Source: Ostreococcus lucimarinus (Eukaryota). Taken from it: DNA of 64,000 nucleotides. The position numbers and the translations under genes were made by a program. The notes beneath the pieces are model-generated. The model made no database searches. It saw only the letters and a program-made list of their open reading frames with translations, and was not told the DNA's origin. This document shows, piece after piece, positions 1 through 64,000 of this stretch. Location of the stretch: NCBI GenBank assembly GCA_000092065.1, contig CP000583.1. One strand, 5' to 3'. Numbering within the stretch: position 1 is the first letter of the stretch; each line of letters begins with the position of its first letter.

Positions 1-1429
1 CTCCTCGCACGCCTCCTCGAACGCCCTCGGTCGCATTCGCTTCGCCACGCGCTGCGCGTCCAACCCTCGTCGCACCCCTCGCGCCCACGCCATCAACCCC
101 TCCGCGGGCGCCCAGCAATAATCCCTCTCCCGCCCCCGCGTCCCGCTCGGCCCGTAAAACATCACGCAGCAGCACGCCGCCGCGAAATCCCTCCGCACCG
201 CCTCCGGCGCTCGCCCCACGTCCACGATCACGCCCGGCCACATCGGTTCCCGTCCTCGCGCGCCGACGCCTCGCGCGAACACGACGTCTCCCGCGACGTA
301 CGACGCGAGCGGCGCCGGCGAATCGTCCGCGTCGTCCGTCGCCCCCCTCGTCGGTCGCGCGCGCGTCGCGCGTCCATCGTCGCCGTCGTCGCCGTCCGTC
401 CGCGCCGTCGACGTCGACGGCATCGCGACGCGCGCGCCGCCCGCGACGGGCGCGCCCGGGAGCATCGCGCGACGCGACGCGTCGCGAACGCGCGCGCGGC
501 GCGGCGCGGCCGCGCAATGCGCCGACGTATGAAAACCCATCCGAGATCGCGCGCGTGTTTCGGGGCACGAAACACCCGCGCGCGGCGAGAGATTCGATCG
601 CGCGATCGCCACGTGCCGCGCCGACGGCCGCGCGACGCGCGATCGCGCACACCGCGCTTTTCGAACGCGCAATACGTCGATCTCGGCGAACTTCGCGAAA
701 TTCGCGCCGCGCGAAAAAAAAAGAAGCGCCGATCCGCAAAGACGGAAAAGATTTTCTCGCGCGCGCGATCGGATCTCGAACGCGGGGGATTCGCGCGATC
801 GACGACGTGAGGTTCGCGCGCGATCGATGATCGCCGACTCCAGGGTCGCGCGATCGCGCGATCGATCGATCGCGCGCGCGTGCCGCGCGCGGCCGACCGC
901 GCGCGCGCGGCCTTTCGGAACCCGCGGGCGCGCGCGCGGGAGACGACGACGCGCGAGGCGCGCGGGCGAGCGCGAGCGCGGGCGCGAGCGCGCGCGGGGG
1001 GGTTCGGTGCGAAAAAATTCGCGCGCGGCGACGTCGAGGCGCGGGCGCGGAGACGCGGTCGGCGACGGCGCGAGGGCGGTGGCGATTCATCCATCCATCG
1101 CGCCATCGAGCCATCGAGCCATCCATCGCGGCGCGGCGGGCGAGACGGGGGGCATGGGCGTGGTGTCGCGACATCGATCGACGCGCGCGCAGGCGGTGAA
1201 CGGGATGCGCGATAACGGCCTGCCGCGGAGCGACAGCGCGATGACGCTGCGGAACGCGCAGAAGGGGTCGGAGACGAGCGCGCGCGCGACGCGGGGCAAG
1301 TCGCCATCGCGCGCGGCCGGAGATCGCGGTGATCCGTGTGTGACGGACGCGAACCGGGTCGCGGCGACGGCGGCGACGCGCGGGGACGGGACGGAGACGC
1401 CGCTGGGGGGGGAGGACGAAGACGAGGAC

Positions 1430-2059
1430 ATGCTCGGGGAGGAGACGCCGTCCGCGAGGGAGCTGGTGCCGGATCGACGGTGGTACACGCTGGTGAAGAT
1501 TCACGACGACGGGTGCACGGTGGCGGTGTCGGACGCGGAGCTGGCGATGCTGGAGGCGAGCATTTTGAAGGAAAACGTGGGGGGAGGGGCGAACGCGTGG
1601 ACGCGACCGTCGTCGATGCGACCGTGCTCGAGCGAGGAAGATGGTTCGGGCGGACGATGGGCGCCGGACGACGCGGAGGAGTACGAGGAGTGCGGGGCGA
1701 GCGGACGCGGCGGGGACTCGATGTCGGCGTGGGAGGACTCGGAAGTCAGCAGACTGCCGAGCGCGGCGCCGGGCGTGGCTGGGCACACCAAACCGGGCGG
1801 TCCGTGTGATCACTGCGGTGCGTTGGACTCGCCGCAGTGGCGCCGAGGACCGGCGAGCAAGCCGATGCTGTGCAACGCGTGCGGCACCCGATACCGCAGA
1901 ACGAACAACCTGGGACCGTCGCCGTCGAGCCGCATGGCGACGCCGGAGAAACGCAAGGCGACTGCGGTACAACAAAACGACACCCCGCGTGGGAAAAAGA
2001 ACGCGCGCTGCGGTGCTATCGGTGAAAAATTTTCCCGAGCAAATGCGATGGTTTACTAA
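1430..2059 (+). CDS. GATA-type zinc-finger transcription factor; 5' boundary uncertain (ORF open from 827)
   Basis: C-x2-C-x18-C-x2-C GATA finger 'CDHCGALDSPQWRRGPASKPMLCNACGTRYRR' near the C-terminus. Stop TAA at 2057-2059 is followed by AT-rich 3' UTR. Confidence 0.55.
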   Translation: MLGEETPSARELVPDRRWYTLVKIHDDGCTVAVSDAELAMLEASILKENVGGGANAWTRPSSMRPCSSEEDGSGGRWAPDDAEEYEECGASGRGGDSMSAWEDSEVSRLPSAAPGVAGHTKPGGPCDHCGALDSPQWRRGPASKPMLCNACGTRYRRTNNLGPSPSSRMATPEKRKATAVQQNDTPRGKKNARCGAIGEKFSRANAMVY

Positions 2060-2229
2060 ATAAACCTCGCCCAACGACGTGTTGGCGTCCGGATCTTATC
2101 TTCAAGGATCTAAAATCTATTCCAACCTAATTCACCTATTCCTTTGAAGATCACAAGCAGTGGATGCAAAAATATAGAAGCCGCAAAAATGTTATTACAA
2201 ACATGAATTTAGTAGTTTACATGCGTTGC

Positions 2230-5130
2230 CTAAGCTTCACCTCTCGCGACGAGGTGCTCGCGCAGCCAGCGCTTCTTCGCGAGCAACTGCGCTTTGCGCG
2301 ATTCCAGTCTGGCGCCGTCCTCGCGCGCGGAGGCAGCCAGCCTGGAGAATTTCGAATTCGTCGATGACGCGTCGTTACCAGGGCTCGTTGACGAGACCGT
2401 TTCAACATCATTTGGCGCGTTTTGATTCATCGAAGCCTTTGACGGCGTCGGCGAGGCAAAACTGCGCAGACGATTGCCAAAGCTGCCGAGCTTGGATCCG
2501 GCGATGTCGGTTAGTTTTTCCATCTGACTCGTCAGCGAGCGGAGAGAGTTGCCCGACATCGGCGATGCGTGCGATGGATTTAGCTCACGTATTGATCCAG
2601 GTGATGTAGAGAGCGAAGAGCTCGCGTCTAGCCGACTCGTCGATGCGGCGAGTGCGGCTTGCGTGTCGCTGAGCGCCTGTGCGGACGAGTCGATGATGCT
2701 GACGTACTCCAGAACGACCTGGCTCGTGATTTTGCGAACGAACGATGACCACTCACGAAGGATTCTCACGCAAGAATTTCTCGCGCTCGCACTCAATTCT
2801 TCGATGATGTCGGCGAGTCGCTCAAAATCGTCGACGAAATCCTTTGAGCCCCGTGCGACGAGCTCGTGCTCCAACCACTCGCCCGCTTCAAAGACGAGCA
2901 ATAACGACGCGTTGGTCTGAGATAACGTGCGCGAAGATATCGCCCGCACGCTTTGTGATGTTTGCTTCTCACGCTCCAGCGCGTTCGAGCGTCGACTCAG
3001 AACCGATTCGAGCGTCTTGACGCTTTGCAAAGCCGCTCGAAGACGTCTTTCTTCATCCGCGTGCGATTGCTCCAAGCCGTCTTTTGCGCTCACACTGCCA
3101 GTCTCGCTATCGCTCGCCGCCAACGCGTCATCAATGGCAATATGCGACTTATCATACGCCTTCATAAGTTCGCGTGAGACCTGCTCGAGCTTTTTCTCCG
3201 TTGATTCCTGCTTTATCTTGTTGCGGCTCTCCGCGTTCGCCGCCCAATCGTTCACCGCGTCCTCCTCCGCGGATAATTCGTCCTTGAGTTTTGCCGTAGT
3301 CGCGCTTAAATTTTGCCTCAACCTCGGCAAGTCTTCGATCGCTTCCGTGTGCGTGCGCTTCACCATGATTCTAATTTCGTTCAACCTATTCTCCGTCTCG
3401 TTCTTATGAGACTGAAAAGACGCGGCGAGATATTCCTCGTCCGGTTCGGCGGTGATTGAAGCCTCCGCGTTTGTGTCCTCTCCGAGGTCTTCCCAACCAT
3501 CTGCTCGGGATATTTTCGGTGTGACACTTTTTTTACGCTCACCGACGAGCACGCTCACCATCCACGCGAGTTCAGCACGGATTTGTTCGAGGGACTCGAG
3601 GACAATTTCCGCCTGTTCGATTGTGACCTCAAAAATTGACTCTGTCCAAAGCGGCCACATCGATCTGTTGTACGATTGCGAAGCGAGAAACACGCTCAAA
3701 TCTGGCGCCATTTCCAACTGTTGATCCATAGTGTTGCGAAGTGTGATGACTTTTGTCGCGAATTCACCTTGAAGAAAGCGAATCTCTTCGCAAAATGATT
3801 TCAGTCGCGACTCCAGAATGGCGCGCAACGGTCGCAAAACGATTTGTTTCACGCACGTCAACACTTTATCGCCATGCTCTGTGAGCGCATTCGCGTGCGT
3901 CTCAATCGACACCACTTTGGCAAAGATTGAATTCAGCTCACTCGTTTTGAGAATAGATTCGGGTGAGTTCCTGTCATCACTCGAGTGTCGCTCACGCTGC
4001 GACTCGTTTTCGACGGGTTCGCCATTCATGTCGGAATCATGAACACTGCTCGCGAGCGATGCATCCTTGAGCATGGATAACTCATCTTTCAAATTTTCAG
4101 TCGCGCACATATTTTCGTGCGCGGCCGTCATTTTATCTCGTAGATCTCCCGAGAGTAGACCGACGTACAAGTCATCCACATCCGTCAACGCCGACACGTT
4201 TGTAATCGCGGCGGGCAACCGCACGTCGCTCGGACGTCGAAACTTCCCTCGCACGCGCGCCGTAAGTTCGTCTACTTTCGCGGGCGAAAGTTCGTTGCTC
4301 AATAACTCGCGAACTCGCGCTAGAAACGCGTCGCACTCCGCCTCATCGCACGCGTCGCCCTCGCCTTCGCTTGCCGGCGCTCGGCGCAAACTCTCGCTGC
4401 ATCGTTGCAGCAGCTCGATCGCCTCGCCCATCTCCGTGGTCGCTAAAATTGCCTGCGCGTTCCGTTCGAGCAGCGCGACGCACGCCGCAAATAGCGGCGC
4501 GCGGTGTCGGTGCCTAAACATCTCATCCCACACCTCCATCGTCGCTCGCGTCGGTAACACGTTGACGAAGAGCGTGAGCAACCACTGCCCGCTCATGATG
4601 GCCGCGATGATATCATCCGGCCCCAGCGCCCCCACGTGCAAGCCAACGCTCGGCAAACGCTCGCGCAATATCCTCATAAACACCCTCTGATCGAGTTTCG
4701 CCGCCGTCATCCCTTCCGAAAAGTACCCCGGCACGATTTCCCCCACCAGCTGCACCAGGCACCAAAACGCGTCCTCCTCGTCCAATCCCGCCAGCAACAA
4801 AAACGCCGCGATCGAGTGCATCGACTGCACGTACCCGATCTCCGGTTCGTGCGACACGAACGCCAGCAGCACTCGCTTCAGCGCGTTCCAATCCTTCGTT
4901 CCCGGCTCGCTCAGATCCAACGCGTTTCGAAACGCGCCGCCGACGCGCGGCAAATCCTTATCAATCTGCCCCGACGTCTCCGCGCTGTGCGTCTCCTCGT
5001 CCCCTCTCAGATCCACCAGCGCGCGATAGTGCCCCGGGTACGTCTCCCGCATCCCTCGCGCCGCGCTCCGCGCCCACGTCTCGCTTCGCGCCGCGTCGTT
5101 CGCGTCTCGCGCGTGCGTTTCGTTCGCCAT
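2230..5130 (-). CDS. TBC-domain Rab GTPase-activating protein with long C-terminal coiled-coil
   Basis: TBC arginine-finger motif 'IDKDLPR' and glutamine-finger 'YVQSMH'. Long heptad-rich E/K/L tail. Start taken at M 'MANETHARD' (5130); the upstream part of the ORF is Arg-rich junk. Confidence 0.75.
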   Translation of the reverse strand: MANETHARDANDAARSETWARSAARGMRETYPGHYRALVDLRGDEETHSAETSGQIDKDLPRVGGAFRNALDLSEPGTKDWNALKRVLLAFVSHEPEIGYVQSMHSIAAFLLLAGLDEEDAFWCLVQLVGEIVPGYFSEGMTAAKLDQRVFMRILRERLPSVGLHVGALGPDDIIAAIMSGQWLLTLFVNVLPTRATMEVWDEMFRHRHRAPLFAACVALLERNAQAILATTEMGEAIELLQRCSESLRRAPASEGEGDACDEAECDAFLARVRELLSNELSPAKVDELTARVRGKFRRPSDVRLPAAITNVSALTDVDDLYVGLLSGDLRDKMTAAHENMCATENLKDELSMLKDASLASSVHDSDMNGEPVENESQRERHSSDDRNSPESILKTSELNSIFAKVVSIETHANALTEHGDKVLTCVKQIVLRPLRAILESRLKSFCEEIRFLQGEFATKVITLRNTMDQQLEMAPDLSVFLASQSYNRSMWPLWTESIFEVTIEQAEIVLESLEQIRAELAWMVSVLVGERKKSVTPKISRADGWEDLGEDTNAEASITAEPDEEYLAASFQSHKNETENRLNEIRIMVKRTHTEAIEDLPRLRQNLSATTAKLKDELSAEEDAVNDWAANAESRNKIKQESTEKKLEQVSRELMKAYDKSHIAIDDALAASDSETGSVSAKDGLEQSHADEERRLRAALQSVKTLESVLSRRSNALEREKQTSQSVRAISSRTLSQTNASLLLVFEAGEWLEHELVARGSKDFVDDFERLADIIEELSASARNSCVRILREWSSFVRKITSQVVLEYVSIIDSSAQALSDTQAALAASTSRLDASSSLSTSPGSIRELNPSHASPMSGNSLRSLTSQMEKLTDIAGSKLGSFGNRLRSFASPTPSKASMNQNAPNDVETVSSTSPGNDASSTNSKFSRLAASAREDGARLESRKAQLLAKKRWLREHLVARGEA

Positions 5131-5158
5131 CGCGCGATTCGATTCGACGCGATTCGAC

Positions 5159-5240
5159 CTCCCTCGTCCCTCGTCCCTCGTCCCTCGCGCGCGATCGACG
5201 CGCGCGATCGACGCGCGCGATCGACGCGCGCGATCGACGC
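5159..5240. repeat. Tandem repeats in divergent promoter: (ccctcgt)x3.5 followed by (cgcgcgatcgacg)x4
   Basis: Direct reading of 5161-5240. Confidence 0.85.
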
Positions 5241-5559
5241 TCGCGCGCGTCCGTCTCGCGCGTCTCGCGCGCGCGCGTCTCGCGCGTCCCGCGCGTCGAC
5301 CGAACGAATCGACGCGTCCGTCTCTCGGACGTCTCGGACGCGACGATCCGTCTCGGACGCGGAGACGCGCGACGCAGCGACGGCGCGCGCACACCGCGAC
5401 GCACGCGCGACGGCGAACGACGACGAACGACGTCCGCGACGCGCGCGCGCGAGACGGCGAACGACGACGCGCGCGAGACGGCGAAAAAAGGCGCGACGCA
5501 TCGCGAGACGACGGCGAACGACGGTTTGAGTTCTCGGAGGCGAACGAGCGACGCGCGCG

Positions 5560-7548
5560 ATGCTTCGAGCGAGCGCGGCGCGACGAGACGTGCCGACGCC
5601 GGTCCTGGGGAGGTTATCGCTCGCGCGCGTGGCGCTGGTGGCGATGCGCGTGGAGCCGGAGGTGACGGAGGCGAGCGCGCGGGAGACGCTGCGGCGGGTG
5701 GTGGAATCGACGGTGCGCGCGGAGCTGCGAACGCTGCGAACGGCGTTCGGAGACGCGGCGACGGACGAGGGCGAGGGATGGCGCGATGTGCACGTGTTGG
5801 GGATGTCGAGCGAGACGTACGTGTGCGTGACGCCGCGGAAGTACGCGGAGGCGACGAAGATGGTGTGTCGGGCGACGACGAGCGACGAGAAAATTAAAGA
5901 GGCAAAGATTCCAGTGCGCGTGACGGAGGTGACGACGTGCGAGGGGAAGGATCAGATGGATGTGTTGCGGAGTTTGGTGCCGACGTTGGTTATGCAGGCG
6001 TTCGGAGAGGTGCCGCACTGGCGTGCGTTCGGGCGCACGGAGTACGGGACGCGGTTCATGTACGAAGACTTTTTCCCGTCGGTGCCGGGAGGGATGACGC
6101 ACGCCTTCGGGGTCGAGATTGAACACGGAATCAAAGTCACCAAGGCGCCGGCGACGCTGGCGCAGGACATCGGTGAAGATTGTGAAATTGAGATTCTGTT
6201 TCCAAGCATCAACGCCGTGGCGCTGCGGCTGCAACGATTTGGATCGGTGATCGACGAAATGCGACAACACGGAGTGGCGACGGCGAAAATCAGATCATTC
6301 ATCGACGGCGCCAAAGTCGTCGAGATCCACGACACGCCGATCATGGCGCAAGCGGCGCCGGAAATCGGCGTTGAAGTCGGTATCGTCGCGATTCGTCGCG
6401 AAGTTCCGCGTCCTTGCGGCTTCAAATCGATCGCAGAATTCAGAATCGCCTTCGAGTCGTCGCTCGGAACGTTTGTGCCCAGACACGCTCACACGGATGA
6501 TTCAGAGGAGGAACTTCTCGCTGATATCTGCGTTCCTGGGTGCGATAAACCTTTCTTATGGCCCGTGTCTTTGCTTCTCAAAAGCACTGGAGGTACCGAA
6601 TTTCCGGCAAGGCAGTCGCATGTGACGAACGACCACGTGCTGCGATTTCTCGAAGCCGCGCGACGCGTGAACATCGTCGACGCCCATCTTTCCTGGCTCG
6701 TCCGACGGAGCACGTTCTTGGCTCGTGAGAGCGCGCCCAAGAGTGGACCTGTCGTCCCAGATCGTGATATCTTCGTCGGCGCCTCGCACAACCGAAGCGG
6801 ATGGCCCGCGTTTTCTGCCCGAGCTAACGGGATGCCAGATTCGCTCGAGATGTGGGTCGATCCTTGGCCGCCGAATCGTAACGCGTTGCCGGATAGCATC
6901 TTCTCGCCACACGATATGGTCCCACCGAACTTTACGTCTACACCACCATCCATTCCACCAACGTTGAAAGCGCCGGGCGAAAGCAGTGATCTATTCATCG
7001 GCGAAGATTTCGACGATATCATTGATTGCGCGATGGACTTGTCTCCGTCTCGAATCGTCGCCAACGCGAGAAAGCGCATGCGCGTTGAATCTTCCGGCGA
7101 CGAAGCGCCTCCAGTGCTCGGGAGCCGCGTGACGCAGGATGGTATTCAAAAGTCACAGTTTTACAGCGTGCCAGGAGCTCCACCGATGAAGAAAAGGACG
7201 ACGCCGACGGGTCGAGAAAATCTCAAGAATCGAATCGTCGCCGCGTACGGAGTCGACAATACTGAAGTTTCCAAGCGTTTTCTCGATGTCTGTCTGCTGA
7301 TTGAGGCCGACAAACTTGATCAAATTACCGTCTCTCGGCACCATGCATTGGATGCTGCGGTGACTGACGCCCGAAACTTGATCAAATCTGTTTTGAAAAA
7401 GTATGAAGACGACGAAAACGGCAAGAATTTTGTAGAGCGATGTGGCCTTGTGCTGACGCAGATCCCGAAGGGGCGGAAGAAAGTGGAACTCATTGATTTC
7501 TTGCGAAGCGCTTTCGATCTAAAGATAAAGACGAAAACAAAGTTATAA
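5560..7548 (+). CDS. Hypothetical conserved protein (662 aa), no family recognised
   Basis: Long ORF with balanced, protein-like amino-acid composition and a lower-GC codon-usage stretch. Stop TAA at 7546-7548 before an AT-rich intergenic segment. Confidence 0.5.
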   Translation: MLRASAARRDVPTPVLGRLSLARVALVAMRVEPEVTEASARETLRRVVESTVRAELRTLRTAFGDAATDEGEGWRDVHVLGMSSETYVCVTPRKYAEATKMVCRATTSDEKIKEAKIPVRVTEVTTCEGKDQMDVLRSLVPTLVMQAFGEVPHWRAFGRTEYGTRFMYEDFFPSVPGGMTHAFGVEIEHGIKVTKAPATLAQDIGEDCEIEILFPSINAVALRLQRFGSVIDEMRQHGVATAKIRSFIDGAKVVEIHDTPIMAQAAPEIGVEVGIVAIRREVPRPCGFKSIAEFRIAFESSLGTFVPRHAHTDDSEEELLADICVPGCDKPFLWPVSLLLKSTGGTEFPARQSHVTNDHVLRFLEAARRVNIVDAHLSWLVRRSTFLARESAPKSGPVVPDRDIFVGASHNRSGWPAFSARANGMPDSLEMWVDPWPPNRNALPDSIFSPHDMVPPNFTSTPPSIPPTLKAPGESSDLFIGEDFDDIIDCAMDLSPSRIVANARKRMRVESSGDEAPPVLGSRVTQDGIQKSQFYSVPGAPPMKKRTTPTGRENLKNRIVAAYGVDNTEVSKRFLDVCLLIEADKLDQITVSRHHALDAAVTDARNLIKSVLKKYEDDENGKNFVERCGLVLTQIPKGRKKVELIDFLRSAFDLKIKTKTKL

Positions 7549-7647
7549 CAACACGACAAAGGTGATGAAGCGATGATGATTGATGATTGAATATGTAAAA
7601 AATATGTATATGAATATGCGCGCCGCTACTGTACTTGAAGAATTTCG

Positions 7648-9609
7648 TTAAAGATTCCTCAACAACGTTTCGAGTTTAGTCATCGTCTCCTCCGAAAGCG
7701 CGGACGATGGGTTAGTGTTAATATACTCTAACTCCTCGCGCATTGTTTCTGTCGCGCGCTTGACCGCCTTGGCGAGCATATCTTCGACTTCTTCCGCAGT
7801 CTTATTGTTCGCGAAACCTTTTTGGATGGCAAACAAACCGACGGTTTGCTCGGCGAGCGACGCGACCTCTCCTTGCTTTTGCTTGAGGAAACCACGAATG
7901 GCCTCGGAGCGGCTACGAAGCTTGCTTTTTTCTGTTCCAGCGCTACCAAACGTACCCATGTCGTCCGATTGCATCAAATCGAGGCGAAGTTGAAGAAAGT
8001 TGAGCGAGCGGAAAGGCCCCGCAGCGCCCGGCGCGCCGATGCGACTCACCGAATCTTTCGCGCTGATGATCCATCCTTTCGCCGGATCGTACGAATCGAC
8101 AAAAACTTGACCATCAGTGATGGACATGAACTCTTCGACCATCGGTCGCGACTGCACGAACGCGGACTCGGGAAATTCGTCATCCGCCGTGGATACGTGC
8201 GCCGCCTTGGCTTTTTCCTCGAGCGCCTTGCGCAGCTTCTCTTGCACGGCGGCAGGCATGGAGTCGAAACCCTTGATCGATTCGACGCTGCTCGGGAGCA
8301 CAGCGCCACCCGAACCGGCGCCTTCGACCCCAGATTTGAACGTCTTCTTGTACGCCCCCTTCGGATGGTACATGACGCCCATGAGCGTGATGGACCCACC
8401 CTTGAGTTCGTCGTTCATTCTAGCAACGCGTTGGAGCGTCATACCTAAGAATCTGCGACGTTCGGCGAGTGAAGCGGAAATCAACATGCCCTCGTACTCT
8501 TCCATTTGCTCTTCCGTACCCTCGGCGACGTTCAACTGCGGTGCCATGCGCGCCATATCCTTGGTGAAGTTGACCAAGCCGGTGAAATCGTCGAGCACCA
8601 AGAGGACGTCTTCGCCCAAAGCACGCGCGCCCTCCGCGATGGCGAACGCCGTGCACGTGGCCGCGTAGCGCTCGGCCTCGCTCGGTTCATCGTCCACGGT
8701 CACGATCGTGGTGTGCGACATCGCCCCGTCTCCCTCTAATCGCTTCGCGACTTCGTCGACGCGAGACGCCTGGGCGCCCAGCGCCGCGTACACGCACCGC
8801 ACGCCCGTACTCCTTTGCGCCACGATCGATGTCAATCCGAGCTCGGAAAGTCCCGTTCCCGGTTCACCGCTCACCAGCATGCACTGCCCGCGCCCGACCG
8901 GGGCCAATAAATCCACAGCCTTGATCCCCGTCACGAGCGGCGTCGTGATCGGCTTTCTTTCCTCCACGCTCGGCGGTTCGCGCATCATCTTCGACGAATC
9001 CTCCGTTCCGGTCACCATCGCCGACCCATCCCTCGCCTCCCCGAACGCGTCCACGATCTTCCCTCGCGTCGCCCTCGCGCTCGGTCCCCACACGAACTCC
9101 GTCTTGCTCGCCTCCGCCGTCTTCCCCACCGCCCTCGCGCCGTCGCCCGTCCGTCGCCGCTCCCCTCCCTCGCCGCCGTCGAACATCAGCGCGAACGTCT
9201 TCGGTTCCCGATGGCTCAGCAGCACCGCCCGTCCGCCATCCGCGAATCGCAGCACCGCTCCCGGCGGCGCCGCGCTTCGCATGCCCTCCAGCGCGACGAC
9301 GCCGCCCCGCTCCGCCCGCGCGCACGTCCCGCTGAAATTCTTCATCCGATCCTCGTCCTCCACGCTCTCCACCGTCGGCGCCGCGCTCGATCGCGCGTCC
9401 TCCGGCACGGGTTTGCCCGCGATTCGCGCCCGCGCCACCGCCTCGGTCCCGCGCGCGCGCCGCGAGACGCCGTCGCCGCGATCGCCCGGTCGGCGGCGCG
9501 TCGCCGCGATCGTCGCCGTCGCGTCGCGTCGCGCGGGCGCGGCGCGGCGCGCGACGGCGCGACACGCGCGCGCGAGCGTCATCGCGCGATGCGGCGCGAC
9601 GGCGAGCAT
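7648..9609 (-). CDS. ATP synthase F1 alpha-subunit-like protein: divergent paralog with degenerate Walker A and a mitochondrial-type presequence
   Basis: 'TGIKAVDLLAPVGRGQ' matches the alpha-subunit motif TGIKAIDxLVPIGRGQ. N-terminal beta-barrel and C-terminal helical domain are collinear with F1-alpha. The P-loop GDRQTGKT is replaced by 'GEPGTGLS', 'LLVLDD' is retained, and there are large insertions. N-terminus 'MLAVAPHRAMTLARACRAVARRAA' is presequence-like. Confidence 0.7.
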   Translation of the reverse strand: MLAVAPHRAMTLARACRAVARRAAPARRDATATIAATRRRPGDRGDGVSRRARGTEAVARARIAGKPVPEDARSSAAPTVESVEDEDRMKNFSGTCARAERGGVVALEGMRSAAPPGAVLRFADGGRAVLLSHREPKTFALMFDGGEGGERRRTGDGARAVGKTAEASKTEFVWGPSARATRGKIVDAFGEARDGSAMVTGTEDSSKMMREPPSVEERKPITTPLVTGIKAVDLLAPVGRGQCMLVSGEPGTGLSELGLTSIVAQRSTGVRCVYAALGAQASRVDEVAKRLEGDGAMSHTTIVTVDDEPSEAERYAATCTAFAIAEGARALGEDVLLVLDDFTGLVNFTKDMARMAPQLNVAEGTEEQMEEYEGMLISASLAERRRFLGMTLQRVARMNDELKGGSITLMGVMYHPKGAYKKTFKSGVEGAGSGGAVLPSSVESIKGFDSMPAAVQEKLRKALEEKAKAAHVSTADDEFPESAFVQSRPMVEEFMSITDGQVFVDSYDPAKGWIISAKDSVSRIGAPGAAGPFRSLNFLQLRLDLMQSDDMGTFGSAGTEKSKLRSRSEAIRGFLKQKQGEVASLAEQTVGLFAIQKGFANNKTAEEVEDMLAKAVKRATETMREELEYINTNPSSALSEETMTKLETLLRNL

Positions 9610-9722
9610 GCCGACGCGCGCGCGTCGTCGCGGTGTGCGGCGGCGCCGTCGCGCGCGCGTCGGCCGCACTCGCGCGCGCGCCGAAGCGCCGCGCCGCGAC
9701 GACGCGACGCCGCGACGACGCG

Positions 9723-10568
9723 ATGGCGAAGAAGAAGGCGTCTCGAACGTCGCCCGCGGTCGAGCGCGCGCCGGCGCGCGCGAGCGACGGCGCGACGGCG
9801 ACGACGGGCGCGAACTGGGCGGCGCTGAAAAAGCGCATCAACGCCGGCGCGTCGAGCGCGGCCAAGGCGGCGGCCGCGGCGCGACGCGCGCTGGAGGACG
9901 TCGACGATGCGACGCGAACGCGCGACGGCGGGCGCGACGCGAGCGCGACGCCGAGGGCGACGGGACGGAACACGGCGGTGACGGCGGTGCTGGCGCTGGA
10001 CTGCGAGATGGTCGGCGTCGGCGCGGACGGGAAGCGGTCGATCCTCGCGCGAGCGTCCATCGTGAACGAGGATGGGAACGTGATCATGGACGCGCACGTG
10101 CTGCCGACGGAGCGGGTGACGGATTACAGGACGGCGGTGTCGGGGGTGCGAGCGAAGGATTTGACGGCGGCGAACGGCGCGGTGGCGTTTAAAAAGGTGC
10201 AGGCGCAGATGAGCGAACTGCTGAGGGGACGGATATTGGTGGGGCACTCCTTGAAGAATGATATGCGGGTGCTGATGCTGGATCATCCGAAGCGAGACAC
10301 GCGGGACACGAGTTTGTATCATCCGCTGACGAGGCCGTTGCGGCCGGAGGAGCGGTGCGTTCCGGGCGCGCCTCGCGGTCGCGGATGTCGCGCCCTGCGC
10401 GATCTCGCGCGGCAGCATTTAGGGTTAGAGATTCAAAAGGGCGAGCACTCCTCCGTGGACGACGCGCGGGCGACGTTGGCGCTGTATAAAAAGTTTGCCA
10501 AGCGGTGGGAGAGCGCGCTGCGCCGCGCCGACGGTAGAGACAAATTCAAAAAGCGTCGCGTCGACTAG
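9723..10568 (+). CDS. REX4-like DEDDh 3'-5' RNA exonuclease
   Basis: Exo motifs 'ALDCEMVGVG', 'HSLKNDMRVL' and 'HSSVDDARATLALY'. ATG at 9723 lies 113 bp from the divergent minus-strand gene start. Confidence 0.75.
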   Translation: MAKKKASRTSPAVERAPARASDGATATTGANWAALKKRINAGASSAAKAAAAARRALEDVDDATRTRDGGRDASATPRATGRNTAVTAVLALDCEMVGVGADGKRSILARASIVNEDGNVIMDAHVLPTERVTDYRTAVSGVRAKDLTAANGAVAFKKVQAQMSELLRGRILVGHSLKNDMRVLMLDHPKRDTRDTSLYHPLTRPLRPEERCVPGAPRGRGCRALRDLARQHLGLEIQKGEHSSVDDARATLALYKKFAKRWESALRRADGRDKFKKRRVD

Positions 10569-10781
10569 CGTCGATTCGTTCGATTCGCGTTTAATCGTCG
10601 TTTAATCGCACGTTTGTATCACCGAATCGCCCGCGCTTCGCCGCCGCGTCGATGAGGCGAGTCGTCCCGCCGCGCCTCGCCTCGGCCCGCGACTCAAAGT
10701 CGTTGCCAGCCTCGGATCGTCACATCGAACCGCACCCCGCCCGCGCGCGCGCATCTCGCGCGCGCGACGCGACGCGAAACG

Positions 10782-12263
10782 ATGGCGACCGCCGTGCTGT
10801 CGTCCATGGACGTCGACGCGCGACCGCAAACGGGTCTGCGCGCGTATTACGACGCGAAAATCGAAGAGTTGGAGGTTCGCCTGCGCGACAAGACGCAGAA
10901 TCTTCGACGCTTAGAGGCGCAGAGAAATGAATTGAACGGACGAGGTGCGCGGAGCGCGCGTGAGAAGGGCGTCGTCGTCGTCGATCGCGCGAGCGCGGTG
11001 CGCGAACGGACGCGAAAGCGTGATGAGAGGAACGATCGAGGCGAGATCGCGAACGACGCGCGAACGACGAGCGAAGACTGACTTTGAATTTCGTTCGGTT
11101 TACCGCGCGCGCGCAGTTCGATCGCTTCGCGAGGAATTGCACATGTTGCAGGAACCCGGATCGTACGTCGGGGAGGTGGTGAAGGTGATGGGGAAGAAGA
11201 AAGTGTTGGTCAAGGTGAGCGGACGACTCGCCCGCGCGGCGCGCCGAGCGCGCGGAGACGGCGAGAGAGGAAAGAATACTGACAGTTTGTGTTTCGCGCG
11301 CAGGTGCACCCGGAGGGAAAATACGTGTGTGATATGGACAAGAGCATCGATGTGACGAAACTGACGGCGGGGACTCGGGTGGCGTTGAGGAACGATTCGT
11401 ACACGCTGCACGTGATCCTTCCGTCGAACATCGACCCGCTCGTGTCGCTCATGAAGGTTGAAAAGGTTCCCGATTCCACGTTCGATATGATTGGTGGATT
11501 GGATCAGCAAGTGAAGGAGATCAAGGAAGTCGTGGAGTTACCGATCAAGCACCCAGAGCTTTTCGACGCGCTCGGGATCGCGCAACCGAAGGGGGTCATC
11601 CTTTACGGTCCCCCGGGTACCGGGAAGACGCTCTTGGCTCGTGCCGTTGCGCACCACACCGATTGCTGCTTCATTCGCGTGTCTGGTTCGGAATTAGTTC
11701 AAAAGTACATAGGAGAAGGGGCGCGGATGGTTCGTGAACTGTTCGTCATGGCTCGCGAGCACGCGCCGAGCATCTTGTTCATGGATGAAGTAGATTCTAT
11801 CGGTAGCGCTCGCGACGGAGGCGGCGGAGGTGGAGGCGACAGCGAAGTGCAGCGTACGATGCTTGAACTGCTCAACCAGCTCGACGGTTTCGAGGCGACG
11901 AACAAGATTAAGGTGATCATGGCCACGAACCGCCTCGATATCCTCGATCAGGCGCTTCTTCGTCCGGGCCGCATCGATCGTAAAATCGAGTTCCCCAATC
12001 CATCTGAAGACAGCCGCGTCGATATTCTCAAGATTCATAGCCGCAAGATGAACCTCGTTCGCGGGATCGATCTTAAGAAGATCGCGAGCAAGATGGGTGG
12101 GGCTTCCGGGGCAGAATCCAAGGCGGTGTGCACCGAGGCCGGAATGTTCGCGCTTCGCGAACGTCGCGTCCACGTCACGCAAGAAGACTTTGAAATGGCC
12201 GTATCCAAGGTGATGCAAAAGGATAGCGAAAAGAACATTTCCGTGAAAAAGCTCTTTTCGTAA
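10782..12263 (+). CDS. RPT6: 26S proteasome regulatory AAA-ATPase subunit RPT6, three exons (10782-10939, 11117-11214, 11304-12263)
   Basis: Near-identical to eukaryotic RPT6 across Walker A 'GPPGTGKT', 'FMDEVDSIG', and '[22 protein letters not shown]'. Intron 1 (10940-11116) has donor g|gtgcgc, branch gactgac and acceptor cag. Intron 2 (11215-11303) has donor aag|gtgagc, branch tactgac and acceptor cag. The spliced product restores the conserved '[15 protein letters not shown]' and 'KVLVKVHPEG'. Confidence 0.9.
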
Positions 12264-12330
12264 AGATTTACGTACTTAGCGATTGTAAGACGAGAGAAAC
12301 GTCGAGTGTTAAAAATTTATAACAACTTTT

Positions 12331-13980
12331 TTAAGCGATGGACGTCTGATAGGCTTCCCAACCAGCCGCGCGGTACTCCTTCGCGGCGGCGGCAGGGTCG
12401 GATGCCTTGTAAATGCCGCGACCGACGATGATAACATCGCTTCCGTTTTCCACGATAACATTATGCGGGGTGTTGTACTGCTGGCCCATGGCGTCGCCGC
12501 CCACCTGAAGTTGCACTCCCGGAGTCATGTTGATGAGACCCTTGCTCCACTCCGCCTTCCACGCCTTCGGGTTGGTGGAGATGAAACCCATGACAAAGTC
12601 GGGGTGTTGGGCAGCCATACCGATCGCGGCTTCGGTGTACTCACCCTTGGCCATCGTGCCCTTGGAGCTCATCTCCGCGAGAAGGAGCAAACCGCGACCC
12701 TTGGAAAGACCGACGGACTTCAAGCCGTCGATGATGCCGCTCCCCGGGACGATGTGCGCGTTCGTGATGTGACTCCAGTCCGCAATCTTATGCACACCGC
12801 TGCTGTACTGCCCGACCACGGTGTTACCGATGTCGGCAAACTTGCGATCTTCGAAAATCATAAAGTTGTGCTTTTCCGCAATGGCCATCAGTTGGGCGCC
12901 GAAGGACTCGGTGAAGTCAGGGTAGAGGTCGCAGTGCGTCTTGAGCATGCAGATTTCCGGACCGAGAATTTCAGCCATCTCCAAAAGTTCCTTCGCCGTG
13001 TCCACGTCGGCGGCGACGCACAAGTTGGTCTTCTTCGTCTCCATCAACTTGAACAACTGCTTGGCGCACGCGTTATCGGTGAGCTCAGAGCGAGCCGTGT
13101 AAGACATTCGCGTCGGTTTCTTGACTTCGGCGCCGGCGACGGGCATGGTTTGATTCGCCGCGATGAAATCCTTTACGTTCTGCACGAGTTCGGAGCTGCG
13201 AAAGAAATTAAAACAAAACAGTCAGTCATCCGTCGCGACGAGAAATCACCCGCCGGCGCGGCGGCACTCGCGTGTCGGTGCATATCCACCTCGACGACTC
13301 ATAGAAGAGAACCGTCGAGGGAAAGGGTTACGGAGCTACCGGAATTCAATATTGCGTGCATGAAAATTCGAAAACGCGTGTGATTTCGCGCAGACGAGAA
13401 GACTGAAGCACGCCCGCGCTAGCGAACGTTTCGACGCGCTCGCGCACCTCATTTTACCGGCCGCTTCCAACGTCTTCAAGACGCGAGATAACGGCAAGAC
13501 GGAGTGCAAGCGAAGCCCGTGCGAGGCTAAGCGCGCCTCCCCTCCCTGTTCACGATCGATCAACACCACAACGTCCTTCACCTTCAGCCCCACGCTCTCG
13601 AGCGGTTCCACCGTCTCCATCACCGACGCCCCGCTCGTGACCAAATCCTCCACGCACAGGCACGTTTGTCCCGCCTCAAACGCCCCCTCGATCTGTTTCT
13701 TCGTCCCATACGCCTTCACTTCTTTCCGTCGCATCAACATCGGGCAATCATGCGCCAACGACATGCACGTCGCGATCGGCAGCGCCGTATACGGCACCCC
13801 GCACATGTTATCAAACGTCGCCCCGTTCGCCTTCAGCGTCTCCCACATGCACTCCGCCACCGCCGTCAGCACGTCCGGGTAGCTCACGATCACGCGAAGA
13901 TCGACGTATATCGGCGACATGATCCCAGATTTCAGTTTAAACTCCCCAAACTTCACCGCTTCGATCTCGTGCAGCCGCAT
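12331..13980 (-). CDS. UMPS: Bifunctional UMP synthase (orotate phosphoribosyltransferase + OMP decarboxylase), two exons (13980-13448, 13195-12331)
   Basis: N-terminal OPRTase ('[20 protein letters not shown]', PRPP motif '[11 protein letters not shown]'). C-terminal OMP decarboxylase ('LCVAADV', 'KTHCDL', '[13 protein letters not shown]'). Intron 13447-13196 has donor ag|gtgcgcg, pyrimidine tract 'ttttgttttaatttctttcgcag' and is in phase. Confidence 0.85.
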
Positions 13981-14539
13981 GACGAGCGCTGCGCATCGGT
14001 TTGAAATCGCCGTCGCCCGTCAGTCATCCCATCGTCGTCCGTCGTCCGCGTCGCTTCGTCCGCGCGTTCGGTCCACTCGCGCATCGCGCGCGACGTCGCG
14101 CGCACCGTCGATCTTGGCGTCCATGGCGACCTCGTCGCGTCGTCGCGCGGCGCGATGTGGCGCGGCGTCGCGCCGTCGCCGTGTGCGCCTCCATTGATGG
14201 CGTTAAAACCACGCTTCGTACGCGCGCGTCCTCGCACGATGGATCGTTTTAAAGCCATCACGCGGCGTCGCGCGCGCGCCACAACCCTCGCGGCGCGCGA
14301 CGTCGCACGCGTCGGCACCACACGACGCACGCCCGCGCGCGCCGCGACGCGAATCATGTTCGCCACGCACACGTCCCAAATTTCTGCGCTTCGCGCCGCG
14401 CCCGCGAAGACGCGCGCGACGGTGCGTCGCGAAGAACGCGCGACGACGCGAGGCGACGACGAAACCCTGAATGACGTCGCGACGCGAACGCGCTCGGAGG
14501 GGCGCGCGACGCGCGCGATGGGGCGCGAACGCGCGATGA

Positions 14540-15167
14540 ATGACTGACGCAATTTTTATTCGATGTGGTTTTCGATCGACGCAGACGAAGGCTCGCGCGG
14601 CGACGGCGCAAGCGGTGCGTGAGACGATGCGACGTGACCCTGATTTCGCGATGGGGGCGACGACGCGCGCGAGGCCTCGCGCGTGTGAACGGCGGCGCGC
14701 GCGCGTCGCGCGCCGGTGGTGCGCGCGTGGATTTATTCTAAACCGTTCGGTTCGCGGTCTGCGCGCGAACGCGCGATGGCGCGGGCGAGGAGGCGCAGGC
14801 GATGATGGGTGGGACAAAGGATGGTGACTGACTGAGCGTTCGCGTACGACAGGCCGCGGTGCAAGCGTCCAAGATTCGCATTCGCCTTCGATCTTTCGAG
14901 ACGAACCACATGCAGAGCGCGTGTGATAAGATTCTTGAGGCGGCGAAGGCGACGGAGGCGCGCGTCTCCGGACCGGTGCCGCTCCCGACGAAGCGCCGCA
15001 TCTTTTGCGTGTTGCGCTCGCCGCACGTGAACAAGGACAGCCGGGAACACTTTGAGACGCGCACGCACCACCGATTGATTGATGTTCATCAGCCGACGGC
15101 GCAAACTATTGATGCGCTCATGGCGCTTGAGCTTCCGTCCGGGGTTGACGTGGAAATCAAGCTCTAG
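14540..15167 (+). CDS. Organelle-type (bacterial-like) ribosomal protein uS10, predicted two exons (14540-14614, 14853-15167)
   Basis: Exon 2 '[13 protein letters not shown]...[43 protein letters not shown]...[17 protein letters not shown]' is collinear with bacterial S10. Exon 1 is a 25-aa presequence joined through donor gcg|gtgcgtgag, branch gactgactga (14827) and acceptor cag (14850-14852) with phase 0. The exon 1 model is tentative. Confidence 0.65.
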
Positions 15168-15373
15168 ACGCGAGACGATTATTTCATTTTCAGGATAGGG
15201 CGAGGTGTCGCGACGCGAGGGAAGTCGTCGCGGCGGAGTGTTTAGAGGGAGTGCGGCGGCGCCGTGCTTTGTAATCCAGACTAGTCTGCATTAACAAACA
15301 ATCATAAATAAATCCCGCGCTCTCGCGACGCGGGATTCATCGCTAAATTAGCTAGAGCGCGACGGATTCGCGA

Positions 15374-16420
15374 TCAAAAGTCGTCGTCGTCGAATTCGCC
15401 GCTCGTCACCATGTCGTGGTCGCCGTCCATTTGCGCGTCGTGATGATCGCGCTCGGCGCCCTCGTAGGGCGTTTTCGCCTCCTCCACGATGGCGAGGATC
15501 TCTTCTATGGACATCGTGCTCGTCGGGCTGGCGTTCGTGGGATTCGCCGCGATAGCGTCGTCGACGAGTTCGATCGGCAAATCGATGAGAAACCAAGGAT
15601 GGGCTTTGATTCCAGCGATGTCGATGCGCTTCGCGGCGTCCACGACAAAAATACGCTGAATCAAGTCCAAACACCCCGCGCTGAGCTCGACTCCGGGAGG
15701 AATGGCGTAATCGCAGCTCCGAATCTTTAAAATCGTGCTTCGGAAATCTCGCGGTTTGCGTCGATCCTCAAACGGGTACTTACCGCACAGCATCACGAAC
15801 AGCGTCACCCCGCACGACCAAACGTCCGCAGTCTTACCATCGTACGGTTTCCGTTCCAACACTTCCGGGGCGATGTACGCCGGCGTCCCCACCGTGCTCT
15901 TCGGATCGCTATCGATGAACGCGTTCTTCGAGTATCCGAAATCGCAAATTTTCAACCGCGGCACCGCGTCGCCGTCCAGCAGCGTGTTCTCCAATTTCAA
16001 GTCCCTGTGCGCCACGCCCTTGGCGTGACAGTGCGCCACCCCCGAAATCAACTGCTGAAAGAAGTACCTCGCCTCCGCCTCGCAAAATTTCCCCTTTTTC
16101 AAAATCCTATCGAACAGCTCCCCCCCGCTCGCGTACTCCATCGCGATGGCCAGATGCGTCTTCGTCAGCACCACCTCGATGAATCGCACCACGTTCCCGT
16201 GCGTCAGCAGCCTGTGGTTCACCAGCTCCCGCTTCACGTTCTCGTCGATCCTCGCCCCTCGCTCGATGTACTTTATCGCCACCAGCTCGTTCGTCCGCTT
16301 GCTTCGCATCAGTTTCGCCGTGCCAAAGTTTCCGCATCCGAGCACGCGCGCGCGCGACGACGGTCCATCGGGCGGCGCGTACAGATCGCTCAGCTCTCGC
16401 GCGAGCGCGCGGTGCGCCAT
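15374..16420 (-). CDS. SnRK2-family Ser/Thr protein kinase
   Basis: '[13 protein letters not shown]', '[11 protein letters not shown]', '[15 protein letters not shown]', '[13 protein letters not shown]' and 'YPFED' are diagnostic for SnRK2. Acidic C-terminal tail. Confidence 0.85.
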
Positions 16421-16912
16421 CGCGCGATCCGCGCGCGCCGTCCTCTGTCGCCGCGCCGCCGCGCGCGCCACCGCGCGCCGCGCGCGCGCGCCCGTAACAA
16501 AACACACGGACCGCGAACCGCCGCGCCGTACACCCGCGCCCTCGCATCGTATGCGCAAACAGTCACGCGTCGACGCGTGTGCTCGACATAAATCGTTCCC
16601 CCGTCCGCATACGCATACGGACGCGCGCGAGCGGTATCATCGGCGTCGAAGGTTCGCGCCGTCGCGCGAAGGTTCGCGCGGCGTCGGCGCCGAACGCGCG
16701 ACGCGCGCGGGTCAACGCGCCGCACACGTCGACGACACCGCGCGTCGACGCGACCGCGAGGAAGCGTCGAAGCGCGAGGAAACGCGACTCGCGAGACGCG
16801 CGCGACCGGCGAGAGACGCGCGCGACGACGCACGGCGCGAGAATCGCGGGATCTGCGGCGCGATTGGCGATCGAATCGGATCGAATCTCGAGCGACGACG
16901 CACGGCGCGACG

Positions 16913-18154
16913 ATGGCGGGATGCGCGAAGATGACGGTGGCGGTGCTGAAGGAGGAACTGAAGAAGCGCGGATTGGACGCGACGGGGCTGAAGGCGGCGC
17001 TCGTGGCGCGATTGGAGGAAGCGATGGCGGGCGAGGACGACGGGGCGGCGGCTGAGGCGGCGGCGCCGGAGGAGGAAGAGGCGAAGGAAGAGCCGAAGGA
17101 AGAGGCTGGGGAGGAAGAGGACGTGCGAGCGAAGGCGGAGGAAATGGCGGAGAAGGCCATGGCGGAGCACGCGGCGAGCGAGAAGAAACGCGAGCGATCT
17201 CCCGAACAAGACGACGCGCCTCCGGAGGCGAAGAGCGCGAAGTCGGACGGCGAACACGCCGCGGCGCCGAGCTCGGCGCAGGGTGGCCTGACCAAGGATG
17301 GGCAAAATCTCGCCACGTATGAGATGCCGGACGGTCAAGTGCGCAAGGACGTGCCGACGCAAGGCAACGAAGGGCGCATCATCGGTCGCGGCGGCTCAAA
17401 GATTCGTGAATTACAAGACATGTTCCGAACGCGCATCACCATGAACCGACCGGCGGGTTTGGCTGAAGTTGTCGGTATGTTGGATCACGTGAACGATTGC
17501 TGCGACGAAATCACTCGTATTGTCGAGGACGGTAACGTCCGCGAAGCTGCCGAGCGCGCGGGTCAGCCCGTCCCGGGCGGCGCCTATAGCTCGTACGGTG
17601 GCGGCGGCTTCGGCGGCGGCGGCGGCGGCTTCGGCGGCGGCGGCTTCGGCGGTGGCGGCGGCGGCGGCGGCGGCGGTCCTTTCAGCGGCCATATGGAACG
17701 CGTCCCGTGCGAAGGTCAAGAGGGGCGCATCATCGGCCGCGGCGGGGAAAATATTCGTCGCGTCGAGTCCCAAACCGGCACTCGCATCAAGATGAACCGC
17801 GTCGACAACGTCGCCGAAGTGTACGGTACCCCGGCGCAGTGCACCGAAGCCGTGCGCATGATCCAAGAGTACATTCACACCGCGCCGAACCGCGGTGGTG
17901 GTGGCTTTGGCGGCGGCGGGTTTGGTCAACAAGGCGGCTACGGCGGCGGGTACCAGCAGCAAAGCTTCGGCCAGCAAGCCGGCTACGGCGGCGGATACCA
18001 GCAGCAAGCCGGCTACGGCCAACCGGCGTACGGCGCCCCGGCGGGCGGTGCGCCGCTCCCGCACGGCTGGGAGGAAGTCAACCCGGGTAACGGTGGGCCA
18101 GTGTATTATTGGGACACGGTTTCGAACACAACGACCTACACTCGCCCGACGTGA
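16913..18154 (+). CDS. SAP - 2xKH - WW domain RNA-binding protein with Gly-rich linkers
   Basis: SAP 'VAVLKEELKKRGLDATGLKAALVARLEE'. KH cores 'IIGRGGSKIRELQ' and 'IIGRGGENIRRVE'. C-terminal WW 'LPHGWEEVNPGNGGPVYYWDTVSNTTTYTRPT'. GGFGGGG repeats. Confidence 0.75.
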   Translation: MAGCAKMTVAVLKEELKKRGLDATGLKAALVARLEEAMAGEDDGAAAEAAAPEEEEAKEEPKEEAGEEEDVRAKAEEMAEKAMAEHAASEKKRERSPEQDDAPPEAKSAKSDGEHAAAPSSAQGGLTKDGQNLATYEMPDGQVRKDVPTQGNEGRIIGRGGSKIRELQDMFRTRITMNRPAGLAEVVGMLDHVNDCCDEITRIVEDGNVREAAERAGQPVPGGAYSSYGGGGFGGGGGGFGGGGFGGGGGGGGGGPFSGHMERVPCEGQEGRIIGRGGENIRRVESQTGTRIKMNRVDNVAEVYGTPAQCTEAVRMIQEYIHTAPNRGGGGFGGGGFGQQGGYGGGYQQQSFGQQAGYGGGYQQQAGYGQPAYGAPAGGAPLPHGWEEVNPGNGGPVYYWDTVSNTTTYTRPT

Positions 18155-18313
18155 AGCGTTTACCAGCCCAGCCAGCCAACCGGTAGTTGCGACTTAGACA
18201 CGGCGGTTTCTACACAAAGGAATCATCTTACGTTCTTCGTGCCTACACAAAACAATCTTACAGTCGTACCGAATCATCGTTGAAGCGATGTGAAGCGATC
18301 GCATTAATAAAAC

Positions 18314-19495
18314 TCAATCACTCTCGAGCACGTTCTCAAACTCTCGCGGCATCACGGTGCCGTTTCGACCCTTAAATTTCCCTAAAACTCCTCGCTTGCC
18401 GCCCGCCACGCTCTCCAACATTTCGCCGCTTCCAGTCGCGTCGACCCAAAACGCGCCCTCCACGAGTTTGTGCGGACTCCACTCGAAACCCGCGCGCTCG
18501 CCCACGGATTTCGTCGCCGTGACAAACTCTTCACGAGTCGGTCTCGGCTCACCCGTTCCTCGCTTCGTCGCGCTGAGAACGACGTTCACCGGCGACTCCA
18601 TGACGGGAAAGCTACACACCGGTCCGATCCACCGCTCGAGTCGCCGAGCAAAGTCCCGCACCGCCTCTCGGGCCGGTGACCCTCGCACACCGTTAAACAT
18701 ATTCAACACTAAGCTACCATCCGATTTGAGCGCCTCGCCGCACGTCTGAAGAAACGCGTCTTCGCTGAGATGACTCGGAATCTCGCCCGCGCCGTCGAAC
18801 GCGTCGACGAAGACGATATCCAAACCATCGCGCCGACGCAAAACGCTCGCGCAATCCCCCAACACCACTCGCATCATCGACGTTCCTTCACGGCTTCCAC
18901 TCTCGCTCTCGCGCGCGTCCACGAACCCTACTTTCAAGTGCTCCCTCGCCACGTCCGCGACCAAAGGATCGATCTCGCACACCTCGACGTCGCACGCCGC
19001 GAATTTCTTCTTCGCGAACGCCGGCGCCGCCCCCGATCCCAAGCCGACGTAAAACAGCCTTCCATTCGCGGTCACTAAATCCAGTCCCTTGCGCGCGCAC
19101 AGCCCGATCGACGCCGCCGTCATCACGCGCAGGTATTCGTACGGCAGCGCGTCGGCGTCGGCGCCCGCGTCGCCGACGTACGTCAGCCCTTGTTCCACCT
19201 CGTTGAACCGCAGCGAGCGCCAGGGTCCGAACGCCGCGACGCGCACGTTCCCGTTCATCGCGCTCGCGCGCTCGAACACCGTGCGCTCGTCGCGCGGGTC
19301 CCATTCCAAGTACGCGCGCTCCGACCTCGCAAAGTCCCCGCTCCATCGATTCAGCGCGCGTTCGGCGCGATCGAGGTCGATCCATCGCGCGCGCGCGCGC
19401 GCGGACGCGCGACGACGTCCGCACGATGGATCTCGCGCGTCGACGACGCGAACGAACGCGCGGTGCGCGCGCGGAAGCGCCGAGAGCGCGCGCAT
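18314..19495 (-). CDS. Spermidine/spermine-synthase-fold (PABS-like) methyltransferase-fold protein
   Basis: 'LFYVGLGSGAAPAF...CEIDPLV...IVFVDAFDGAG...GSLVLNMF' follows the PABS fold, but the canonical GGGDGG motif is replaced by GLGSGA. Confidence 0.6.
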   Translation of the reverse strand: MRALSALPRAHRAFVRVVDARDPSCGRRRASARARARWIDLDRAERALNRWSGDFARSERAYLEWDPRDERTVFERASAMNGNVRVAAFGPWRSLRFNEVEQGLTYVGDAGADADALPYEYLRVMTAASIGLCARKGLDLVTANGRLFYVGLGSGAAPAFAKKKFAACDVEVCEIDPLVADVAREHLKVGFVDARESESGSREGTSMMRVVLGDCASVLRRRDGLDIVFVDAFDGAGEIPSHLSEDAFLQTCGEALKSDGSLVLNMFNGVRGSPAREAVRDFARRLERWIGPVCSFPVMESPVNVVLSATKRGTGEPRPTREEFVTATKSVGERAGFEWSPHKLVEGAFWVDATGSGEMLESVAGGKRGVLGKFKGRNGTVMPREFENVLESD

Positions 19496-19660
19496 GGATG
19501 TGTCGAATTAACGGCATTAATGCGCGCGGCGTTCGCGCGACGCGCGGCGCTCCGCGTCGTCGCCGCGCGCGGTCGAGGGCGCGCGAATGAGGTCGGCGCG
19601 AAAATCACGGCGATCCCTCCTGACGAGCGCGAAAATCACGGCGGCGCGCGCGATCGACAG

Positions 19661-19914
19661 GCGTGGACGTGAGCATGAACACGCACCTGAAGCAGGTGAA
19701 GCTCACGCTCAAGGGTAAAAACCCGACGGCGGTCGAACACCTGAGCGTTCGAGGGAACACGATTCGGTATTACATCCTTCCGGACTCTTTGAATCTGGAC
19801 ACTTTGTTAGTAGACGACACGCCCAAGCAAGGGAAACCGCGCGCGAAGGCGGCGGCGAGCGCCGGTCGAGGGCGCGGTCGCGGTCGAGGGCGCGGGCGCG
19901 CGCGGCCGACGTAG
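19661..19914 (+). CDS. SNRPD1: Small nuclear ribonucleoprotein Sm D1, 3' exon only (Sm2 motif plus RG-repeat tail)
   Basis: '(G)[52 protein letters not shown]...[12 protein letters not shown]' is collinear with SmD1 residues 34 onward. Acceptor cag at 19658-19660 has branch cctgac at 19619. The upstream exon(s) encoding Sm1 were not found. Confidence 0.8.
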
Positions 19915-20210
19915 TCGGTCCGCCGTCGGCGTCCGAGCGCGTAGTATATAAAAAATGTCAGCAAATAAAGCGACGACACGCGCAACTGCTCCTTTGCGCG
20001 CGTCACTTGTTAGACCCGTCCCTTACCGACGGGGTTGTTTGTAGGACGCACATTTGCTTTCAAGAATCGCACGCGAATTGGCTTCAATCTCCTTCGGCCT
20101 AGGACTTCGAGGCCTCGGACCCCATCAGGTAGAGATACGCTTAGCAGTGGAACGCTGAACGCATCAGGCGGTGAGACAGTTAATTCATTCTGAATTACTA
20201 AATTTCCGCG

Positions 20211-28968: not shown

Positions 28969-29967
28969 ATGAAACCGTCCGACGGCGTCGACGTCGCGCG
29001 CCGCGCGTCGTCGACGTCGCCGCCGCGCACGCCCGAGCGCGACGCGACGATCGCGCGGCGACCGCGGCGCGACGATGCGACGGTGCCGACGACGACGACG
29101 ACGGACGCGACGGCGCGAGCGCGCGCGGACGCGAGCGAGTGGTTGGAATTCGACGGCGCGCGCGACGACGGGCCGCTGGAGGGGTTTCCGTACGAACTCG
29201 GGGCGCTGGACTCGGGGCGCGGACGAATCGCGTCACGCGCGTCGACGCGCGCGATGGCGCTCGAGGGCGCGTCGGGGACGAGCGACGGCGCGGTGAAGTC
29301 GAACGCCGGTGATTTCGCGACCGACGACGGCGCGACGGAATGGGACGCGATGTGGTCGCGCGGCATCGAGCGCGGGCAGGCGTTCGATTGCAGTCGAACC
29401 GAACCCGCGTTTGAGCGGTTTTTGAGCGCGCGCGCGGCGACGGGACGGGGCGCGAGCGCGCTCGTGCCGGGCTGCGGGCGCGGGTACGCGCTCGCGTCGC
29501 TCGCGCGCGCGGGATACGAGGTTTGCGTTGGTCTGGAGATCTCGAACACGGCGCGCGCGAGCGCGTTGGAACACCTGAAGACGGAGGACGTGCCGTCGAC
29601 GGCGGTGGTGGAGGTGATGGTGGAGGATTTCTTCGCGTTCGCGCCCGAGGAAAAATTTGATTTGTGCTACGACTGCACGTTTTTGTGCGCCATCGATCCG
29701 CGGCGACGCGAGGAATGGGCGCGCGTGTACGCCAATTGCGTGAAACCTGGCGGTATTTTGGTGTCCGTGGTGTTTCCGTGTGGGGATTTCGAGGGTGGTC
29801 CGCCGTACGCTTTGACGCCGGAAATCGTGCGCGACTTGCTCGCGCCCGTCGGTTTCGAAGAAGTGTCGCTGGAAGAAACGCCCGCGGAGCTCTACGCGCG
29901 AGGACGCTTGGAATATTTACACGTTTTTAAGCGAAGTGCGTTAAGCGAAGTGCGTAGCGTAGCGTAG
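28969..29967 (+). CDS. TPMT-family SAM-dependent methyltransferase (thiol/halide methyltransferase HOL-like)
   Basis: 'WDAMWSRG...FD', 'ALVPGCGRGYALASLARAGYEVCVGLEIS', 'FDLCYDCTFLCAIDPRRREEWARVYANCVKPGGILV' match the TPMT/HOL-like signature. Start chosen at M 'MKPSDG'. Confidence 0.6.
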   Translation: MKPSDGVDVARRASSTSPPRTPERDATIARRPRRDDATVPTTTTTDATARARADASEWLEFDGARDDGPLEGFPYELGALDSGRGRIASRASTRAMALEGASGTSDGAVKSNAGDFATDDGATEWDAMWSRGIERGQAFDCSRTEPAFERFLSARAATGRGASALVPGCGRGYALASLARAGYEVCVGLEISNTARASALEHLKTEDVPSTAVVEVMVEDFFAFAPEEKFDLCYDCTFLCAIDPRRREEWARVYANCVKPGGILVSVVFPCGDFEGGPPYALTPEIVRDLLAPVGFEEVSLEETPAELYARGRLEYLHVFKRSALSEVRSVA

Positions 29968-30080
29968 TCGCTGAACCTAGGCTCTGTAAAAGTAATTGAC
30001 CCTGAAGCCGATGCCGACGCGTCGCCGAGACGAGAACGAGACCACGAGAAAACCTCGTTACTTCACGACGCTTCTTCAGC

Positions 30081-31059
30081 ATGTTCTCATCGCGCGCTCT
30101 ACGCATCATCGGATTACTTCTTTTCGCCATCGCCGTCGCGCCCGTCGACGCCGTGGTTTACTACGGTGCGTTTCGTCTCGACCGTCGCGCCGCGCGAGAT
30201 ACTAACAGACAGTTTTCTTCGGGTGCCCACAGGTGGCTACACGTACGGCGAAGACGGCTTTCAAACGTACGGCGGGGCCGCCGTCGTGCGTCCCGGCATT
30301 CGTCCACGTCGTTACCGCTACGGACGCAAGCTTTTACAACAAGACAAGAAGTGCAAGACGATGCTCGACGTCGTCGAAAGCCTCCCGCAACTGAGCTCGC
30401 TCAAAGAAGCCATCAAAGATTTACCGAAAATCCGCGACGCCCTGAACAACTCGACTGCCCAGGACACGTTTTTCGCACCATCGAACGAGGCCATCGCATC
30501 GTTGACGCTATGGGGCGGGTTCGATGATTTCAAACGCGGGCTCGAGGGCATGTTTTCGTCCGACGAGATCAAAGCTCTGGTCGTCGCGTATCACGCGATT
30601 CCGGATCAAAAGTTGAATTGGGGTCAACTTCGCGCCAAGGCGGCAAAGGGTGAGTTCTTACCCACCGCTCTTTCGAAGATTTTCCCTGATTCCAGCGCCG
30701 CGCTGGAGGTGAGCTGGTGGAAAGGGGACATCTTTCTCAAGGGCGTCGGCTCCGAGGCTAAAATCTCCGCCGCCGACATCCCCGCGTGCGGATCCATCGT
30801 GCACGTGATCGACGGCGTCTTGCTCCCTCTCGATGGCGACGGTGAACTCTCTGACGAACAAAAAGCCCGCATCGAAGCCGCGCGAATAGCTTTGGGCGGC
30901 AAAGATGAAGAACCGGGCGACGCGCCCGCGCCCGCGCCCGACGCAGCGCCCGCGCCCGCGCCCGCGGAAGTCTTTCCAGACGACATCGAAGAGCTCGACG
31001 TGGACTACCCCATGGAAGACCAGTACGGTGAGGCACCCGCGCCCGCACCCGCGCCCTAG
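30081..31059 (+). CDS. Secreted fasciclin (FAS1) domain protein with Ala/Pro-rich tail, two exons (30081-30165, 30233-31059)
   Basis: Signal peptide 'MFSSRALRIIGLLLFAIAVAPVDA' in exon 1. Intron 30166-30232 (67 nt) has donor g|gtgcgt, branch 'gatactaacag' and acceptor cacag. FAS1 motifs 'TFFAPSNEAI', 'VVAYHAIP' and 'GSIVHVIDGVLLP'. Tail '(APAPAP)n'. Confidence 0.8.
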
Positions 31060-31064
31060 GGACC

Positions 31065-31099
31065 GACTCAAGACTCAAGACTCAAGACTCAAGACTCGA
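31065..31099. repeat. (gactcaa)x5 heptanucleotide repeat in the FAS1 3' UTR
   Basis: Direct reading. Confidence 0.85.
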
Positions 31100-31198
31100 G
31101 ACGATTTTACGACGACTTTTACCGCGAGCGCGCGACGACGCCGCTCTCTGAATGACACAAACTCTACCGTTTACCCAATCACAAACTAAAAGACTACG

Positions 31199-31314
31199 TC
31201 ACGGCGAACCCGGCGGCGGCGGCGGCACGTCCACGGCGCCCATCGGCGCGAATCCGATCCCCGACGGCGGCGGCGGCACGTCCACGGCGCCCATCGGCGC
31301 GAATCCGATCCCCG

Positions 31315-31348
<34 letters not shown>

Positions 31349-31966
31349 TCGCCCCGCGCCCCACTCCGTCGGCGGCTCCCCCGGCGGCGGCGGCGGCGGC
31401 GCTTCCTCCTCCTCCGTCTCCCCCCTCCCTCCCGGCGGTTTCGGCGGCACGTCTTCCACCGTCCACGGCTCCACCGCGAACTCGATCTCGTCCCCGCCCC
31501 TCGCGCCCTCCGGCGCCGTCACCGTCACCACCGGCCCGTTTGGAAAAATCTGCGCCCGCGTCTCCCCCCCCGCCCACGCCGTCGGCAGCCGCACCCGCGC
31601 GAACCGCCGTCCATCGTGTTTTTCAAGATCCAAATCGCACGGATCTCCCATCGGCGCCGCCGGGATCCCCGTGATCGTCGCCCGTCCCGCGCGCGCCGCG
31701 CGCGTCCCGCTCGCCGTCCCGCGCGCGCTCCCCCGCGCGCTCGTCAGCCGCAGCGCCGTCGCGCGCAGCGCCGGCGCGCCTCGCGCGCGTCCCGTCGTCG
31801 CCGTCGCCGTCGCCGTCGTCGTCTCGCGCGCGCGCGTCCCATCGCGCGCGTCCTCGTCGCGCGTCTTCGTCGTCGCGCGCGCCGTCTTCGTCGATCGCCG
31901 CGCTGACGCGTCGCGCGTCAGCGCGTCGAAGTACGCCTCGCGCTTCCGTCGCAGGTCGTCCGACAT
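31199..31966 (-). CDS. Hypothetical proline-rich protein
   Basis: Protein-like 'VTVTAPEGARGGDEIEFAVEPWTVEDVPP' plus poly-Pro tail with two 'PPPPSGIGFAPMGAVDV' repeats. Stop is followed by an AT-rich UTR. The overlapping plus-strand Gly-rich ORF is taken as antisense artefact. Confidence 0.35.
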
Positions 31967-32225
31967 CGCGCGCGCGCTCGGCGACGGCGCGCGCGTCGCG
32001 CGATGCGGCGCGTCACTTCGCGCCGCGACGCGATTCGAATCGATTCGATTCGCGTCGCGCGACGCGCGCGACGCGACGCGACGGAGCGGTCGACGCGCGC
32101 GACATAGAGACGCGATCGATCGACGGGACGACGCGCGACGCGAGGCGAGGCGTCGACGAATCCGCGAGACGATCGATCGATCGATCGATCGATCGATCGA
32201 TCATCTTGCGAACGGAATCTTCGGG

Positions 32226-33965
32226 ATGGGGACGCGGCGGCGCGCGCGATGGACGACGGCGACGGTGATGGCGTGCGCGATGATGGTGATGGCGACGGTG
32301 ACGGTCGGCGGCGCGCGGGCGCAGACGTGCGAGGCGGGGTGCGCGCCGGAGAGGGAGGCGCGGGACGCGGCGAGGCGAAGCGCGACGCTGGCGCGAGAGC
32401 GAGACGCGATTAAAAGCGATTACGATGGGTTGACGAAGGATTTGGAGCGAGCGAGGCGAGAGGCGAAGGAGGCGGTGCGAGCGGCGACGGCGCGGGCGAC
32501 GGCGGCGGAGAGTGAGAGGGATCGGGCGAAGGCGGACGGGGAGAGGCGAAGGAGCGACGCGGAGACGATGGAGAAGCGACTCGAGCAGACGATGAAGGAA
32601 TTGGACAAGGTGAGGAGCAGCGAATCGAGGCGAGTGACGATGTTGGAAGAACAGGTGCAACTCGCGGAAGAGGCGTGGGTGCCGATTTGGCTTCAACGTC
32701 GCGCGGAGCCGGTGACGAAGCGGGCCAAGGAAGCGGTCGAGATTGGGAAGAAGACCACGGCGCAAGCCGTCAAGTTGGGTCAAGAGAAGACGGCGCAAGC
32801 GGTGGAGTTCGGCAAGGAAAATATCCCCAAGGTTGTTCAAGCGGTTGAGAAGCAAACGAAGAAAGTGGTGGAGGTGAGTAAGGAACAGACGGCGAAAGTC
32901 GTCAACGCCGCCAACGAGCGCATCCCGCACGTGGTGAACGCCGGGAAAGAACAAACCGCCAAGCTCGTGAACGCGGGTAAAGGCGTCGTGGACGGCGTCT
33001 CTAAGACGGTCGGTCAGATTCCGAAAAAGGTCAAGGTTCTCAAAGAACTCAAGCAAGACTTCAAGGAGGCTAAAGCTATTCACGAAAAGAAGCTGAAGAC
33101 GGGCAAGCCGCAGAAGAAGTATCCGCAAAAGTTTTCGACACGACAAGCCGTTCGCGCGCTCGAGCTCACGACCGAAGCCAAGAGTCTCTGGCGTGTCGTT
33201 ACGGCGAAAATATCCGCGGCGGGGTTCCTCAGAGGAATTTTTACCTTGGTTAAGGACGAGTTCAATCGCATTTTCAACGCCGTGAAGAAGTCGTACCGCG
33301 AACGTTTCATCCCGTTCACGCAAACCGTACGAGCGTTCACGGCCAAGCACGTTGGGATCAAGCTCGCCACACTAATTCTTGGGCTTCCGACCGACGTTCT
33401 TCAGAAGATTCCTTTCAACTTGTCCTCGTACGGTGTCGAGAAGCTTTCGGTGAAGATTGCCGACGGAATTTGGACAGTCATCGTGAGCATTTTTGTCATT
33501 GCGATTCTGCGCGACATTTTCATCATCCCTGAAAACAGCTACGCCGCGACGTACTCTTTCATGAAAGTTCCCGAAGAGAACGGTGTTGACGTCCTCATTC
33601 GTTTGCCGCGCGTGGAGAGCATGGATGAGGTCGATTTCCAATTCGATCAAACGTTCAACCAAATCACCATCGACGCCGAGCAAGCGGGGCACAGCGAGCT
33701 TATCGTCGTGCCCAAGTGCAAGATTGGCGTCAAACGATGGGCCAAGCCTTCCCCAATTTTTTTGGAAGGTGAAGAGGTTGTGCTCGTCGAACTTCGTCCC
33801 GTCGGCTCTGGAAGAGATCGCTCCTCCATCGCAGACACTCAGCCACCGCGCGCGCCGTCAGCTCTGTTTCAGCCGTTTGCGCCGGTGACGAAGCGCGCCG
33901 CGCCCAAGAAAAAGGCATCAGCGGACAAAGTCACCACGGCTCGTACGTCGAGAAGCCGACGCTAA
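32226..33965 (+). CDS. Signal-peptide / coiled-coil / single-TM membrane protein (hypothetical)
   Basis: 'MGTRRRARWTTATVMACAMMVMATVTVGGARAQ' signal-like. ~250 aa K/E/A/Q coiled-coil. TM 'IWTVIVSIFVIAIL'. (gatc)x8 microsatellite at 32171-32202 just upstream. Confidence 0.55.
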   Translation: MGTRRRARWTTATVMACAMMVMATVTVGGARAQTCEAGCAPEREARDAARRSATLARERDAIKSDYDGLTKDLERARREAKEAVRAATARATAAESERDRAKADGERRRSDAETMEKRLEQTMKELDKVRSSESRRVTMLEEQVQLAEEAWVPIWLQRRAEPVTKRAKEAVEIGKKTTAQAVKLGQEKTAQAVEFGKENIPKVVQAVEKQTKKVVEVSKEQTAKVVNAANERIPHVVNAGKEQTAKLVNAGKGVVDGVSKTVGQIPKKVKVLKELKQDFKEAKAIHEKKLKTGKPQKKYPQKFSTRQAVRALELTTEAKSLWRVVTAKISAAGFLRGIFTLVKDEFNRIFNAVKKSYRERFIPFTQTVRAFTAKHVGIKLATLILGLPTDVLQKIPFNLSSYGVEKLSVKIADGIWTVIVSIFVIAILRDIFIIPENSYAATYSFMKVPEENGVDVLIRLPRVESMDEVDFQFDQTFNQITIDAEQAGHSELIVVPKCKIGVKRWAKPSPIFLEGEEVVLVELRPVGSGRDRSSIADTQPPRAPSALFQPFAPVTKRAAPKKKASADKVTTARTSRSRR

Positions 33966-34022
33966 ATAAAATTTTAATTAACATTCCATTTCTACAGCTG
34001 CTGTAAGCTCTACTGCTATTCG

Positions 34023-35207
34023 CTACGTTGTTGCCCGTCTCGCGTTTTCGTGCTTGAGCTGGCTCGCGACGAGCTTCCGAATGCTCGCGCTCTCTTTGAT
34101 CAGAAACGAGTCATCGCGGTCGTTTTGGTGTCGCGTCATCACTTTTTTGACGACTTTTTGCTCCACGATGCTCGCCAAAGCTGCCTCGCACGCGCCCGTG
34201 TCGACGAGAAGTTGCACGTAATCGCAACACAGCTTCCTCACCGCGACTTCTACTGCTGAGTGAGTTATCTTCTTACCGGCGACTTCGTTAATTGGCTCAT
34301 CGATACGCGTCGCGGCGTCGCACGCTTCGTCGAGCGCTTCGCTCTCTTCCGCGTCGACGTCCTCTTCTCCGCCAACCTCGACTTTGACTTCGTCCACGTT
34401 GGCAGCACGATGCGCCGAGCCGTCGCGATGCTTGCAAGCAGCGATGAAAAATTCGACCGCTTCATCTCCTCTCACGGTTGAACATCGCGTGAGATCGATA
34501 TCGTTCGCCGCCGAGCACTCGTAGTCTTGCTTCAGCGCTCCAGGCTCCGCTTTCGCCGATTCACCACCGCGCAACATCAGTTGCGCGCTCAAATTCCTAT
34601 ACGTCGCCTTGCTCGTCGCCTTTGCGTGCAATTTCATCTCTTCCTTCACCGCCTCCTCGACCGCCGATTTACGCTCATCTGGATGTGCAGATATCCACGC
34701 TTCGCTCACGCGCTCCCTGACTCCGACGTTCGCCCGACTGCGAAGCTTTCTCGCCGCGAGCGCGTTCAGAAATCGCTGTCGCACCGCTCGCGGCACCTTC
34801 GCCGGCGCTCGCATCGAAAACGCCTGCGTCACCATCGGCCGTTCGCTCTCCGGTAAATGCATCAATAATTTCGCATCCTCCTTCGCCCACGCCTCGGCGT
34901 CGACCGCGTTCGGCGTCGACGGCGCCGTCGACGGCGCCCGCGCCGGCGCCGCCGTCCCGCGCGCGCCGTCGTCCGCCGCCCGCGCCGCCGCCCGGCGATC
35001 TCCCGGCGGACGAAACGGCGCGTCTTTGCGCTCGCGCGTGAGTTCTTCGAGCGGGACGAACGTCCGTCGTCGACCGAGCGGTTGAACGCCGTCGACGTCG
35101 CGCGTCGACGCGTCGGCGTCGTCGGAGGAAGATTCTGCGAGCGCCGCGGCGCGCGCCAAGATGGCCTCGCGACGGCTCATCGTCCTCGACGCGACGAAAC
35201 GGTCCAA
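34023..35207 (-). CDS. Hypothetical acidic protein (394 aa)
   Basis: Protein-like composition, lower GC than surroundings, and clean stop at 34023 in an AT-rich context. No family recognised. Confidence 0.45.
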   Translation of the reverse strand: MDRFVASRTMSRREAILARAAALAESSSDDADASTRDVDGVQPLGRRRTFVPLEELTRERKDAPFRPPGDRRAAARAADDGARGTAAPARAPSTAPSTPNAVDAEAWAKEDAKLLMHLPESERPMVTQAFSMRAPAKVPRAVRQRFLNALAARKLRSRANVGVRERVSEAWISAHPDERKSAVEEAVKEEMKLHAKATSKATYRNLSAQLMLRGGESAKAEPGALKQDYECSAANDIDLTRCSTVRGDEAVEFFIAACKHRDGSAHRAANVDEVKVEVGGEEDVDAEESEALDEACDAATRIDEPINEVAGKKITHSAVEVAVRKLCCDYVQLLVDTGACEAALASIVEQKVVKKVMTRHQNDRDDSFLIKESASIRKLVASQLKHENARRATT

Positions 35208-35348
35208 GGTGCTCGCGCGCGGCGCATGTTCGCGCGCGCGTTCGCGCGCGACGCGCGACGCGGCGTTAAATGAAGGGTTGAATGATTTACTACAACTTTC
35301 CTACGCCGCGCCGCGAGACGCGGAGTGGCTCGCTAAAGAATTAAATCG

Positions 35349-37637
35349 CTATTTTGAAGGCTGGGGCCTCGTGAGCTCGTGCAAGAAGCGCCTCGCGAGC
35401 TCCTTCGCGTCCGATACCGCGGTGTGTCCTTCGGTGCGACGGTTGGCGCGCAAAACGTTGAGGCGTTGACAGGCGAAGCGCTTCGAGTCGCGAGCGACGC
35501 GAAGCGTCTCGACGTCGAGCGCGGCTCGACCGAGCACGGGGATCCAAAGGTCCGGGTTGTCACCTAACGCGATGATGGTCGATCGAATGGCGTCGATGGC
35601 GTTGTCGACGGTGAACGCATCGTCGGACGAACTTTCGCCATCGCGACGCGCGTCGCGAGCGAGGAGCGTTTCGAGCGCGGCGACGAAATCATCGATGAGT
35701 TTCTGACGAGTCGACTCGCCTCGTTCGCTCAACAAAAATTTGAGCGCGTCCTCCATCGCCACTTTCGTCGCTCGACGAGCCTCTTCTTCGCCATTTTCGG
35801 TCGCGCGCTCGCCCGACACGAGCTCGGTGATACCAACGACGGTTTTCTCGAGCGCTTGACGGAAATCAGATTTCGCCGTCGCGTCGGACGACGCCATCGG
35901 CGTCGTCTCGACACCGTACGCGCGAATGAGGCGTACTAAGCGCTTGTAACGAATGGATCCATCATCCGACAGCAATAATCTTCGCAGACTTTCTCGCATT
36001 TCGGGACTTCGATCGCTCAAAACTCGAGACAGTACGAAGGGATAACTCCTGTCCACGACGCGAAACGACGGGTCGATGGTCGTCGCCGTGCCTTCCAATG
36101 CCGCGAGCGCACGCAGAATGCGCGAAAAGTACGGCGGCAGTCTGAATCCATGTTTCATCAGTGCCGTGGATAACTGGGAGACGACGCCCATGAAATCGTT
36201 GCTGTTACGAACCTTGGTCGTGCTCTCGCCCGCGAAGACGGATCGCAGCGCCTCCTCCGCCGCCGCGCGGTCGACGTTTGGGGGGAGAAAATCCATGACT
36301 TTCAAGTCATCTACCAATCCCCGCGCGTCGCGATTGACGAACCCGATCAATCCGCGAACCATCGCTCGTCTGGTCTCGATCGGGACCTCCACCGTCATGC
36401 CGAAATCGAGATACGTCAAACCGCCGTTTTCGGCGACTAACAGGTTACCCGGATGCGGGTCGGTGTGCATGAATCCAGAACTCAGTAACTGATGGAGAGA
36501 CGCGCGCAAGCCTCGATCGAGGACTTCTTTCGGGGTGATCCCTCGCGATTGCATCAGCGACACGTCCGTCAAACGCAAGCCTTGCACCCACTCCATGGTC
36601 AGCACCGTGGGCGTGCTCAGAAAGTCGACGACGCGAGGCGCGTACACCAAACCCGCGAGTCCGACCCCGGCGTCGCCATTCGCGGCATACATCTCTCGAA
36701 ACCGCTCGCAACTCTCCGCCTCCTTGCTATAATCCATTTCCTCGAATATTCTCCCCACGAGCTCGTCCACGATGCCCACAACATCGCTCTTAAAGTTCCT
36801 CCACTTGCCGACGACGCCCACAAAGCGCCGCAAAATCACCGCGTCCAACGCCACGAGCTCGGCCAATCCCGGACGTTGAAGCTTAATCGCCACCTCGTGC
36901 CCCCCCGGAAGCGTCGCGCGGTACACTTGCGCGAGCGACGCCGCCGCCACGGGCGTTGGCTCAAACTTCTCGAAGAAATCAATCGAAATCCCGAGCTCGC
37001 GCTCGAGCGTCTCCAGACTCGTCGCCAAATCCGACGGCGGCAGCGCGTCCTGCAATTTCGCCAGCTCCTCCACGTACTCCACCGGAAACACGTCCGCGCG
37101 CGTCGACATCACCTGTCCCAATTTTATGTACGCCGGCCCGAGCCTCGTGAGCGTCTCCGTGAACGCTCGCGCGCGCCTTCTCCGCTCCCCCGCGCGCGCC
37201 GCGACGCCCAGCCCGATCGCCCCCAGCTCGTACCCCACCACCATCGCCCTCGCCAGCACCCGCAGCGGCCGTCTCGCGAACCACGCCTCGAACGCCTCGA
37301 CGTCGTACCGCAGCGCTCGTCGCCACGGCGCGCGCGCCTCCGTCGCCGTCGTCGTCCCCCGCGCGTCGTCGCCGCTCGTCGACGTCGTCCCGCCGTCCCG
37401 TCGCCGCGCCGCGCGCGCGTCGTCCACGAGCGCGCGCGCGCGCGCCAGCGCCGCCTCGCTCGCCCGCGCGCCGTCGTCGGCGCGCGCGCGCGCGCGTCTC
37501 GCGTCTCGCGCGCGCGCGCCGCCGTCGTCGTCGTCGTCGCGCGCCGTGCCACGCATCGCCGTCGTCATCGTTCGCGCGTCGCGCGCCGTCGCGCCGTTCC
37601 GCGCGAGCGCCGCGACGCGCCCGCGCGCGCGCATCAT
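35349..37637 (-). CDS. ABC1/ADCK (UbiB-family) atypical kinase, organelle-targeted
   Basis: 'LGPAYIKLGQVMSTRADVFP', 'AAASLAQVYRATLPGGHEVAIKLQRPG' and 'HTDPHPGNLLV...LTYLDFGM' are the ABC1 signature. R/A-rich N-terminal presequence. Confidence 0.85.
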   Translation of the reverse strand: MMRARGRVAALARNGATARDARTMTTAMRGTARDDDDDGGARARDARRARARADDGARASEAALARARALVDDARAARRRDGGTTSTSGDDARGTTTATEARAPWRRALRYDVEAFEAWFARRPLRVLARAMVVGYELGAIGLGVAARAGERRRRARAFTETLTRLGPAYIKLGQVMSTRADVFPVEYVEELAKLQDALPPSDLATSLETLERELGISIDFFEKFEPTPVAAASLAQVYRATLPGGHEVAIKLQRPGLAELVALDAVILRRFVGVVGKWRNFKSDVVGIVDELVGRIFEEMDYSKEAESCERFREMYAANGDAGVGLAGLVYAPRVVDFLSTPTVLTMEWVQGLRLTDVSLMQSRGITPKEVLDRGLRASLHQLLSSGFMHTDPHPGNLLVAENGGLTYLDFGMTVEVPIETRRAMVRGLIGFVNRDARGLVDDLKVMDFLPPNVDRAAAEEALRSVFAGESTTKVRNSNDFMGVVSQLSTALMKHGFRLPPYFSRILRALAALEGTATTIDPSFRVVDRSYPFVLSRVLSDRSPEMRESLRRLLLSDDGSIRYKRLVRLIRAYGVETTPMASSDATAKSDFRQALEKTVVGITELVSGERATENGEEEARRATKVAMEDALKFLLSERGESTRQKLIDDFVAALETLLARDARRDGESSSDDAFTVDNAIDAIRSTIIALGDNPDLWIPVLGRAALDVETLRVARDSKRFACQRLNVLRANRRTEGHTAVSDAKELARRFLHELTRPQPSK

Positions 37638-37701
37638 CGCGCGCGCCGTTTGTCACCCCTCGCGCGTCGCCGCGCCGGCCATCGTGAATGCGCGCGCGTC
37701 A

Positions 37702-38484
37702 ATGCGGGCCGTCCCGCGCGCCGTCCCGAACAATTCGCCGCACCGCGACGCCATGCGCGCGTCGCGCGCGCGTCGCGACGTCGCGATCGCGCCGTCGCGT
37801 CGCCGACGTCGCGCCGGCCATCGTCGCGCGACGGACGCCGACGGATTCTGGATCCCGGGGCCGTTCTTAAGACCCGAGGGATCGCCCGCGAGCGAGTCGT
37901 GCACCGGGCCGACGGTGTGGCGATTGATGCAGACGGAGCTCGCGGAGAGCGGACTCGAGCAGATCGCGCCGTCGCGCGCGCGCGCGATGGCGACGTCGAA
38001 CGGGTGGACGCTGCTCGACGTGCGACCGCGGAGCGATTATCGCGAGAGACACTGCTGGGGCGCGGCGAACGCGCAGTATTATCGAGCGATGGACGCGCGC
38101 GCGCCGGAAAATTGGGGAAAGGCGGCGCTGAGCGCGATGATGTTTCCGGAGCGCGTCGGGAAGGGGTATCTGAACGTGACGGAGAATGAGAATTTTATGG
38201 AGGAGGTGCTGGAGGCGGTGGAGTGGGGGTCGAAACTCATCGTGTACGACGACGCGGGGGGGGTGATCGGGGAGCCGGGAGTGAATTTCGAGAACGGCGT
38301 GCAGACGCCGAGCTTGATGGCGATCTACGAGCTCGCGGCGCGGGGGTGGGGGACGGAAAATTTATTGCACATGGCGGGGGGGCTCGTTTACTGGGACGAG
38401 GTCGACCGCTTCGACTGCGGGGAGATCGACGCGAGCGCGCTCGAAGAGGAGGCGCGAGCCGACGGCGCGAGCGAGGGCTGGTGA
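37702..38484 (+). CDS. Rhodanese-domain protein with transit-peptide-like N-terminus
   Basis: 'WTLLDVRPRSDYRERHCWGAANA' rhodanese fold. ATG at 37702 lies only 64 bp from the divergent ABC1K start. Confidence 0.65.
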   Translation: MRAVPRAVPNNSPHRDAMRASRARRDVAIAPSRRRRRAGHRRATDADGFWIPGPFLRPEGSPASESCTGPTVWRLMQTELAESGLEQIAPSRARAMATSNGWTLLDVRPRSDYRERHCWGAANAQYYRAMDARAPENWGKAALSAMMFPERVGKGYLNVTENENFMEEVLEAVEWGSKLIVYDDAGGVIGEPGVNFENGVQTPSLMAIYELAARGWGTENLLHMAGGLVYWDEVDRFDCGEIDASALEEEARADGASEGW

Positions 38485-38566
38485 TCGCTAGTGATTAATG
38501 ATATCTATTCAAGCGCTACGTGATCAATCTATTGGAAACTAAACGGCGAGCCGAGCCATCGCGCGC

Positions 38567-39439
38567 TCACCATCCCGACTGCTTGAGCGTCTCGTAAACG
38601 CCAAAGGAAATCGCGGAACCGGGCGCGACCGCGGCGACGCGCGCGCCCGCGCCCGCGAACAATCCACGCGCGCCTTCGCGCTTAAACACGTCTCGTAACA
38701 CCTCACGCAACGACGCCGACGTCGTCGTCTCGAACCGCATCGTCTGCAAGCGCGTCTTGGCCAAATCGAGCGGGTGCGTGAGCGTCGTCGCCGCCGTCGC
38801 CGCCGCCGTCGCGCTCACCGCGCTCACCATCGGCGACGCCTCACCACCGCTCGACTCCAACGCAACGCGCGATCGTTCGTATATCGCAAAGTACGCCGCC
38901 GACCACGGCCACCACACGAAATTCTGCGCCCAGTATCCCCGAAACAGTCCCCGCGCGCCCTCCTCTCGCGCGATGACGCGCGCCGCGTCCACCCAATGTC
39001 TATACCGTCCCATCCTCGCGCGTTCGCCCAGCACGTCTTGCGTCTGCAATCTTTCCTTTATCACGTCCATCGGCGTGTACACCACTCCCGCGAGCGCTTG
39101 CGCCCACATCCCCGTCGCCGCGCTCGCGCTCGCGCTCGTCCCGAACCATCGCGTCCCGCTCTCGTACCCGACGAAGTACGCCCCGCTCGCGAGCGGCGCG
39201 AGCGCCGCGACGGCGCCGAATCCTTTATATAATCCCACCGCGCGCGTTCGTCCGCCCTCGGCGCGCGCGACGGCGCCGCGCGCGCCTCGGACTTGCGCGC
39301 GCGCCTTGAGCGTGTCCATGGGGTGCGTCAAGAAACGCGCCGCGAGCCCGCTGACGGCGCCGCGCGCGCCGTCGGCGAGGACGCCGTCGAGCGCGGACGC
39401 CGCGGCGGGGTCCGCGCCGCGCGCGCGGGCGCTCGACAT
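38567..39439 (-). CDS. Mitochondrial carrier family (SLC25) transporter
   Basis: Three carrier repeats with 'PMDTLKARAQ', 'PMDVIKERLQT' and 'HPLDLAKTRLQT'. Confidence 0.8.
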   Translation of the reverse strand: MSSARARGADPAAASALDGVLADGARGAVSGLAARFLTHPMDTLKARAQVRGARGAVARAEGGRTRAVGLYKGFGAVAALAPLASGAYFVGYESGTRWFGTSASASAATGMWAQALAGVVYTPMDVIKERLQTQDVLGERARMGRYRHWVDAARVIAREEGARGLFRGYWAQNFVWWPWSAAYFAIYERSRVALESSGGEASPMVSAVSATAAATAATTLTHPLDLAKTRLQTMRFETTTSASLREVLRDVFKREGARGLFAGAGARVAAVAPGSAISFGVYETLKQSGW

Positions 39440-39635
39440 GCGGCGAGCGACGCGCGCCGCGTCCGCGTGTGACGCGTGTGTTGTGTGATAAATACACACA
39501 TCGGTGCTTTTTCGATTAAATACGTAAAGTAGGGTTTACGTGGTGCGTCGACGTCGATGCGTCGCGCGCTTATCCGGCGCGCGCCGCAGACGACGACGCG
39601 CGCGCGCCACGCGAGCGGCGCGCGACGCGGCGCAC

Positions 39636-42600
39636 ATGACGCCCGCATCGCGCGATGCGCGCGCGAGCCCGCGCGGTGCGGCGCGCGCGACGCGAGCGCC
39701 GCGAATGCGCGCGCGGCGCGGCGACGTCGCATCGTCCCGAGGACGACGACCGCGCGCGCCGCGCCCGCGCGCGAGCGTCGACGAAGAGCGCTCCGAGCGC
39801 GCGGACAGCGCCGACGGTGCGTCGACGAGCGCGAGGCGGCCGACGATGGAGCTGCAGATGACGCCCGCGAGCGGGGCCCCGTTCGGGGGGTCCAGGGTGG
39901 TGGACTTTGTCGCGGCGTGGGACGCGATATCGCCGCGATTGGCGGCGCGCGAACACGGAGAGGCGGACAAGGAGATGCTGCTGAGCGCGTTGACGCTCGC
40001 CATACCGCGGCTGCAGCAGATCGTGCGAACGGAAGGGAAAGGAAAGAAGCCGGCGCACGAGCGAGCGGTGGACGTGACGCTCACGCTCGTGGACATGGGG
40101 ATGGACGCGGAATGCATCTCCGCGGGATTGCTTCGAGAGGCCGTGGTGCACGGGACGGTGAGTTTGGATGAGATAGAGGACGTGCTCGGGGAGCGGGTGA
40201 TGCGGTTGGCGCACGATGTGGGGCGAGTGCACGATTTACCGAGACGAGTGCACTCGTACGACGAAAACGCGGCGGAACGCTTGCGGTCGTTTTACCTGTC
40301 GTTTCACGACATAAGAGCGATCGTGGTGGAGTTGGCGTGCAGACTTGATACTTTGAGAAACATCGATGAGCTTGAGCCGATCCAGCGGACGACGATTGCG
40401 TTGGAGACGATGCAGATTTACGCCCCCATGGCGCACGCGTTGAACACGGGCGCCCTTTGCGCAGAGTTGGAAGATTTAGCGTTTAAGATTTTGTTTCCGA
40501 CGTCTTACGCCTCGCTGGAGAGGTGGCTGACGGCAAAAAGTCCAGGGGACTCGGCCATCTTGGATAAGATGACAAAGATGCTCACGGATACGATGAACGC
40601 CGACACGACGATGAACGCGTTGATCGGCCGCGGAGGGGTCAAGGTTTTGGCGAGAAGGAAATCTCGTTACTCCACCATGAAGAAGATCATTCGCGATGGG
40701 CGAAAGCGTGAAGAGGTGCACGATTTGCTCGGACTACGCCTCGTTTTGACCCCGCAACCTGGGAGTGGGGCGGAATTGCCCGGCATGGGTCAGGTGTATT
40801 CGGGTGAGGTTACGTACGAGCACATGGAGGCGAGAGCGTTAAAAGCGGCGAACGCGGCGTGCTATCGCGCACAGCAAATAGTGCACGGTTTATTTCCAGC
40901 CGTAAGCGGACGAACCAAGGACTACATCAGTGATCCCAAGGCGAACGGATACTCGTCCTTGCACAGCACTCTCAAGGTCGCGTTTGGCGACGACGGCAAA
41001 CCTTTGGCGTCGAGCGAAGCGTACAAACGCGGCGTGAATGTCGAGATGCAGATCCGAACGGCAGCCATGCATCTCGCCGCTGAAGCGGGCACTGCGTCGC
41101 ACAATTCGTATAAGGGTGGCTTGAAGGAAGACACGGGTATGGCGGGCTCGCTCGCGGACTTGGCCTCGGCAGCGAATCGCGCCGCGGAGGAAAAGTTTGG
41201 CGCTTTCACGCACGCCGATTTGCGCGAACGCGACGAACTCCACGACAGATTGTTCGAAGCATTCGATCTTGATGGTGATGGTCGCGTCACGATGAGTGAG
41301 CTGCGTACGGTACTGGAGAAAATATGGGACACGGAGATGAACGATTTGCGCGAGGAAGCTCACGCGTTGATGGAGCTCCTCGACGTTAACCAGGATGGTA
41401 CTATCGACGCTGATGAATTTGCAAAGTTCCGCGCGTCGCTCACCGCGATTAGTGCGCTACCTAAAGCGGATGCGGCGACCTTGGCGGCGATTGAAGCCGT
41501 TGCGATTGACGTTGAGATCGCCGAAGACGCGCCGGCGGCGCAAGTCGAGGACAAAGCTTTGGTGATTGACGTCAACCCCACGGAGGTGCCCACGGGTGAA
41601 AATATCGAAGAGAAGGCCGAATTGATAGCCACCGTGCGCGCGAAGGTACGAGCCGCGGTATCTGAGAGCTACGAGTACACCGGTAAAGTAGATTTAGCCG
41701 GGCGCAAGGCAACTGCGGCGATGCGCGATTCCGAGTCGGGTCCGGTGGAATGGCAACTGGTGTGGGATTTGATGCGAACTGGTCGAGCCGAGACAGCGCG
41801 TCAACTGTTTTACCAGCGTACTACGCGAGCGCCGAGTCAGATTCTTGTATGGGAGCAGTGGGCACGTTTTGAGCTTCTTCAAGGAGACCCCGAACGCGCG
41901 CGAAGCCTCTACCGCGCTGCATTGTTGCACTGCGAAGATCAGCCCATGGTGCGGGCCGAAATTTTGCGAAAATGGGCCATGATGGAGATAGTATCCACCG
42001 ATGCGCTGCACCAAACGTCTCATTCTGATTTGTTTTCTCGCACGATTGCGGTGCTGGCAGAGGCTCAGAGCAAAGGGCGCATCACTGCCGAGGAGTCTGG
42101 CTCAGCGCAAGCGAAGACGTACCAAGTTTGGGCGCAGGGGCTCGCTCGTGCGGGGAACATCGACGAAGCGAGAAAACTTTTGGATAAGGCTATCGATCTG
42201 GACGAAAACAATGCAGCCGTTGCGCACGCTCAAGGGCAAATCGAGGAAACGCTCGATAACTTCCCGGCAGCCATCGCCGCGTATCGTCGGGGTCTCGAAG
42301 CGAACCCGAACGACGCCTACTTGCTTCAGTCGTGGGGTCGAATCGAGGCGAAGATGGGTCGTTTGGACAACGCTCGAAAGCTGTTTAGACACGGCGTCGA
42401 AACAAACGAGGAAAATTACCACATTCCCCAGGCTTGGGCGGTGAGTGAGGCGGAGCATCCAGAAGGCGACGCGGCGACGGCGCGTGAAATGTTTCAACGC
42501 GCGAGCTCACTCGCGTACTGGTCCGTCCAAACCTGGGCTGCTTGGGCGCGCTTTGAACTGGACGCGGAAGATAACGAGCAAAGGCTTGAAACTGCGCGCA

Positions 42601-43175
42601 CGCTGTATGAACGCGGTCTCGATGCCGAACCCGGGAACTTGGTGTGTCTCGTCGGCCTCGCAAAGTGCGAGAGTCGACTCGGTCGCTTTGGCGCCGCCCG
42701 CGAAACGCTTCGCCGAGCGAACGCCATCCATCCCGATTCCTCAGCTCTGTGCTTCGCCCAAGCCAGACTCGAAGAAGCCGCGGGCGCGCCCGCGAAAGCC
42801 GCCCACCTCTACCAAAAAGCTCGCCAACTCCAAAAAGAAAGCCGCAAGAAAAAGTCGCGCGTCTCGACGCGCGGTCGCGGTTCCCGCTCCACCTGGGACC
42901 CCGTCGAAGCGTTCGAACGCCAAGAAATCGCATCGGCATCCATCATCTACGCCACCACCGACGACAACCACTTCGCCCACATGGACGAACAAGACGCCAA
43001 CGGCTTTTCCGAGGACGAAAAGCGTCGCTCGAGCGACGATTTGGGCAGTTACGAGCCCCCTCGCTCGTACGAGCGTCGCCGCGTTCGCAAGACGCGCCGC
43101 GCGCCCTCGACGCGCGTCGCCCCGCGCGCCGCCGACGACGACGACGTCCTCGGCAGTAGCCTCGACTCCCTTTAA
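39636..43175 (+). CDS. RelA/SpoT homolog (ppGpp synthetase, degenerate HD hydrolase) with two EF-hands (CRSH-like) fused to a C-terminal HAT/TPR repeat domain
   Basis: Synthetase motifs 'RRKSRYSTMKKI', 'DLLGLRLVL', 'GYSSLHSTL' and 'EMQIRTAAMH'. HD region has 'LLREAVVHGT' where LLHDVVEDT is expected (HD lost). EF-hands 'DLDGDGRVTMSEL' and 'DVNQDGTIDADEF'. About 8 HAT-like repeats ('WEQWARFELLQGDPERARSLYRAAL', 'WAAWARFELDAEDNEQRLETARTLYERGL'). Transit-peptide-like N-terminus. Confidence 0.8.
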   Translation: MTPASRDARASPRGAARATRAPRMRARRGDVASSRGRRPRAPRPRASVDEERSERADSADGASTSARRPTMELQMTPASGAPFGGSRVVDFVAAWDAISPRLAAREHGEADKEMLLSALTLAIPRLQQIVRTEGKGKKPAHERAVDVTLTLVDMGMDAECISAGLLREAVVHGTVSLDEIEDVLGERVMRLAHDVGRVHDLPRRVHSYDENAAERLRSFYLSFHDIRAIVVELACRLDTLRNIDELEPIQRTTIALETMQIYAPMAHALNTGALCAELEDLAFKILFPTSYASLERWLTAKSPGDSAILDKMTKMLTDTMNADTTMNALIGRGGVKVLARRKSRYSTMKKIIRDGRKREEVHDLLGLRLVLTPQPGSGAELPGMGQVYSGEVTYEHMEARALKAANAACYRAQQIVHGLFPAVSGRTKDYISDPKANGYSSLHSTLKVAFGDDGKPLASSEAYKRGVNVEMQIRTAAMHLAAEAGTASHNSYKGGLKEDTGMAGSLADLASAANRAAEEKFGAFTHADLRERDELHDRLFEAFDLDGDGRVTMSELRTVLEKIWDTEMNDLREEAHALMELLDVNQDGTIDADEFAKFRASLTAISALPKADAATLAAIEAVAIDVEIAEDAPAAQVEDKALVIDVNPTEVPTGENIEEKAELIATVRAKVRAAVSESYEYTGKVDLAGRKATAAMRDSESGPVEWQLVWDLMRTGRAETARQLFYQRTTRAPSQILVWEQWARFELLQGDPERARSLYRAALLHCEDQPMVRAEILRKWAMMEIVSTDALHQTSHSDLFSRTIAVLAEAQSKGRITAEESGSAQAKTYQVWAQGLARAGNIDEARKLLDKAIDLDENNAAVAHAQGQIEETLDNFPAAIAAYRRGLEANPNDAYLLQSWGRIEAKMGRLDNARKLFRHGVETNEENYHIPQAWAVSEAEHPEGDAATAREMFQRASSLAYWSVQTWAAWARFELDAEDNEQRLETARTLYERGLDAEPGNLVCLVGLAKCESRLGRFGAARETLRRANAIHPDSSALCFAQARLEEAAGAPAKAAHLYQKARQLQKESRKKKSRVSTRGRGSRSTWDPVEAFERQEIASASIIYATTDDNHFAHMDEQDANGFSEDEKRRSSDDLGSYEPPRSYERRRVRKTRRAPSTRVAPRAADDDDVLGSSLDSL

Positions 43176-43844
43176 CGGCGCGCGCACCTTTTCTCGCCCG
43201 CCATCCGTCCTTCGCGCGACCTCGGACCCGCGCCTCGCCTCGCGGCGCGTCGACGAAGAAACGACGAATGGCGTCGCGCGCGGCGTCCACGCGCGCCGAC
43301 GCGCGACCGCCCGCCCGACCCCGGGATCGCCGCGAAATCCTCGCGCGCGCGCGCGCGCGCGTCGCTCGAATCACGACTCGTCGAGTCCCTCTTTTTTTCC
43401 CAGCCCGTCGATACTGTTTGCGCGGCCGACGCCCGGCCGCGACGGCCCCCCGCGACGTCCCGCGGCGGTTTCGGGCGCGCTGGCGTGTGTAAAACGACCG
43501 ATCGTGACTCAAGCGCCGTTTACGTATTGCGCGCGCATTTCGCCAATGTATCGCGAACGCGACGCGCGCGTCGTCTCCGGGCGGTCGGTCGCCCGCCCCG
43601 CGCGACGCGCGCGAGCCGCGACGTCGACGCGCGCGCGGCAGTCGCCCGCGCGCGCGACCGCGCGAGCGCGCGCGAACGCGCGAACCGCGCGCGCGCGACC
43701 GACGGGCGAGGGAATCGACGCGCGCGCGACGATCTCGGCGACGGATCGAAGACGCGATCGATCGATCGAAGATATTTCCGCGGGCAGCGCTGGCGGAAAC
43801 GGCGCGCGCGACGCGCGCGAGGGCGAGGACGCGCGCGAGACGGG

Positions 43845-44684
43845 ATGCCGTCGATGACGCGGAGTCGAACGGACTCGCCGAACGCGATCGCGGCGATCGC
43901 GGTGGACGTCGCGGTGCGAGCGCTGGGAGGGAGGCGGGCGACGGAGGCGGGGACGGCGAGCGACGAGGCGAGCGAGGTGGTCGACGCGTTGTTGCCCAGG
44001 GTGACGCGGTTGAGCGTGCGAAAGCGATTGTCGGGGCGGGGGGGGAAGAGTGATAGAGAGGGACGGGTGGGGGCAGACGAGATGGGGTTCGACGCGATGG
44101 ATGCGGATACGTTGTTCGGGGAAAGATCCACGGAGGGGTCGCTTCGCGGAGGCACGGCGATGTTTCACGAACGAAAAAACTCGTTCGATGGGGAAATTAA
44201 ATTTGAATCGGCGTTGCCGACGGCGTCGGACGATGCGGTGATTCCGACCGAGGAGGGTGGGCGGCGACCGCCGACGCCGGGTAAGACTCGCCCTTGGTTG
44301 AAGGAATCGCGAGCGACTCCGATGCAAGTCGACGACGAGCGAGCGAAGACTTGCGGCGACGCCGTGCCCAGTATTTTGGCTTCGCCGAAGAGAAACGGAT
44401 CCATGCTGATCCTGAATGCGGAAGATCACGATACAAAGATGCGCTGCGTGGGAACGCCGACGTTGGTGCCGCGCGCGCGTCGCGCCGAAGTCAATTCCCC
44501 GACGTTGGTTGGGGTCGAATCGCCGTCGGCGGGTACGCCCTCCGAACAATCCATCGAGACGTCTGACCACAAGCCGTTCAGTCGTAGCGCATCCACGCTG
44601 TCGACGGTATCTCTCGCCTCGGCGTTCAGCCCGGTCTCTCGACCGATGTCGAGGAATGCATCCCAAGAAGACCTCAGTAAATGA
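43845..44684 (+). CDS. Hypothetical Ser/Thr-rich protein
   Basis: ORF with protein-like composition from M 'MPSMTRS'. No family recognised. The upstream part of the track ORF is Arg-rich junk. Confidence 0.35.
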   Translation: MPSMTRSRTDSPNAIAAIAVDVAVRALGGRRATEAGTASDEASEVVDALLPRVTRLSVRKRLSGRGGKSDREGRVGADEMGFDAMDADTLFGERSTEGSLRGGTAMFHERKNSFDGEIKFESALPTASDDAVIPTEEGGRRPPTPGKTRPWLKESRATPMQVDDERAKTCGDAVPSILASPKRNGSMLILNAEDHDTKMRCVGTPTLVPRARRAEVNSPTLVGVESPSAGTPSEQSIETSDHKPFSRSASTLSTVSLASAFSPVSRPMSRNASQEDLSK

Positions 44685-44843
44685 GGAATGAAACGTCCCA
44701 TCGTCGCGACACCACGCCCGTTGTATTCACCGATTCCTCGACCACTATTTATGTGGTTCTAGTCGCGTTCTATGTTGTGGATATTGTATTCTCAATCAAT
44801 GTTTATTCCGTCTAGGTGCAATCTATTCCTCCCGTACAAAAGC

Positions 44844-46760
44844 CTACAAAAGTAAAACCTTGGAGGCGGGAGAGGCGCGCAAACCGGAGAACCGGACATG
44901 CCCGCGACGCGCTTGCTGTTGCGGGACGCCACGCACCGCGCGCGCCTTGACACGAACACCACGCTCCCGAACACCCGTCATAGTCGCAGAGATAGTCGCG
45001 GCTGTCCCATCCTTCTTCACATCAAACTTATCCGCCGCGACGTGCACGTTCTTCACCGCCCGGCCAGAAATATCCCCGACGCTCTTCTCCCACTCAGGAT
45101 CCCAGCACACGGCTTCCGGAGTGGAACACGCGATAGATTTGCCAAATGGGCACGTCGCATACGCGCAGTCACCATTCTCAAATCCAGTCACAAAGTGCTC
45201 CTCGAAAATGGAGCGGAGCAAGTAATACTCCTTCGTCGTCGGCGGATGCAGCGGGAAGCGTTGGGCGCGTCTCGCAAAGTCTTCATCCGACACTTCGAGC
45301 TCGGCATGCGCCGCCAAACCGTCGACCCAGTCGTAGCCGACGCCGTCGCTAAATTGTTCTTTTTGTCGCCAAAGCACTTCTTGCGGCAAGTAGGAATCTC
45401 CAGGGGTGTCGAACGCCTTGCGAAGGATGTACTTTTCCAAGTACGGACGCCCATCCGCATCCTTCTTGTTGACATCAATCATCTTGTCCTCCGGTCGCAT
45501 GTTCATCGCGAGATCGATGACTTGCTGAGACAAGAGCGGAGTGCGCACCTCAATGCCCCAACTCATAGTTGATTTGTTCGCGCGCAAAACGTCCCATTGG
45601 TGCAATCGCATGGTCTTCCGACGGCACTCGGCGTGGAATTCAGCCGGGTTCGGCGCCTTGTGAAAATACAAGTATCCGCCGAAGAGCTCATCCGCGCCCT
45701 CGCCCGACAGCACCATCTTGAATCCCAGTGACTTGATATGACGGCTCAAAAGATACATTGGCACCGACGCCCGAACTTGTTCGAACGTTTCCAGATGCCA
45801 AATGACATCCGGAAGCGCGTCCAAGGCTTCCTCAGGCGTGAAATGCACCTCGTGGTGAATCGTTCCGAGTTGCTCGGCAACCTTGCGAGCGGCGACTAAA
45901 TCTGGTGCCCCCTTGATACCGATGGAAAACGAGTGCACGGGTTCGTCCGCACCGTACGTGTTCTTCGCTAACTTACGCTGACGCACAGCGATGGAAGTGA
46001 TCAACGAAGAGTCGAGGCCTCCAGAGAGGAGCACGGCGTACGGGACGTCCGCCATCAAACGCTTGGTGACGGCGTCGACGACGCACTCACGGAGCTCCTC
46101 CAAGTTTGCCTCCTTGGTCGGCACGTAATTTTCATCCGTAATCCACTGCGGGTTGTACCAGCGCTCGATCGTCGCCGGCGCGTCCCCCTTCTTGACGTAC
46201 ACGTGACCAGGGGGGAAGATTTCATAATTCGCCACCCCCGGGTCGTCGTGAAGTGTCTTCATCTCGCTGCTAAACCACACGCTCCCATCCTTCCCGTTCG
46301 CCATATACATCGGAATCTTACCCATGTGATCTCTCGCCGCCACGATCACATCGTTCTCGCGATCCTCAATCACGAACGCGAACATTCCGTCGAGCTCGCT
46401 CACAAAGCTCGGCCCGTGCTGCTCGTACAGGTGCCCGATGACTTGACAATCGCTCTTATTCTCGCTCACGATTCCATACTTTTCCCTCAATTCCGCGTGA
46501 TTATAAATCTCCCCGTTCGCGATGAACGCCGTCCTCTTCGTCGCGTCCGTGAACAGCGGTTGATCGCCGCTCTTTCCCGGCGCCACGATGCTCAGGCGCT
46601 TGTGCACCATGAAGGTTTGTCGTCCCGCGTCGTCCAATCGCACCTCCATCCCGTACGAATCCGGTCCTCGGTGTCGCAGCCGCTTCGCGAGCTGATACAC
46701 GCGCTGCCGATTCTTGCGCGCGTCGCCCGTGAGGCGCAGGACGCTGAAGATCCCGCACAT
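44844..46760 (-). CDS. ASN: Asparagine synthetase (glutamine-hydrolysing)
   Basis: N-terminal 'MCGIFSV' (Cys2 nucleophile). 'YAVLLSGGLDSS' PP-loop. C-terminal 'ACSTPEAVCWDPEWEK'. About 55 extra C-terminal residues of uncertain reality. Confidence 0.9.
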   Translation of the reverse strand: MCGIFSVLRLTGDARKNRQRVYQLAKRLRHRGPDSYGMEVRLDDAGRQTFMVHKRLSIVAPGKSGDQPLFTDATKRTAFIANGEIYNHAELREKYGIVSENKSDCQVIGHLYEQHGPSFVSELDGMFAFVIEDRENDVIVAARDHMGKIPMYMANGKDGSVWFSSEMKTLHDDPGVANYEIFPPGHVYVKKGDAPATIERWYNPQWITDENYVPTKEANLEELRECVVDAVTKRLMADVPYAVLLSGGLDSSLITSIAVRQRKLAKNTYGADEPVHSFSIGIKGAPDLVAARKVAEQLGTIHHEVHFTPEEALDALPDVIWHLETFEQVRASVPMYLLSRHIKSLGFKMVLSGEGADELFGGYLYFHKAPNPAEFHAECRRKTMRLHQWDVLRANKSTMSWGIEVRTPLLSQQVIDLAMNMRPEDKMIDVNKKDADGRPYLEKYILRKAFDTPGDSYLPQEVLWRQKEQFSDGVGYDWVDGLAAHAELEVSDEDFARRAQRFPLHPPTTKEYYLLRSIFEEHFVTGFENGDCAYATCPFGKSIACSTPEAVCWDPEWEKSVGDISGRAVKNVHVAADKFDVKKDGTAATISATMTGVRERGVRVKARAVRGVPQQQARRGHVRFSGLRASPASKVLLL

Positions 46761-47122
46761 GATCGTCCGCGCGCGTTCGACGCGCGGCAAAGCCCTGAAC
46801 GCTGGAACCCTCGAGTCGGGCGCGCGCGCCGGCGGACGCGCGCGCGACGCCGCGAGGCCGCGAGGCGAGGCGCGCGACGGGTGCGCGCGCGGTCGAACGA
46901 CGCGAGCGCGGCGGACGCGGCGCGCGGTGGACGCGACGCGACGGCGTGTGCGCGCGAGACGACGCGAGCGCGCGCATTATCCGACCGAGCCGCCGCCGAT
47001 CGATGGGCGACCGACCGCCGTGTGGGCAAACAGTGACGTGTGGGGGGGATTCGGGATGGATCGCGCGCGAGCGAGACGCGGCGAGGCGACGCGACGACGG
47101 CGCGCGCGAGAAAAGTGCGTCG

Positions 47123-48241
47123 TTAACAACGAACGAGAATTTTTAAACGGCCGATCGAGGCCGAGGGGTCGAGGTCGGCGGCGGCGTCGAGGCGAAGGGC
47201 CTCGGGAAGACCGCGCAGGGGGACGTCGCGGAGACGGGACGAGGGCGTGCGGAGCGCGCCGTCGTGAATCTCTCGCGAGATTTGGGCGAGCATGTCGCGG
47301 CGACCGGCGCCTTGAGTGGTGTTTTCGTCGTGCTCGAGCCAGCGGGTGAGCCAGAAGCCTTTGAGGGTGATGTCTTTGAAGATGAAGGCGCCGGTGGGAA
47401 CGACGAGCGGTTGCTTGGACATGCCGCCGTAGGTAACCATGACGGACGATGCGTTCGGCTGAAGCAGTCTAAGCATGGTTTGCGCGCTATATCCACTCAC
47501 GGCGTTAAACCCAAACCGCGCCCTCGTCGCGAGTTCGCGCGTTTTCGCGTCGAGTCGGAGGAATTTACCCTCGACGTCTGGTATCACGACGTCGGCGCCG
47601 TCGGCGCGCAACGATTCAAAAACCTCCTCCGTCGCCGTCTCGCTCGATCTCGGCCGACACATAGCTATCGTTCTAATACCCCTCGCGCGTGCGAGCTGCA
47701 ATAACGCCCGTCCAACCCCCGAAGTCGCGGCGTTCACGACGATCGTATCCCCCTCTCGCGCGTCGTTATCGACCAACAGCCGCAGCGCCGTGCACGGATT
47801 CACCGTCATCATCGCCGCCTCGTGCACGGGCACGTCCCGATCGATCACATCAAACGCGTTCGCGTTCGCCACCACCTCTCGTCGCCACGTTCCCAGCGCG
47901 TACGATCGATTCGGCACCACTCTGTCGCCCGTTCGCGCGCCCCTCGCCAGCGCCCTCGTCCCGCACGCCGTCACCTCCCCCACCATCTCGTTCCCTCCGC
48001 ACGCCGGCAGCTCGCGCGCGACCGGGTACTTACCCTCGATCATGTTCACGTCCGACGGGTTCACCGGCGCGGCGAGGACGCGCACGCGCACGTCGTCCTC
48101 GCCCAGTTCGTCCGGCAACGGTATCGACGCCACGCGCAGGACCTCCCCCGGCGCGCCGCGCTCGGCGTACACGCACGCCTCCGTGTGCGCGCGTCGACGC
48201 GCGATGACGTCGCGGATCGCGCGCGGCGCGCGTCGGCGCAT
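47123..48241 (-). CDS. Mitochondrial trans-2-enoyl-CoA reductase (MECR/ETR1-like, MDR superfamily)
   Basis: 'VLAAPVNPSDVNMIEGKYP', 'GDTIVVNAATSGVGRALLQLARARG' and 'TYGGMSKQPLVVP'. Start at M 'MRRRAPRAIRDV'. The Pro-rich upstream part of the ORF is not coding. Confidence 0.8.
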   Translation of the reverse strand: MRRRAPRAIRDVIARRRAHTEACVYAERGAPGEVLRVASIPLPDELGEDDVRVRVLAAPVNPSDVNMIEGKYPVARELPACGGNEMVGEVTACGTRALARGARTGDRVVPNRSYALGTWRREVVANANAFDVIDRDVPVHEAAMMTVNPCTALRLLVDNDAREGDTIVVNAATSGVGRALLQLARARGIRTIAMCRPRSSETATEEVFESLRADGADVVIPDVEGKFLRLDAKTRELATRARFGFNAVSGYSAQTMLRLLQPNASSVMVTYGGMSKQPLVVPTGAFIFKDITLKGFWLTRWLEHDENTTQGAGRRDMLAQISREIHDGALRTPSSRLRDVPLRGLPEALRLDAAADLDPSASIGRLKILVRC

Positions 48242-48324
48242 CGCGCGTCGAGCGCGACGCGATGCGGCGTCAGAGCGCGACGCCGCGAATCGATCCGCGC
48301 GCGCGTCGATGCGAGTCGACGCGA

Positions 48325-49524
48325 ATGGACGGTGAGAGCGCCGCGACGACGTGCGGGGCGTGCGAGAAAGCGCGCGCGAGGTACGCGTGTCCGAAGTGCG
48401 GCGCGAGGCTGTGCGCGCTGGCGTGCTACGAGCGACACAACGATGGGAAGTGTCAAAGTCGATTTCACGAGGACGCGCTCGCGAGCGCGATGCGAGGGAT
48501 GACGGCGACGGCGGAGACGAAGCGGGAGATGATGGAGACTTTGCGGCGACGCGCGGTGGCGGACGGGACGCTGGATCTCGGGATCGAGGAGGAGGAGGAG
48601 GAGGAGGAGGGCGACGACGACGACGACGGCGGCGAGCGGTGCGTGCTGAGCGAGGCGAGCTTGGAGGTACTGCGCGCGGGGGGAGAGTTGGATTTAGAAG
48701 CGTTGAATGAGGAAGAACGGGCGAGTTTTGAGCGGGCGGTCGCGAGCGGGGAGCTCGTGGAGGCGTGGGTGCCGTGGTGGGAATCGCCCGAGGCTGGACG
48801 AACGCGCGCGAGCGCGAGGGGCGAGCGCGCGGTGGCGGAGCTCGATCTGTGTGAACCGACGACGAGCGAGGGCGCGAACGACAAAGATAAAGGCATACCA
48901 CCGCTCGCGAGCGCGGATGAAGCTTTGGATCCGTTTGAGAGGTTGAGCGGGGGTAAAGAAGCCCCCGAAGCGCTTCGCTGGCACTGCGTCAACGCGCTCT
49001 CGGCGTACGTCCTCGTCAAGCGATCTTTCAACGGAGATTGGAGCGATGAAGAGGAAATCGCGTGCGACGCGATGTTAGAACTATCCGCTGTGCTCAGCGC
49101 CGAGCGCGGTGCGATCGCGGAGGCCCAGTGCGCGCGAGACGCCGCGCTCGACGTCGTCCGCCGCGCGCCGCGCGCGCTCCCCTCCCCCCCCTCCCCTCGC
49201 GCTCTCCAGCGCGCGCTCACCGCCGACCTCCGCGCCCTGTTCGCCGCCCCAACCATCCCCATTCGAGCCCTGCTCGACCTCTCTCGCGCTCTCGACGTCG
49301 CCGCGCGCGCGTCGGCGTCCGACCGCGCGCGACGCCGCCGCGCCGCGCTCAAGTCCCGCTACCTCTGCGCCTACCTCTGCGCCGACGCCCTCGGCGTCGT
49401 CACCGCCGACGTCGCGCGCGCCGTGAAAGAAATCATCGACGACGACCTCGACGTCGACCCCGACGTCGACCTCGACGTCGTCCGCGTCCGCGACGGCGTC
49501 GCGTCGCCCCGCGCGCGCGGGTAG
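48325..49524 (+). CDS. HIT-type zinc-finger (ZNHIT) protein with acidic stretch
   Basis: 'CGACEKARARYACPKCGARLCALACYERHNDGKC' zf-HIT signature. poly-E/D tract. Divergent from MECR with 83 bp between start codons. Confidence 0.65.
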   Translation: MDGESAATTCGACEKARARYACPKCGARLCALACYERHNDGKCQSRFHEDALASAMRGMTATAETKREMMETLRRRAVADGTLDLGIEEEEEEEEGDDDDDGGERCVLSEASLEVLRAGGELDLEALNEEERASFERAVASGELVEAWVPWWESPEAGRTRASARGERAVAELDLCEPTTSEGANDKDKGIPPLASADEALDPFERLSGGKEAPEALRWHCVNALSAYVLVKRSFNGDWSDEEEIACDAMLELSAVLSAERGAIAEAQCARDAALDVVRRAPRALPSPPSPRALQRALTADLRALFAAPTIPIRALLDLSRALDVAARASASDRARRRRAALKSRYLCAYLCADALGVVTADVARAVKEIIDDDLDVDPDVDLDVVRVRDGVASPRARG

Positions 49525-49560
49525 CGCTCCACGCACCACGTGGCGCATTTTAACGATCGC

Positions 49561-49585
49561 GCCTATATACATACATACACGCGCA
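49561..49585 (+). promoter_or_regulatory. TATA-like element 'cctatatacatacatacac' about 130 bp upstream of the membrane-protein ATG
   Basis: Only AT-rich TATA-like word in a GC-rich intergenic gap. Position relative to the ATG is plausible. Confidence 0.3.
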
Positions 49586-49711
49586 CTGTTTGCCCATACG
49601 TGCCAGCTGGCACCGGCGAAAATAGCCGCGGGGGATCGACGCGATCGAACGGATCGAACGCGTCAGAGCGTGTCGCGCGAGCGCCCGTCGATCGAACCGT
49701 CGACGCGCGTC

Positions 49712-51568
49712 ATGGCGCGACAGCGCTCCTTCGTCGCCGCGGCCGTCGCGGTCGCGCTCGCGTGCGTGGCGCTCGGCCCGATCGCGGGCGCGAACGCGGG
49801 ACACGATGGGTGGGGACCGAATCCCACGCCCACGTCGTCGAATTCGTACAACAATCCGGGGTACTACGGTCCGTACTACGGAGGCGGGTCGACCTGTCCG
49901 CCGACGGTGACGACGTTCGGGAGAGACGCCAACTGCCCGACGTCCGCGGGCGATTGCGGCACGACGTCGTTTTATGGAAGTTCGGATTGCCAGCAAATGA
50001 CGTGGGAGTACGACAATTACAAGTATTACGTCCTCGACGGGCAACCGAACTTGCCGGAACCGTTCACGGGCATTCCGCGCGTGAACATCGAGACGAATGA
50101 GAAGTATGAAGGTCAGATGGCCCTGGATCGGGCGTACGTCGGATCGATCGTCGGTCAAGCGCTGCCGGGCATCGTCATCGCCATCATGTTGTTCGCTTCG
50201 ATGCTTTTGGTGTGCTTCTTCTACCTCATCTCCTCCGTGTGCAAGTGCTGCGGCGTGTGCAAATGCTGCTTCCGACCGAGACCGTATACGCGCAAGGCTT
50301 TGCACGTGGCCAAGGGAGTGCAACTCTTGTTTGTGGCTCTGTGCTTCTGCGGTTGCGTCGTCATCTACGCCGCGTCTCCGGACGTCTCCAGCGGCGTGCG
50401 AACGATCACGAGCGGTTTGGTCAACGCCACGAACGACCTGTCGAACGATGTGAGCTCGCTCCAGACGACATTAGCTGCCGTTCAATCGACCGACATGGAC
50501 ACCGCCGAACTCACTGACCTGAGCACCGCGGCTACCACGGCAAACGTGGAAATTACCAAGACGAAGAATAGCATCGACAAAGCACAAGAAGACGTCCAAC
50601 TCGCCGCCGACATCGTCGCCGGTGTTCTCCTCGGCGTTGCCGTGATCACGATGGTACTCTCTGTGCTGAACTTCTGGCGCTTACTCATCATTTTCTCCGT
50701 CTTGACGTCTTTGATTTTGATCGCCACGTGGATCGTCGTCGGCGCCTTGGCCGCCGTCGGCGTCTTCCTCGACGACTTGTGCTACACGATGGATTTGTAC
50801 GTCCAAAATCCGGATTCTGTCTCCATCAGCAAGGAAATTCCGTGCCCAGACGCGAAAGATGTCGTCCAATTCGGTTCAAAGTTCCGCGAACAAATCAACA
50901 TCATGGTGCATGACCTCAACGACAAAGTTTTCACGCACAACGGTGGTGTGGGTGCTGGAAACCAAAAAAATTTTCTGTGCCCGGCCTATGAAAAGCAGAC
51001 CTGGGATAACTTGTGCGGTACCGCCTCCCAACGTAATGCTGGTTCCTGGGTATCCCCGTTATGGAGCGACGAATTCGCAAACAAAGCCTGCGAAGCCTAC
51101 CACAGGGGCGACCTCGGCGGCACGTCCGCGGCCCCGTCGGCTACGTTCACGCCCTTTGTGACGTGGGATTGTCGGTCAGGCGACACTCCTAGCGGCTACC
51201 TCAACTTCACGTTGAGTTCAAGTACACGCGTTACCCAGACAATCGGCGGGGACATTGGGACTTACTACAACGGAGTAAGTGGCGTGACGACGCAGATGGT
51301 CAGCGACATCACGAACGTCTACAACGTCATTTGGCAGTTTGAGTCCATCCTCAAGTGCGACTTCATCTCCAACACGTTCATGTGGGTTCAACCGGGCTGC
51401 CGCGAAGCCGTTGACGCCATTCAGCTCATGTGGAGAGGTTTCATCGTCACCGCCACCGGCTACTTGTGCTTGTGGATCACCATGCTCGTCACCCTCGGCC
51501 GCATGGCCAACGCCGACTTGATGATTGACGGCGGTAAGTTCAACGCCAAGAAGGCTGGTTTGATCTAA
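49712..51568 (+). CDS. Multi-pass membrane glycoprotein with signal peptide and juxtamembrane Cys cluster (Tweety/prominin-like topology, unassigned)
   Basis: Signal peptide 'MARQRSFVAAAVAVALACVALGPIAGANA'. At least 4 hydrophobic spans. 'SSVCKCCGVCKCCF' immediately after TM1. Large Cys-containing loops. Confidence 0.6.
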   Translation: MARQRSFVAAAVAVALACVALGPIAGANAGHDGWGPNPTPTSSNSYNNPGYYGPYYGGGSTCPPTVTTFGRDANCPTSAGDCGTTSFYGSSDCQQMTWEYDNYKYYVLDGQPNLPEPFTGIPRVNIETNEKYEGQMALDRAYVGSIVGQALPGIVIAIMLFASMLLVCFFYLISSVCKCCGVCKCCFRPRPYTRKALHVAKGVQLLFVALCFCGCVVIYAASPDVSSGVRTITSGLVNATNDLSNDVSSLQTTLAAVQSTDMDTAELTDLSTAATTANVEITKTKNSIDKAQEDVQLAADIVAGVLLGVAVITMVLSVLNFWRLLIIFSVLTSLILIATWIVVGALAAVGVFLDDLCYTMDLYVQNPDSVSISKEIPCPDAKDVVQFGSKFREQINIMVHDLNDKVFTHNGGVGAGNQKNFLCPAYEKQTWDNLCGTASQRNAGSWVSPLWSDEFANKACEAYHRGDLGGTSAAPSATFTPFVTWDCRSGDTPSGYLNFTLSSSTRVTQTIGGDIGTYYNGVSGVTTQMVSDITNVYNVIWQFESILKCDFISNTFMWVQPGCREAVDAIQLMWRGFIVTATGYLCLWITMLVTLGRMANADLMIDGGKFNAKKAGLI

Positions 51569-51666
51569 ATCATCGCCGCGCATCGCGCACGGCGCGCCTC
51601 ACGAGGCGCGATGCCGTGACATTTTCTCAAGTAACAACCTTTATGAATCAAATCTAAAATCCTACT

Positions 51667-52302
51667 CTAACTTTCCGCGCTCGGGTTCGCCGCCGCCTCC
51701 TCGGCTCTCGACTTTGCGAGCGCCGCTCTGCGCGCGTACATCGCCTTCGCCTCTTCACTCCGCGCGGCCAGCGCCACGCGTCGCGCGTGTGCCTCCGGAT
51801 TGAACGCCACCATTCCCTCCGGCGATCGCGCATCCGGCGGCTTACTCAACCCTCGCGCCGGCGCCTCCATGCGCGACATTTTCGATTCATCAAACGCGTG
51901 CTCCGCCCCCGGAAACACCCTCAACTTCCGCATCGTCTCCTTGCTCCGCACGCACCTCGGCAGCATGCGTTCGACCGCTTTTCTCAGCACCCACGTCGGA
52001 TCTCGATCGAACATCTCCCTCGCCGTGCGCGTCACCAATCCCCCGACGTATCCCGTGTGTCGATGATACCGCTTCTTCTTCAGCTTCTCCCCCGTCAGGT
52101 GCACCTCCCCCGCGTTCACCACCACCACGACGTCCCCGCTCCCCGCGCCCGGCGCGTACGTCGGCTTATCCTTACCCTGCAGCGCCACCGCGATCCGCGA
52201 CGCCAATCGACCCAGCACCTCGCCCCTCGCGTCCACCAAGCGGTACCGCAGCCCGCGCAGGTTGGCCACGTTGCGCACGATCGCGCTCGATTTCGACGCC
52301 AT
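51667..52302 (-). CDS. Organelle-type (bacterial-like) ribosomal protein uL13 with C-terminal extension
   Basis: 'YRLVDARGEVLGRLASRIAVALQGKDKPTYAPGAGSGDVVVVVNAGEVHLTGEKLKKKRYHRHTGYVGG' is collinear with bacterial L13. Confidence 0.85.
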   Translation of the reverse strand: MASKSSAIVRNVANLRGLRYRLVDARGEVLGRLASRIAVALQGKDKPTYAPGAGSGDVVVVVNAGEVHLTGEKLKKKRYHRHTGYVGGLVTRTAREMFDRDPTWVLRKAVERMLPRCVRSKETMRKLRVFPGAEHAFDESKMSRMEAPARGLSKPPDARSPEGMVAFNPEAHARRVALAARSEEAKAMYARRAALAKSRAEEAAANPSAES

Positions 52303-52425
52303 CGCGCGCGACCGCGACGCGCCGAGCGCCTCCGCGCGCGCGCCGGGCGCGCCTTCGTCCGCGCGCGCGACCGCGCGCGACCGCGACGACCGCGGACGAC
52401 GAACGACGCGCTCGAGCGTCGATCA

Positions 52426-52494
52426 ATGGCGAAATCGCAGAGGTTTTCGCCGCACACGACGGCGCGAGACATGTCGCGCGCGATCGTCGCGCGC

Positions 52495-52530
<36 letters not shown>

Positions 52531-53493
52531 CGCGCGCGCGCGCGAACGACGCGCGCGGCGCGGACGACGCGGACGACGCGCGCGCGCGTCGTCGCGCGAG
52601 CGACGGAGGATGGGCGAGAGGAGGATTCGAAGAGCGACGCGACGACGACGAGCGCGAGCGATGCGCGCGCGGTCATGCGAGCGTCGGACGCGGTGGAGGT
52701 CGCCGAGGATGATTACCGAGGCACGCTGCGGTTGTTTCTGGACACGGCGGACGAGGAGACGTTCGACGCGTGGTTGCCCACGGGGATGTTCGTCGGCGTG
52801 ACGACGAATCCGACGATATTGGAACGGGACGGCGTGGAGTGTAGCGTCGATGCGCTGAGCGCGCTGGCGAGGAATGCGCTTGAGTTTGATGCGGTGGAAG
52901 AGTTTCAAGTGCAGACGTGGGGGGAGGATAGCGATGAGATGTGGAAGAATGGAATCGCGTTGGCGCGACTGGACCCGGAGCGCGTGGTGGTCAAGGTGCC
53001 GGTGACGCTGGAGGGGATAAAGGCGGCGAACGCGTTGGTCGTGGACGGGGTGCGGGTGACGATGACGGCGGCGTATGCACCGCATCAAGTGCTCGTGGCG
53101 GCGTCGATCGGAGCGAATTATATAGCGCCGTATTTGGGACGAATGAACGACGCCGGTCGAGACGGCTTGGGAACCATCGTCTCGATGCAAGAAACCGTGG
53201 ATGAGTTGGAGAGCGATATGCGCATTCTCGTGGCGAGCGTGCGCACGGTGGCAGAGATGGCGAAGCTCGCGGCGAAAGGCTGCGATACGTTCACCATCAG
53301 CGAAAAGGTTGCGGCAGAAATGTTCACCGATCCTTTAACGAGCCAAGCCGCCATCGATTTCCAAAGCTGCGCCGAGCGCATGGCGCCCAAGCCGCCCAAG
53401 AAGGAGAAGGAAGCCGTCGTCGTCGAGGAAATAGACGTCGACGACTCCGACGACACCGACATCGTTCAAGACAGCGACGCGAGCGACGCGTGA
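52426..53493 (+). CDS. Transaldolase (short TalC/MipB-type) with plastid-type transit peptide and acidic C-tail
   Basis: 'LFLDTAD', 'GVTTNPTIL', 'VVKVPVTLEGIKA' and 'ANYIAPYLGRMNDAG'. N-terminal '(AT)n-RARAR' transit-like region. Divergent from L13 with 123 bp between start codons. Confidence 0.85.
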
Positions 53494-54164
53494 GCTATGA
53501 TTAATGCAAGCTATTCTATTCGTACGACTCCCGCACTCGCCGCGCCGCTTCGCGAACTGGTCCGCCCCGCGCGAGATCGAATCCGGCACCTCCGCCGCGA
53601 ATCGAGGCGCGAGGCTCGACCGCAGGGCGCGCGCGACCGCGAAACGCGGACGCGACTTCGCCCGCGGCGCGAACGACGGACGACGGCGACAGTTGGCGAC
53701 GCGGGACGATGACGACGAGCGACGACGACGCGACGCGCGAGCCGACGACGACGGCGACGACGGTGAACGACGCTTCTAGGTCGTGAAATAAAAGCGCGCT
53801 GAGTCGAGCGCTGTACGCCACGTTCGGGCGAAGGCACGAGGAGAGACGGAATCGAGCGCGAGGTGACGCCGCCGGCGCAAAGTCGAACGCCGCGAAAAAC
53901 GGGAATCGAACGTCGGTGGCCGATAAAGCGTGCGGTGATGATGTTTCGTAGGCGCGATAACGATCGAGTCGCGTCGGCGCGCGAGTTTTGTAAAGTATAT
54001 TGATCAAAAGATGGAGCCACCGCGCGACGCGAGACGCGTCCAACTTGTCAACTTCACAACTTCAACTCTTCAATCTTCAACTCTTTCAACTAGTGTACAG
54101 AGGAGCGAATCGATCGCGCCAGTGCTCGTTCGTGGTGAGTCGGCATGTGTCAATCGATGGAATC

Positions 54165-54665
54165 TCAGCGCGTGCGCATACTTCTCACGCGAAGCACGTA
54201 TTGAGCATTGAGCTCGTCCAAGCGTCTCGAGATTTCGCGAGCGTCGGGCAAGCGACACGAGTCGCCGCACCAGAACGCTCGACGAGCGGGTGAACAGAGC
54301 GCCTGATTTTGCCAGTATGATGATTTTCCCTTTCCGTTGTTTGCGATCGAAGACGAATACTCATGCGAACGCGCCACGCTCGAGCTCGACGACGGCGCCG
54401 CGGCCGATCCCGACTCGACGTCGGAGTCGGAGTCGTTGAGCATGTTTATCAAATCCACCAAGTCGCACGGAAACATCTCTTCGTGGCTGGCGAGAAACAC
54501 GCTCGGTGACATGAGCGTCACCGTACACGGGGAGGCCGTCGTCGTGGCTTCCGAAGTCGGGGTCGTGCTAATCCTCTCGTCGTCTCGCGAAAGCACCAAG
54601 AGGTCAGAAGTGGGCGACGTGACGACCGAGTCACGCGCGAGGGTATCGGCGCTCGCAGACGCCAT
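54165..54665 (-). CDS. Hypothetical small Ser-rich protein
   Basis: Lower-GC ORF with protein-like composition. An antisense plus-strand ORF 54337-54717 also exists, so strand assignment is uncertain. Confidence 0.3.
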   Translation of the reverse strand: MASASADTLARDSVVTSPTSDLLVLSRDDERISTTPTSEATTTASPCTVTLMSPSVFLASHEEMFPCDLVDLINMLNDSDSDVESGSAAAPSSSSSVARSHEYSSSIANNGKGKSSYWQNQALCSPARRAFWCGDSCRLPDAREISRRLDELNAQYVLRVRSMRTR

Positions 54666-54916
54666 GATGAGTGATCGAGACGATGTCCGTCAGTGTACGC
54701 GAGCACTTTGCGGGTAAGGTACGATTGCGCGCGTTAAAGTGTGACCAGCGCCGTGCGCGTCACACTTTTTCGCACGTGAGCGCCGTTGGGTCGTCAGAGC
54801 GAAGGAGCAGCGGAGCCGCGGTTCATATTGAATTCAGATATGTATTATCATGGTACTATACTGCTACGGTGATTGTTGGCTGTGGACATCGGTATGATAC
54901 AAACGGGCTCGCGTCG

Positions 54917-56152
54917 TCATGAAAATGCGTGGCAGTCGTGCACAAACGTCGCCGTCGAGCTTTGTTGACGTATTTCCGCGATTGAATTTGGATCGGCAAA
55001 GGACGCTGGAAGCAGCGCGATCGATTGTAAGGCCTCATTGATGAGACGCATGTAGTACAAACAACCAAACGTGCTTGATTGTACCCTGCTCATGTCGAAC
55101 TGGTATTCGTCTGCTTGCTGTTTCATCTTTGCGACGACGTCGCCGATGGTGCTGGTCTGGAAGATAACAGCCTTCATTCTCTCTATTGGCACTGGACCCT
55201 GCAAGCCACGGAAGCCACTACGCTCCGCAATCATGGATGATTTGTTTTCCATGGCTGCTAATAGATTTTCTTGCATGGCCGCCATGCCGAGATAGTTCGC
55301 GTACGGATGAGCCGGCGCCGCCAACGCCGACGGACCTCGCGTAACCTTCTTATGCGACACACGTTGGCTGCGCCTCTGATCAGACAGGGCAGCGAGCTGC
55401 TTAGCGATCTCTGCTTCTTCGCCCGCGTCTGTAACGTCGTTGAGAAAGAAGGAGCAATAACGATCCGCCACTTGCACGTGTCGCGGAACCTTGCGGAAGT
55501 ATGTGTCTTCTGGAATTTTCCCGAGGTCGGCGTAGAAATCAATCAGAGGTCGCATTTTCCGCGTCCCACGCGGTCTGCGCAACTCGTCCATCGATTCTCG
55601 TATCATCCGTACCTCGACCAAGGGAGGAAGAGGAACAGGCGATGGGTCTCTCACCGCCTCGGCGACTGGTTCGCTCTTCAAGTCCGCGTTGGCTCCGCCG
55701 ATACGAGGTTGTTTCACGGACACCAACCCACTCAACGCGGCTTCTAAGTCATCCTCGAGCACTTCATCGTCGTCGACTGAAGCCTTCGATCGCTTTCTCT
55801 TCGCCGCAACAGCCACTTTTACTTTCTGCTGCGCGGGTTTCGCGAGGGCGACTTCGAGTTCGCGCGGCTCGACGACGACCTCCTTAATCTTCATATACTT
55901 TTCCATCTCCCTCGACGGCTGGACTCCCGGAGGCAGACGCAGCAATAACTTTTCCTTACCCGACCTAAAGTCGATCTGCCAAGGCTTGGTGATCACCAAC
56001 TGCTGCAACGCCTCGGTCTCCGGCAACAAGATCGTCCCCCACAACAACTCCACGCTCGAATCCACGCTCGGCACCCCGACCACGCGCGCGCAAAACTCCC
56101 CCACGGTCTCCCCATCGTACACCGGCATCTGCGACGCCTCGTAATCCGGCAA
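54917..56152 (-). CDS. Hypothetical protein with ubiquitin-like N-terminus and Lys-rich linker
   Basis: 'MPVYDGETVGEFCARVVGV' Ubl-like start. 'KVKVAVAAKRKRSK' linker. Protein-like C-terminal half. Family not assigned. Confidence 0.5.
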   Translation of the reverse strand: MPDYEASQMPVYDGETVGEFCARVVGVPSVDSSVELLWGTILLPETEALQQLVITKPWQIDFRSGKEKLLLRLPPGVQPSREMEKYMKIKEVVVEPRELEVALAKPAQQKVKVAVAAKRKRSKASVDDDEVLEDDLEAALSGLVSVKQPRIGGANADLKSEPVAEAVRDPSPVPLPPLVEVRMIRESMDELRRPRGTRKMRPLIDFYADLGKIPEDTYFRKVPRHVQVADRYCSFFLNDVTDAGEEAEIAKQLAALSDQRRSQRVSHKKVTRGPSALAAPAHPYANYLGMAAMQENLLAAMENKSSMIAERSGFRGLQGPVPIERMKAVIFQTSTIGDVVAKMKQQADEYQFDMSRVQSSTFGCLYYMRLINEALQSIALLPASFADPNSIAEIRQQSSTATFVHDCHAFS

Positions 56153-56619
56153 CGGCTTCGCGCCCGCGTCGCTCGTCGTCCCTCCCGCGTCGTCGCGTCG
56201 TCCCCGTCGTCCTCTCGTCGACGCCTATCCCTCGCGCGCGCGTCCGTTCCATCGTCAGTCCATCGCTCGCGTTCGACCGTCGCCCCTCCTCGTTCCTTTC
56301 GCGTCGTTCGCATCGCGCGCTCGCGCCGCGCGCCCGCGCGCGTCGCGACGACATCGCGCCAATCCCTCGACGCGTTCGTTTCGCGCGCGCGTCGTTCGCC
56401 CCGCGCGCGTCGTCCGCGCGCGCGCACCTTGGTGTCGATCGCGAGCGTCACGTGTCCGATCGGCGCGCGCGTCGCCGCGCGCCGACGCGCGTCGCGCGCG
56501 TCGACGTCCATCGCGCGACGCGACGCGCGCGACGCGACGCGGCGCGCGGAGATGTGCGCCCCGTCCCCTCGCGGGATGTTGCGGCGATCGCGCGGGCGCG
56601 GCGATCGCGCGGGTCGGTC

Positions 56620-56900
56620 GAGTGGGTCGATCGATCGATCGATCGATCGGTGCGTGGGTCGATCGGGTGATCGGTCGGTCGGTGGGTGATCGGTCGGTGG
56701 GTGGGTCGATCGATCGGTGGGTGGGTCGATCGATCGGTGGGTGGGTCGACTCGATCGATCGATCGGTGGATCGGTGGATCGATCGGTGGGTCGATCGATC
56801 GATCGGTGGATGGGTCGATCGATCGATCGGTGGGCGGGTCGACTCGATCGATCGATCGATCGGGGCGATCGATCGGTCGGTCGGTCGGTCGGTCGGTCGC
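56620..56900. repeat. Compound microsatellite (gatc)n/(ggtgg)n/(tcggtcgg)n in divergent promoter
   Basis: Direct reading. Six-frame ORFs here encode 'DRSIDRSVGG' repeats and are artefacts. Confidence 0.85.
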
Positions 56901-56956
56901 GGCGACGCGACGCGCGACGCGCGAGACCGCGACGACGACGACGGGGCGGCGGCGAC

Positions 56957-58525
56957 ATGGCGCGCGCGACGGCGGCGCGCGGCGCGGGACGCGCGGTGGA
57001 CGCGCGCGCGGGCGCGCGACGCGGGACGCGCGCGACGCGCGTCGCGCGGGCGACGCGCGCGAACCGCGCGACGACGACGACGTCATCCGCAACGGCGACG
57101 TCCGACGCGGCCGTGGACGCGTTGGAGGCGCTGCGCGAGGTGAAAATCGCGCGCGCGGTGGATGGGGTCGAGGTCGACGCGGTCGGGGACGCGATCGCGC
57201 GCGAGGGACGCGTGGCGGCGCTGTTTTTGACGCAGTTTGGGGATTTCGATTCGTGGGAGCTCGCGCAGCGATTGGTGGACGATTTGGACGCGATGAAACG
57301 GGCGGGCGTGCGCGTGGTGGCGATCGGGATCGGGAGCGCGGACGCGGCGAGGGAGTTCTCGAAGCGCACGAGGTTTCCGCTGGAGAATTTGTACGCGGAT
57401 GAGGGAGGGAAGTGTCACGAGGCGCTCGGTTTCGCGCCGGGACTCGGACGCGCGGGAGGGGATTTCGCGTGGATGGAAGACAAGACGCCGTTTGTGAACG
57501 GGTACGCGAAATTGTTGCTGATGTGCGCGGGGATTGGGTCGCCCGGGACGCTTCCGGCGGTGTTCGGGGGGTATTTTGGGTCGAAATATAAGGATGAAAT
57601 CTTTGTGGAAGGAAGCAACCTGGACGTTCCGGCGATTCGCAAGGCGATGAAACTCACGCTCGGAGACGGTTACTTGCGGCCTTTTGAGCTTGCAACGTTG
57701 CGATTGAACAACATGATTCAAATTCTCAATAACTGGGAAGCGTTGACGCCGAAGGATAGCAACTTGTTGGTGCAGCGCGGTGGGGTCATCGTCTTCGACG
57801 ACGGGAAAGCTGCGTTCAGACACGACGATCAAGGGATTTTAGGATTCTGTCCCGCCGCTCGTGTCGTGGAAAAGGCTTTGAGTGACGATCCGTCGGCGAA
57901 GCCGGATCCCGTGAAGACGTTGCACCTCGCCGCAGAGTCGCGACGGGCGTACGTGGACGATATTTTCACCTCCATCTCTGCGCTCGAAAAGTCCAAAGAC
58001 AAGGACAACGTCAAAGGCGAGGAATTGACCGGTCAGTGGCGATTGATTTACACCACGGGAACAAAGAAAGTTGCGGCGAACGTCAATCGAACGGGTGGTG
58101 GGAGCTACTTTCCCATTCCCGCCGTGCAGTCGTTTGACTTGAACTCGGGACGCATTCGCAACGGAATCTACCTCGGCCCTATTAAGTTCTTTTTCGACGG
58201 ACCATTCATCTGGCGCGAAAAGTTGGACATGTTGGAATTCACTTTTACGCGCGTGAGCTTAGCGCTCGGTTCCCTAGGACCGTGGTCGAAGGATATAGAC
58301 GACGGCAAATGGGAAGCCGTGAAAGCCGCCGAGCAAAGCGCGAGCTCTGGGCAAGGTAACATAGAGAAATCGGACGTAAAAGCATCCAAGCCCGGTGCCA
58401 ATCCTTTCTTCAAGTTCGTGTACACCGACGATAAGTGCATCGCCGCGCGAGGTCGAGGCGGTGGCTTGGCGTTGTGGGCTCGCGTCGGCGAGCCCGAGAC
58501 GGATGCTCAAGAACAGCAGCAATAA
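56957..58525 (+). CDS. Fusion protein: thioredoxin-fold (PRXL2/AhpC-TSA-like, CxxC absent) N-domain + plastoglobule fibrillin (PAP) C-domain, with transit peptide
   Basis: N-domain 'LFLTQFGDFDSWELAQRLVDDLDAMKRAGVRVVAIGIGS' is redoxin-like with DSWE where CxxC is expected. C-domain 'GQWRLIYTT...FPIPAVQSFDL...GPFIWREKLDMLEFTFTRV' is the PAP_fibrillin signature. Start coordinate +/-2 nt, because of the adjacent microsatellite. Confidence 0.7.
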   Translation: MARATAARGAGRAVDARAGARRGTRATRVARATRANRATTTTSSATATSDAAVDALEALREVKIARAVDGVEVDAVGDAIAREGRVAALFLTQFGDFDSWELAQRLVDDLDAMKRAGVRVVAIGIGSADAAREFSKRTRFPLENLYADEGGKCHEALGFAPGLGRAGGDFAWMEDKTPFVNGYAKLLLMCAGIGSPGTLPAVFGGYFGSKYKDEIFVEGSNLDVPAIRKAMKLTLGDGYLRPFELATLRLNNMIQILNNWEALTPKDSNLLVQRGGVIVFDDGKAAFRHDDQGILGFCPAARVVEKALSDDPSAKPDPVKTLHLAAESRRAYVDDIFTSISALEKSKDKDNVKGEELTGQWRLIYTTGTKKVAANVNRTGGGSYFPIPAVQSFDLNSGRIRNGIYLGPIKFFFDGPFIWREKLDMLEFTFTRVSLALGSLGPWSKDIDDGKWEAVKAAEQSASSGQGNIEKSDVKASKPGANPFFKFVYTDDKCIAARGRGGGLALWARVGEPETDAQEQQQ

Positions 58526-58530
58526 AGTTG

Positions 58531-59595
58531 TCAATAAAACTGTTGTACGTGCGCGCTAATCATGCACTTTTCCACTTCGATCGCTCGTCGCTTCGTATTT
58601 TCATCGAAAGTTTCCACCGCGAGCACCTCTTGTAAACCTTCGCGCACGTTTGGGACAAACTGTGTCGCTCGCTCTCCGGCGACGCGCAGCGCAGCCTCCA
58701 ACAAATCCAACACTCGCCGCACGACATCTTCGCGCCAACCGACGCTGGCGTGCGCGCTGAGCTCATTGAGCGCTGGAACGAGCACGTCGCCGAGGTGTCG
58801 ACACACCAAATCTTCAAAATCCTCCGCCGAGGAATGCGCGACTTCTTCGCCCACGGCGCGCACGTCGTCGATGTCATCCTTCAACGCACCGAGTATGTAA
58901 GGAAGCACTCGCGGCATTTGATCATCGCGACGGACATTAACAATCGTTCCACATAATCGAATGAATTCCATGCGCACGAGTGGCGATCGATCGCACGCGA
59001 GCGCGCCAAAATAGTTCACGCGACGACTGTCGTCGTCGCCTCGATATCCGCCACCCGTGAGATGAAAAGCGACGTCGTCGTACCCGCTCGCCGACATCGT
59101 CTCCCGCAGCGCGCACAGCGCGTGTTGACGCACTTTACTCGAACGATGCGTCAAGCTCGGCGCGATTATTTCGCGCACCACGACGACGGCGTCGGCTCGA
59201 TCTCGCGCCGCCGCGCGCGCCGCGCCGAGCGCCGAAATCGCCACCTCCGCGCACTCCTCTCTCGCGCACCCCCCGAGCGCGCGCACCACCGCATCGCGCG
59301 CGTCCGCATCCAGCGCCAAAAACGTCGACGTCGACGGCATCGCGCGCACCCTCTCCAAAATCCTCCCCATCGCTCGCGCCGCGCTCTCGCGCGCCTCCTC
59401 GCGCGCCTCCTCCCCTCGCGCCAGTCTCCCTCCCAGCCGCACCAGCGCCTCGCGCGCCTCCTCCCTCGTCGCGCTCGCCGCCATCCATCCCACCGTCTCG
59501 CACGCCCGCGCGCGCGCCTCCCCGTCCCGCCCCCCTCCCGCCGCCGTCTCCAGCGCCCGCGCCCGCGCCTCCCGAGTCAACGCCGAAACGTCCAT
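58531..59595 (-). CDS. HEAT/ARM-repeat protein (hypothetical)
   Basis: Alpha-helical repeat composition with Leu-Ala-Glu rhythm. No specific family assigned. Confidence 0.5.
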   Translation of the reverse strand: MDVSALTREARARALETAAGGGRDGEARARACETVGWMAASATREEAREALVRLGGRLARGEEAREEARESAARAMGRILERVRAMPSTSTFLALDADARDAVVRALGGCAREECAEVAISALGAARAAARDRADAVVVVREIIAPSLTHRSSKVRQHALCALRETMSASGYDDVAFHLTGGGYRGDDDSRRVNYFGALACDRSPLVRMEFIRLCGTIVNVRRDDQMPRVLPYILGALKDDIDDVRAVGEEVAHSSAEDFEDLVCRHLGDVLVPALNELSAHASVGWREDVVRRVLDLLEAALRVAGERATQFVPNVREGLQEVLAVETFDENTKRRAIEVEKCMISAHVQQFY

Positions 59596-60123
59596 TCGCG
59601 TCCTCGCCCCCCTCGCGCGTCGCGCGTCGTCGTCGCGTCGGCGTCGCGATCGCGGCGACGCGCGGTCGACGCGACGTTCGCGTCGCACCGCGCGCGCGTC
59701 GCGCGTCGTCGCCCGCGCGCGCCGGCGTCGCGTCGCCCGCGCGTCGCCCCGATCGCGACGATCCGGCGACGCCGACGCGACGATCGACGTCGCGCGCGCG
59801 GGCGCGCGGGCGCGAAATACCCATACACACGGATCCGAAACCACCATCACGCGCGCGGACCCGAGACACCGATAAAGCGGACCGCGCGCGCGAGATCACG
59901 CGTTTAACGTGCGCTCGACGCTATAAACGTGGATGGACGAAACGCACGAAAAACGGCGCGGCGCGCGCCGATCGGGCGAGGGGAACGAAGCGCGGGAAAC
60001 GAATCGGCGCGACGGCAAAACGGCGCGCGCGACGACGACGCGAGGCGCCGACGACGCGCGACGACGACGCGACGCGACGCGACGCGTTGATTCGCGGCGA
60101 ACGCGCGCGGTCGGGATCGGGAG

Positions 60124-62040
60124 ATGGCGCGCGGCGCGAGCGCGACGCGACGAAGAAGCGCGCGATCGAGCGCGAAGGGGACGAAGGCGATGGGTGATTC
60201 GGAGGACGGACGCGGGGGGGGGTGCGAGACGGGCGCGGGAGAGGCGACGGAGACGTTTAACTTTACGCCGATTAACGCGATGCGATCGCTGGAGAACGTG
60301 GAGCTGAGCGCGGAGCGCGAGGGAGGGATGGGGAAGCGCGCGAGGCGGGCGTCGACGCCGGCGGCGAAGAAGGCGAAGGACGGGGAGAATTTTGATACCG
60401 CCGACGTGGAGGCGACGACGACGACGACGACGACGACGGATAGCTTCACGTTTGCGATGCAAGGGGATAGGAGTGAGTCGAAGACGTTTTGGGCGACGCA
60501 GAGCGAACAGAAGCGGTTGGCGCCGTTGGCGCACACGAACGGCCTACCGCCGACGCCGGCGGTTTATAACGCGGTGCCGTGGCCGAGCTCGATCCCCCTT
60601 CGTGAAAAGTCACCACTTCGTGGTGTTCCGGCGATGTACAGTAATGCGTGTGTGACGCCGGACGGGCGCGAGTTTCAGGGACGCGTGCAGGGCGCGACGG
60701 TGTCTGCTCGAATGTCACCGCTCGTCATGGAACCTTTGGCGACGACACCCAAGGAACTTGCAGCGCAGTTGGTCGAAGTCAAGCGTGAGATTGCAAAGCG
60801 ACAAAGCGAAGCGGTCGATGTCACACGCGCTTTGCGTCAACTTCAAAGCGAGGAAGCGGACCTGTACGCCAGAGCCGCGGCGATTCAGCGACAGTTACTC
60901 GAGTGCACGAGCGACGAACAACCGTATGACTTGAATGTTACGGTACCGTCTAAAGGGGTGGCAAAATTGATAACTCTCGAAAACGAGATACATTCGAACG
61001 AAGAGACGCAGAGACGAGTCGTGCGCGAGGAAGGCTCGCCACTGAATGATCAGCAGCCGTCGACGTCTGAAATCGCCGTAAACGCTATGCAACCATTTCA
61101 AAAGCTGGATGTGCGAAAGTCATTGATTTCCCTCGATTTTATCGATGGTCCGGGTGGCTTATCACTTTTGACTGCAAGCGCTGACGACTGTCTCCGCTTG
61201 TGGGCACCCGACAGCCGAAAGCCAGCGGCACTCATGCGCGCACCCAGGGGCATGAGTGCGACGACGGTCATGAACGAGCGCATCGTTTGCGTGGGTACAG
61301 ATATGGGACAAATCGTGCAAATGGATCTCGCTACTGGCCAAATTTTTGGTGCGCTTACGCAAGGCGAACACGCGGCACCGTGGAGCGTGAAGACGCTCAC
61401 CAAGGTTGGCCGAGACGCGGAGCAACTCGTCGCCGCGGCGGGCTCGGGCGGCGACATCAAGGTCTGGGACGCACGCATCGCCATGAATGGCGGGGCTCCG
61501 ATGGTGATGTACTCACATGGTGCATCCGAGATTCGCGGGCTTTCGTTTTCATCAGACGGTCGTACCGTCGTCGCCGCGGCCTCGAACGATTTGCGCGTTT
61601 TTGACTTGCGCATGAACGGGCGTTCTACGCGAATGAACGTCGCGAGTGATTCGCAACCCTCGTGGACGTCTGTCTTGCATGATGCATCAACGAGTGAGAT
61701 CATCACAACATCTAGTGTAGGCGACGTATATGCGTGGTCTACCGCTGCGCCGTATCCGTTGTCGCGAACCGTCGCCAAAGCGTGTGCGCCAAACTCTGGC
61801 GCCGCCATCGCAACCGCGGGCGCCCTGCTCTGCGCTTCTGGCGCCGACGCGAGCGACGTGGACTTCGTTCGGCATTCATCCGGCGAAATTGTCGCTCGCT
61901 GGTCTCCCGAATCCACCGAACGCGCGTGCGTCACGTGTGTCGCCGTCAGCGACGTCGGCGCTCGAGCGCAGCCCTACGCCGCAGGTTCCTTCGCCGCAGG
62001 CACTGCCTCCGGCACCGTCGTCGTCTTTGCCTCGTCGTAA
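60124..62040 (+). CDS. Coiled-coil + WD40-repeat protein (ATG16/PRP19-like architecture, unassigned)
   Basis: Central coiled-coil 'KELAAQLVEVKREIAKRQSEAVDVTRALRQLQSEEADLYARAAAIQRQLLE'. C-terminal WD repeats with 'LRLWAP', 'IKVWDAR' and 'LRVFDLR'. Confidence 0.7.
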   Translation: MARGASATRRRSARSSAKGTKAMGDSEDGRGGGCETGAGEATETFNFTPINAMRSLENVELSAEREGGMGKRARRASTPAAKKAKDGENFDTADVEATTTTTTTTDSFTFAMQGDRSESKTFWATQSEQKRLAPLAHTNGLPPTPAVYNAVPWPSSIPLREKSPLRGVPAMYSNACVTPDGREFQGRVQGATVSARMSPLVMEPLATTPKELAAQLVEVKREIAKRQSEAVDVTRALRQLQSEEADLYARAAAIQRQLLECTSDEQPYDLNVTVPSKGVAKLITLENEIHSNEETQRRVVREEGSPLNDQQPSTSEIAVNAMQPFQKLDVRKSLISLDFIDGPGGLSLLTASADDCLRLWAPDSRKPAALMRAPRGMSATTVMNERIVCVGTDMGQIVQMDLATGQIFGALTQGEHAAPWSVKTLTKVGRDAEQLVAAAGSGGDIKVWDARIAMNGGAPMVMYSHGASEIRGLSFSSDGRTVVAAASNDLRVFDLRMNGRSTRMNVASDSQPSWTSVLHDASTSEIITTSSVGDVYAWSTAAPYPLSRTVAKACAPNSGAAIATAGALLCASGADASDVDFVRHSSGEIVARWSPESTERACVTCVAVSDVGARAQPYAAGSFAAGTASGTVVVFASS

Positions 62041-62291
62041 ACAAGCAACCGAAGAAAGAATGGAAACTCGCCTACGTTTTAATCGATCAATCAATCATTC
62101 AACAAGTCTTCGCACACGCGCTCGTGCCCGCGCGCGAGGTAGAAAATCACAAGCGTCGACCATATTTTTGCGGTCTAGCTCTCGTATGCGCAATCAGTGT
62201 GGCACATGATACTAAAATACTTTTACCACTGGGGCCGGTCGCCGTTTTCGTCGCGGAAAGTCGAACCGTTTACGCACACGCGCGCGCCGGT

Positions 62292-62750
62292 ATGCGTCTT
62301 AGCCACGTCAACGACCGGAAGTCGACCGGAACGCGCGATGACGACGGAAACGACGACGATCCCTCCAATAAAGGGGGGTCGAAACGCCGCGCGTTGTCGA
62401 TGGAAACCGCCATCAATACGGCAGTCACGGCGACGGCGGCGGCGACGAAAGACGCGCGAGTTAAAGGCGAAGAGGTCTTAACGGAGTCCACACCCCTCGA
62501 GGTGGATCGTGCGATGAGCGAGCGAAGCGGTGCAAAGGAACATCTCGTTCACGCCGTGAAAAATCCAAAGCGGCGTCGGCGCGGTCGCCGCACGCCACCG
62601 TTGAGCGAGCGTCCGAAGACGTTGAGCGGGGCAATTCGTGAGATCCGCGCCACATTGGTCGATCCAACGATAGCAAAGCTCGAATTCTATCGGGAAAAGA
62701 TATCCGGCGCCGCGGGCCAGGAGGAAGGTGGAGACACGACCGAGCCGTGA
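62292..62750 (+). CDS. Possible small basic protein (152 aa), weak
   Basis: ORF with mixed composition and a 'KRRRRGRR' NLS-like patch. No homology recognised. Confidence 0.2.
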   Translation: MRLSHVNDRKSTGTRDDDGNDDDPSNKGGSKRRALSMETAINTAVTATAAATKDARVKGEEVLTESTPLEVDRAMSERSGAKEHLVHAVKNPKRRRRGRRTPPLSERPKTLSGAIREIRATLVDPTIAKLEFYREKISGAAGQEEGGDTTEP

Positions 62751-62810
62751 GCGTCGCCGCGACCGACGGCGACCCCCTCGCCCGGACGCCGGGCGCTCGA
62801 GCGCCAAGAC

Positions 62811-62840
62811 ACATCAACACACATCAACACACATCAACAC
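62811..62840. repeat. (acatcaacac)x3 decamer repeat
   Basis: Direct reading. Confidence 0.8.
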
Positions 62841-63044
62841 GAGTAAACACGATTAATATCCTGTGTTTTACTATCTTAGCATCGTAGACAACGTCGGTAG
62901 CTGACGTACGTATTAATATAGACGGTAAAACACTACTACTGTACTGTGGGTGAACCACCCCGCCCCAGCGGTCGGTCGGTCGGTCGATCGATCGATCGTC
63001 GTCGACGACGCCGCACAATCAGCCCGGCGGCCCGCGACGGAACC

Positions 63045-64000
63045 ATGTCGCTGGCGTTCGATGAGTTCGGGCGACCGTTCATCATCATCAAGGTGCGAGG
63101 GCGACGAACGAGCCGTCGCGGTATCCGCGCGCGCGGCGGACGAACGAACGGACGCGCGCGCGCGACGTGCGCGCGCGATGGTGAAGGACTCGCGCGATGC
63201 GATCGGGACACTGACGCTGGAACGCGTTTGTCGTTTACGCGATGCAGGAACAAGGAGCGAAAACGCGCGTGCGCGGGATCGATGCTCAGAAAGCGAACAT
63301 CGCGGCGGCGAAGAGCGTCGCTCGAACGCTTCGGTCTTCGCTCGGGCCAAAGGTGAGATGAAGACGCGGCGACGCGCGCGACGTTTGACTTTTTCGTAAA
63401 GCGAAGCGAGACGCGATTCATTCGCGCGGCGACTGACGAGAGGCGACGCGATGTCGCGAAATATCGTAGGGTATGGATAAGATTTTACAGTCTGGCGACG
63501 GCGACATCACGATAAGTGCGTGTGCGATTTCGAAACTCGAGGCGAAGCGCTCGCGAGGTTTGACTTTCGAACGCGATGACTGACGGTCATTTTATCTCGC
63601 AGCAAATGATGGAGCGACTATTTTGGATCAAATGGAAGTCGAACATGAGATCGGTAAGCTCATGGTTGAGCTGTCCAAGTCGCAGGACTACGAGATCGGT
63701 GATGGGACGACCGGCGTGGTGGTTTTAGCGGGCGCGCTGTTGGAGCAAGCCGAGTCACTTCTTGACCGCGGTATCCATCCCCTTCGAATCGCGGAAGGCT
63801 ACGAGATGGCGTCCAAGGTGGCGACAAAGGAGCTGGCAAGAATCAGCGAAAAGTTCGAATTCGATGCGGAGAATATCGAACCGTTAATTCAAACGTGTAT
63901 GACGACGCTGAGTAGTAAGATTGTGAACCGGTGCAAGCGCGAAATGGCAGAGATTTGCGTGAAGGCTGTGATGGCGGTGGCCGACTTAGAACGTAAGGAT
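63045..64000 (+). CDS. CCT5: T-complex protein 1 subunit epsilon (CCT5), 5' part, four exons (63045-63092, 63248-63352, 63470-63515, 63603-64000+)
   Basis: Spliced product '[16 protein letters not shown]|[35 protein letters not shown]|[15 protein letters not shown]|[51 protein letters not shown]...' is collinear with CCT epsilon. Donors aag|gtgcga, aag|gtgaga and a|gtgcgt. Acceptors cag, tag and cag. Branch ctgac in each intron. The gene continues past the window end. Confidence 0.9.

Follow-up and report, generated by a model that had tools for sequence, protein, structure and literature searches.

Can a protein that retains the architecture of an F1-ATPase alpha subunit, and has lost the lysine and threonine of its P-loop, still serve the ATP synthase, and in which compartment would it do so? 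This question is raised by a gene on the minus strand (positions 7648..9609) of the 64,000-nucleotide stretch of Ostreococcus lucimarinus DNA analyzed here (the window). The gene is the O. lucimarinus xATPA, which is called ATP1B in Chlamydomonas. The xATPA family of microalgae was described in July 2026 with 222 xATPA sequences, and the O. lucimarinus member is already tabulated there (bioRxiv 10.64898/2026.07.08.737214); residues 89-487 of the window protein align with the preprint entry 'xATPA_CHL_MAM_Ostreococcus_lucimarinus' at 399/399 positions. Because it was already in that dataset, the window gene is no discovery. xATPA is a widespread, abundant, plastid-associated alpha relative in marine phytoplankton, and Ostreococcus is both ecologically important and genetically tractable.

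Gene model and family membership

All features described below lie on the minus strand. The longest ATG-initiated open reading frame occupies 7648..9609, stop codon included, and encodes 653 uninterrupted amino acids. The likely true coding sequence is 7648..9582, starting at an ATG at 9582 (M10) that is common to the window and strain L001, which is 95% identical; upstream of this ATG the two align poorly, and the length of some indels there is not divisible by three. Long overlapping reading frames on both strands at ~8700-10400 were set aside as by-products of a 69% GC, stop-poor sequence, and neither tRNA genes nor Rfam families were found when the window was scanned for them.

Orthologues of xATPA are found throughout Chlorophyta and in many algae with secondary plastids, a breadth at odds with the 'lineage-specific' accessory subunit that a first-pass annotation of this locus had considered. 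The Chlamydomonas reinhardtii orthologue of the window protein is CHLRE_10g419050 (ATP1B, Cre10.g419050), and Micromonas commoda XP_002501730 (P0042 cluster) is ~50% identical to it. A neighbor-joining tree of limited sampling places the window protein in a clade apart from five canonical alphas. The window protein displays the features by which the family is recognized: an alpha-derived fold nearer to alpha than to beta, an unfolded N-terminal extension with a putative targeting role, a 'bump' of ~60 amino acids that projects from the central domain at a fixed position, a P-loop (GxxxxGKT) that members keep inconsistently, and the alpha arginine that reaches the ATP site of beta.

Selection and the reality of the gene

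The loss of canonical motifs, together with one transcriptome-derived preprint entry whose N-terminus is frame-shifted, might suggest a decaying duplicate, or else a real alpha gene distorted by misassembly or a frameshift. We regard this as extremely improbable, as it is already refuted by conservation and dN/dS. The reading frame is unbroken in all strains and clades examined, gene order around xATPA is conserved in related strains, and dN/dS is 0.12-0.22 overall (0.22 in comparison with the 95%-identical strain, 0.12-0.16 with clades of ~76% identity). This constraint is uneven along the protein: dN/dS is 0.02-0.08 for residues 346-495, bump included, and reaches ~0.65 in the N-terminal extension, compared to 0.02-0.25 in the core. 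Selection on the extension is thus relaxed, yet the frame is kept from the ATG at 9582. Within the assembly collection, 141 blocks have contigs that encode an identical 653-amino-acid protein, and the family is both conserved across Chlorophyta and detected in the proteomes of other algae. Purifying selection and synteny therefore indicate that the gene is neither a pseudogene nor a frameshift artefact. The more specific concern, raised with the first annotation, that the P-loop reading is a sequencing frameshift is excluded, since the same reading recurs in the 141 blocks and in every Mamiellophyceae orthologue.

Coexistence with canonical alpha subunits

A second concern raised with that annotation was that the window protein is the only alpha of the organism; it would then serve in F1 despite its changes. 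In favor of this, the mitochondrial DNAs of Micromonas, Pycnococcus, and Prasinoderma are without atp1 (PMC3873408 Table 2). A canonical Micromonas alpha was not found, either in a metagenome scan with plant atp1 or in a protein search with the Bathycoccus alpha. The scan returned mostly alphaproteobacterial operons, alongside two land-plant contigs, two AT-rich algal mitochondrial contigs, and one nuclear Bathycoccus gene, and matches in the protein search were dominated by Bathycoccus micro-variants. Against it, atp1 is present on the mitochondrial DNA of Ostreococcus (PMC3873408 Table 2), and in the close relative O. tauri canonical alphas are known for both the mitochondrion (AGR42696) and the chloroplast (AGR88221). 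Bathycoccus combines a canonical nuclear alpha carrying GDRQTGKT with an xATPA paralog, and in yeast deleted for ATP1 a diatom xATPA did not behave like ATPA. The O. tauri alphas and the Ostreococcus mitochondrial atp1 refute a sole-alpha role for the genus, and for the window protein itself we consider it next to impossible. Given the canonical alphas of O. tauri, xATPA is therefore an extra paralog, as the first-pass annotation had proposed in calling it a non-canonical alpha-like protein rather than an ordinary atp1.

Fold and family-specific insertions

Sequence and structural comparisons consistently point to an alpha origin. Pfam recognizes ATP-synt_ab (3.9e-27, residues 228-437) and ATP-synt_ab_C (9.3e-07, residues 541-651), and every one of the best matches among solved structures is an F1 alpha chain (for example 2r9v, at 6e-36). 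An AlphaFold2 model (pLDDT 80, pTM 0.78) predicts a beta-barrel at the N-terminus, an alpha/beta domain in the middle, and a helical bundle at the C-terminus, and is superposed by Foldseek on F1 alpha chains with a target-normalised TM of ~0.8. Collinearity with F1 alpha, asserted from the letters alone, is thus upheld, and the model and the translation bear out the beta-barrel, the LLVLDD motif, and the alpha-like C-terminal bundle that had been listed with it. The extension from M10 to R88 (9346..9582) is a presumed organellar targeting peptide, with pLDDT <50 at residues 1-86. It is followed by the beta-barrel (crown) domain (residues ~89-175; 9085..9345), for which strands are predicted at 93-172 with pLDDT ~90; the structure matches pair this region with the N-terminal domain of alpha, and Pfam PF02874 was not detected in it by sequence. 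The C-terminal bundle (residues 541-651; 7657..7989) is of alpha type, with helices modeled at 538-652 and pLDDT >87.

Relative to bovine alpha, the protein contains insertions at residues 362-371, 379-386, and 419-484, in agreement with the long insertions first noted. The conserved 29-residue segment of canonical alphas and ETQAGDVSAYIPTN are both swapped for family-specific sequence and insertions. In the alignments, a family-specific segment with a conserved EYEGMLIS..AERRRFLG motif occupies the place of a canonical 21-residue stretch (8434..8574), and the canonical 11-residue alpha segment is absent, with other sequence in its place. The largest insertion, the 66-amino-acid 'bump domain' (residues 419-484; 8158..8355), follows the GGS strand and precedes the VISIT-DG-like motif, where it takes the place of ETQAGDVSAYIPTN. 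It sits where the preprint defines this domain, is positioned alike in every aligned member of the family, and is modeled with disorder at 424-445 and helices at 443-447, 453-474, and 480-484.

A degraded nucleotide site and conserved beta-facing residues

To compare individual residues we used bovine numbering, verified against K175, T176, Q208, and D269. The Walker A motif, GDRQTGKT in canonical alphas, reads GEPGTGLS in the window protein (8845..8868), with L254 at the position of K175 and S255 at that of T176, as the first-pass annotation had read it. With Q208 replaced by alanine and R362 by glycine as well, the protein's own non-catalytic nucleotide site has been taken apart. A Walker B-like LLVLDD is kept (8587..8604), D340 and D341 corresponding to bovine D269 and D270. 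Also kept are two residues directed at the partner subunit: S496 in the VISIT-DG-like motif MSITDGQ (8107..8127) corresponds to alpha S344, an alpha-donated catalytic-site residue, and R523 in SVSRIG (8035..8052) corresponds to alpha R373, the arginine finger. An alternative placement of the finger in 'HSRLLER' was rejected, as counting along the bovine sequence puts R373 in 'SVSRVG'. The earlier description was therefore only partly correct: the reading frame, the fold, the P-loop loss, the insertions, and the replacement of the 11-residue segment all stand, but the accompanying claim that the arginine finger had become unrecognizable was dropped.

An 82-sequence alignment, composed of 81 dereplicated family representatives and the window protein, revealed opposite trends for these two sets of residues. 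The equivalents of S344, D347, and G348 are invariant (82/82) and that of R373 is arginine in 79/82, a conservation also found independently in the preprint (bioRxiv 10.64898/2026.07.08.737214), whereas the K175 equivalent is lysine in only 56/82 and the R362 equivalent arginine in only 4/82. The P-loop motif G-x4-GK[ST] is intact in 50 of the 81 green-type representatives, and its lysine is absent in 25 of the 81; none of the 20 Mamiellophyceae representatives has it, and the branch sister to Mamiellophyceae in the neighbor-joining tree retains GK[ST]. Among these sequences, the lysine is also lost sporadically outside Mamiellophyceae. With the lysine missing from every Mamiellophyceae representative and the gene still under constraint, nucleotide binding by xATPA itself is evidently dispensable, as judged from this pattern. 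Near-invariance of the beta-facing serine and arginine, while the protein's own nucleotide site drifts, suggests that xATPA functions via the catalytic interface with beta and not through ATP binding of its own. These two observations, the lysine loss common to the 20 Mamiellophyceae representatives against a majority of intact green-type motifs and the near-invariant residues lent to the beta site, are what is new here, and they sharpen the question of what xATPA does.

Predicted localization and function

The first-pass annotation called the protein mitochondrially targeted, and by that reading xATPA would be an accessory or alternative alpha joining the mitochondrial F1Fo ATP synthase. The extension is compatible with a mitochondrial presequence, with 17 Arg, 19 Ala, and 11 acidic residues across residues 10-88 and a net charge of +10 across residues 10-60. 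In addition, existing annotations of the orthologues in Chlamydomonas and Volvox describe a mitochondrial alpha isoform (ATP1B), and DeepLoc targeting predictions for the family are split between mitochondria and plastids (bioRxiv 10.64898/2026.07.08.737214). However, this composition is that of a generic Arg/Ala-rich organellar extension, and does not discriminate because, we infer, both kinds of transit peptide are Arg/Ala-rich in GC-rich prasinophytes. ATP1B itself has never been localised to mitochondria, its diel expression follows plastid ATP-synthase subunits, and a 70-kDa F1-associated protein occurs in Chlamydomonas thylakoid fractions. Wherever xATPA has been localised by experiment, the compartment is the plastid: Phaeodactylum tricornutum xATPA-eGFP colocalises with chlorophyll, and Euglena xATPA is plastidial by fractionation (bioRxiv 10.64898/2026.07.08.737214). 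With a diatom orthologue that is plastid-localised and binds F1 beta, the mitochondrial reading is unsupported, and we judge it unlikely.

We favor, with moderate confidence, a reading in which the nuclear xATPA is a pseudo-alpha descended from an F1-ATPase alpha, bearing an organelle-type N-terminal extension and, by homology with the diatom protein, probably imported into the plastid and acting by beta binding in the biogenesis or regulation of beta or F1. Once imported, it would compete with canonical alpha for F1 beta (and gamma): purified P. tricornutum xATPA binds ATPB with a Kd of 1.2e-8, vs. 2.3e-9 for ATPA, and both ATPB and ATPC are recovered in its pull-downs (bioRxiv 10.64898/2026.07.08.737214). 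Incomplete or transient F1-like sub-complexes would result, because the bump is predicted to keep the alpha3beta3 ring from closing; an AlphaFold 3 prediction comprises two alpha, two beta, and one xATPA, with the bump blocking the third beta (bioRxiv 10.64898/2026.07.08.737214). Such a blocked ring and incomplete sub-complexes would favor a role in biogenesis or regulation over rotary catalysis. The benefit may be felt under cold, low-salinity, and continuous-light conditions, as P. tricornutum knock-outs grow poorly at 6 C, at half salinity, and in constant light, with normal Fv/Fm (bioRxiv 10.64898/2026.07.08.737214). For Ostreococcus, both localisation and beta binding are extrapolated from this 'SAR-related' diatom orthologue, whose bump sequence is unlike the green type (bioRxiv 10.64898/2026.07.08.737214), and the experimental record for xATPA in Ostreococcus and other green algae consists of detection in proteomes. 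Function may also differ between homologues, given that the diatom knock-out was not rescued by xATPA from a labyrinthulomycete (bioRxiv 10.64898/2026.07.08.737214).

The presence of xATPA in non-photosynthetic labyrinthulomycetes would also fit an alpha fold repurposed altogether, e.g., as a scaffold or protein-homeostasis factor without an F1 role, in which case beta binding in vitro would be a relic. Diatom knock-outs alter protein-metabolism rather than ATP-synthase pathways and leave Fv/Fm unchanged, and in mutants of Chlamydomonas and Cyclotella the amount of xATPA does not depend on the amounts of the other CF1 subunits, both of which fit such a repurposing. We nonetheless find it doubtful: the VISIT-DG serine and the arginine finger, meaningful only at a beta interface, are near-invariant across the 82 sequences, these beta-facing residues stay while the protein's own nucleotide site drifts, and in the diatom ATPB is bound at nanomolar affinity and pulled down with ATPC from lysate.

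Within the favored reading of a beta-binding pseudo-alpha, we tentatively suggest a more specific role for the Mamiellophyceae proteins, namely that of a fully nucleotide-free pseudo-subunit acting as a dedicated partner of unassembled beta, either donating the arginine finger or capping the site. Of its 'catalytic' features, only the serine and arginine lent to a beta catalytic site would then be conserved. If this were true, such an xATPA could tune beta stability, CF1 assembly, or the ATPase activity of free beta, in the cold under continuous light. P-loop-intact (Chlorella, Chlamydomonas) and P-loop-dead (Ostreococcus, Micromonas, Bathycoccus) orthologues form a natural contrast, which allows a direct biochemical comparison of the relevance of nucleotide binding.

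Comparison with known systems

The closest relatives of the window protein are the other members of the xATPA family, including P. tricornutum Phatr3_J31465 (B7FRE6) and C. reinhardtii ATP1B, which likewise combine three alpha-like domains with a disordered N-terminal extension, a bump at the same position, a degenerate P-loop, and a conserved arginine finger. The Ostreococcus protein is 'green-related', its bump sequence differs from that of the characterised diatom ('SAR-related') type, and, like the other Mamiellophyceae, it lacks the P-loop lysine that most green-type members have. Canonical F1 alpha has the same fold, and the window protein is ~25% identical to the bovine subunit (117/475 aligned positions), sharing TGIKAVD..GRGQ, the Walker B DD, the VISIT-DG-like motif, SVSR(I/V)G, and the C-terminal bundle. 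It differs from canonical alpha in the missing Walker A Lys and Thr, in the replacement of the 11-residue segment and ETQAGDVSAYIPTN, in the bump, and in the changed equivalents of R362, Q208, and Q432, and it is nuclear-encoded with a presequence while coexisting with canonical alphas.

The B subunit of V/A-type ATPases is likewise a non-catalytic member of the alpha/beta superfamily with a degenerate P-loop that lends residues to the site of its catalytic partner. This B subunit is essential and occurs in fixed stoichiometry within a complete rotary hexamer. Unlike it, xATPA is an extra paralog, is predicted not to complete a ring, and is clearly derived from F1 alpha by sequence. Divergent paralogs diverted from ATP synthesis also occur among the F1-like X0 ATPases of Mycoplasma, i.e., the gliding G1-ATPase and the MIB-MIP-associated atypical F-type ATPase (PMC12994834), and the G1-ATPase alpha chain 9io5_D is among the structure matches to the window protein (4e-23). 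These Mycoplasma systems are, however, operon-encoded pairs of alpha-like and beta-like subunits that form active ATPases, whereas xATPA is known as an alpha-like protein alone.

An intact F1-alpha-like gene of the xATPA family

The alpha-like gene at 7648..9609 (minus strand) is, in the ORF list, an uninterrupted frame of 653 codons whose product matches the alpha/beta ATPase nucleotide-binding domain (PF00006, residues 228-437, Pfam 3.9e-27) and C-terminal domain (PF00306, residues 541-651, 9.3e-07). In sequence searches, strong solved-structure matches were all F1-ATPase alpha chains, led by Thermotoga 2r9v (6e-36). An AlphaFold2 model built from a family alignment of 28 sequences was confident (mean pLDDT 80, pTM 0.78) and comprised an N-terminal beta-barrel, a central alpha/beta domain, and a C-terminal helical bundle, with pLDDT <50 at residues 1-86, 424-445, and 472-476; searched against the PDB with Foldseek, it returned F1 alpha chains only (target-normalised TM-score ~0.75-0.83). 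The intact frame and these matches bear out the first-pass annotation's view of a real, unusual protein, and every motif it listed was recovered: GEPGTGLS comes after TGIKAVDLLAPVGRGQ, at the place of GDRQTGKT in canonical alphas, the Walker B-like LLVLDD is retained, and a canonical 11-residue stretch gives way to family-specific sequence. Comparison of the translation with bovine alpha further delimits a 66-aa insertion, the bump (residues 419-484; 8158..8355, minus strand).

Homology searches recovered a family confined to eukaryotic algae and clearly apart from canonical alphas, with members in Mamiellophyceae (Bathycoccus prasinos CAL6404814; Micromonas pusilla EEH53487/8, a split gene model), Trebouxiophyceae (Chlorella sorokiniana PRW45016, Picochlorum, Apatococcus, Nannochloris), Ulvophyceae, Pyramimonadophyceae, and Pedinophyceae (Bryopsis, Pyramimonas, Cymbomonas, a pedinophyte), and Chlorophyceae (Dunaliella, Raphidocelis, Volvox, C. 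reinhardtii CHLRE_10g419050). In a preprint dated 9 July 2026, this family is called xATPA, with ATP1B as the Chlamydomonas name; its 222 homologues span Chlorophyta and secondary-plastid algae and are absent from land plants, red algae, and cyanobacteria. As described there, the N-terminal targeting sequence is unfolded, a "bump domain" of ~60 aa occupies a fixed position, the P-loop is inconsistently conserved, and a conserved alpha arginine faces beta's ATP site (bioRxiv 10.64898/2026.07.08.737214). The window protein carries every sequence-level defining feature of xATPA, bump included, and is almost certainly a member. Its residues 89-487 are identical to the 399 stored residues of "xATPA_CHL_MAM_Ostreococcus_lucimarinus" (Supplemental Table 1, bioRxiv 10.64898/2026.07.08.737214); therefore, the window comes from O. 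lucimarinus or an identical strain, and this exact gene was already catalogued, in a family that is already known and too widespread for the lineage-specific role first suggested.

In four more distant alpha-like proteins (P0239, P0243, P0250, P0257), the insertion site is unchanged and motifs are of the "LISMSDGQIWL" or "LISLSDGH" type. GTGK[ST] is kept in P0250 and P0257 and the P-loop is lost in P0239 and P0243; all four probably belong to the SAR-related xATPA subgroup.

A working gene beside canonical alphas

The gene is an extra paralog, not the organism's alpha: atp1 is present in Ostreococcus mtDNA (PMC3873408 Table 2), and O. tauri has canonical mitochondrial (AGR42696) and chloroplast (AGR88221) ATPAs (table of bioRxiv 10.64898/2026.07.08.737214). 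Bathycoccus prasinos likewise has both the P-loop-less paralog and a canonical nuclear alpha that bears a presequence and GDRQTGKT and is encoded on chromosome-size contigs of ~1 Mb (proteins P0402-P0519; P0402 at 3001-4476 of metagenome contig Ga0257106_1000513, L010). The paralogy proposed at first pass thus stands, and the gene is not a sole alpha. The nuclear mitochondrial-type Bathycoccus alpha is 559 aa long, with a ~55-aa N-terminal extension preceding a mature protein closely similar to mtDNA-encoded O. tauri atp1. Micromonas mtDNA lacks atp1 (PMC3873408), and therefore atp1 nuclear transfer varies among close Mamiellophyceae.

A frameshift artefact is countered by an identical protein called on contigs, some chromosome-size, in 141 blocks of the assembly collection, by low dN/dS, and by gene order kept in related strains and clades. 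A divergent RNase_T-family exonuclease gene (9633..10568, plus strand), its ATG only ~110-140 bp away, and a 662-aa ORF with no Pfam match (5560..7548, plus strand), converging on the xATPA 3' end across a ~100 bp gap, are both conserved in the strains and clades examined, where a RabGAP gene and a ~660-aa gene lie on the side opposite the RNase_T-domain gene. Nei-Gojobori dN/dS over the whole gene was 0.22 against a strain whose protein is 95% identical and 0.12-0.16 against clades ~76% identical, falling to 0.02-0.08 across residues 346-495 (the replaced segment and large insertion). xATPA is a working gene and no artefact. The N-terminal 90 residues reached ~0.65, as expected of a targeting peptide. 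Scanning all 64 kb of the window turned up neither tRNA genes nor Rfam matches reaching the gathering score; GC varied from ~0.53 to ~0.72 among 2-kb intervals (e.g., 0.53 at 2001-4000, 0.72 at 1-2000).

Gene start and N-terminus

The ATG at 9582 (M10) is common to the window gene and the 95%-identical strain. Downstream of it, their DNA alignment contains a single 3-nt indel; upstream, the alignment collapses, with 4-nt and 9-nt gaps, and the true start is probably not 9609. The preprint's O. lucimarinus model begins at M89 (MKNFSG, 9345), without a targeting peptide (bioRxiv 10.64898/2026.07.08.737214). The transit peptide may thus be missing from the public model, and localisation predictions for O. 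lucimarinus would then be biased.

An alternative-frame ORF (8864..10087, minus strand) overlaps the 5' half of the gene. In one transcript-assembly entry of the preprint's table, the N-terminus is the translation of this ORF, with the true frame resuming from "VTGIKAVD"; a 1-nt indel in the assembly would explain the switch, and the wrong frame is open because the 69% GC sequence is poor in stop codons. That N-terminus is likely an artefact.

Conservation of beta-facing residues and loss of the P-loop

Bovine alpha served as the reference in an alignment with 81 dereplicated green-type members, the window protein, and canonical alphas, so that each site was scored over 82 family sequences. 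The bovine numbering is trusted in this region since it reproduces the known K175, T176, Q208, and D269. By our count, the bovine arginine finger, R373, sits in SVSRVG, outside the replaced 11-residue region. The window protein has an intact SVSRIG in which R523 is the counterpart of R373, and therefore the arginine finger, initially described as unrecognisable, is kept.

Residues lent to beta's catalytic site were S344 of VISIT-DG (Ser in 82/82; window S496) and D347 and G348 (82/82 each; D499, G500), and the arginine finger was Arg in 79/82. At alpha's own nucleotide site, K175 was Lys in 56/82 (window L254), T176 Thr in 44/82 (S255), Q208 Gln in 14/82 (A279), and R362 Arg in 4/82 (G512). 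The alignment thus shows next to no variation at the residues that face beta, alongside drift at alpha's own non-catalytic nucleotide site. With K175 and T176 replaced by L254 and S255, we judge the earlier expectation of no nucleotide binding to be correct for the window protein, as far as sequence can tell.

A perfect G-x4-GK[ST] occurs in 50 of the 81 green-type representatives. The P-loop Lys is absent from all 20 Mamiellophyceae representatives, where the position is variable (GEPGTGLS, GEVGTNLS, GEPNTGVS, GEADARLA, GELGTGIN), and the sister branch, P0083/P0169, retains GK[ST]; the loss therefore looks like one event at the base of Mamiellophyceae, a reading that is indicative only, as the neighbour-joining tree is distance-based and unbootstrapped, with five canonical outgroups. 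Separate losses occurred in Pyramimonas and a few chlorophyceans.

Proposed role and comparison with diatom xATPA

The window protein has an alpha fold in which the Ser and Arg facing beta are intact, the bump is constrained, and its own nucleotide site is apparently dead; its N-terminal extension is of organelle type. By analogy with the Phaeodactylum tricornutum orthologue, Ostreococcus xATPA could be imported as a pseudo-alpha that would contact beta via the conserved catalytic-interface residues, leave the rotary hexamer incomplete, and take part in the biogenesis or regulation of beta or F1, a tentative reading whose chances we put a little short of even. One main rival is the mitochondrial location originally assigned, which we regard as unsupported, the only evidence for it being presequence composition and the legacy ATP1B annotation; a diatom xATPA GFP fusion localised to the plastid (bioRxiv 10.64898/2026.07.08.737214). 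The other is a function no longer involving F1, which the absence of ATP-synthase phenotypes favours, but with which the invariant beta-facing residues are hard to square.

The pseudo-alpha reading draws on the diatom protein: in vitro, its nanomolar affinity for ATPB is five-fold below that of ATPA, pull-downs with it from cell lysate recover ATPB and ATPC, and in an AlphaFold 3 prediction its bump stops the third beta from binding (bioRxiv 10.64898/2026.07.08.737214). Poor growth of diatom knock-outs was confined to 6 C with half salinity and constant light, with Fv/Fm and ATP-synthase gene expression unchanged (bioRxiv 10.64898/2026.07.08.737214). The remaining interest lies in the xATPA mechanism and in the natural contrast, documented here, between P-loop-dead and P-loop-intact orthologues.

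Follow-up and report, generated by a model that had tools for sequence, protein, structure and literature searches.

In the 64,000-nt window of Ostreococcus lucimarinus CCE9901 DNA analyzed here (contig CP000583.1), a single intron-less nuclear gene probably encodes an RSH4/CRSH enzyme with a TPR tail, for which plastid import, a Ca switch and a docking role of the tail are proposed. The ORF listing gave an uninterrupted plus-strand frame at 39540..43175, whose first ATG (39636) opens 1179 aa and a stop, the same single frame of 1180 codons that had been described originally. Coding-type codon-position GC extended over the whole ORF and passed through the linker without a break. From the N- to the C-terminus, the protein is composed of a disordered basic N-terminus, a degenerate HD domain, an intact RelA/SpoT domain, two EF-hands, a linker, ten HAT-type TPR hairpins and a disordered tail (Table 1).

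Table 1. Features of the RSH4-TPR locus (positions refer to the window)
Feature	Position	Residues	Strand	Evidence
AT-rich intergenic region, presumed promoter and 5' UTR	39440..39635		.	Sequence; common to a divergent mitochondrial-carrier gene
RSH4/CRSH-TPR, complete CDS	39636..43175		+	ORF, codon-position GC, full-length orthologs; intron not needed
N-terminal extension, putative chloroplast transit peptide	39636..39845	1-70	+	Basic, Arg/Ala/Ser-rich, predicted disordered
Pseudo-hydrolase HD_4	39990..40445	119-270	+	Pfam 8.6e-26; alignment with Oceanithermus Rel, Neisseria SpoT and AtCRSH
(p)ppGpp synthetase RelA_SpoT	40653..41117	340-494	+	Pfam 2.6e-25; motif alignment; solved Rel/RelA structures
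GT..AG segment of 72 nt excised as an intron by RefSeq	40765..40836		+	In frame; comparison of ORF with RefSeq protein
Two canonical EF-hand loops	41265..41417	D544-E555 (41265-41300), D583-E594 (41382-41417)	+	EF-hand_7, EF-hand_1, EF-hand_5, EF-hand_6; AtCRSH alignment
Conserved acidic linker	41433..41750	600-705	+	Ortholog conservation 0.4-0.75; predicted helices 608-624 and 657-697 flank a disordered stretch
Ten HAT-type TPR hairpins, superhelix	41751..42860	706-1075	+	AlphaFold2 pLDDT 89.5; repeat dissection; Pfam TPR/HAT
C-terminal tail, ends GSSLDSL	42861..43172	1076-1179	+	Disordered, pLDDT <50, little conservation

An in-frame TAA is located upstream of the ORF at 39525-39527. The first 70 residues carry a net charge of +11 (pI 12), have a pLDDT <35 and are poorly conserved, features that would suit a transit peptide. 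The RefSeq protein XP_001416591.1 begins at MELQM (39846) and omits them. The Met of MELQM itself is not kept in orthologs, while an 'ASVDE...ASTS' block 5' of it is kept, indicating from sequence comparison that the real translation start is upstream of the RefSeq Met. The divergent neighbor was assigned to Mito_carr and corresponded to a 290 aa call on a metagenome contig (L001).

Domains were called on the translated ORF with Pfam profiles and, in addition, TIGR00691. Profiles for HD_4, RelA_SpoT, EF-hand and TPR/HAT were all matched, as the original prediction had expected of such a search, and the long-RSH half also matched TIGR00691 at 3e-57. All four predicted parts were recovered, but their order had been given as synthetase then HD, and the Pfam coordinates place the pseudo-hydrolase ahead of the synthetase. 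The motif LLREAVVHGT, already suspected to mark an inactivated hydrolase, lies at aa 165-174 in place of the HD and ED catalytic pairs. Compared with Oceanithermus Rel and Neisseria SpoT, the catalytic residues were changed from HD to RE, from ED to VH and from D..N to C..T, and with parallel losses in AtCRSH the domain is as degenerate as its Arabidopsis counterpart. The synthetase retained the complete motif set that had been predicted (RRKSRYSTMKK, DLLGLR, GRTKDYISDPKANGYSSLH and EMQIRTAAMHLAAEAG), and the corresponding patterns RxKxxxSxxxK, DxxGxR, GRxKDYIxxPKxNGYxSLH and ExQIRTxxMHxxAExG were invariant across 33 orthologs. Solved Rel/RelA N-terminal structures matched this region at 1e-46 to 1e-22. 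The protein is thus predicted to be a hydrolase-dead, synthetase-competent (p)ppGpp synthetase, an activity assigned from motifs and homology only.

The EF-hand pair occupies aa 534-598 in Pfam, and calmodulin was matched as well. Both loops (DLDGDGRVTMSE and DVNQDGTIDADE) are canonical, as foreseen, and align with the EF-hands of AtCRSH; D544, G549 and E555 were unchanged in 33 of 33 orthologs. The alignment with AtCRSH (OAP03147.1) covered aa 84-599 with 35% identity over 518 positions (E = 7e-95). Together with the matching dead hydrolase, the aligned EF-hands and the published placement in the RSH4 clade, it bears out the proposal of a CRSH-like enzyme. Avilan et al. (2019; PMC6881373) assigned XP_001416591.1, which is this gene, to the RSH4/CRSH clade, and in the IQ-TREE files published with that study it sits within the green RSH4 clade, together with the RSH4 of O. 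tauri. Plant CRSH is a Ca2+-activated synthetase with a dead hydrolase, and algal RSH4 frequently gains extra domains (PMC10107265).

In the AlphaFold2 model the tail forms ten tandem hairpins of ~34 aa each. A HAT/half-TPR array had been predicted and was found, although its repeats had been counted as about eight. Pfam TPR/HAT matches extended over aa ~707-1079, led by TPR_14 (1.9e-25). Among the HAT models, HAT_PRP39_C reached 36 bits (cut-off 33), while HAT_Syf1_C, HAT_PRP39_N and Suf stayed under their own cut-offs, and the generic models TPR_14, TPR_2 and TPR_19 outscored the HAT models. The HAT signature combines a conserved aromatic residue (W/Y) in helix A with A-R..[FY]..R..L in helix B; by our count, six of the ten repeats had the W (W710, W739, W780, W832, W900 and the W934/W967 region) and most had the AR. 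Among natural proteins in the PDB, Clf1/CRNKL1 were the best matches by sequence. The fold matches were the TPR superhelices OGT, SPINDLY, TTC7B, Prp6, APC/C and TOM70, with a TM of ~0.5 for the first four, and the modeled fold of the tail is that of a generic TPR superhelix. The full-length model, with a pTM of 0.42, contained no confident inter-domain contact, though the domains themselves were confident. An autoinhibitory docking of the tail on the enzyme, as read from this model, was dropped, since no usable inter-domain geometry was available at that pTM.

The closest non-RSH family to the repeat module, as judged by sequence and profile, appears to be the Mbb1/HCF107-like proteins, the family that the original prediction had named. 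In hhalign, the module matched the Mbb1/HCF107-like profile collinearly over 326 columns at 7e-56, well over the controls (4e-21 and 1e-24). BLAST gave Mbb1/HCF107-like proteins 46-145 bits, whereas a Clf1-like protein scored 33-65 and other TPR proteins 27-51; the Mbb1 set consisted of proteins that UniRef names 'Mbb1' automatically and of plant proteins without a name rather than curated Mbb1/HCF107 entries. P0274 and the plant proteins in this comparison were taken by us to be HCF107-like. An exhaustive profile search matched ~458,000 TPR proteins; because the scores of giant multi-TPR proteins add up over their stretches and bring them to the top of the list, rank was uninformative, and mid-sized matches were chosen and then named. 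A word-indexed search with the repeats alone returned 16 matches and missed known orthologs as common TPR words saturated the candidates; it did expose P0102, a second public model at this locus.

Among themselves, the RSH4 modules aligned over their full length in a single HSP, but with Mbb1-like proteins they aligned in several shifted registers. The module forms the C-terminal part of an enzyme and is not a stand-alone Mbb1/HCF107 ortholog. The idea that RSH4-TPR substitutes for an absent stand-alone Mbb1 in Mamiellophyceae was unsupported, as P0276-P0279 matched the Mbb1-like profile at ~1e-46 to 1e-56. These are Ala/Arg-rich stand-alone HAT proteins and may come from marine Mamiellophyceae.

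Under the reading that we favor, the basic N-terminal extension would direct the protein into the plastid, and stromal Ca2+ on the two EF-hands would switch synthesis on, as has been shown biochemically for plant CRSH. The ten-repeat solenoid on its flexible linker would most likely be a docking or regulatory platform, where the binding of a partner places or gates the synthetase. This partner may be a protein or RNA, and RNA is a real possibility because the closest relatives of the module are the chloroplast RNA-binding Mbb1/HCF107.

For the nature of the partner, a reading that we hold at slightly short of even is that the tail of this one gene is an ordinary protein-protein TPR scaffold without an RNA role, used for oligomerisation, chaperone or import contacts or a phospho-regulated partner, and that its HAT likeness reflects ancestry only. 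The top folds OGT, SPINDLY, TTC7B, APC/C and TOM70 are protein-binding superhelices, and the better scores of the generic TPR models point the same way. Spliceosomal HAT proteins are chiefly protein scaffolds. Core-chlorophyte orthologs place an FHA phosphopeptide-binding domain beside the TPR, an arrangement typical of protein signaling scaffolds, and the module of O. lucimarinus is near neutral (pI 6.9) rather than basic. However, the kinship with Mbb1/HCF107-like proteins argues against a purely protein-binding role, and direct RNA binding has been described for HCF107 (Hammani, 2012, cited in PMC8635915). Moreover, a basic pI of 9-10 is usual among RSH4 repeat modules, and the modules of Mbb1/HCF107-like proteins are basic as well, so that net charge, neutral here and basic in relatives, is an equivocal hint of RNA binding.

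We consider it rather unlikely that the tail is an RNA- or ribosome-binding HAT array tethering Ca-gated (p)ppGpp synthesis to particular plastid transcripts or ribosomes, as a functional stand-in for the TGS/ACT C-terminal region by which bacterial RelA/Rel binds the ribosome. The collinear profile match, the W and AR signature in most repeats and the basic modules of most orthologs are consistent with such a role, and profile searches of the translated ORF detected no TGS or ACT domain. Against it stand the near-neutral module of O. lucimarinus and the FHA neighbor in other lineages, which suggests protein partners. HAT repeats are not known to follow an RNA-recognition code at the level of single residues, and no paper joining ppGpp enzymes with HCF107 or HAT was found in the literature searched. 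A more specific version appears improbable to us: early in green-plant evolution, at the base of the group, RSH4 would have acquired the tail from the Mbb1/HCF107 lineage as a functional HAT array that binds RNA, Ca2+-triggered (p)ppGpp synthesis would thereby take place on particular plastid mRNAs or ribosomes, and the array would later have been lost in lineages whose RSH4 lacks the TPR. If true, eukaryotes would have reinvented the RelA principle of synthesis tethered to the ribosome.

Public annotation splits the ORF. XP_001416591.1 ends with ...DADEFAKFR at 41432, after EF-hand 2, and P0102 (409 aa) starts with MVRAEILRKW at Met771 (41946), within repeat 3. Taken at face value, these models suggest two adjacent genes, an RSH-EF gene ending at ~41432 and a TPR gene from Met771 with an accidental open frame between them in a GC-rich genome, and we estimate that a stop-free 105-codon linker would arise by chance with p ~0.05 at ~62% GC; the two-gene reading is highly improbable nonetheless, as the P0102 start would cost the ten-repeat solenoid its repeats 1-2, the linker is conserved, codon-position GC is unbroken, and the fusion is widespread across lineages, both among independently annotated eukaryotic proteins and among those derived from transcripts.

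The single gene is thereby preferred, and what makes its continuity significant is the amino-acid conservation with strictly in-frame ortholog indels, not the absence of stops. In seven Ostreococcus-clade orthologs, the linker and the RefSeq 'intron' were kept with in-frame indels only, and the N-terminal block was likewise conserved in orthologs with indels in frame. The 72-nt segment is retained in O. tauri OUS43685.1 and conserved, again with indels in frame, in Ostreococcus and Micromonas-like orthologs; the RefSeq 'intron' is therefore most likely false and would encode a lineage-specific loop and the helix start of the synthetase domain. About 90 orthologs share the HD_4 - RelA_SpoT - EF - TPR content, including NCBI-annotated proteins of Bathycoccus, Mesostigma and Myrmecia, and the same four parts are joined in proteins from Bathycoccus, Mesostigma, Myrmecia and Tetraselmis as well as in Micromonas-like ones. 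The O. mediterraneus protein A0A7S0KP80 (UniRef, probably transcript-derived) aligned in one HSP across aa 13-1097, and the MMETSP complete-ORF transcript P0384 encodes RSH, FHA and TPR. For the O. lucimarinus locus, the contigs with 100% identity come from Tara Oceans and are metagenomic DNA rather than cDNA. The original argument for one gene rather than two, a protein-like linker, was upheld by these comparisons, and the C-terminal extension, which the original proposal had suggested looking for in other green algae, was present there.

The RSH4-TPR architecture is already published and is less novel than the original prediction implied. Ito et al. (2017) are credited by Avilan et al. (2019) with reporting a C-terminal TPR on green-algal RSH4. 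Table S2 of the latter study (PMC6881373) lists RSH4 with TPR from O. tauri (OUS43685.1), Klebsormidium nitens (GAQ91082.1), Marchantia (Mapoly0002s0095.1) and Chlorella variabilis (XP_005851775.1), whereas the entries from Chlamydomonas, Volvox, moss and vascular plants are without it. O. lucimarinus was scored in this survey without TPR and without a transit peptide because the RefSeq model is truncated. From the ORF and its orthologs, that model appears to truncate the protein at both ends and to remove a false intron, and a single, longer model should take the place of the split reference annotation (start 39636, without intron, stop 43175). The fusion is old, being found in prasinophytes, core chlorophytes (with FHA added) and early streptophytes. 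Its antiquity and collinearity across green algae argue that the function of the tail has been conserved.

Chloroplast gene expression and photosynthesis are under the control of (p)ppGpp, yet what sets the place and time of RSH action in plants and algae is poorly understood. The affinity of the tail to the Mbb1/HCF107 RNA-maturation family offers a concrete and testable idea of its function. With its tiny genome and its amenability to transformation, Ostreococcus is a reasonable test system.

The closest known system is the O. tauri protein OUS43685.1, which belongs to the same family, has the same domain order and is collinear via the insertion loop, EF-hands, linker, repeats and tail. Nothing essential differs from the green-algal RSH4-TPR proteins beyond the truncated public model; the RSH4s of core chlorophytes have an additional FHA domain. 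Arabidopsis CRSH likewise combines a degenerate hydrolase, an intact synthetase and two C-terminal EF-hands. In contrast, it stops ~50 residues past EF-hand 2 without a TPR, while the algal protein adds two synthetase-domain loops and then linker, repeats and tail (~580 residues). Like the tail, Mbb1 of Chlamydomonas and HCF107 of Arabidopsis carry some ten HAT-type repeats that follow the W..WA..E / AR..F..R..L pattern, but they stand alone as proteins of ~600-700 aa without an enzyme domain, and identity is 24-30%. Bacterial RelA/Rel/SpoT are homologous in the N-terminal half of HD and synthetase. The C-terminal half of the bacterial long RSH binds the ribosome and tRNA. Unlike these enzymes, whose C-terminal half is made of TGS, helical, ZFD and ACT domains, RSH4-TPR has EF-hands, a HAT-TPR array and a dead hydrolase, yet both follow the general logic of a catalytic N-terminal half under a regulatory C-terminal half.

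On the + strand, a single frame without stops extends from 39540 to 43175, and the first ATG downstream of an in-frame TAA (39525-39527, within an AT-rich stretch) is located at 39636. The start and uninterrupted frame proposed in the original prediction matched the sequence, giving 1179 codons plus a stop. Coding-type GC by codon position (GC3 > GC2) was observed throughout the ORF beyond about codon 40, without interruption in the linker between the EF-hands and the repeat region. Two public models divide this ORF. The RefSeq model XP_001416591.1 begins at MELQM (39846), lacks the N-terminal 70 aa, excises a 72-nt in-frame GT..AG segment (40765-40836) and ends after EF-hand 2 (...DADEFAKFR, 41432). 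The other, P0102, is a 409-aa model (41946-43175) that starts at Met771, within repeat 3 of the solenoid, and shares the stop of the ORF.

Among seven close orthologs, the Met of MELQM was not kept, and the ASVDE...STS block upstream of it was. The segment excised in the RefSeq model was also kept in all seven, and this 72-nt intron is most likely false. Conserved blocks of the linker included KFRASLTAISALPKADAxTLAAIEAVA, VIDV, VPTG and ELIATVRxAVxxSYEYTGKVDxAGRKAxxAMRD, and length differences in the linker, the putative intron and the N-terminal block were all in frame. The linker is therefore protein-like, as had been argued, indicating one gene and not two.

The C-terminal extension was also sought in other green-algal RSH proteins. 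Using the whole protein as query, about 90 proteins were found to combine HD_4, RelA_SpoT, EF-hand and TPR, including eight Ostreococcus-clade clusters (68-75% identity), proteins from Bathycoccus prasinos (NCBI-annotated), Mesostigma viride and Myrmecia bisecta, and proteins of about 1450-1600 aa that we took to be Micromonas-like. The O. mediterraneus protein A0A7S0KP80 (UniRef, 1175 aa), which is probably transcript-derived given an accession series linked to MMETSP transcripts, contained all four domain types and aligned in a single HSP over query aa 13-1097 with 68% identity. An MMETSP transcript labeled "type:complete" (P0384, 1503 aa) encoded HD_4, RelA_SpoT, FHA and TPR on one mRNA. 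No cDNA of O. lucimarinus itself was found, the 100%-identical contigs being Tara metagenome DNA. Taken from sequence comparison, the evidence points to one gene and to an RSH4-TPR fusion that is ancient and collinear.

Some further features varied among the orthologs. In core-chlorophyte RSH4 proteins (P0384, P0263, P0088), the EF-hand region was separated from the TPR by an FHA domain, which binds phosphopeptides, and those of Mamiellophyceae and Mesostigma had no FHA. The C-terminus of the O. lucimarinus protein reads GSSLDSL (43149-43172), and the GSSLD unit occurred three to four times near the C-termini of Micromonas-like orthologs (P0104-P0106, P0011).

Features of the RSH4 gene and its neighbourhood (nt positions in the window; aa positions in the RSH4 protein)
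Feature	Position	Strand	Remark
ABC1 kinase-like	35349-37637	-	
ORF	37126-38484	+	no Pfam match
Mitochondrial carrier	38567-39499	-	divergent from RSH4 across ~196 bp AT-rich DNA
RSH4	39636-43175	+	
HD_4	aa 119-270	+	Pfam 8.6e-26
RelA_SpoT	aa 340-494	+	Pfam 2.6e-25
EF-hand pair	aa 534-598	+	Pfam
Linker	aa 600-705	+	
TPR/HAT region	~aa 707-1079	+	Pfam
ORF	43485-44684	+	no Pfam match
Asparagine synthase	44844-46790	-	
ADH-like	47123-48901	-	

On L001, one of the identical Tara Oceans metagenome contigs, RSH4 had the carrier, asparagine synthase and ADH-like genes around it in the same order.

The four predicted parts are real, because each was matched by Pfam or NCBIfam models; their order was corrected, with HD_4 standing before the synthetase. 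The NCBIfam search gave a spoT_relA subfamily match (3e-57) and detected no TGS or ACT domain. In the repeat region, TPR_14 (1.9e-25), TPR_2 and TPR_19 matched strongly in Pfam and HAT_PRP39_C reached 36 bits (cut-off 33), while the remaining HAT models stayed under their own cut-offs. Motifs were aligned with the bifunctional Oceanithermus Rel, Neisseria SpoT and Arabidopsis CRSH (AtCRSH), all three being supplementary sequences of Avilan et al. (2019; PMC6881373). The hydrolase residues were substituted (HD to RE, ED to VH, D..N to C..T), and all synthetase motifs were found (RRKSRYSTMKK, DLLGLR, GRTKDYISDPKANGYSSLH and EMQIRTAAMHLAAEAG). Both EF loops were canonical and aligned to those of AtCRSH, which matched aa 84-599 with 35% identity in BLASTP (E = 7e-95). 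Among solved structures, Rel/RelA matched the N-terminal half (1e-46 to 1e-22) and calmodulin matched the EF region. The Ostreococcus synthetase domain had two surface segments more than AtCRSH and bacterial Rel, at aa 377-401 (40764-40838) and about aa 447-467 (~40974-41036; KVAFGDDGKPLASSEAYKRGV); the former was shorter in Micromonas-like orthologs and absent from those of Bathycoccus, Mesostigma and chlorophytes.

An AlphaFold2 model of the repeat region, built from a 12-sequence alignment, contained 21 helices (pLDDT 89.5, pTM 0.79) arranged as ten hairpins over aa 706-1075. The HAT type of the repeats was supported, and the predicted number of about eight became ten. Many repeats displayed the HAT pattern, in which helix A holds a W and helix B reads "AR..F/Y..R..L". 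A fold search matched the module best, at TM of about 0.5, to OGT, SPINDLY, TTC7B and APC/C, to a chain of the cross-exon pre-B spliceosome and to chains of the Pol II elongation complex; by modeled fold the module is a generic TPR superhelix. In the full-length model (pTM 0.42), aa 1-84, 486-535, 623-657 and 1074-1179 were of low confidence, and the linker carrying the module was predicted to be partly disordered. Judged by its motifs, the protein is an RSH4 that is synthetase-competent and hydrolase-dead; its two EF-hands are canonical, and its HAT-TPR has ten repeats.

In a sequence search of the PDB, the best natural matches of the tail were the spliceosomal HAT proteins Clf1, cwf4 and CRNKL1 (1e-16 to 1e-10), and Prp6, Syf1 and Rrp5 ranked next. 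An exhaustive search with the repeat profile matched about 458,000 TPR proteins, the top 150 of which included P0191, named "PsbB mRNA maturation factor Mbb1, chloroplastic" in UniRef, and proteins of the green algae Bryopsis, Tetraselmis and Chlorokybus that are 659-690 aa long. A profile made from these recovered a second Mbb1-named protein, from Cyanidium, together with proteins of 618-648 aa from angiosperms. Among these angiosperm proteins is P0274, whose repeat core we take to be Arabidopsis HCF107-like. When five RSH4 repeat modules were compared with several families by BLASTP, the best HSPs were 46-145 bits for Mbb1/HCF107-like proteins, 33-65 bits for Clf1-like and 27-51 bits for OGT, PrsT and other TPR proteins. 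Profile-profile comparison gave the same ranking, with the Mbb1/HCF107-like set collinear over 326 columns (7e-56, score 423), against 4e-21 (score 167) for the nuclear-type HAT set and 1e-24 (score 196) for the bacterial PrsT-type TPR set. The label "HCF107/Mbb1-like HAT" therefore holds as a statement of similarity. The only exception to the BLASTP ranking was P0217, an annotated bacterial TPR protein from an Ardenticatenia MAG. Its identity to the red-algal protein named Mbb1 was 37% over 316 aa, and against the RSH4 tail it scored almost as high as Mbb1-like proteins did, reflecting either bacterial relatives of the Mbb1/HCF107 HAT family or a contaminated MAG. RSH4 modules aligned with each other end-to-end in one HSP (32% over 381 aa between query and Mesostigma); their matches to Mbb1-like proteins fell into several shifted registers. 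Judged by these alignments, the RSH4 module is not an Mbb1/HCF107 ortholog.

By family resemblance, RSH4 would be located in the plastid and (p)ppGpp synthesis would be set off by Ca2+, for instance by a dark-induced stromal Ca2+ rise (PMC10107265). The anatomy of the protein suggests that the tail may serve as a docking or gating platform, and its similarity to Mbb1/HCF107-type HAT proteins suggests a testable function. The tail may bind RNA, consistent with this affinity and with direct RNA binding by HCF107 itself, as reported by Hammani (2012), cited in PMC8635915. Also in favor of RNA, repeat modules are basic in most orthologs: a pI of 9-10 was obtained for RSH4 modules from O. tauri-like algae, Bathycoccus, Mesostigma and chlorophytes, and likewise for Mbb1/HCF107-like proteins. 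Alternatively, the tail may bind protein, in line with its generic TPR fold neighbours, the FHA domain adjoining the TPR in core chlorophytes and the near-neutral O. lucimarinus module (41751-42860; net -1, pI 6.9). No paper connecting ppGpp enzymes to HCF107 or HAT repeats was found in the literature searched.

The RSH4-TPR architecture is already described, because Avilan et al. (2019), who credit Ito et al. (2017; J Plant Res 130:625) with C-terminal TPR domains on green-algal RSH4, listed TPR in Table S2 for the RSH4 proteins of O. tauri, Klebsormidium and Marchantia, the Chlorella entry reading "FHA, TPR", and algal RSH4 often acquires domains according to a 2022 review (PMC10107265). The gene is likewise catalogued, although mis-modeled: the supplement entry Ostreococcus_lucimarinus_CCE9901_XP_001416591.1 equals the ORF sequence from MELQM on, and in the trees of Avilan et al. 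it groups with O. tauri OUS43685.1 within the green RSH4 clade. Table S2 gives it neither TPR nor chloroplast signal because the model is truncated. New here are the corrected gene model, the evidence for an ancient, collinear fusion and the specific Mbb1/HCF107-type HAT similarity of the tail. The original observation was real and its interpretation largely right. According to the 2022 review, CRSH synthetase is activated by Ca2+ and its hydrolase is dead (PMC10107265), and AtCRSH displayed losses of hydrolase residues parallel to those of O. lucimarinus RSH4.
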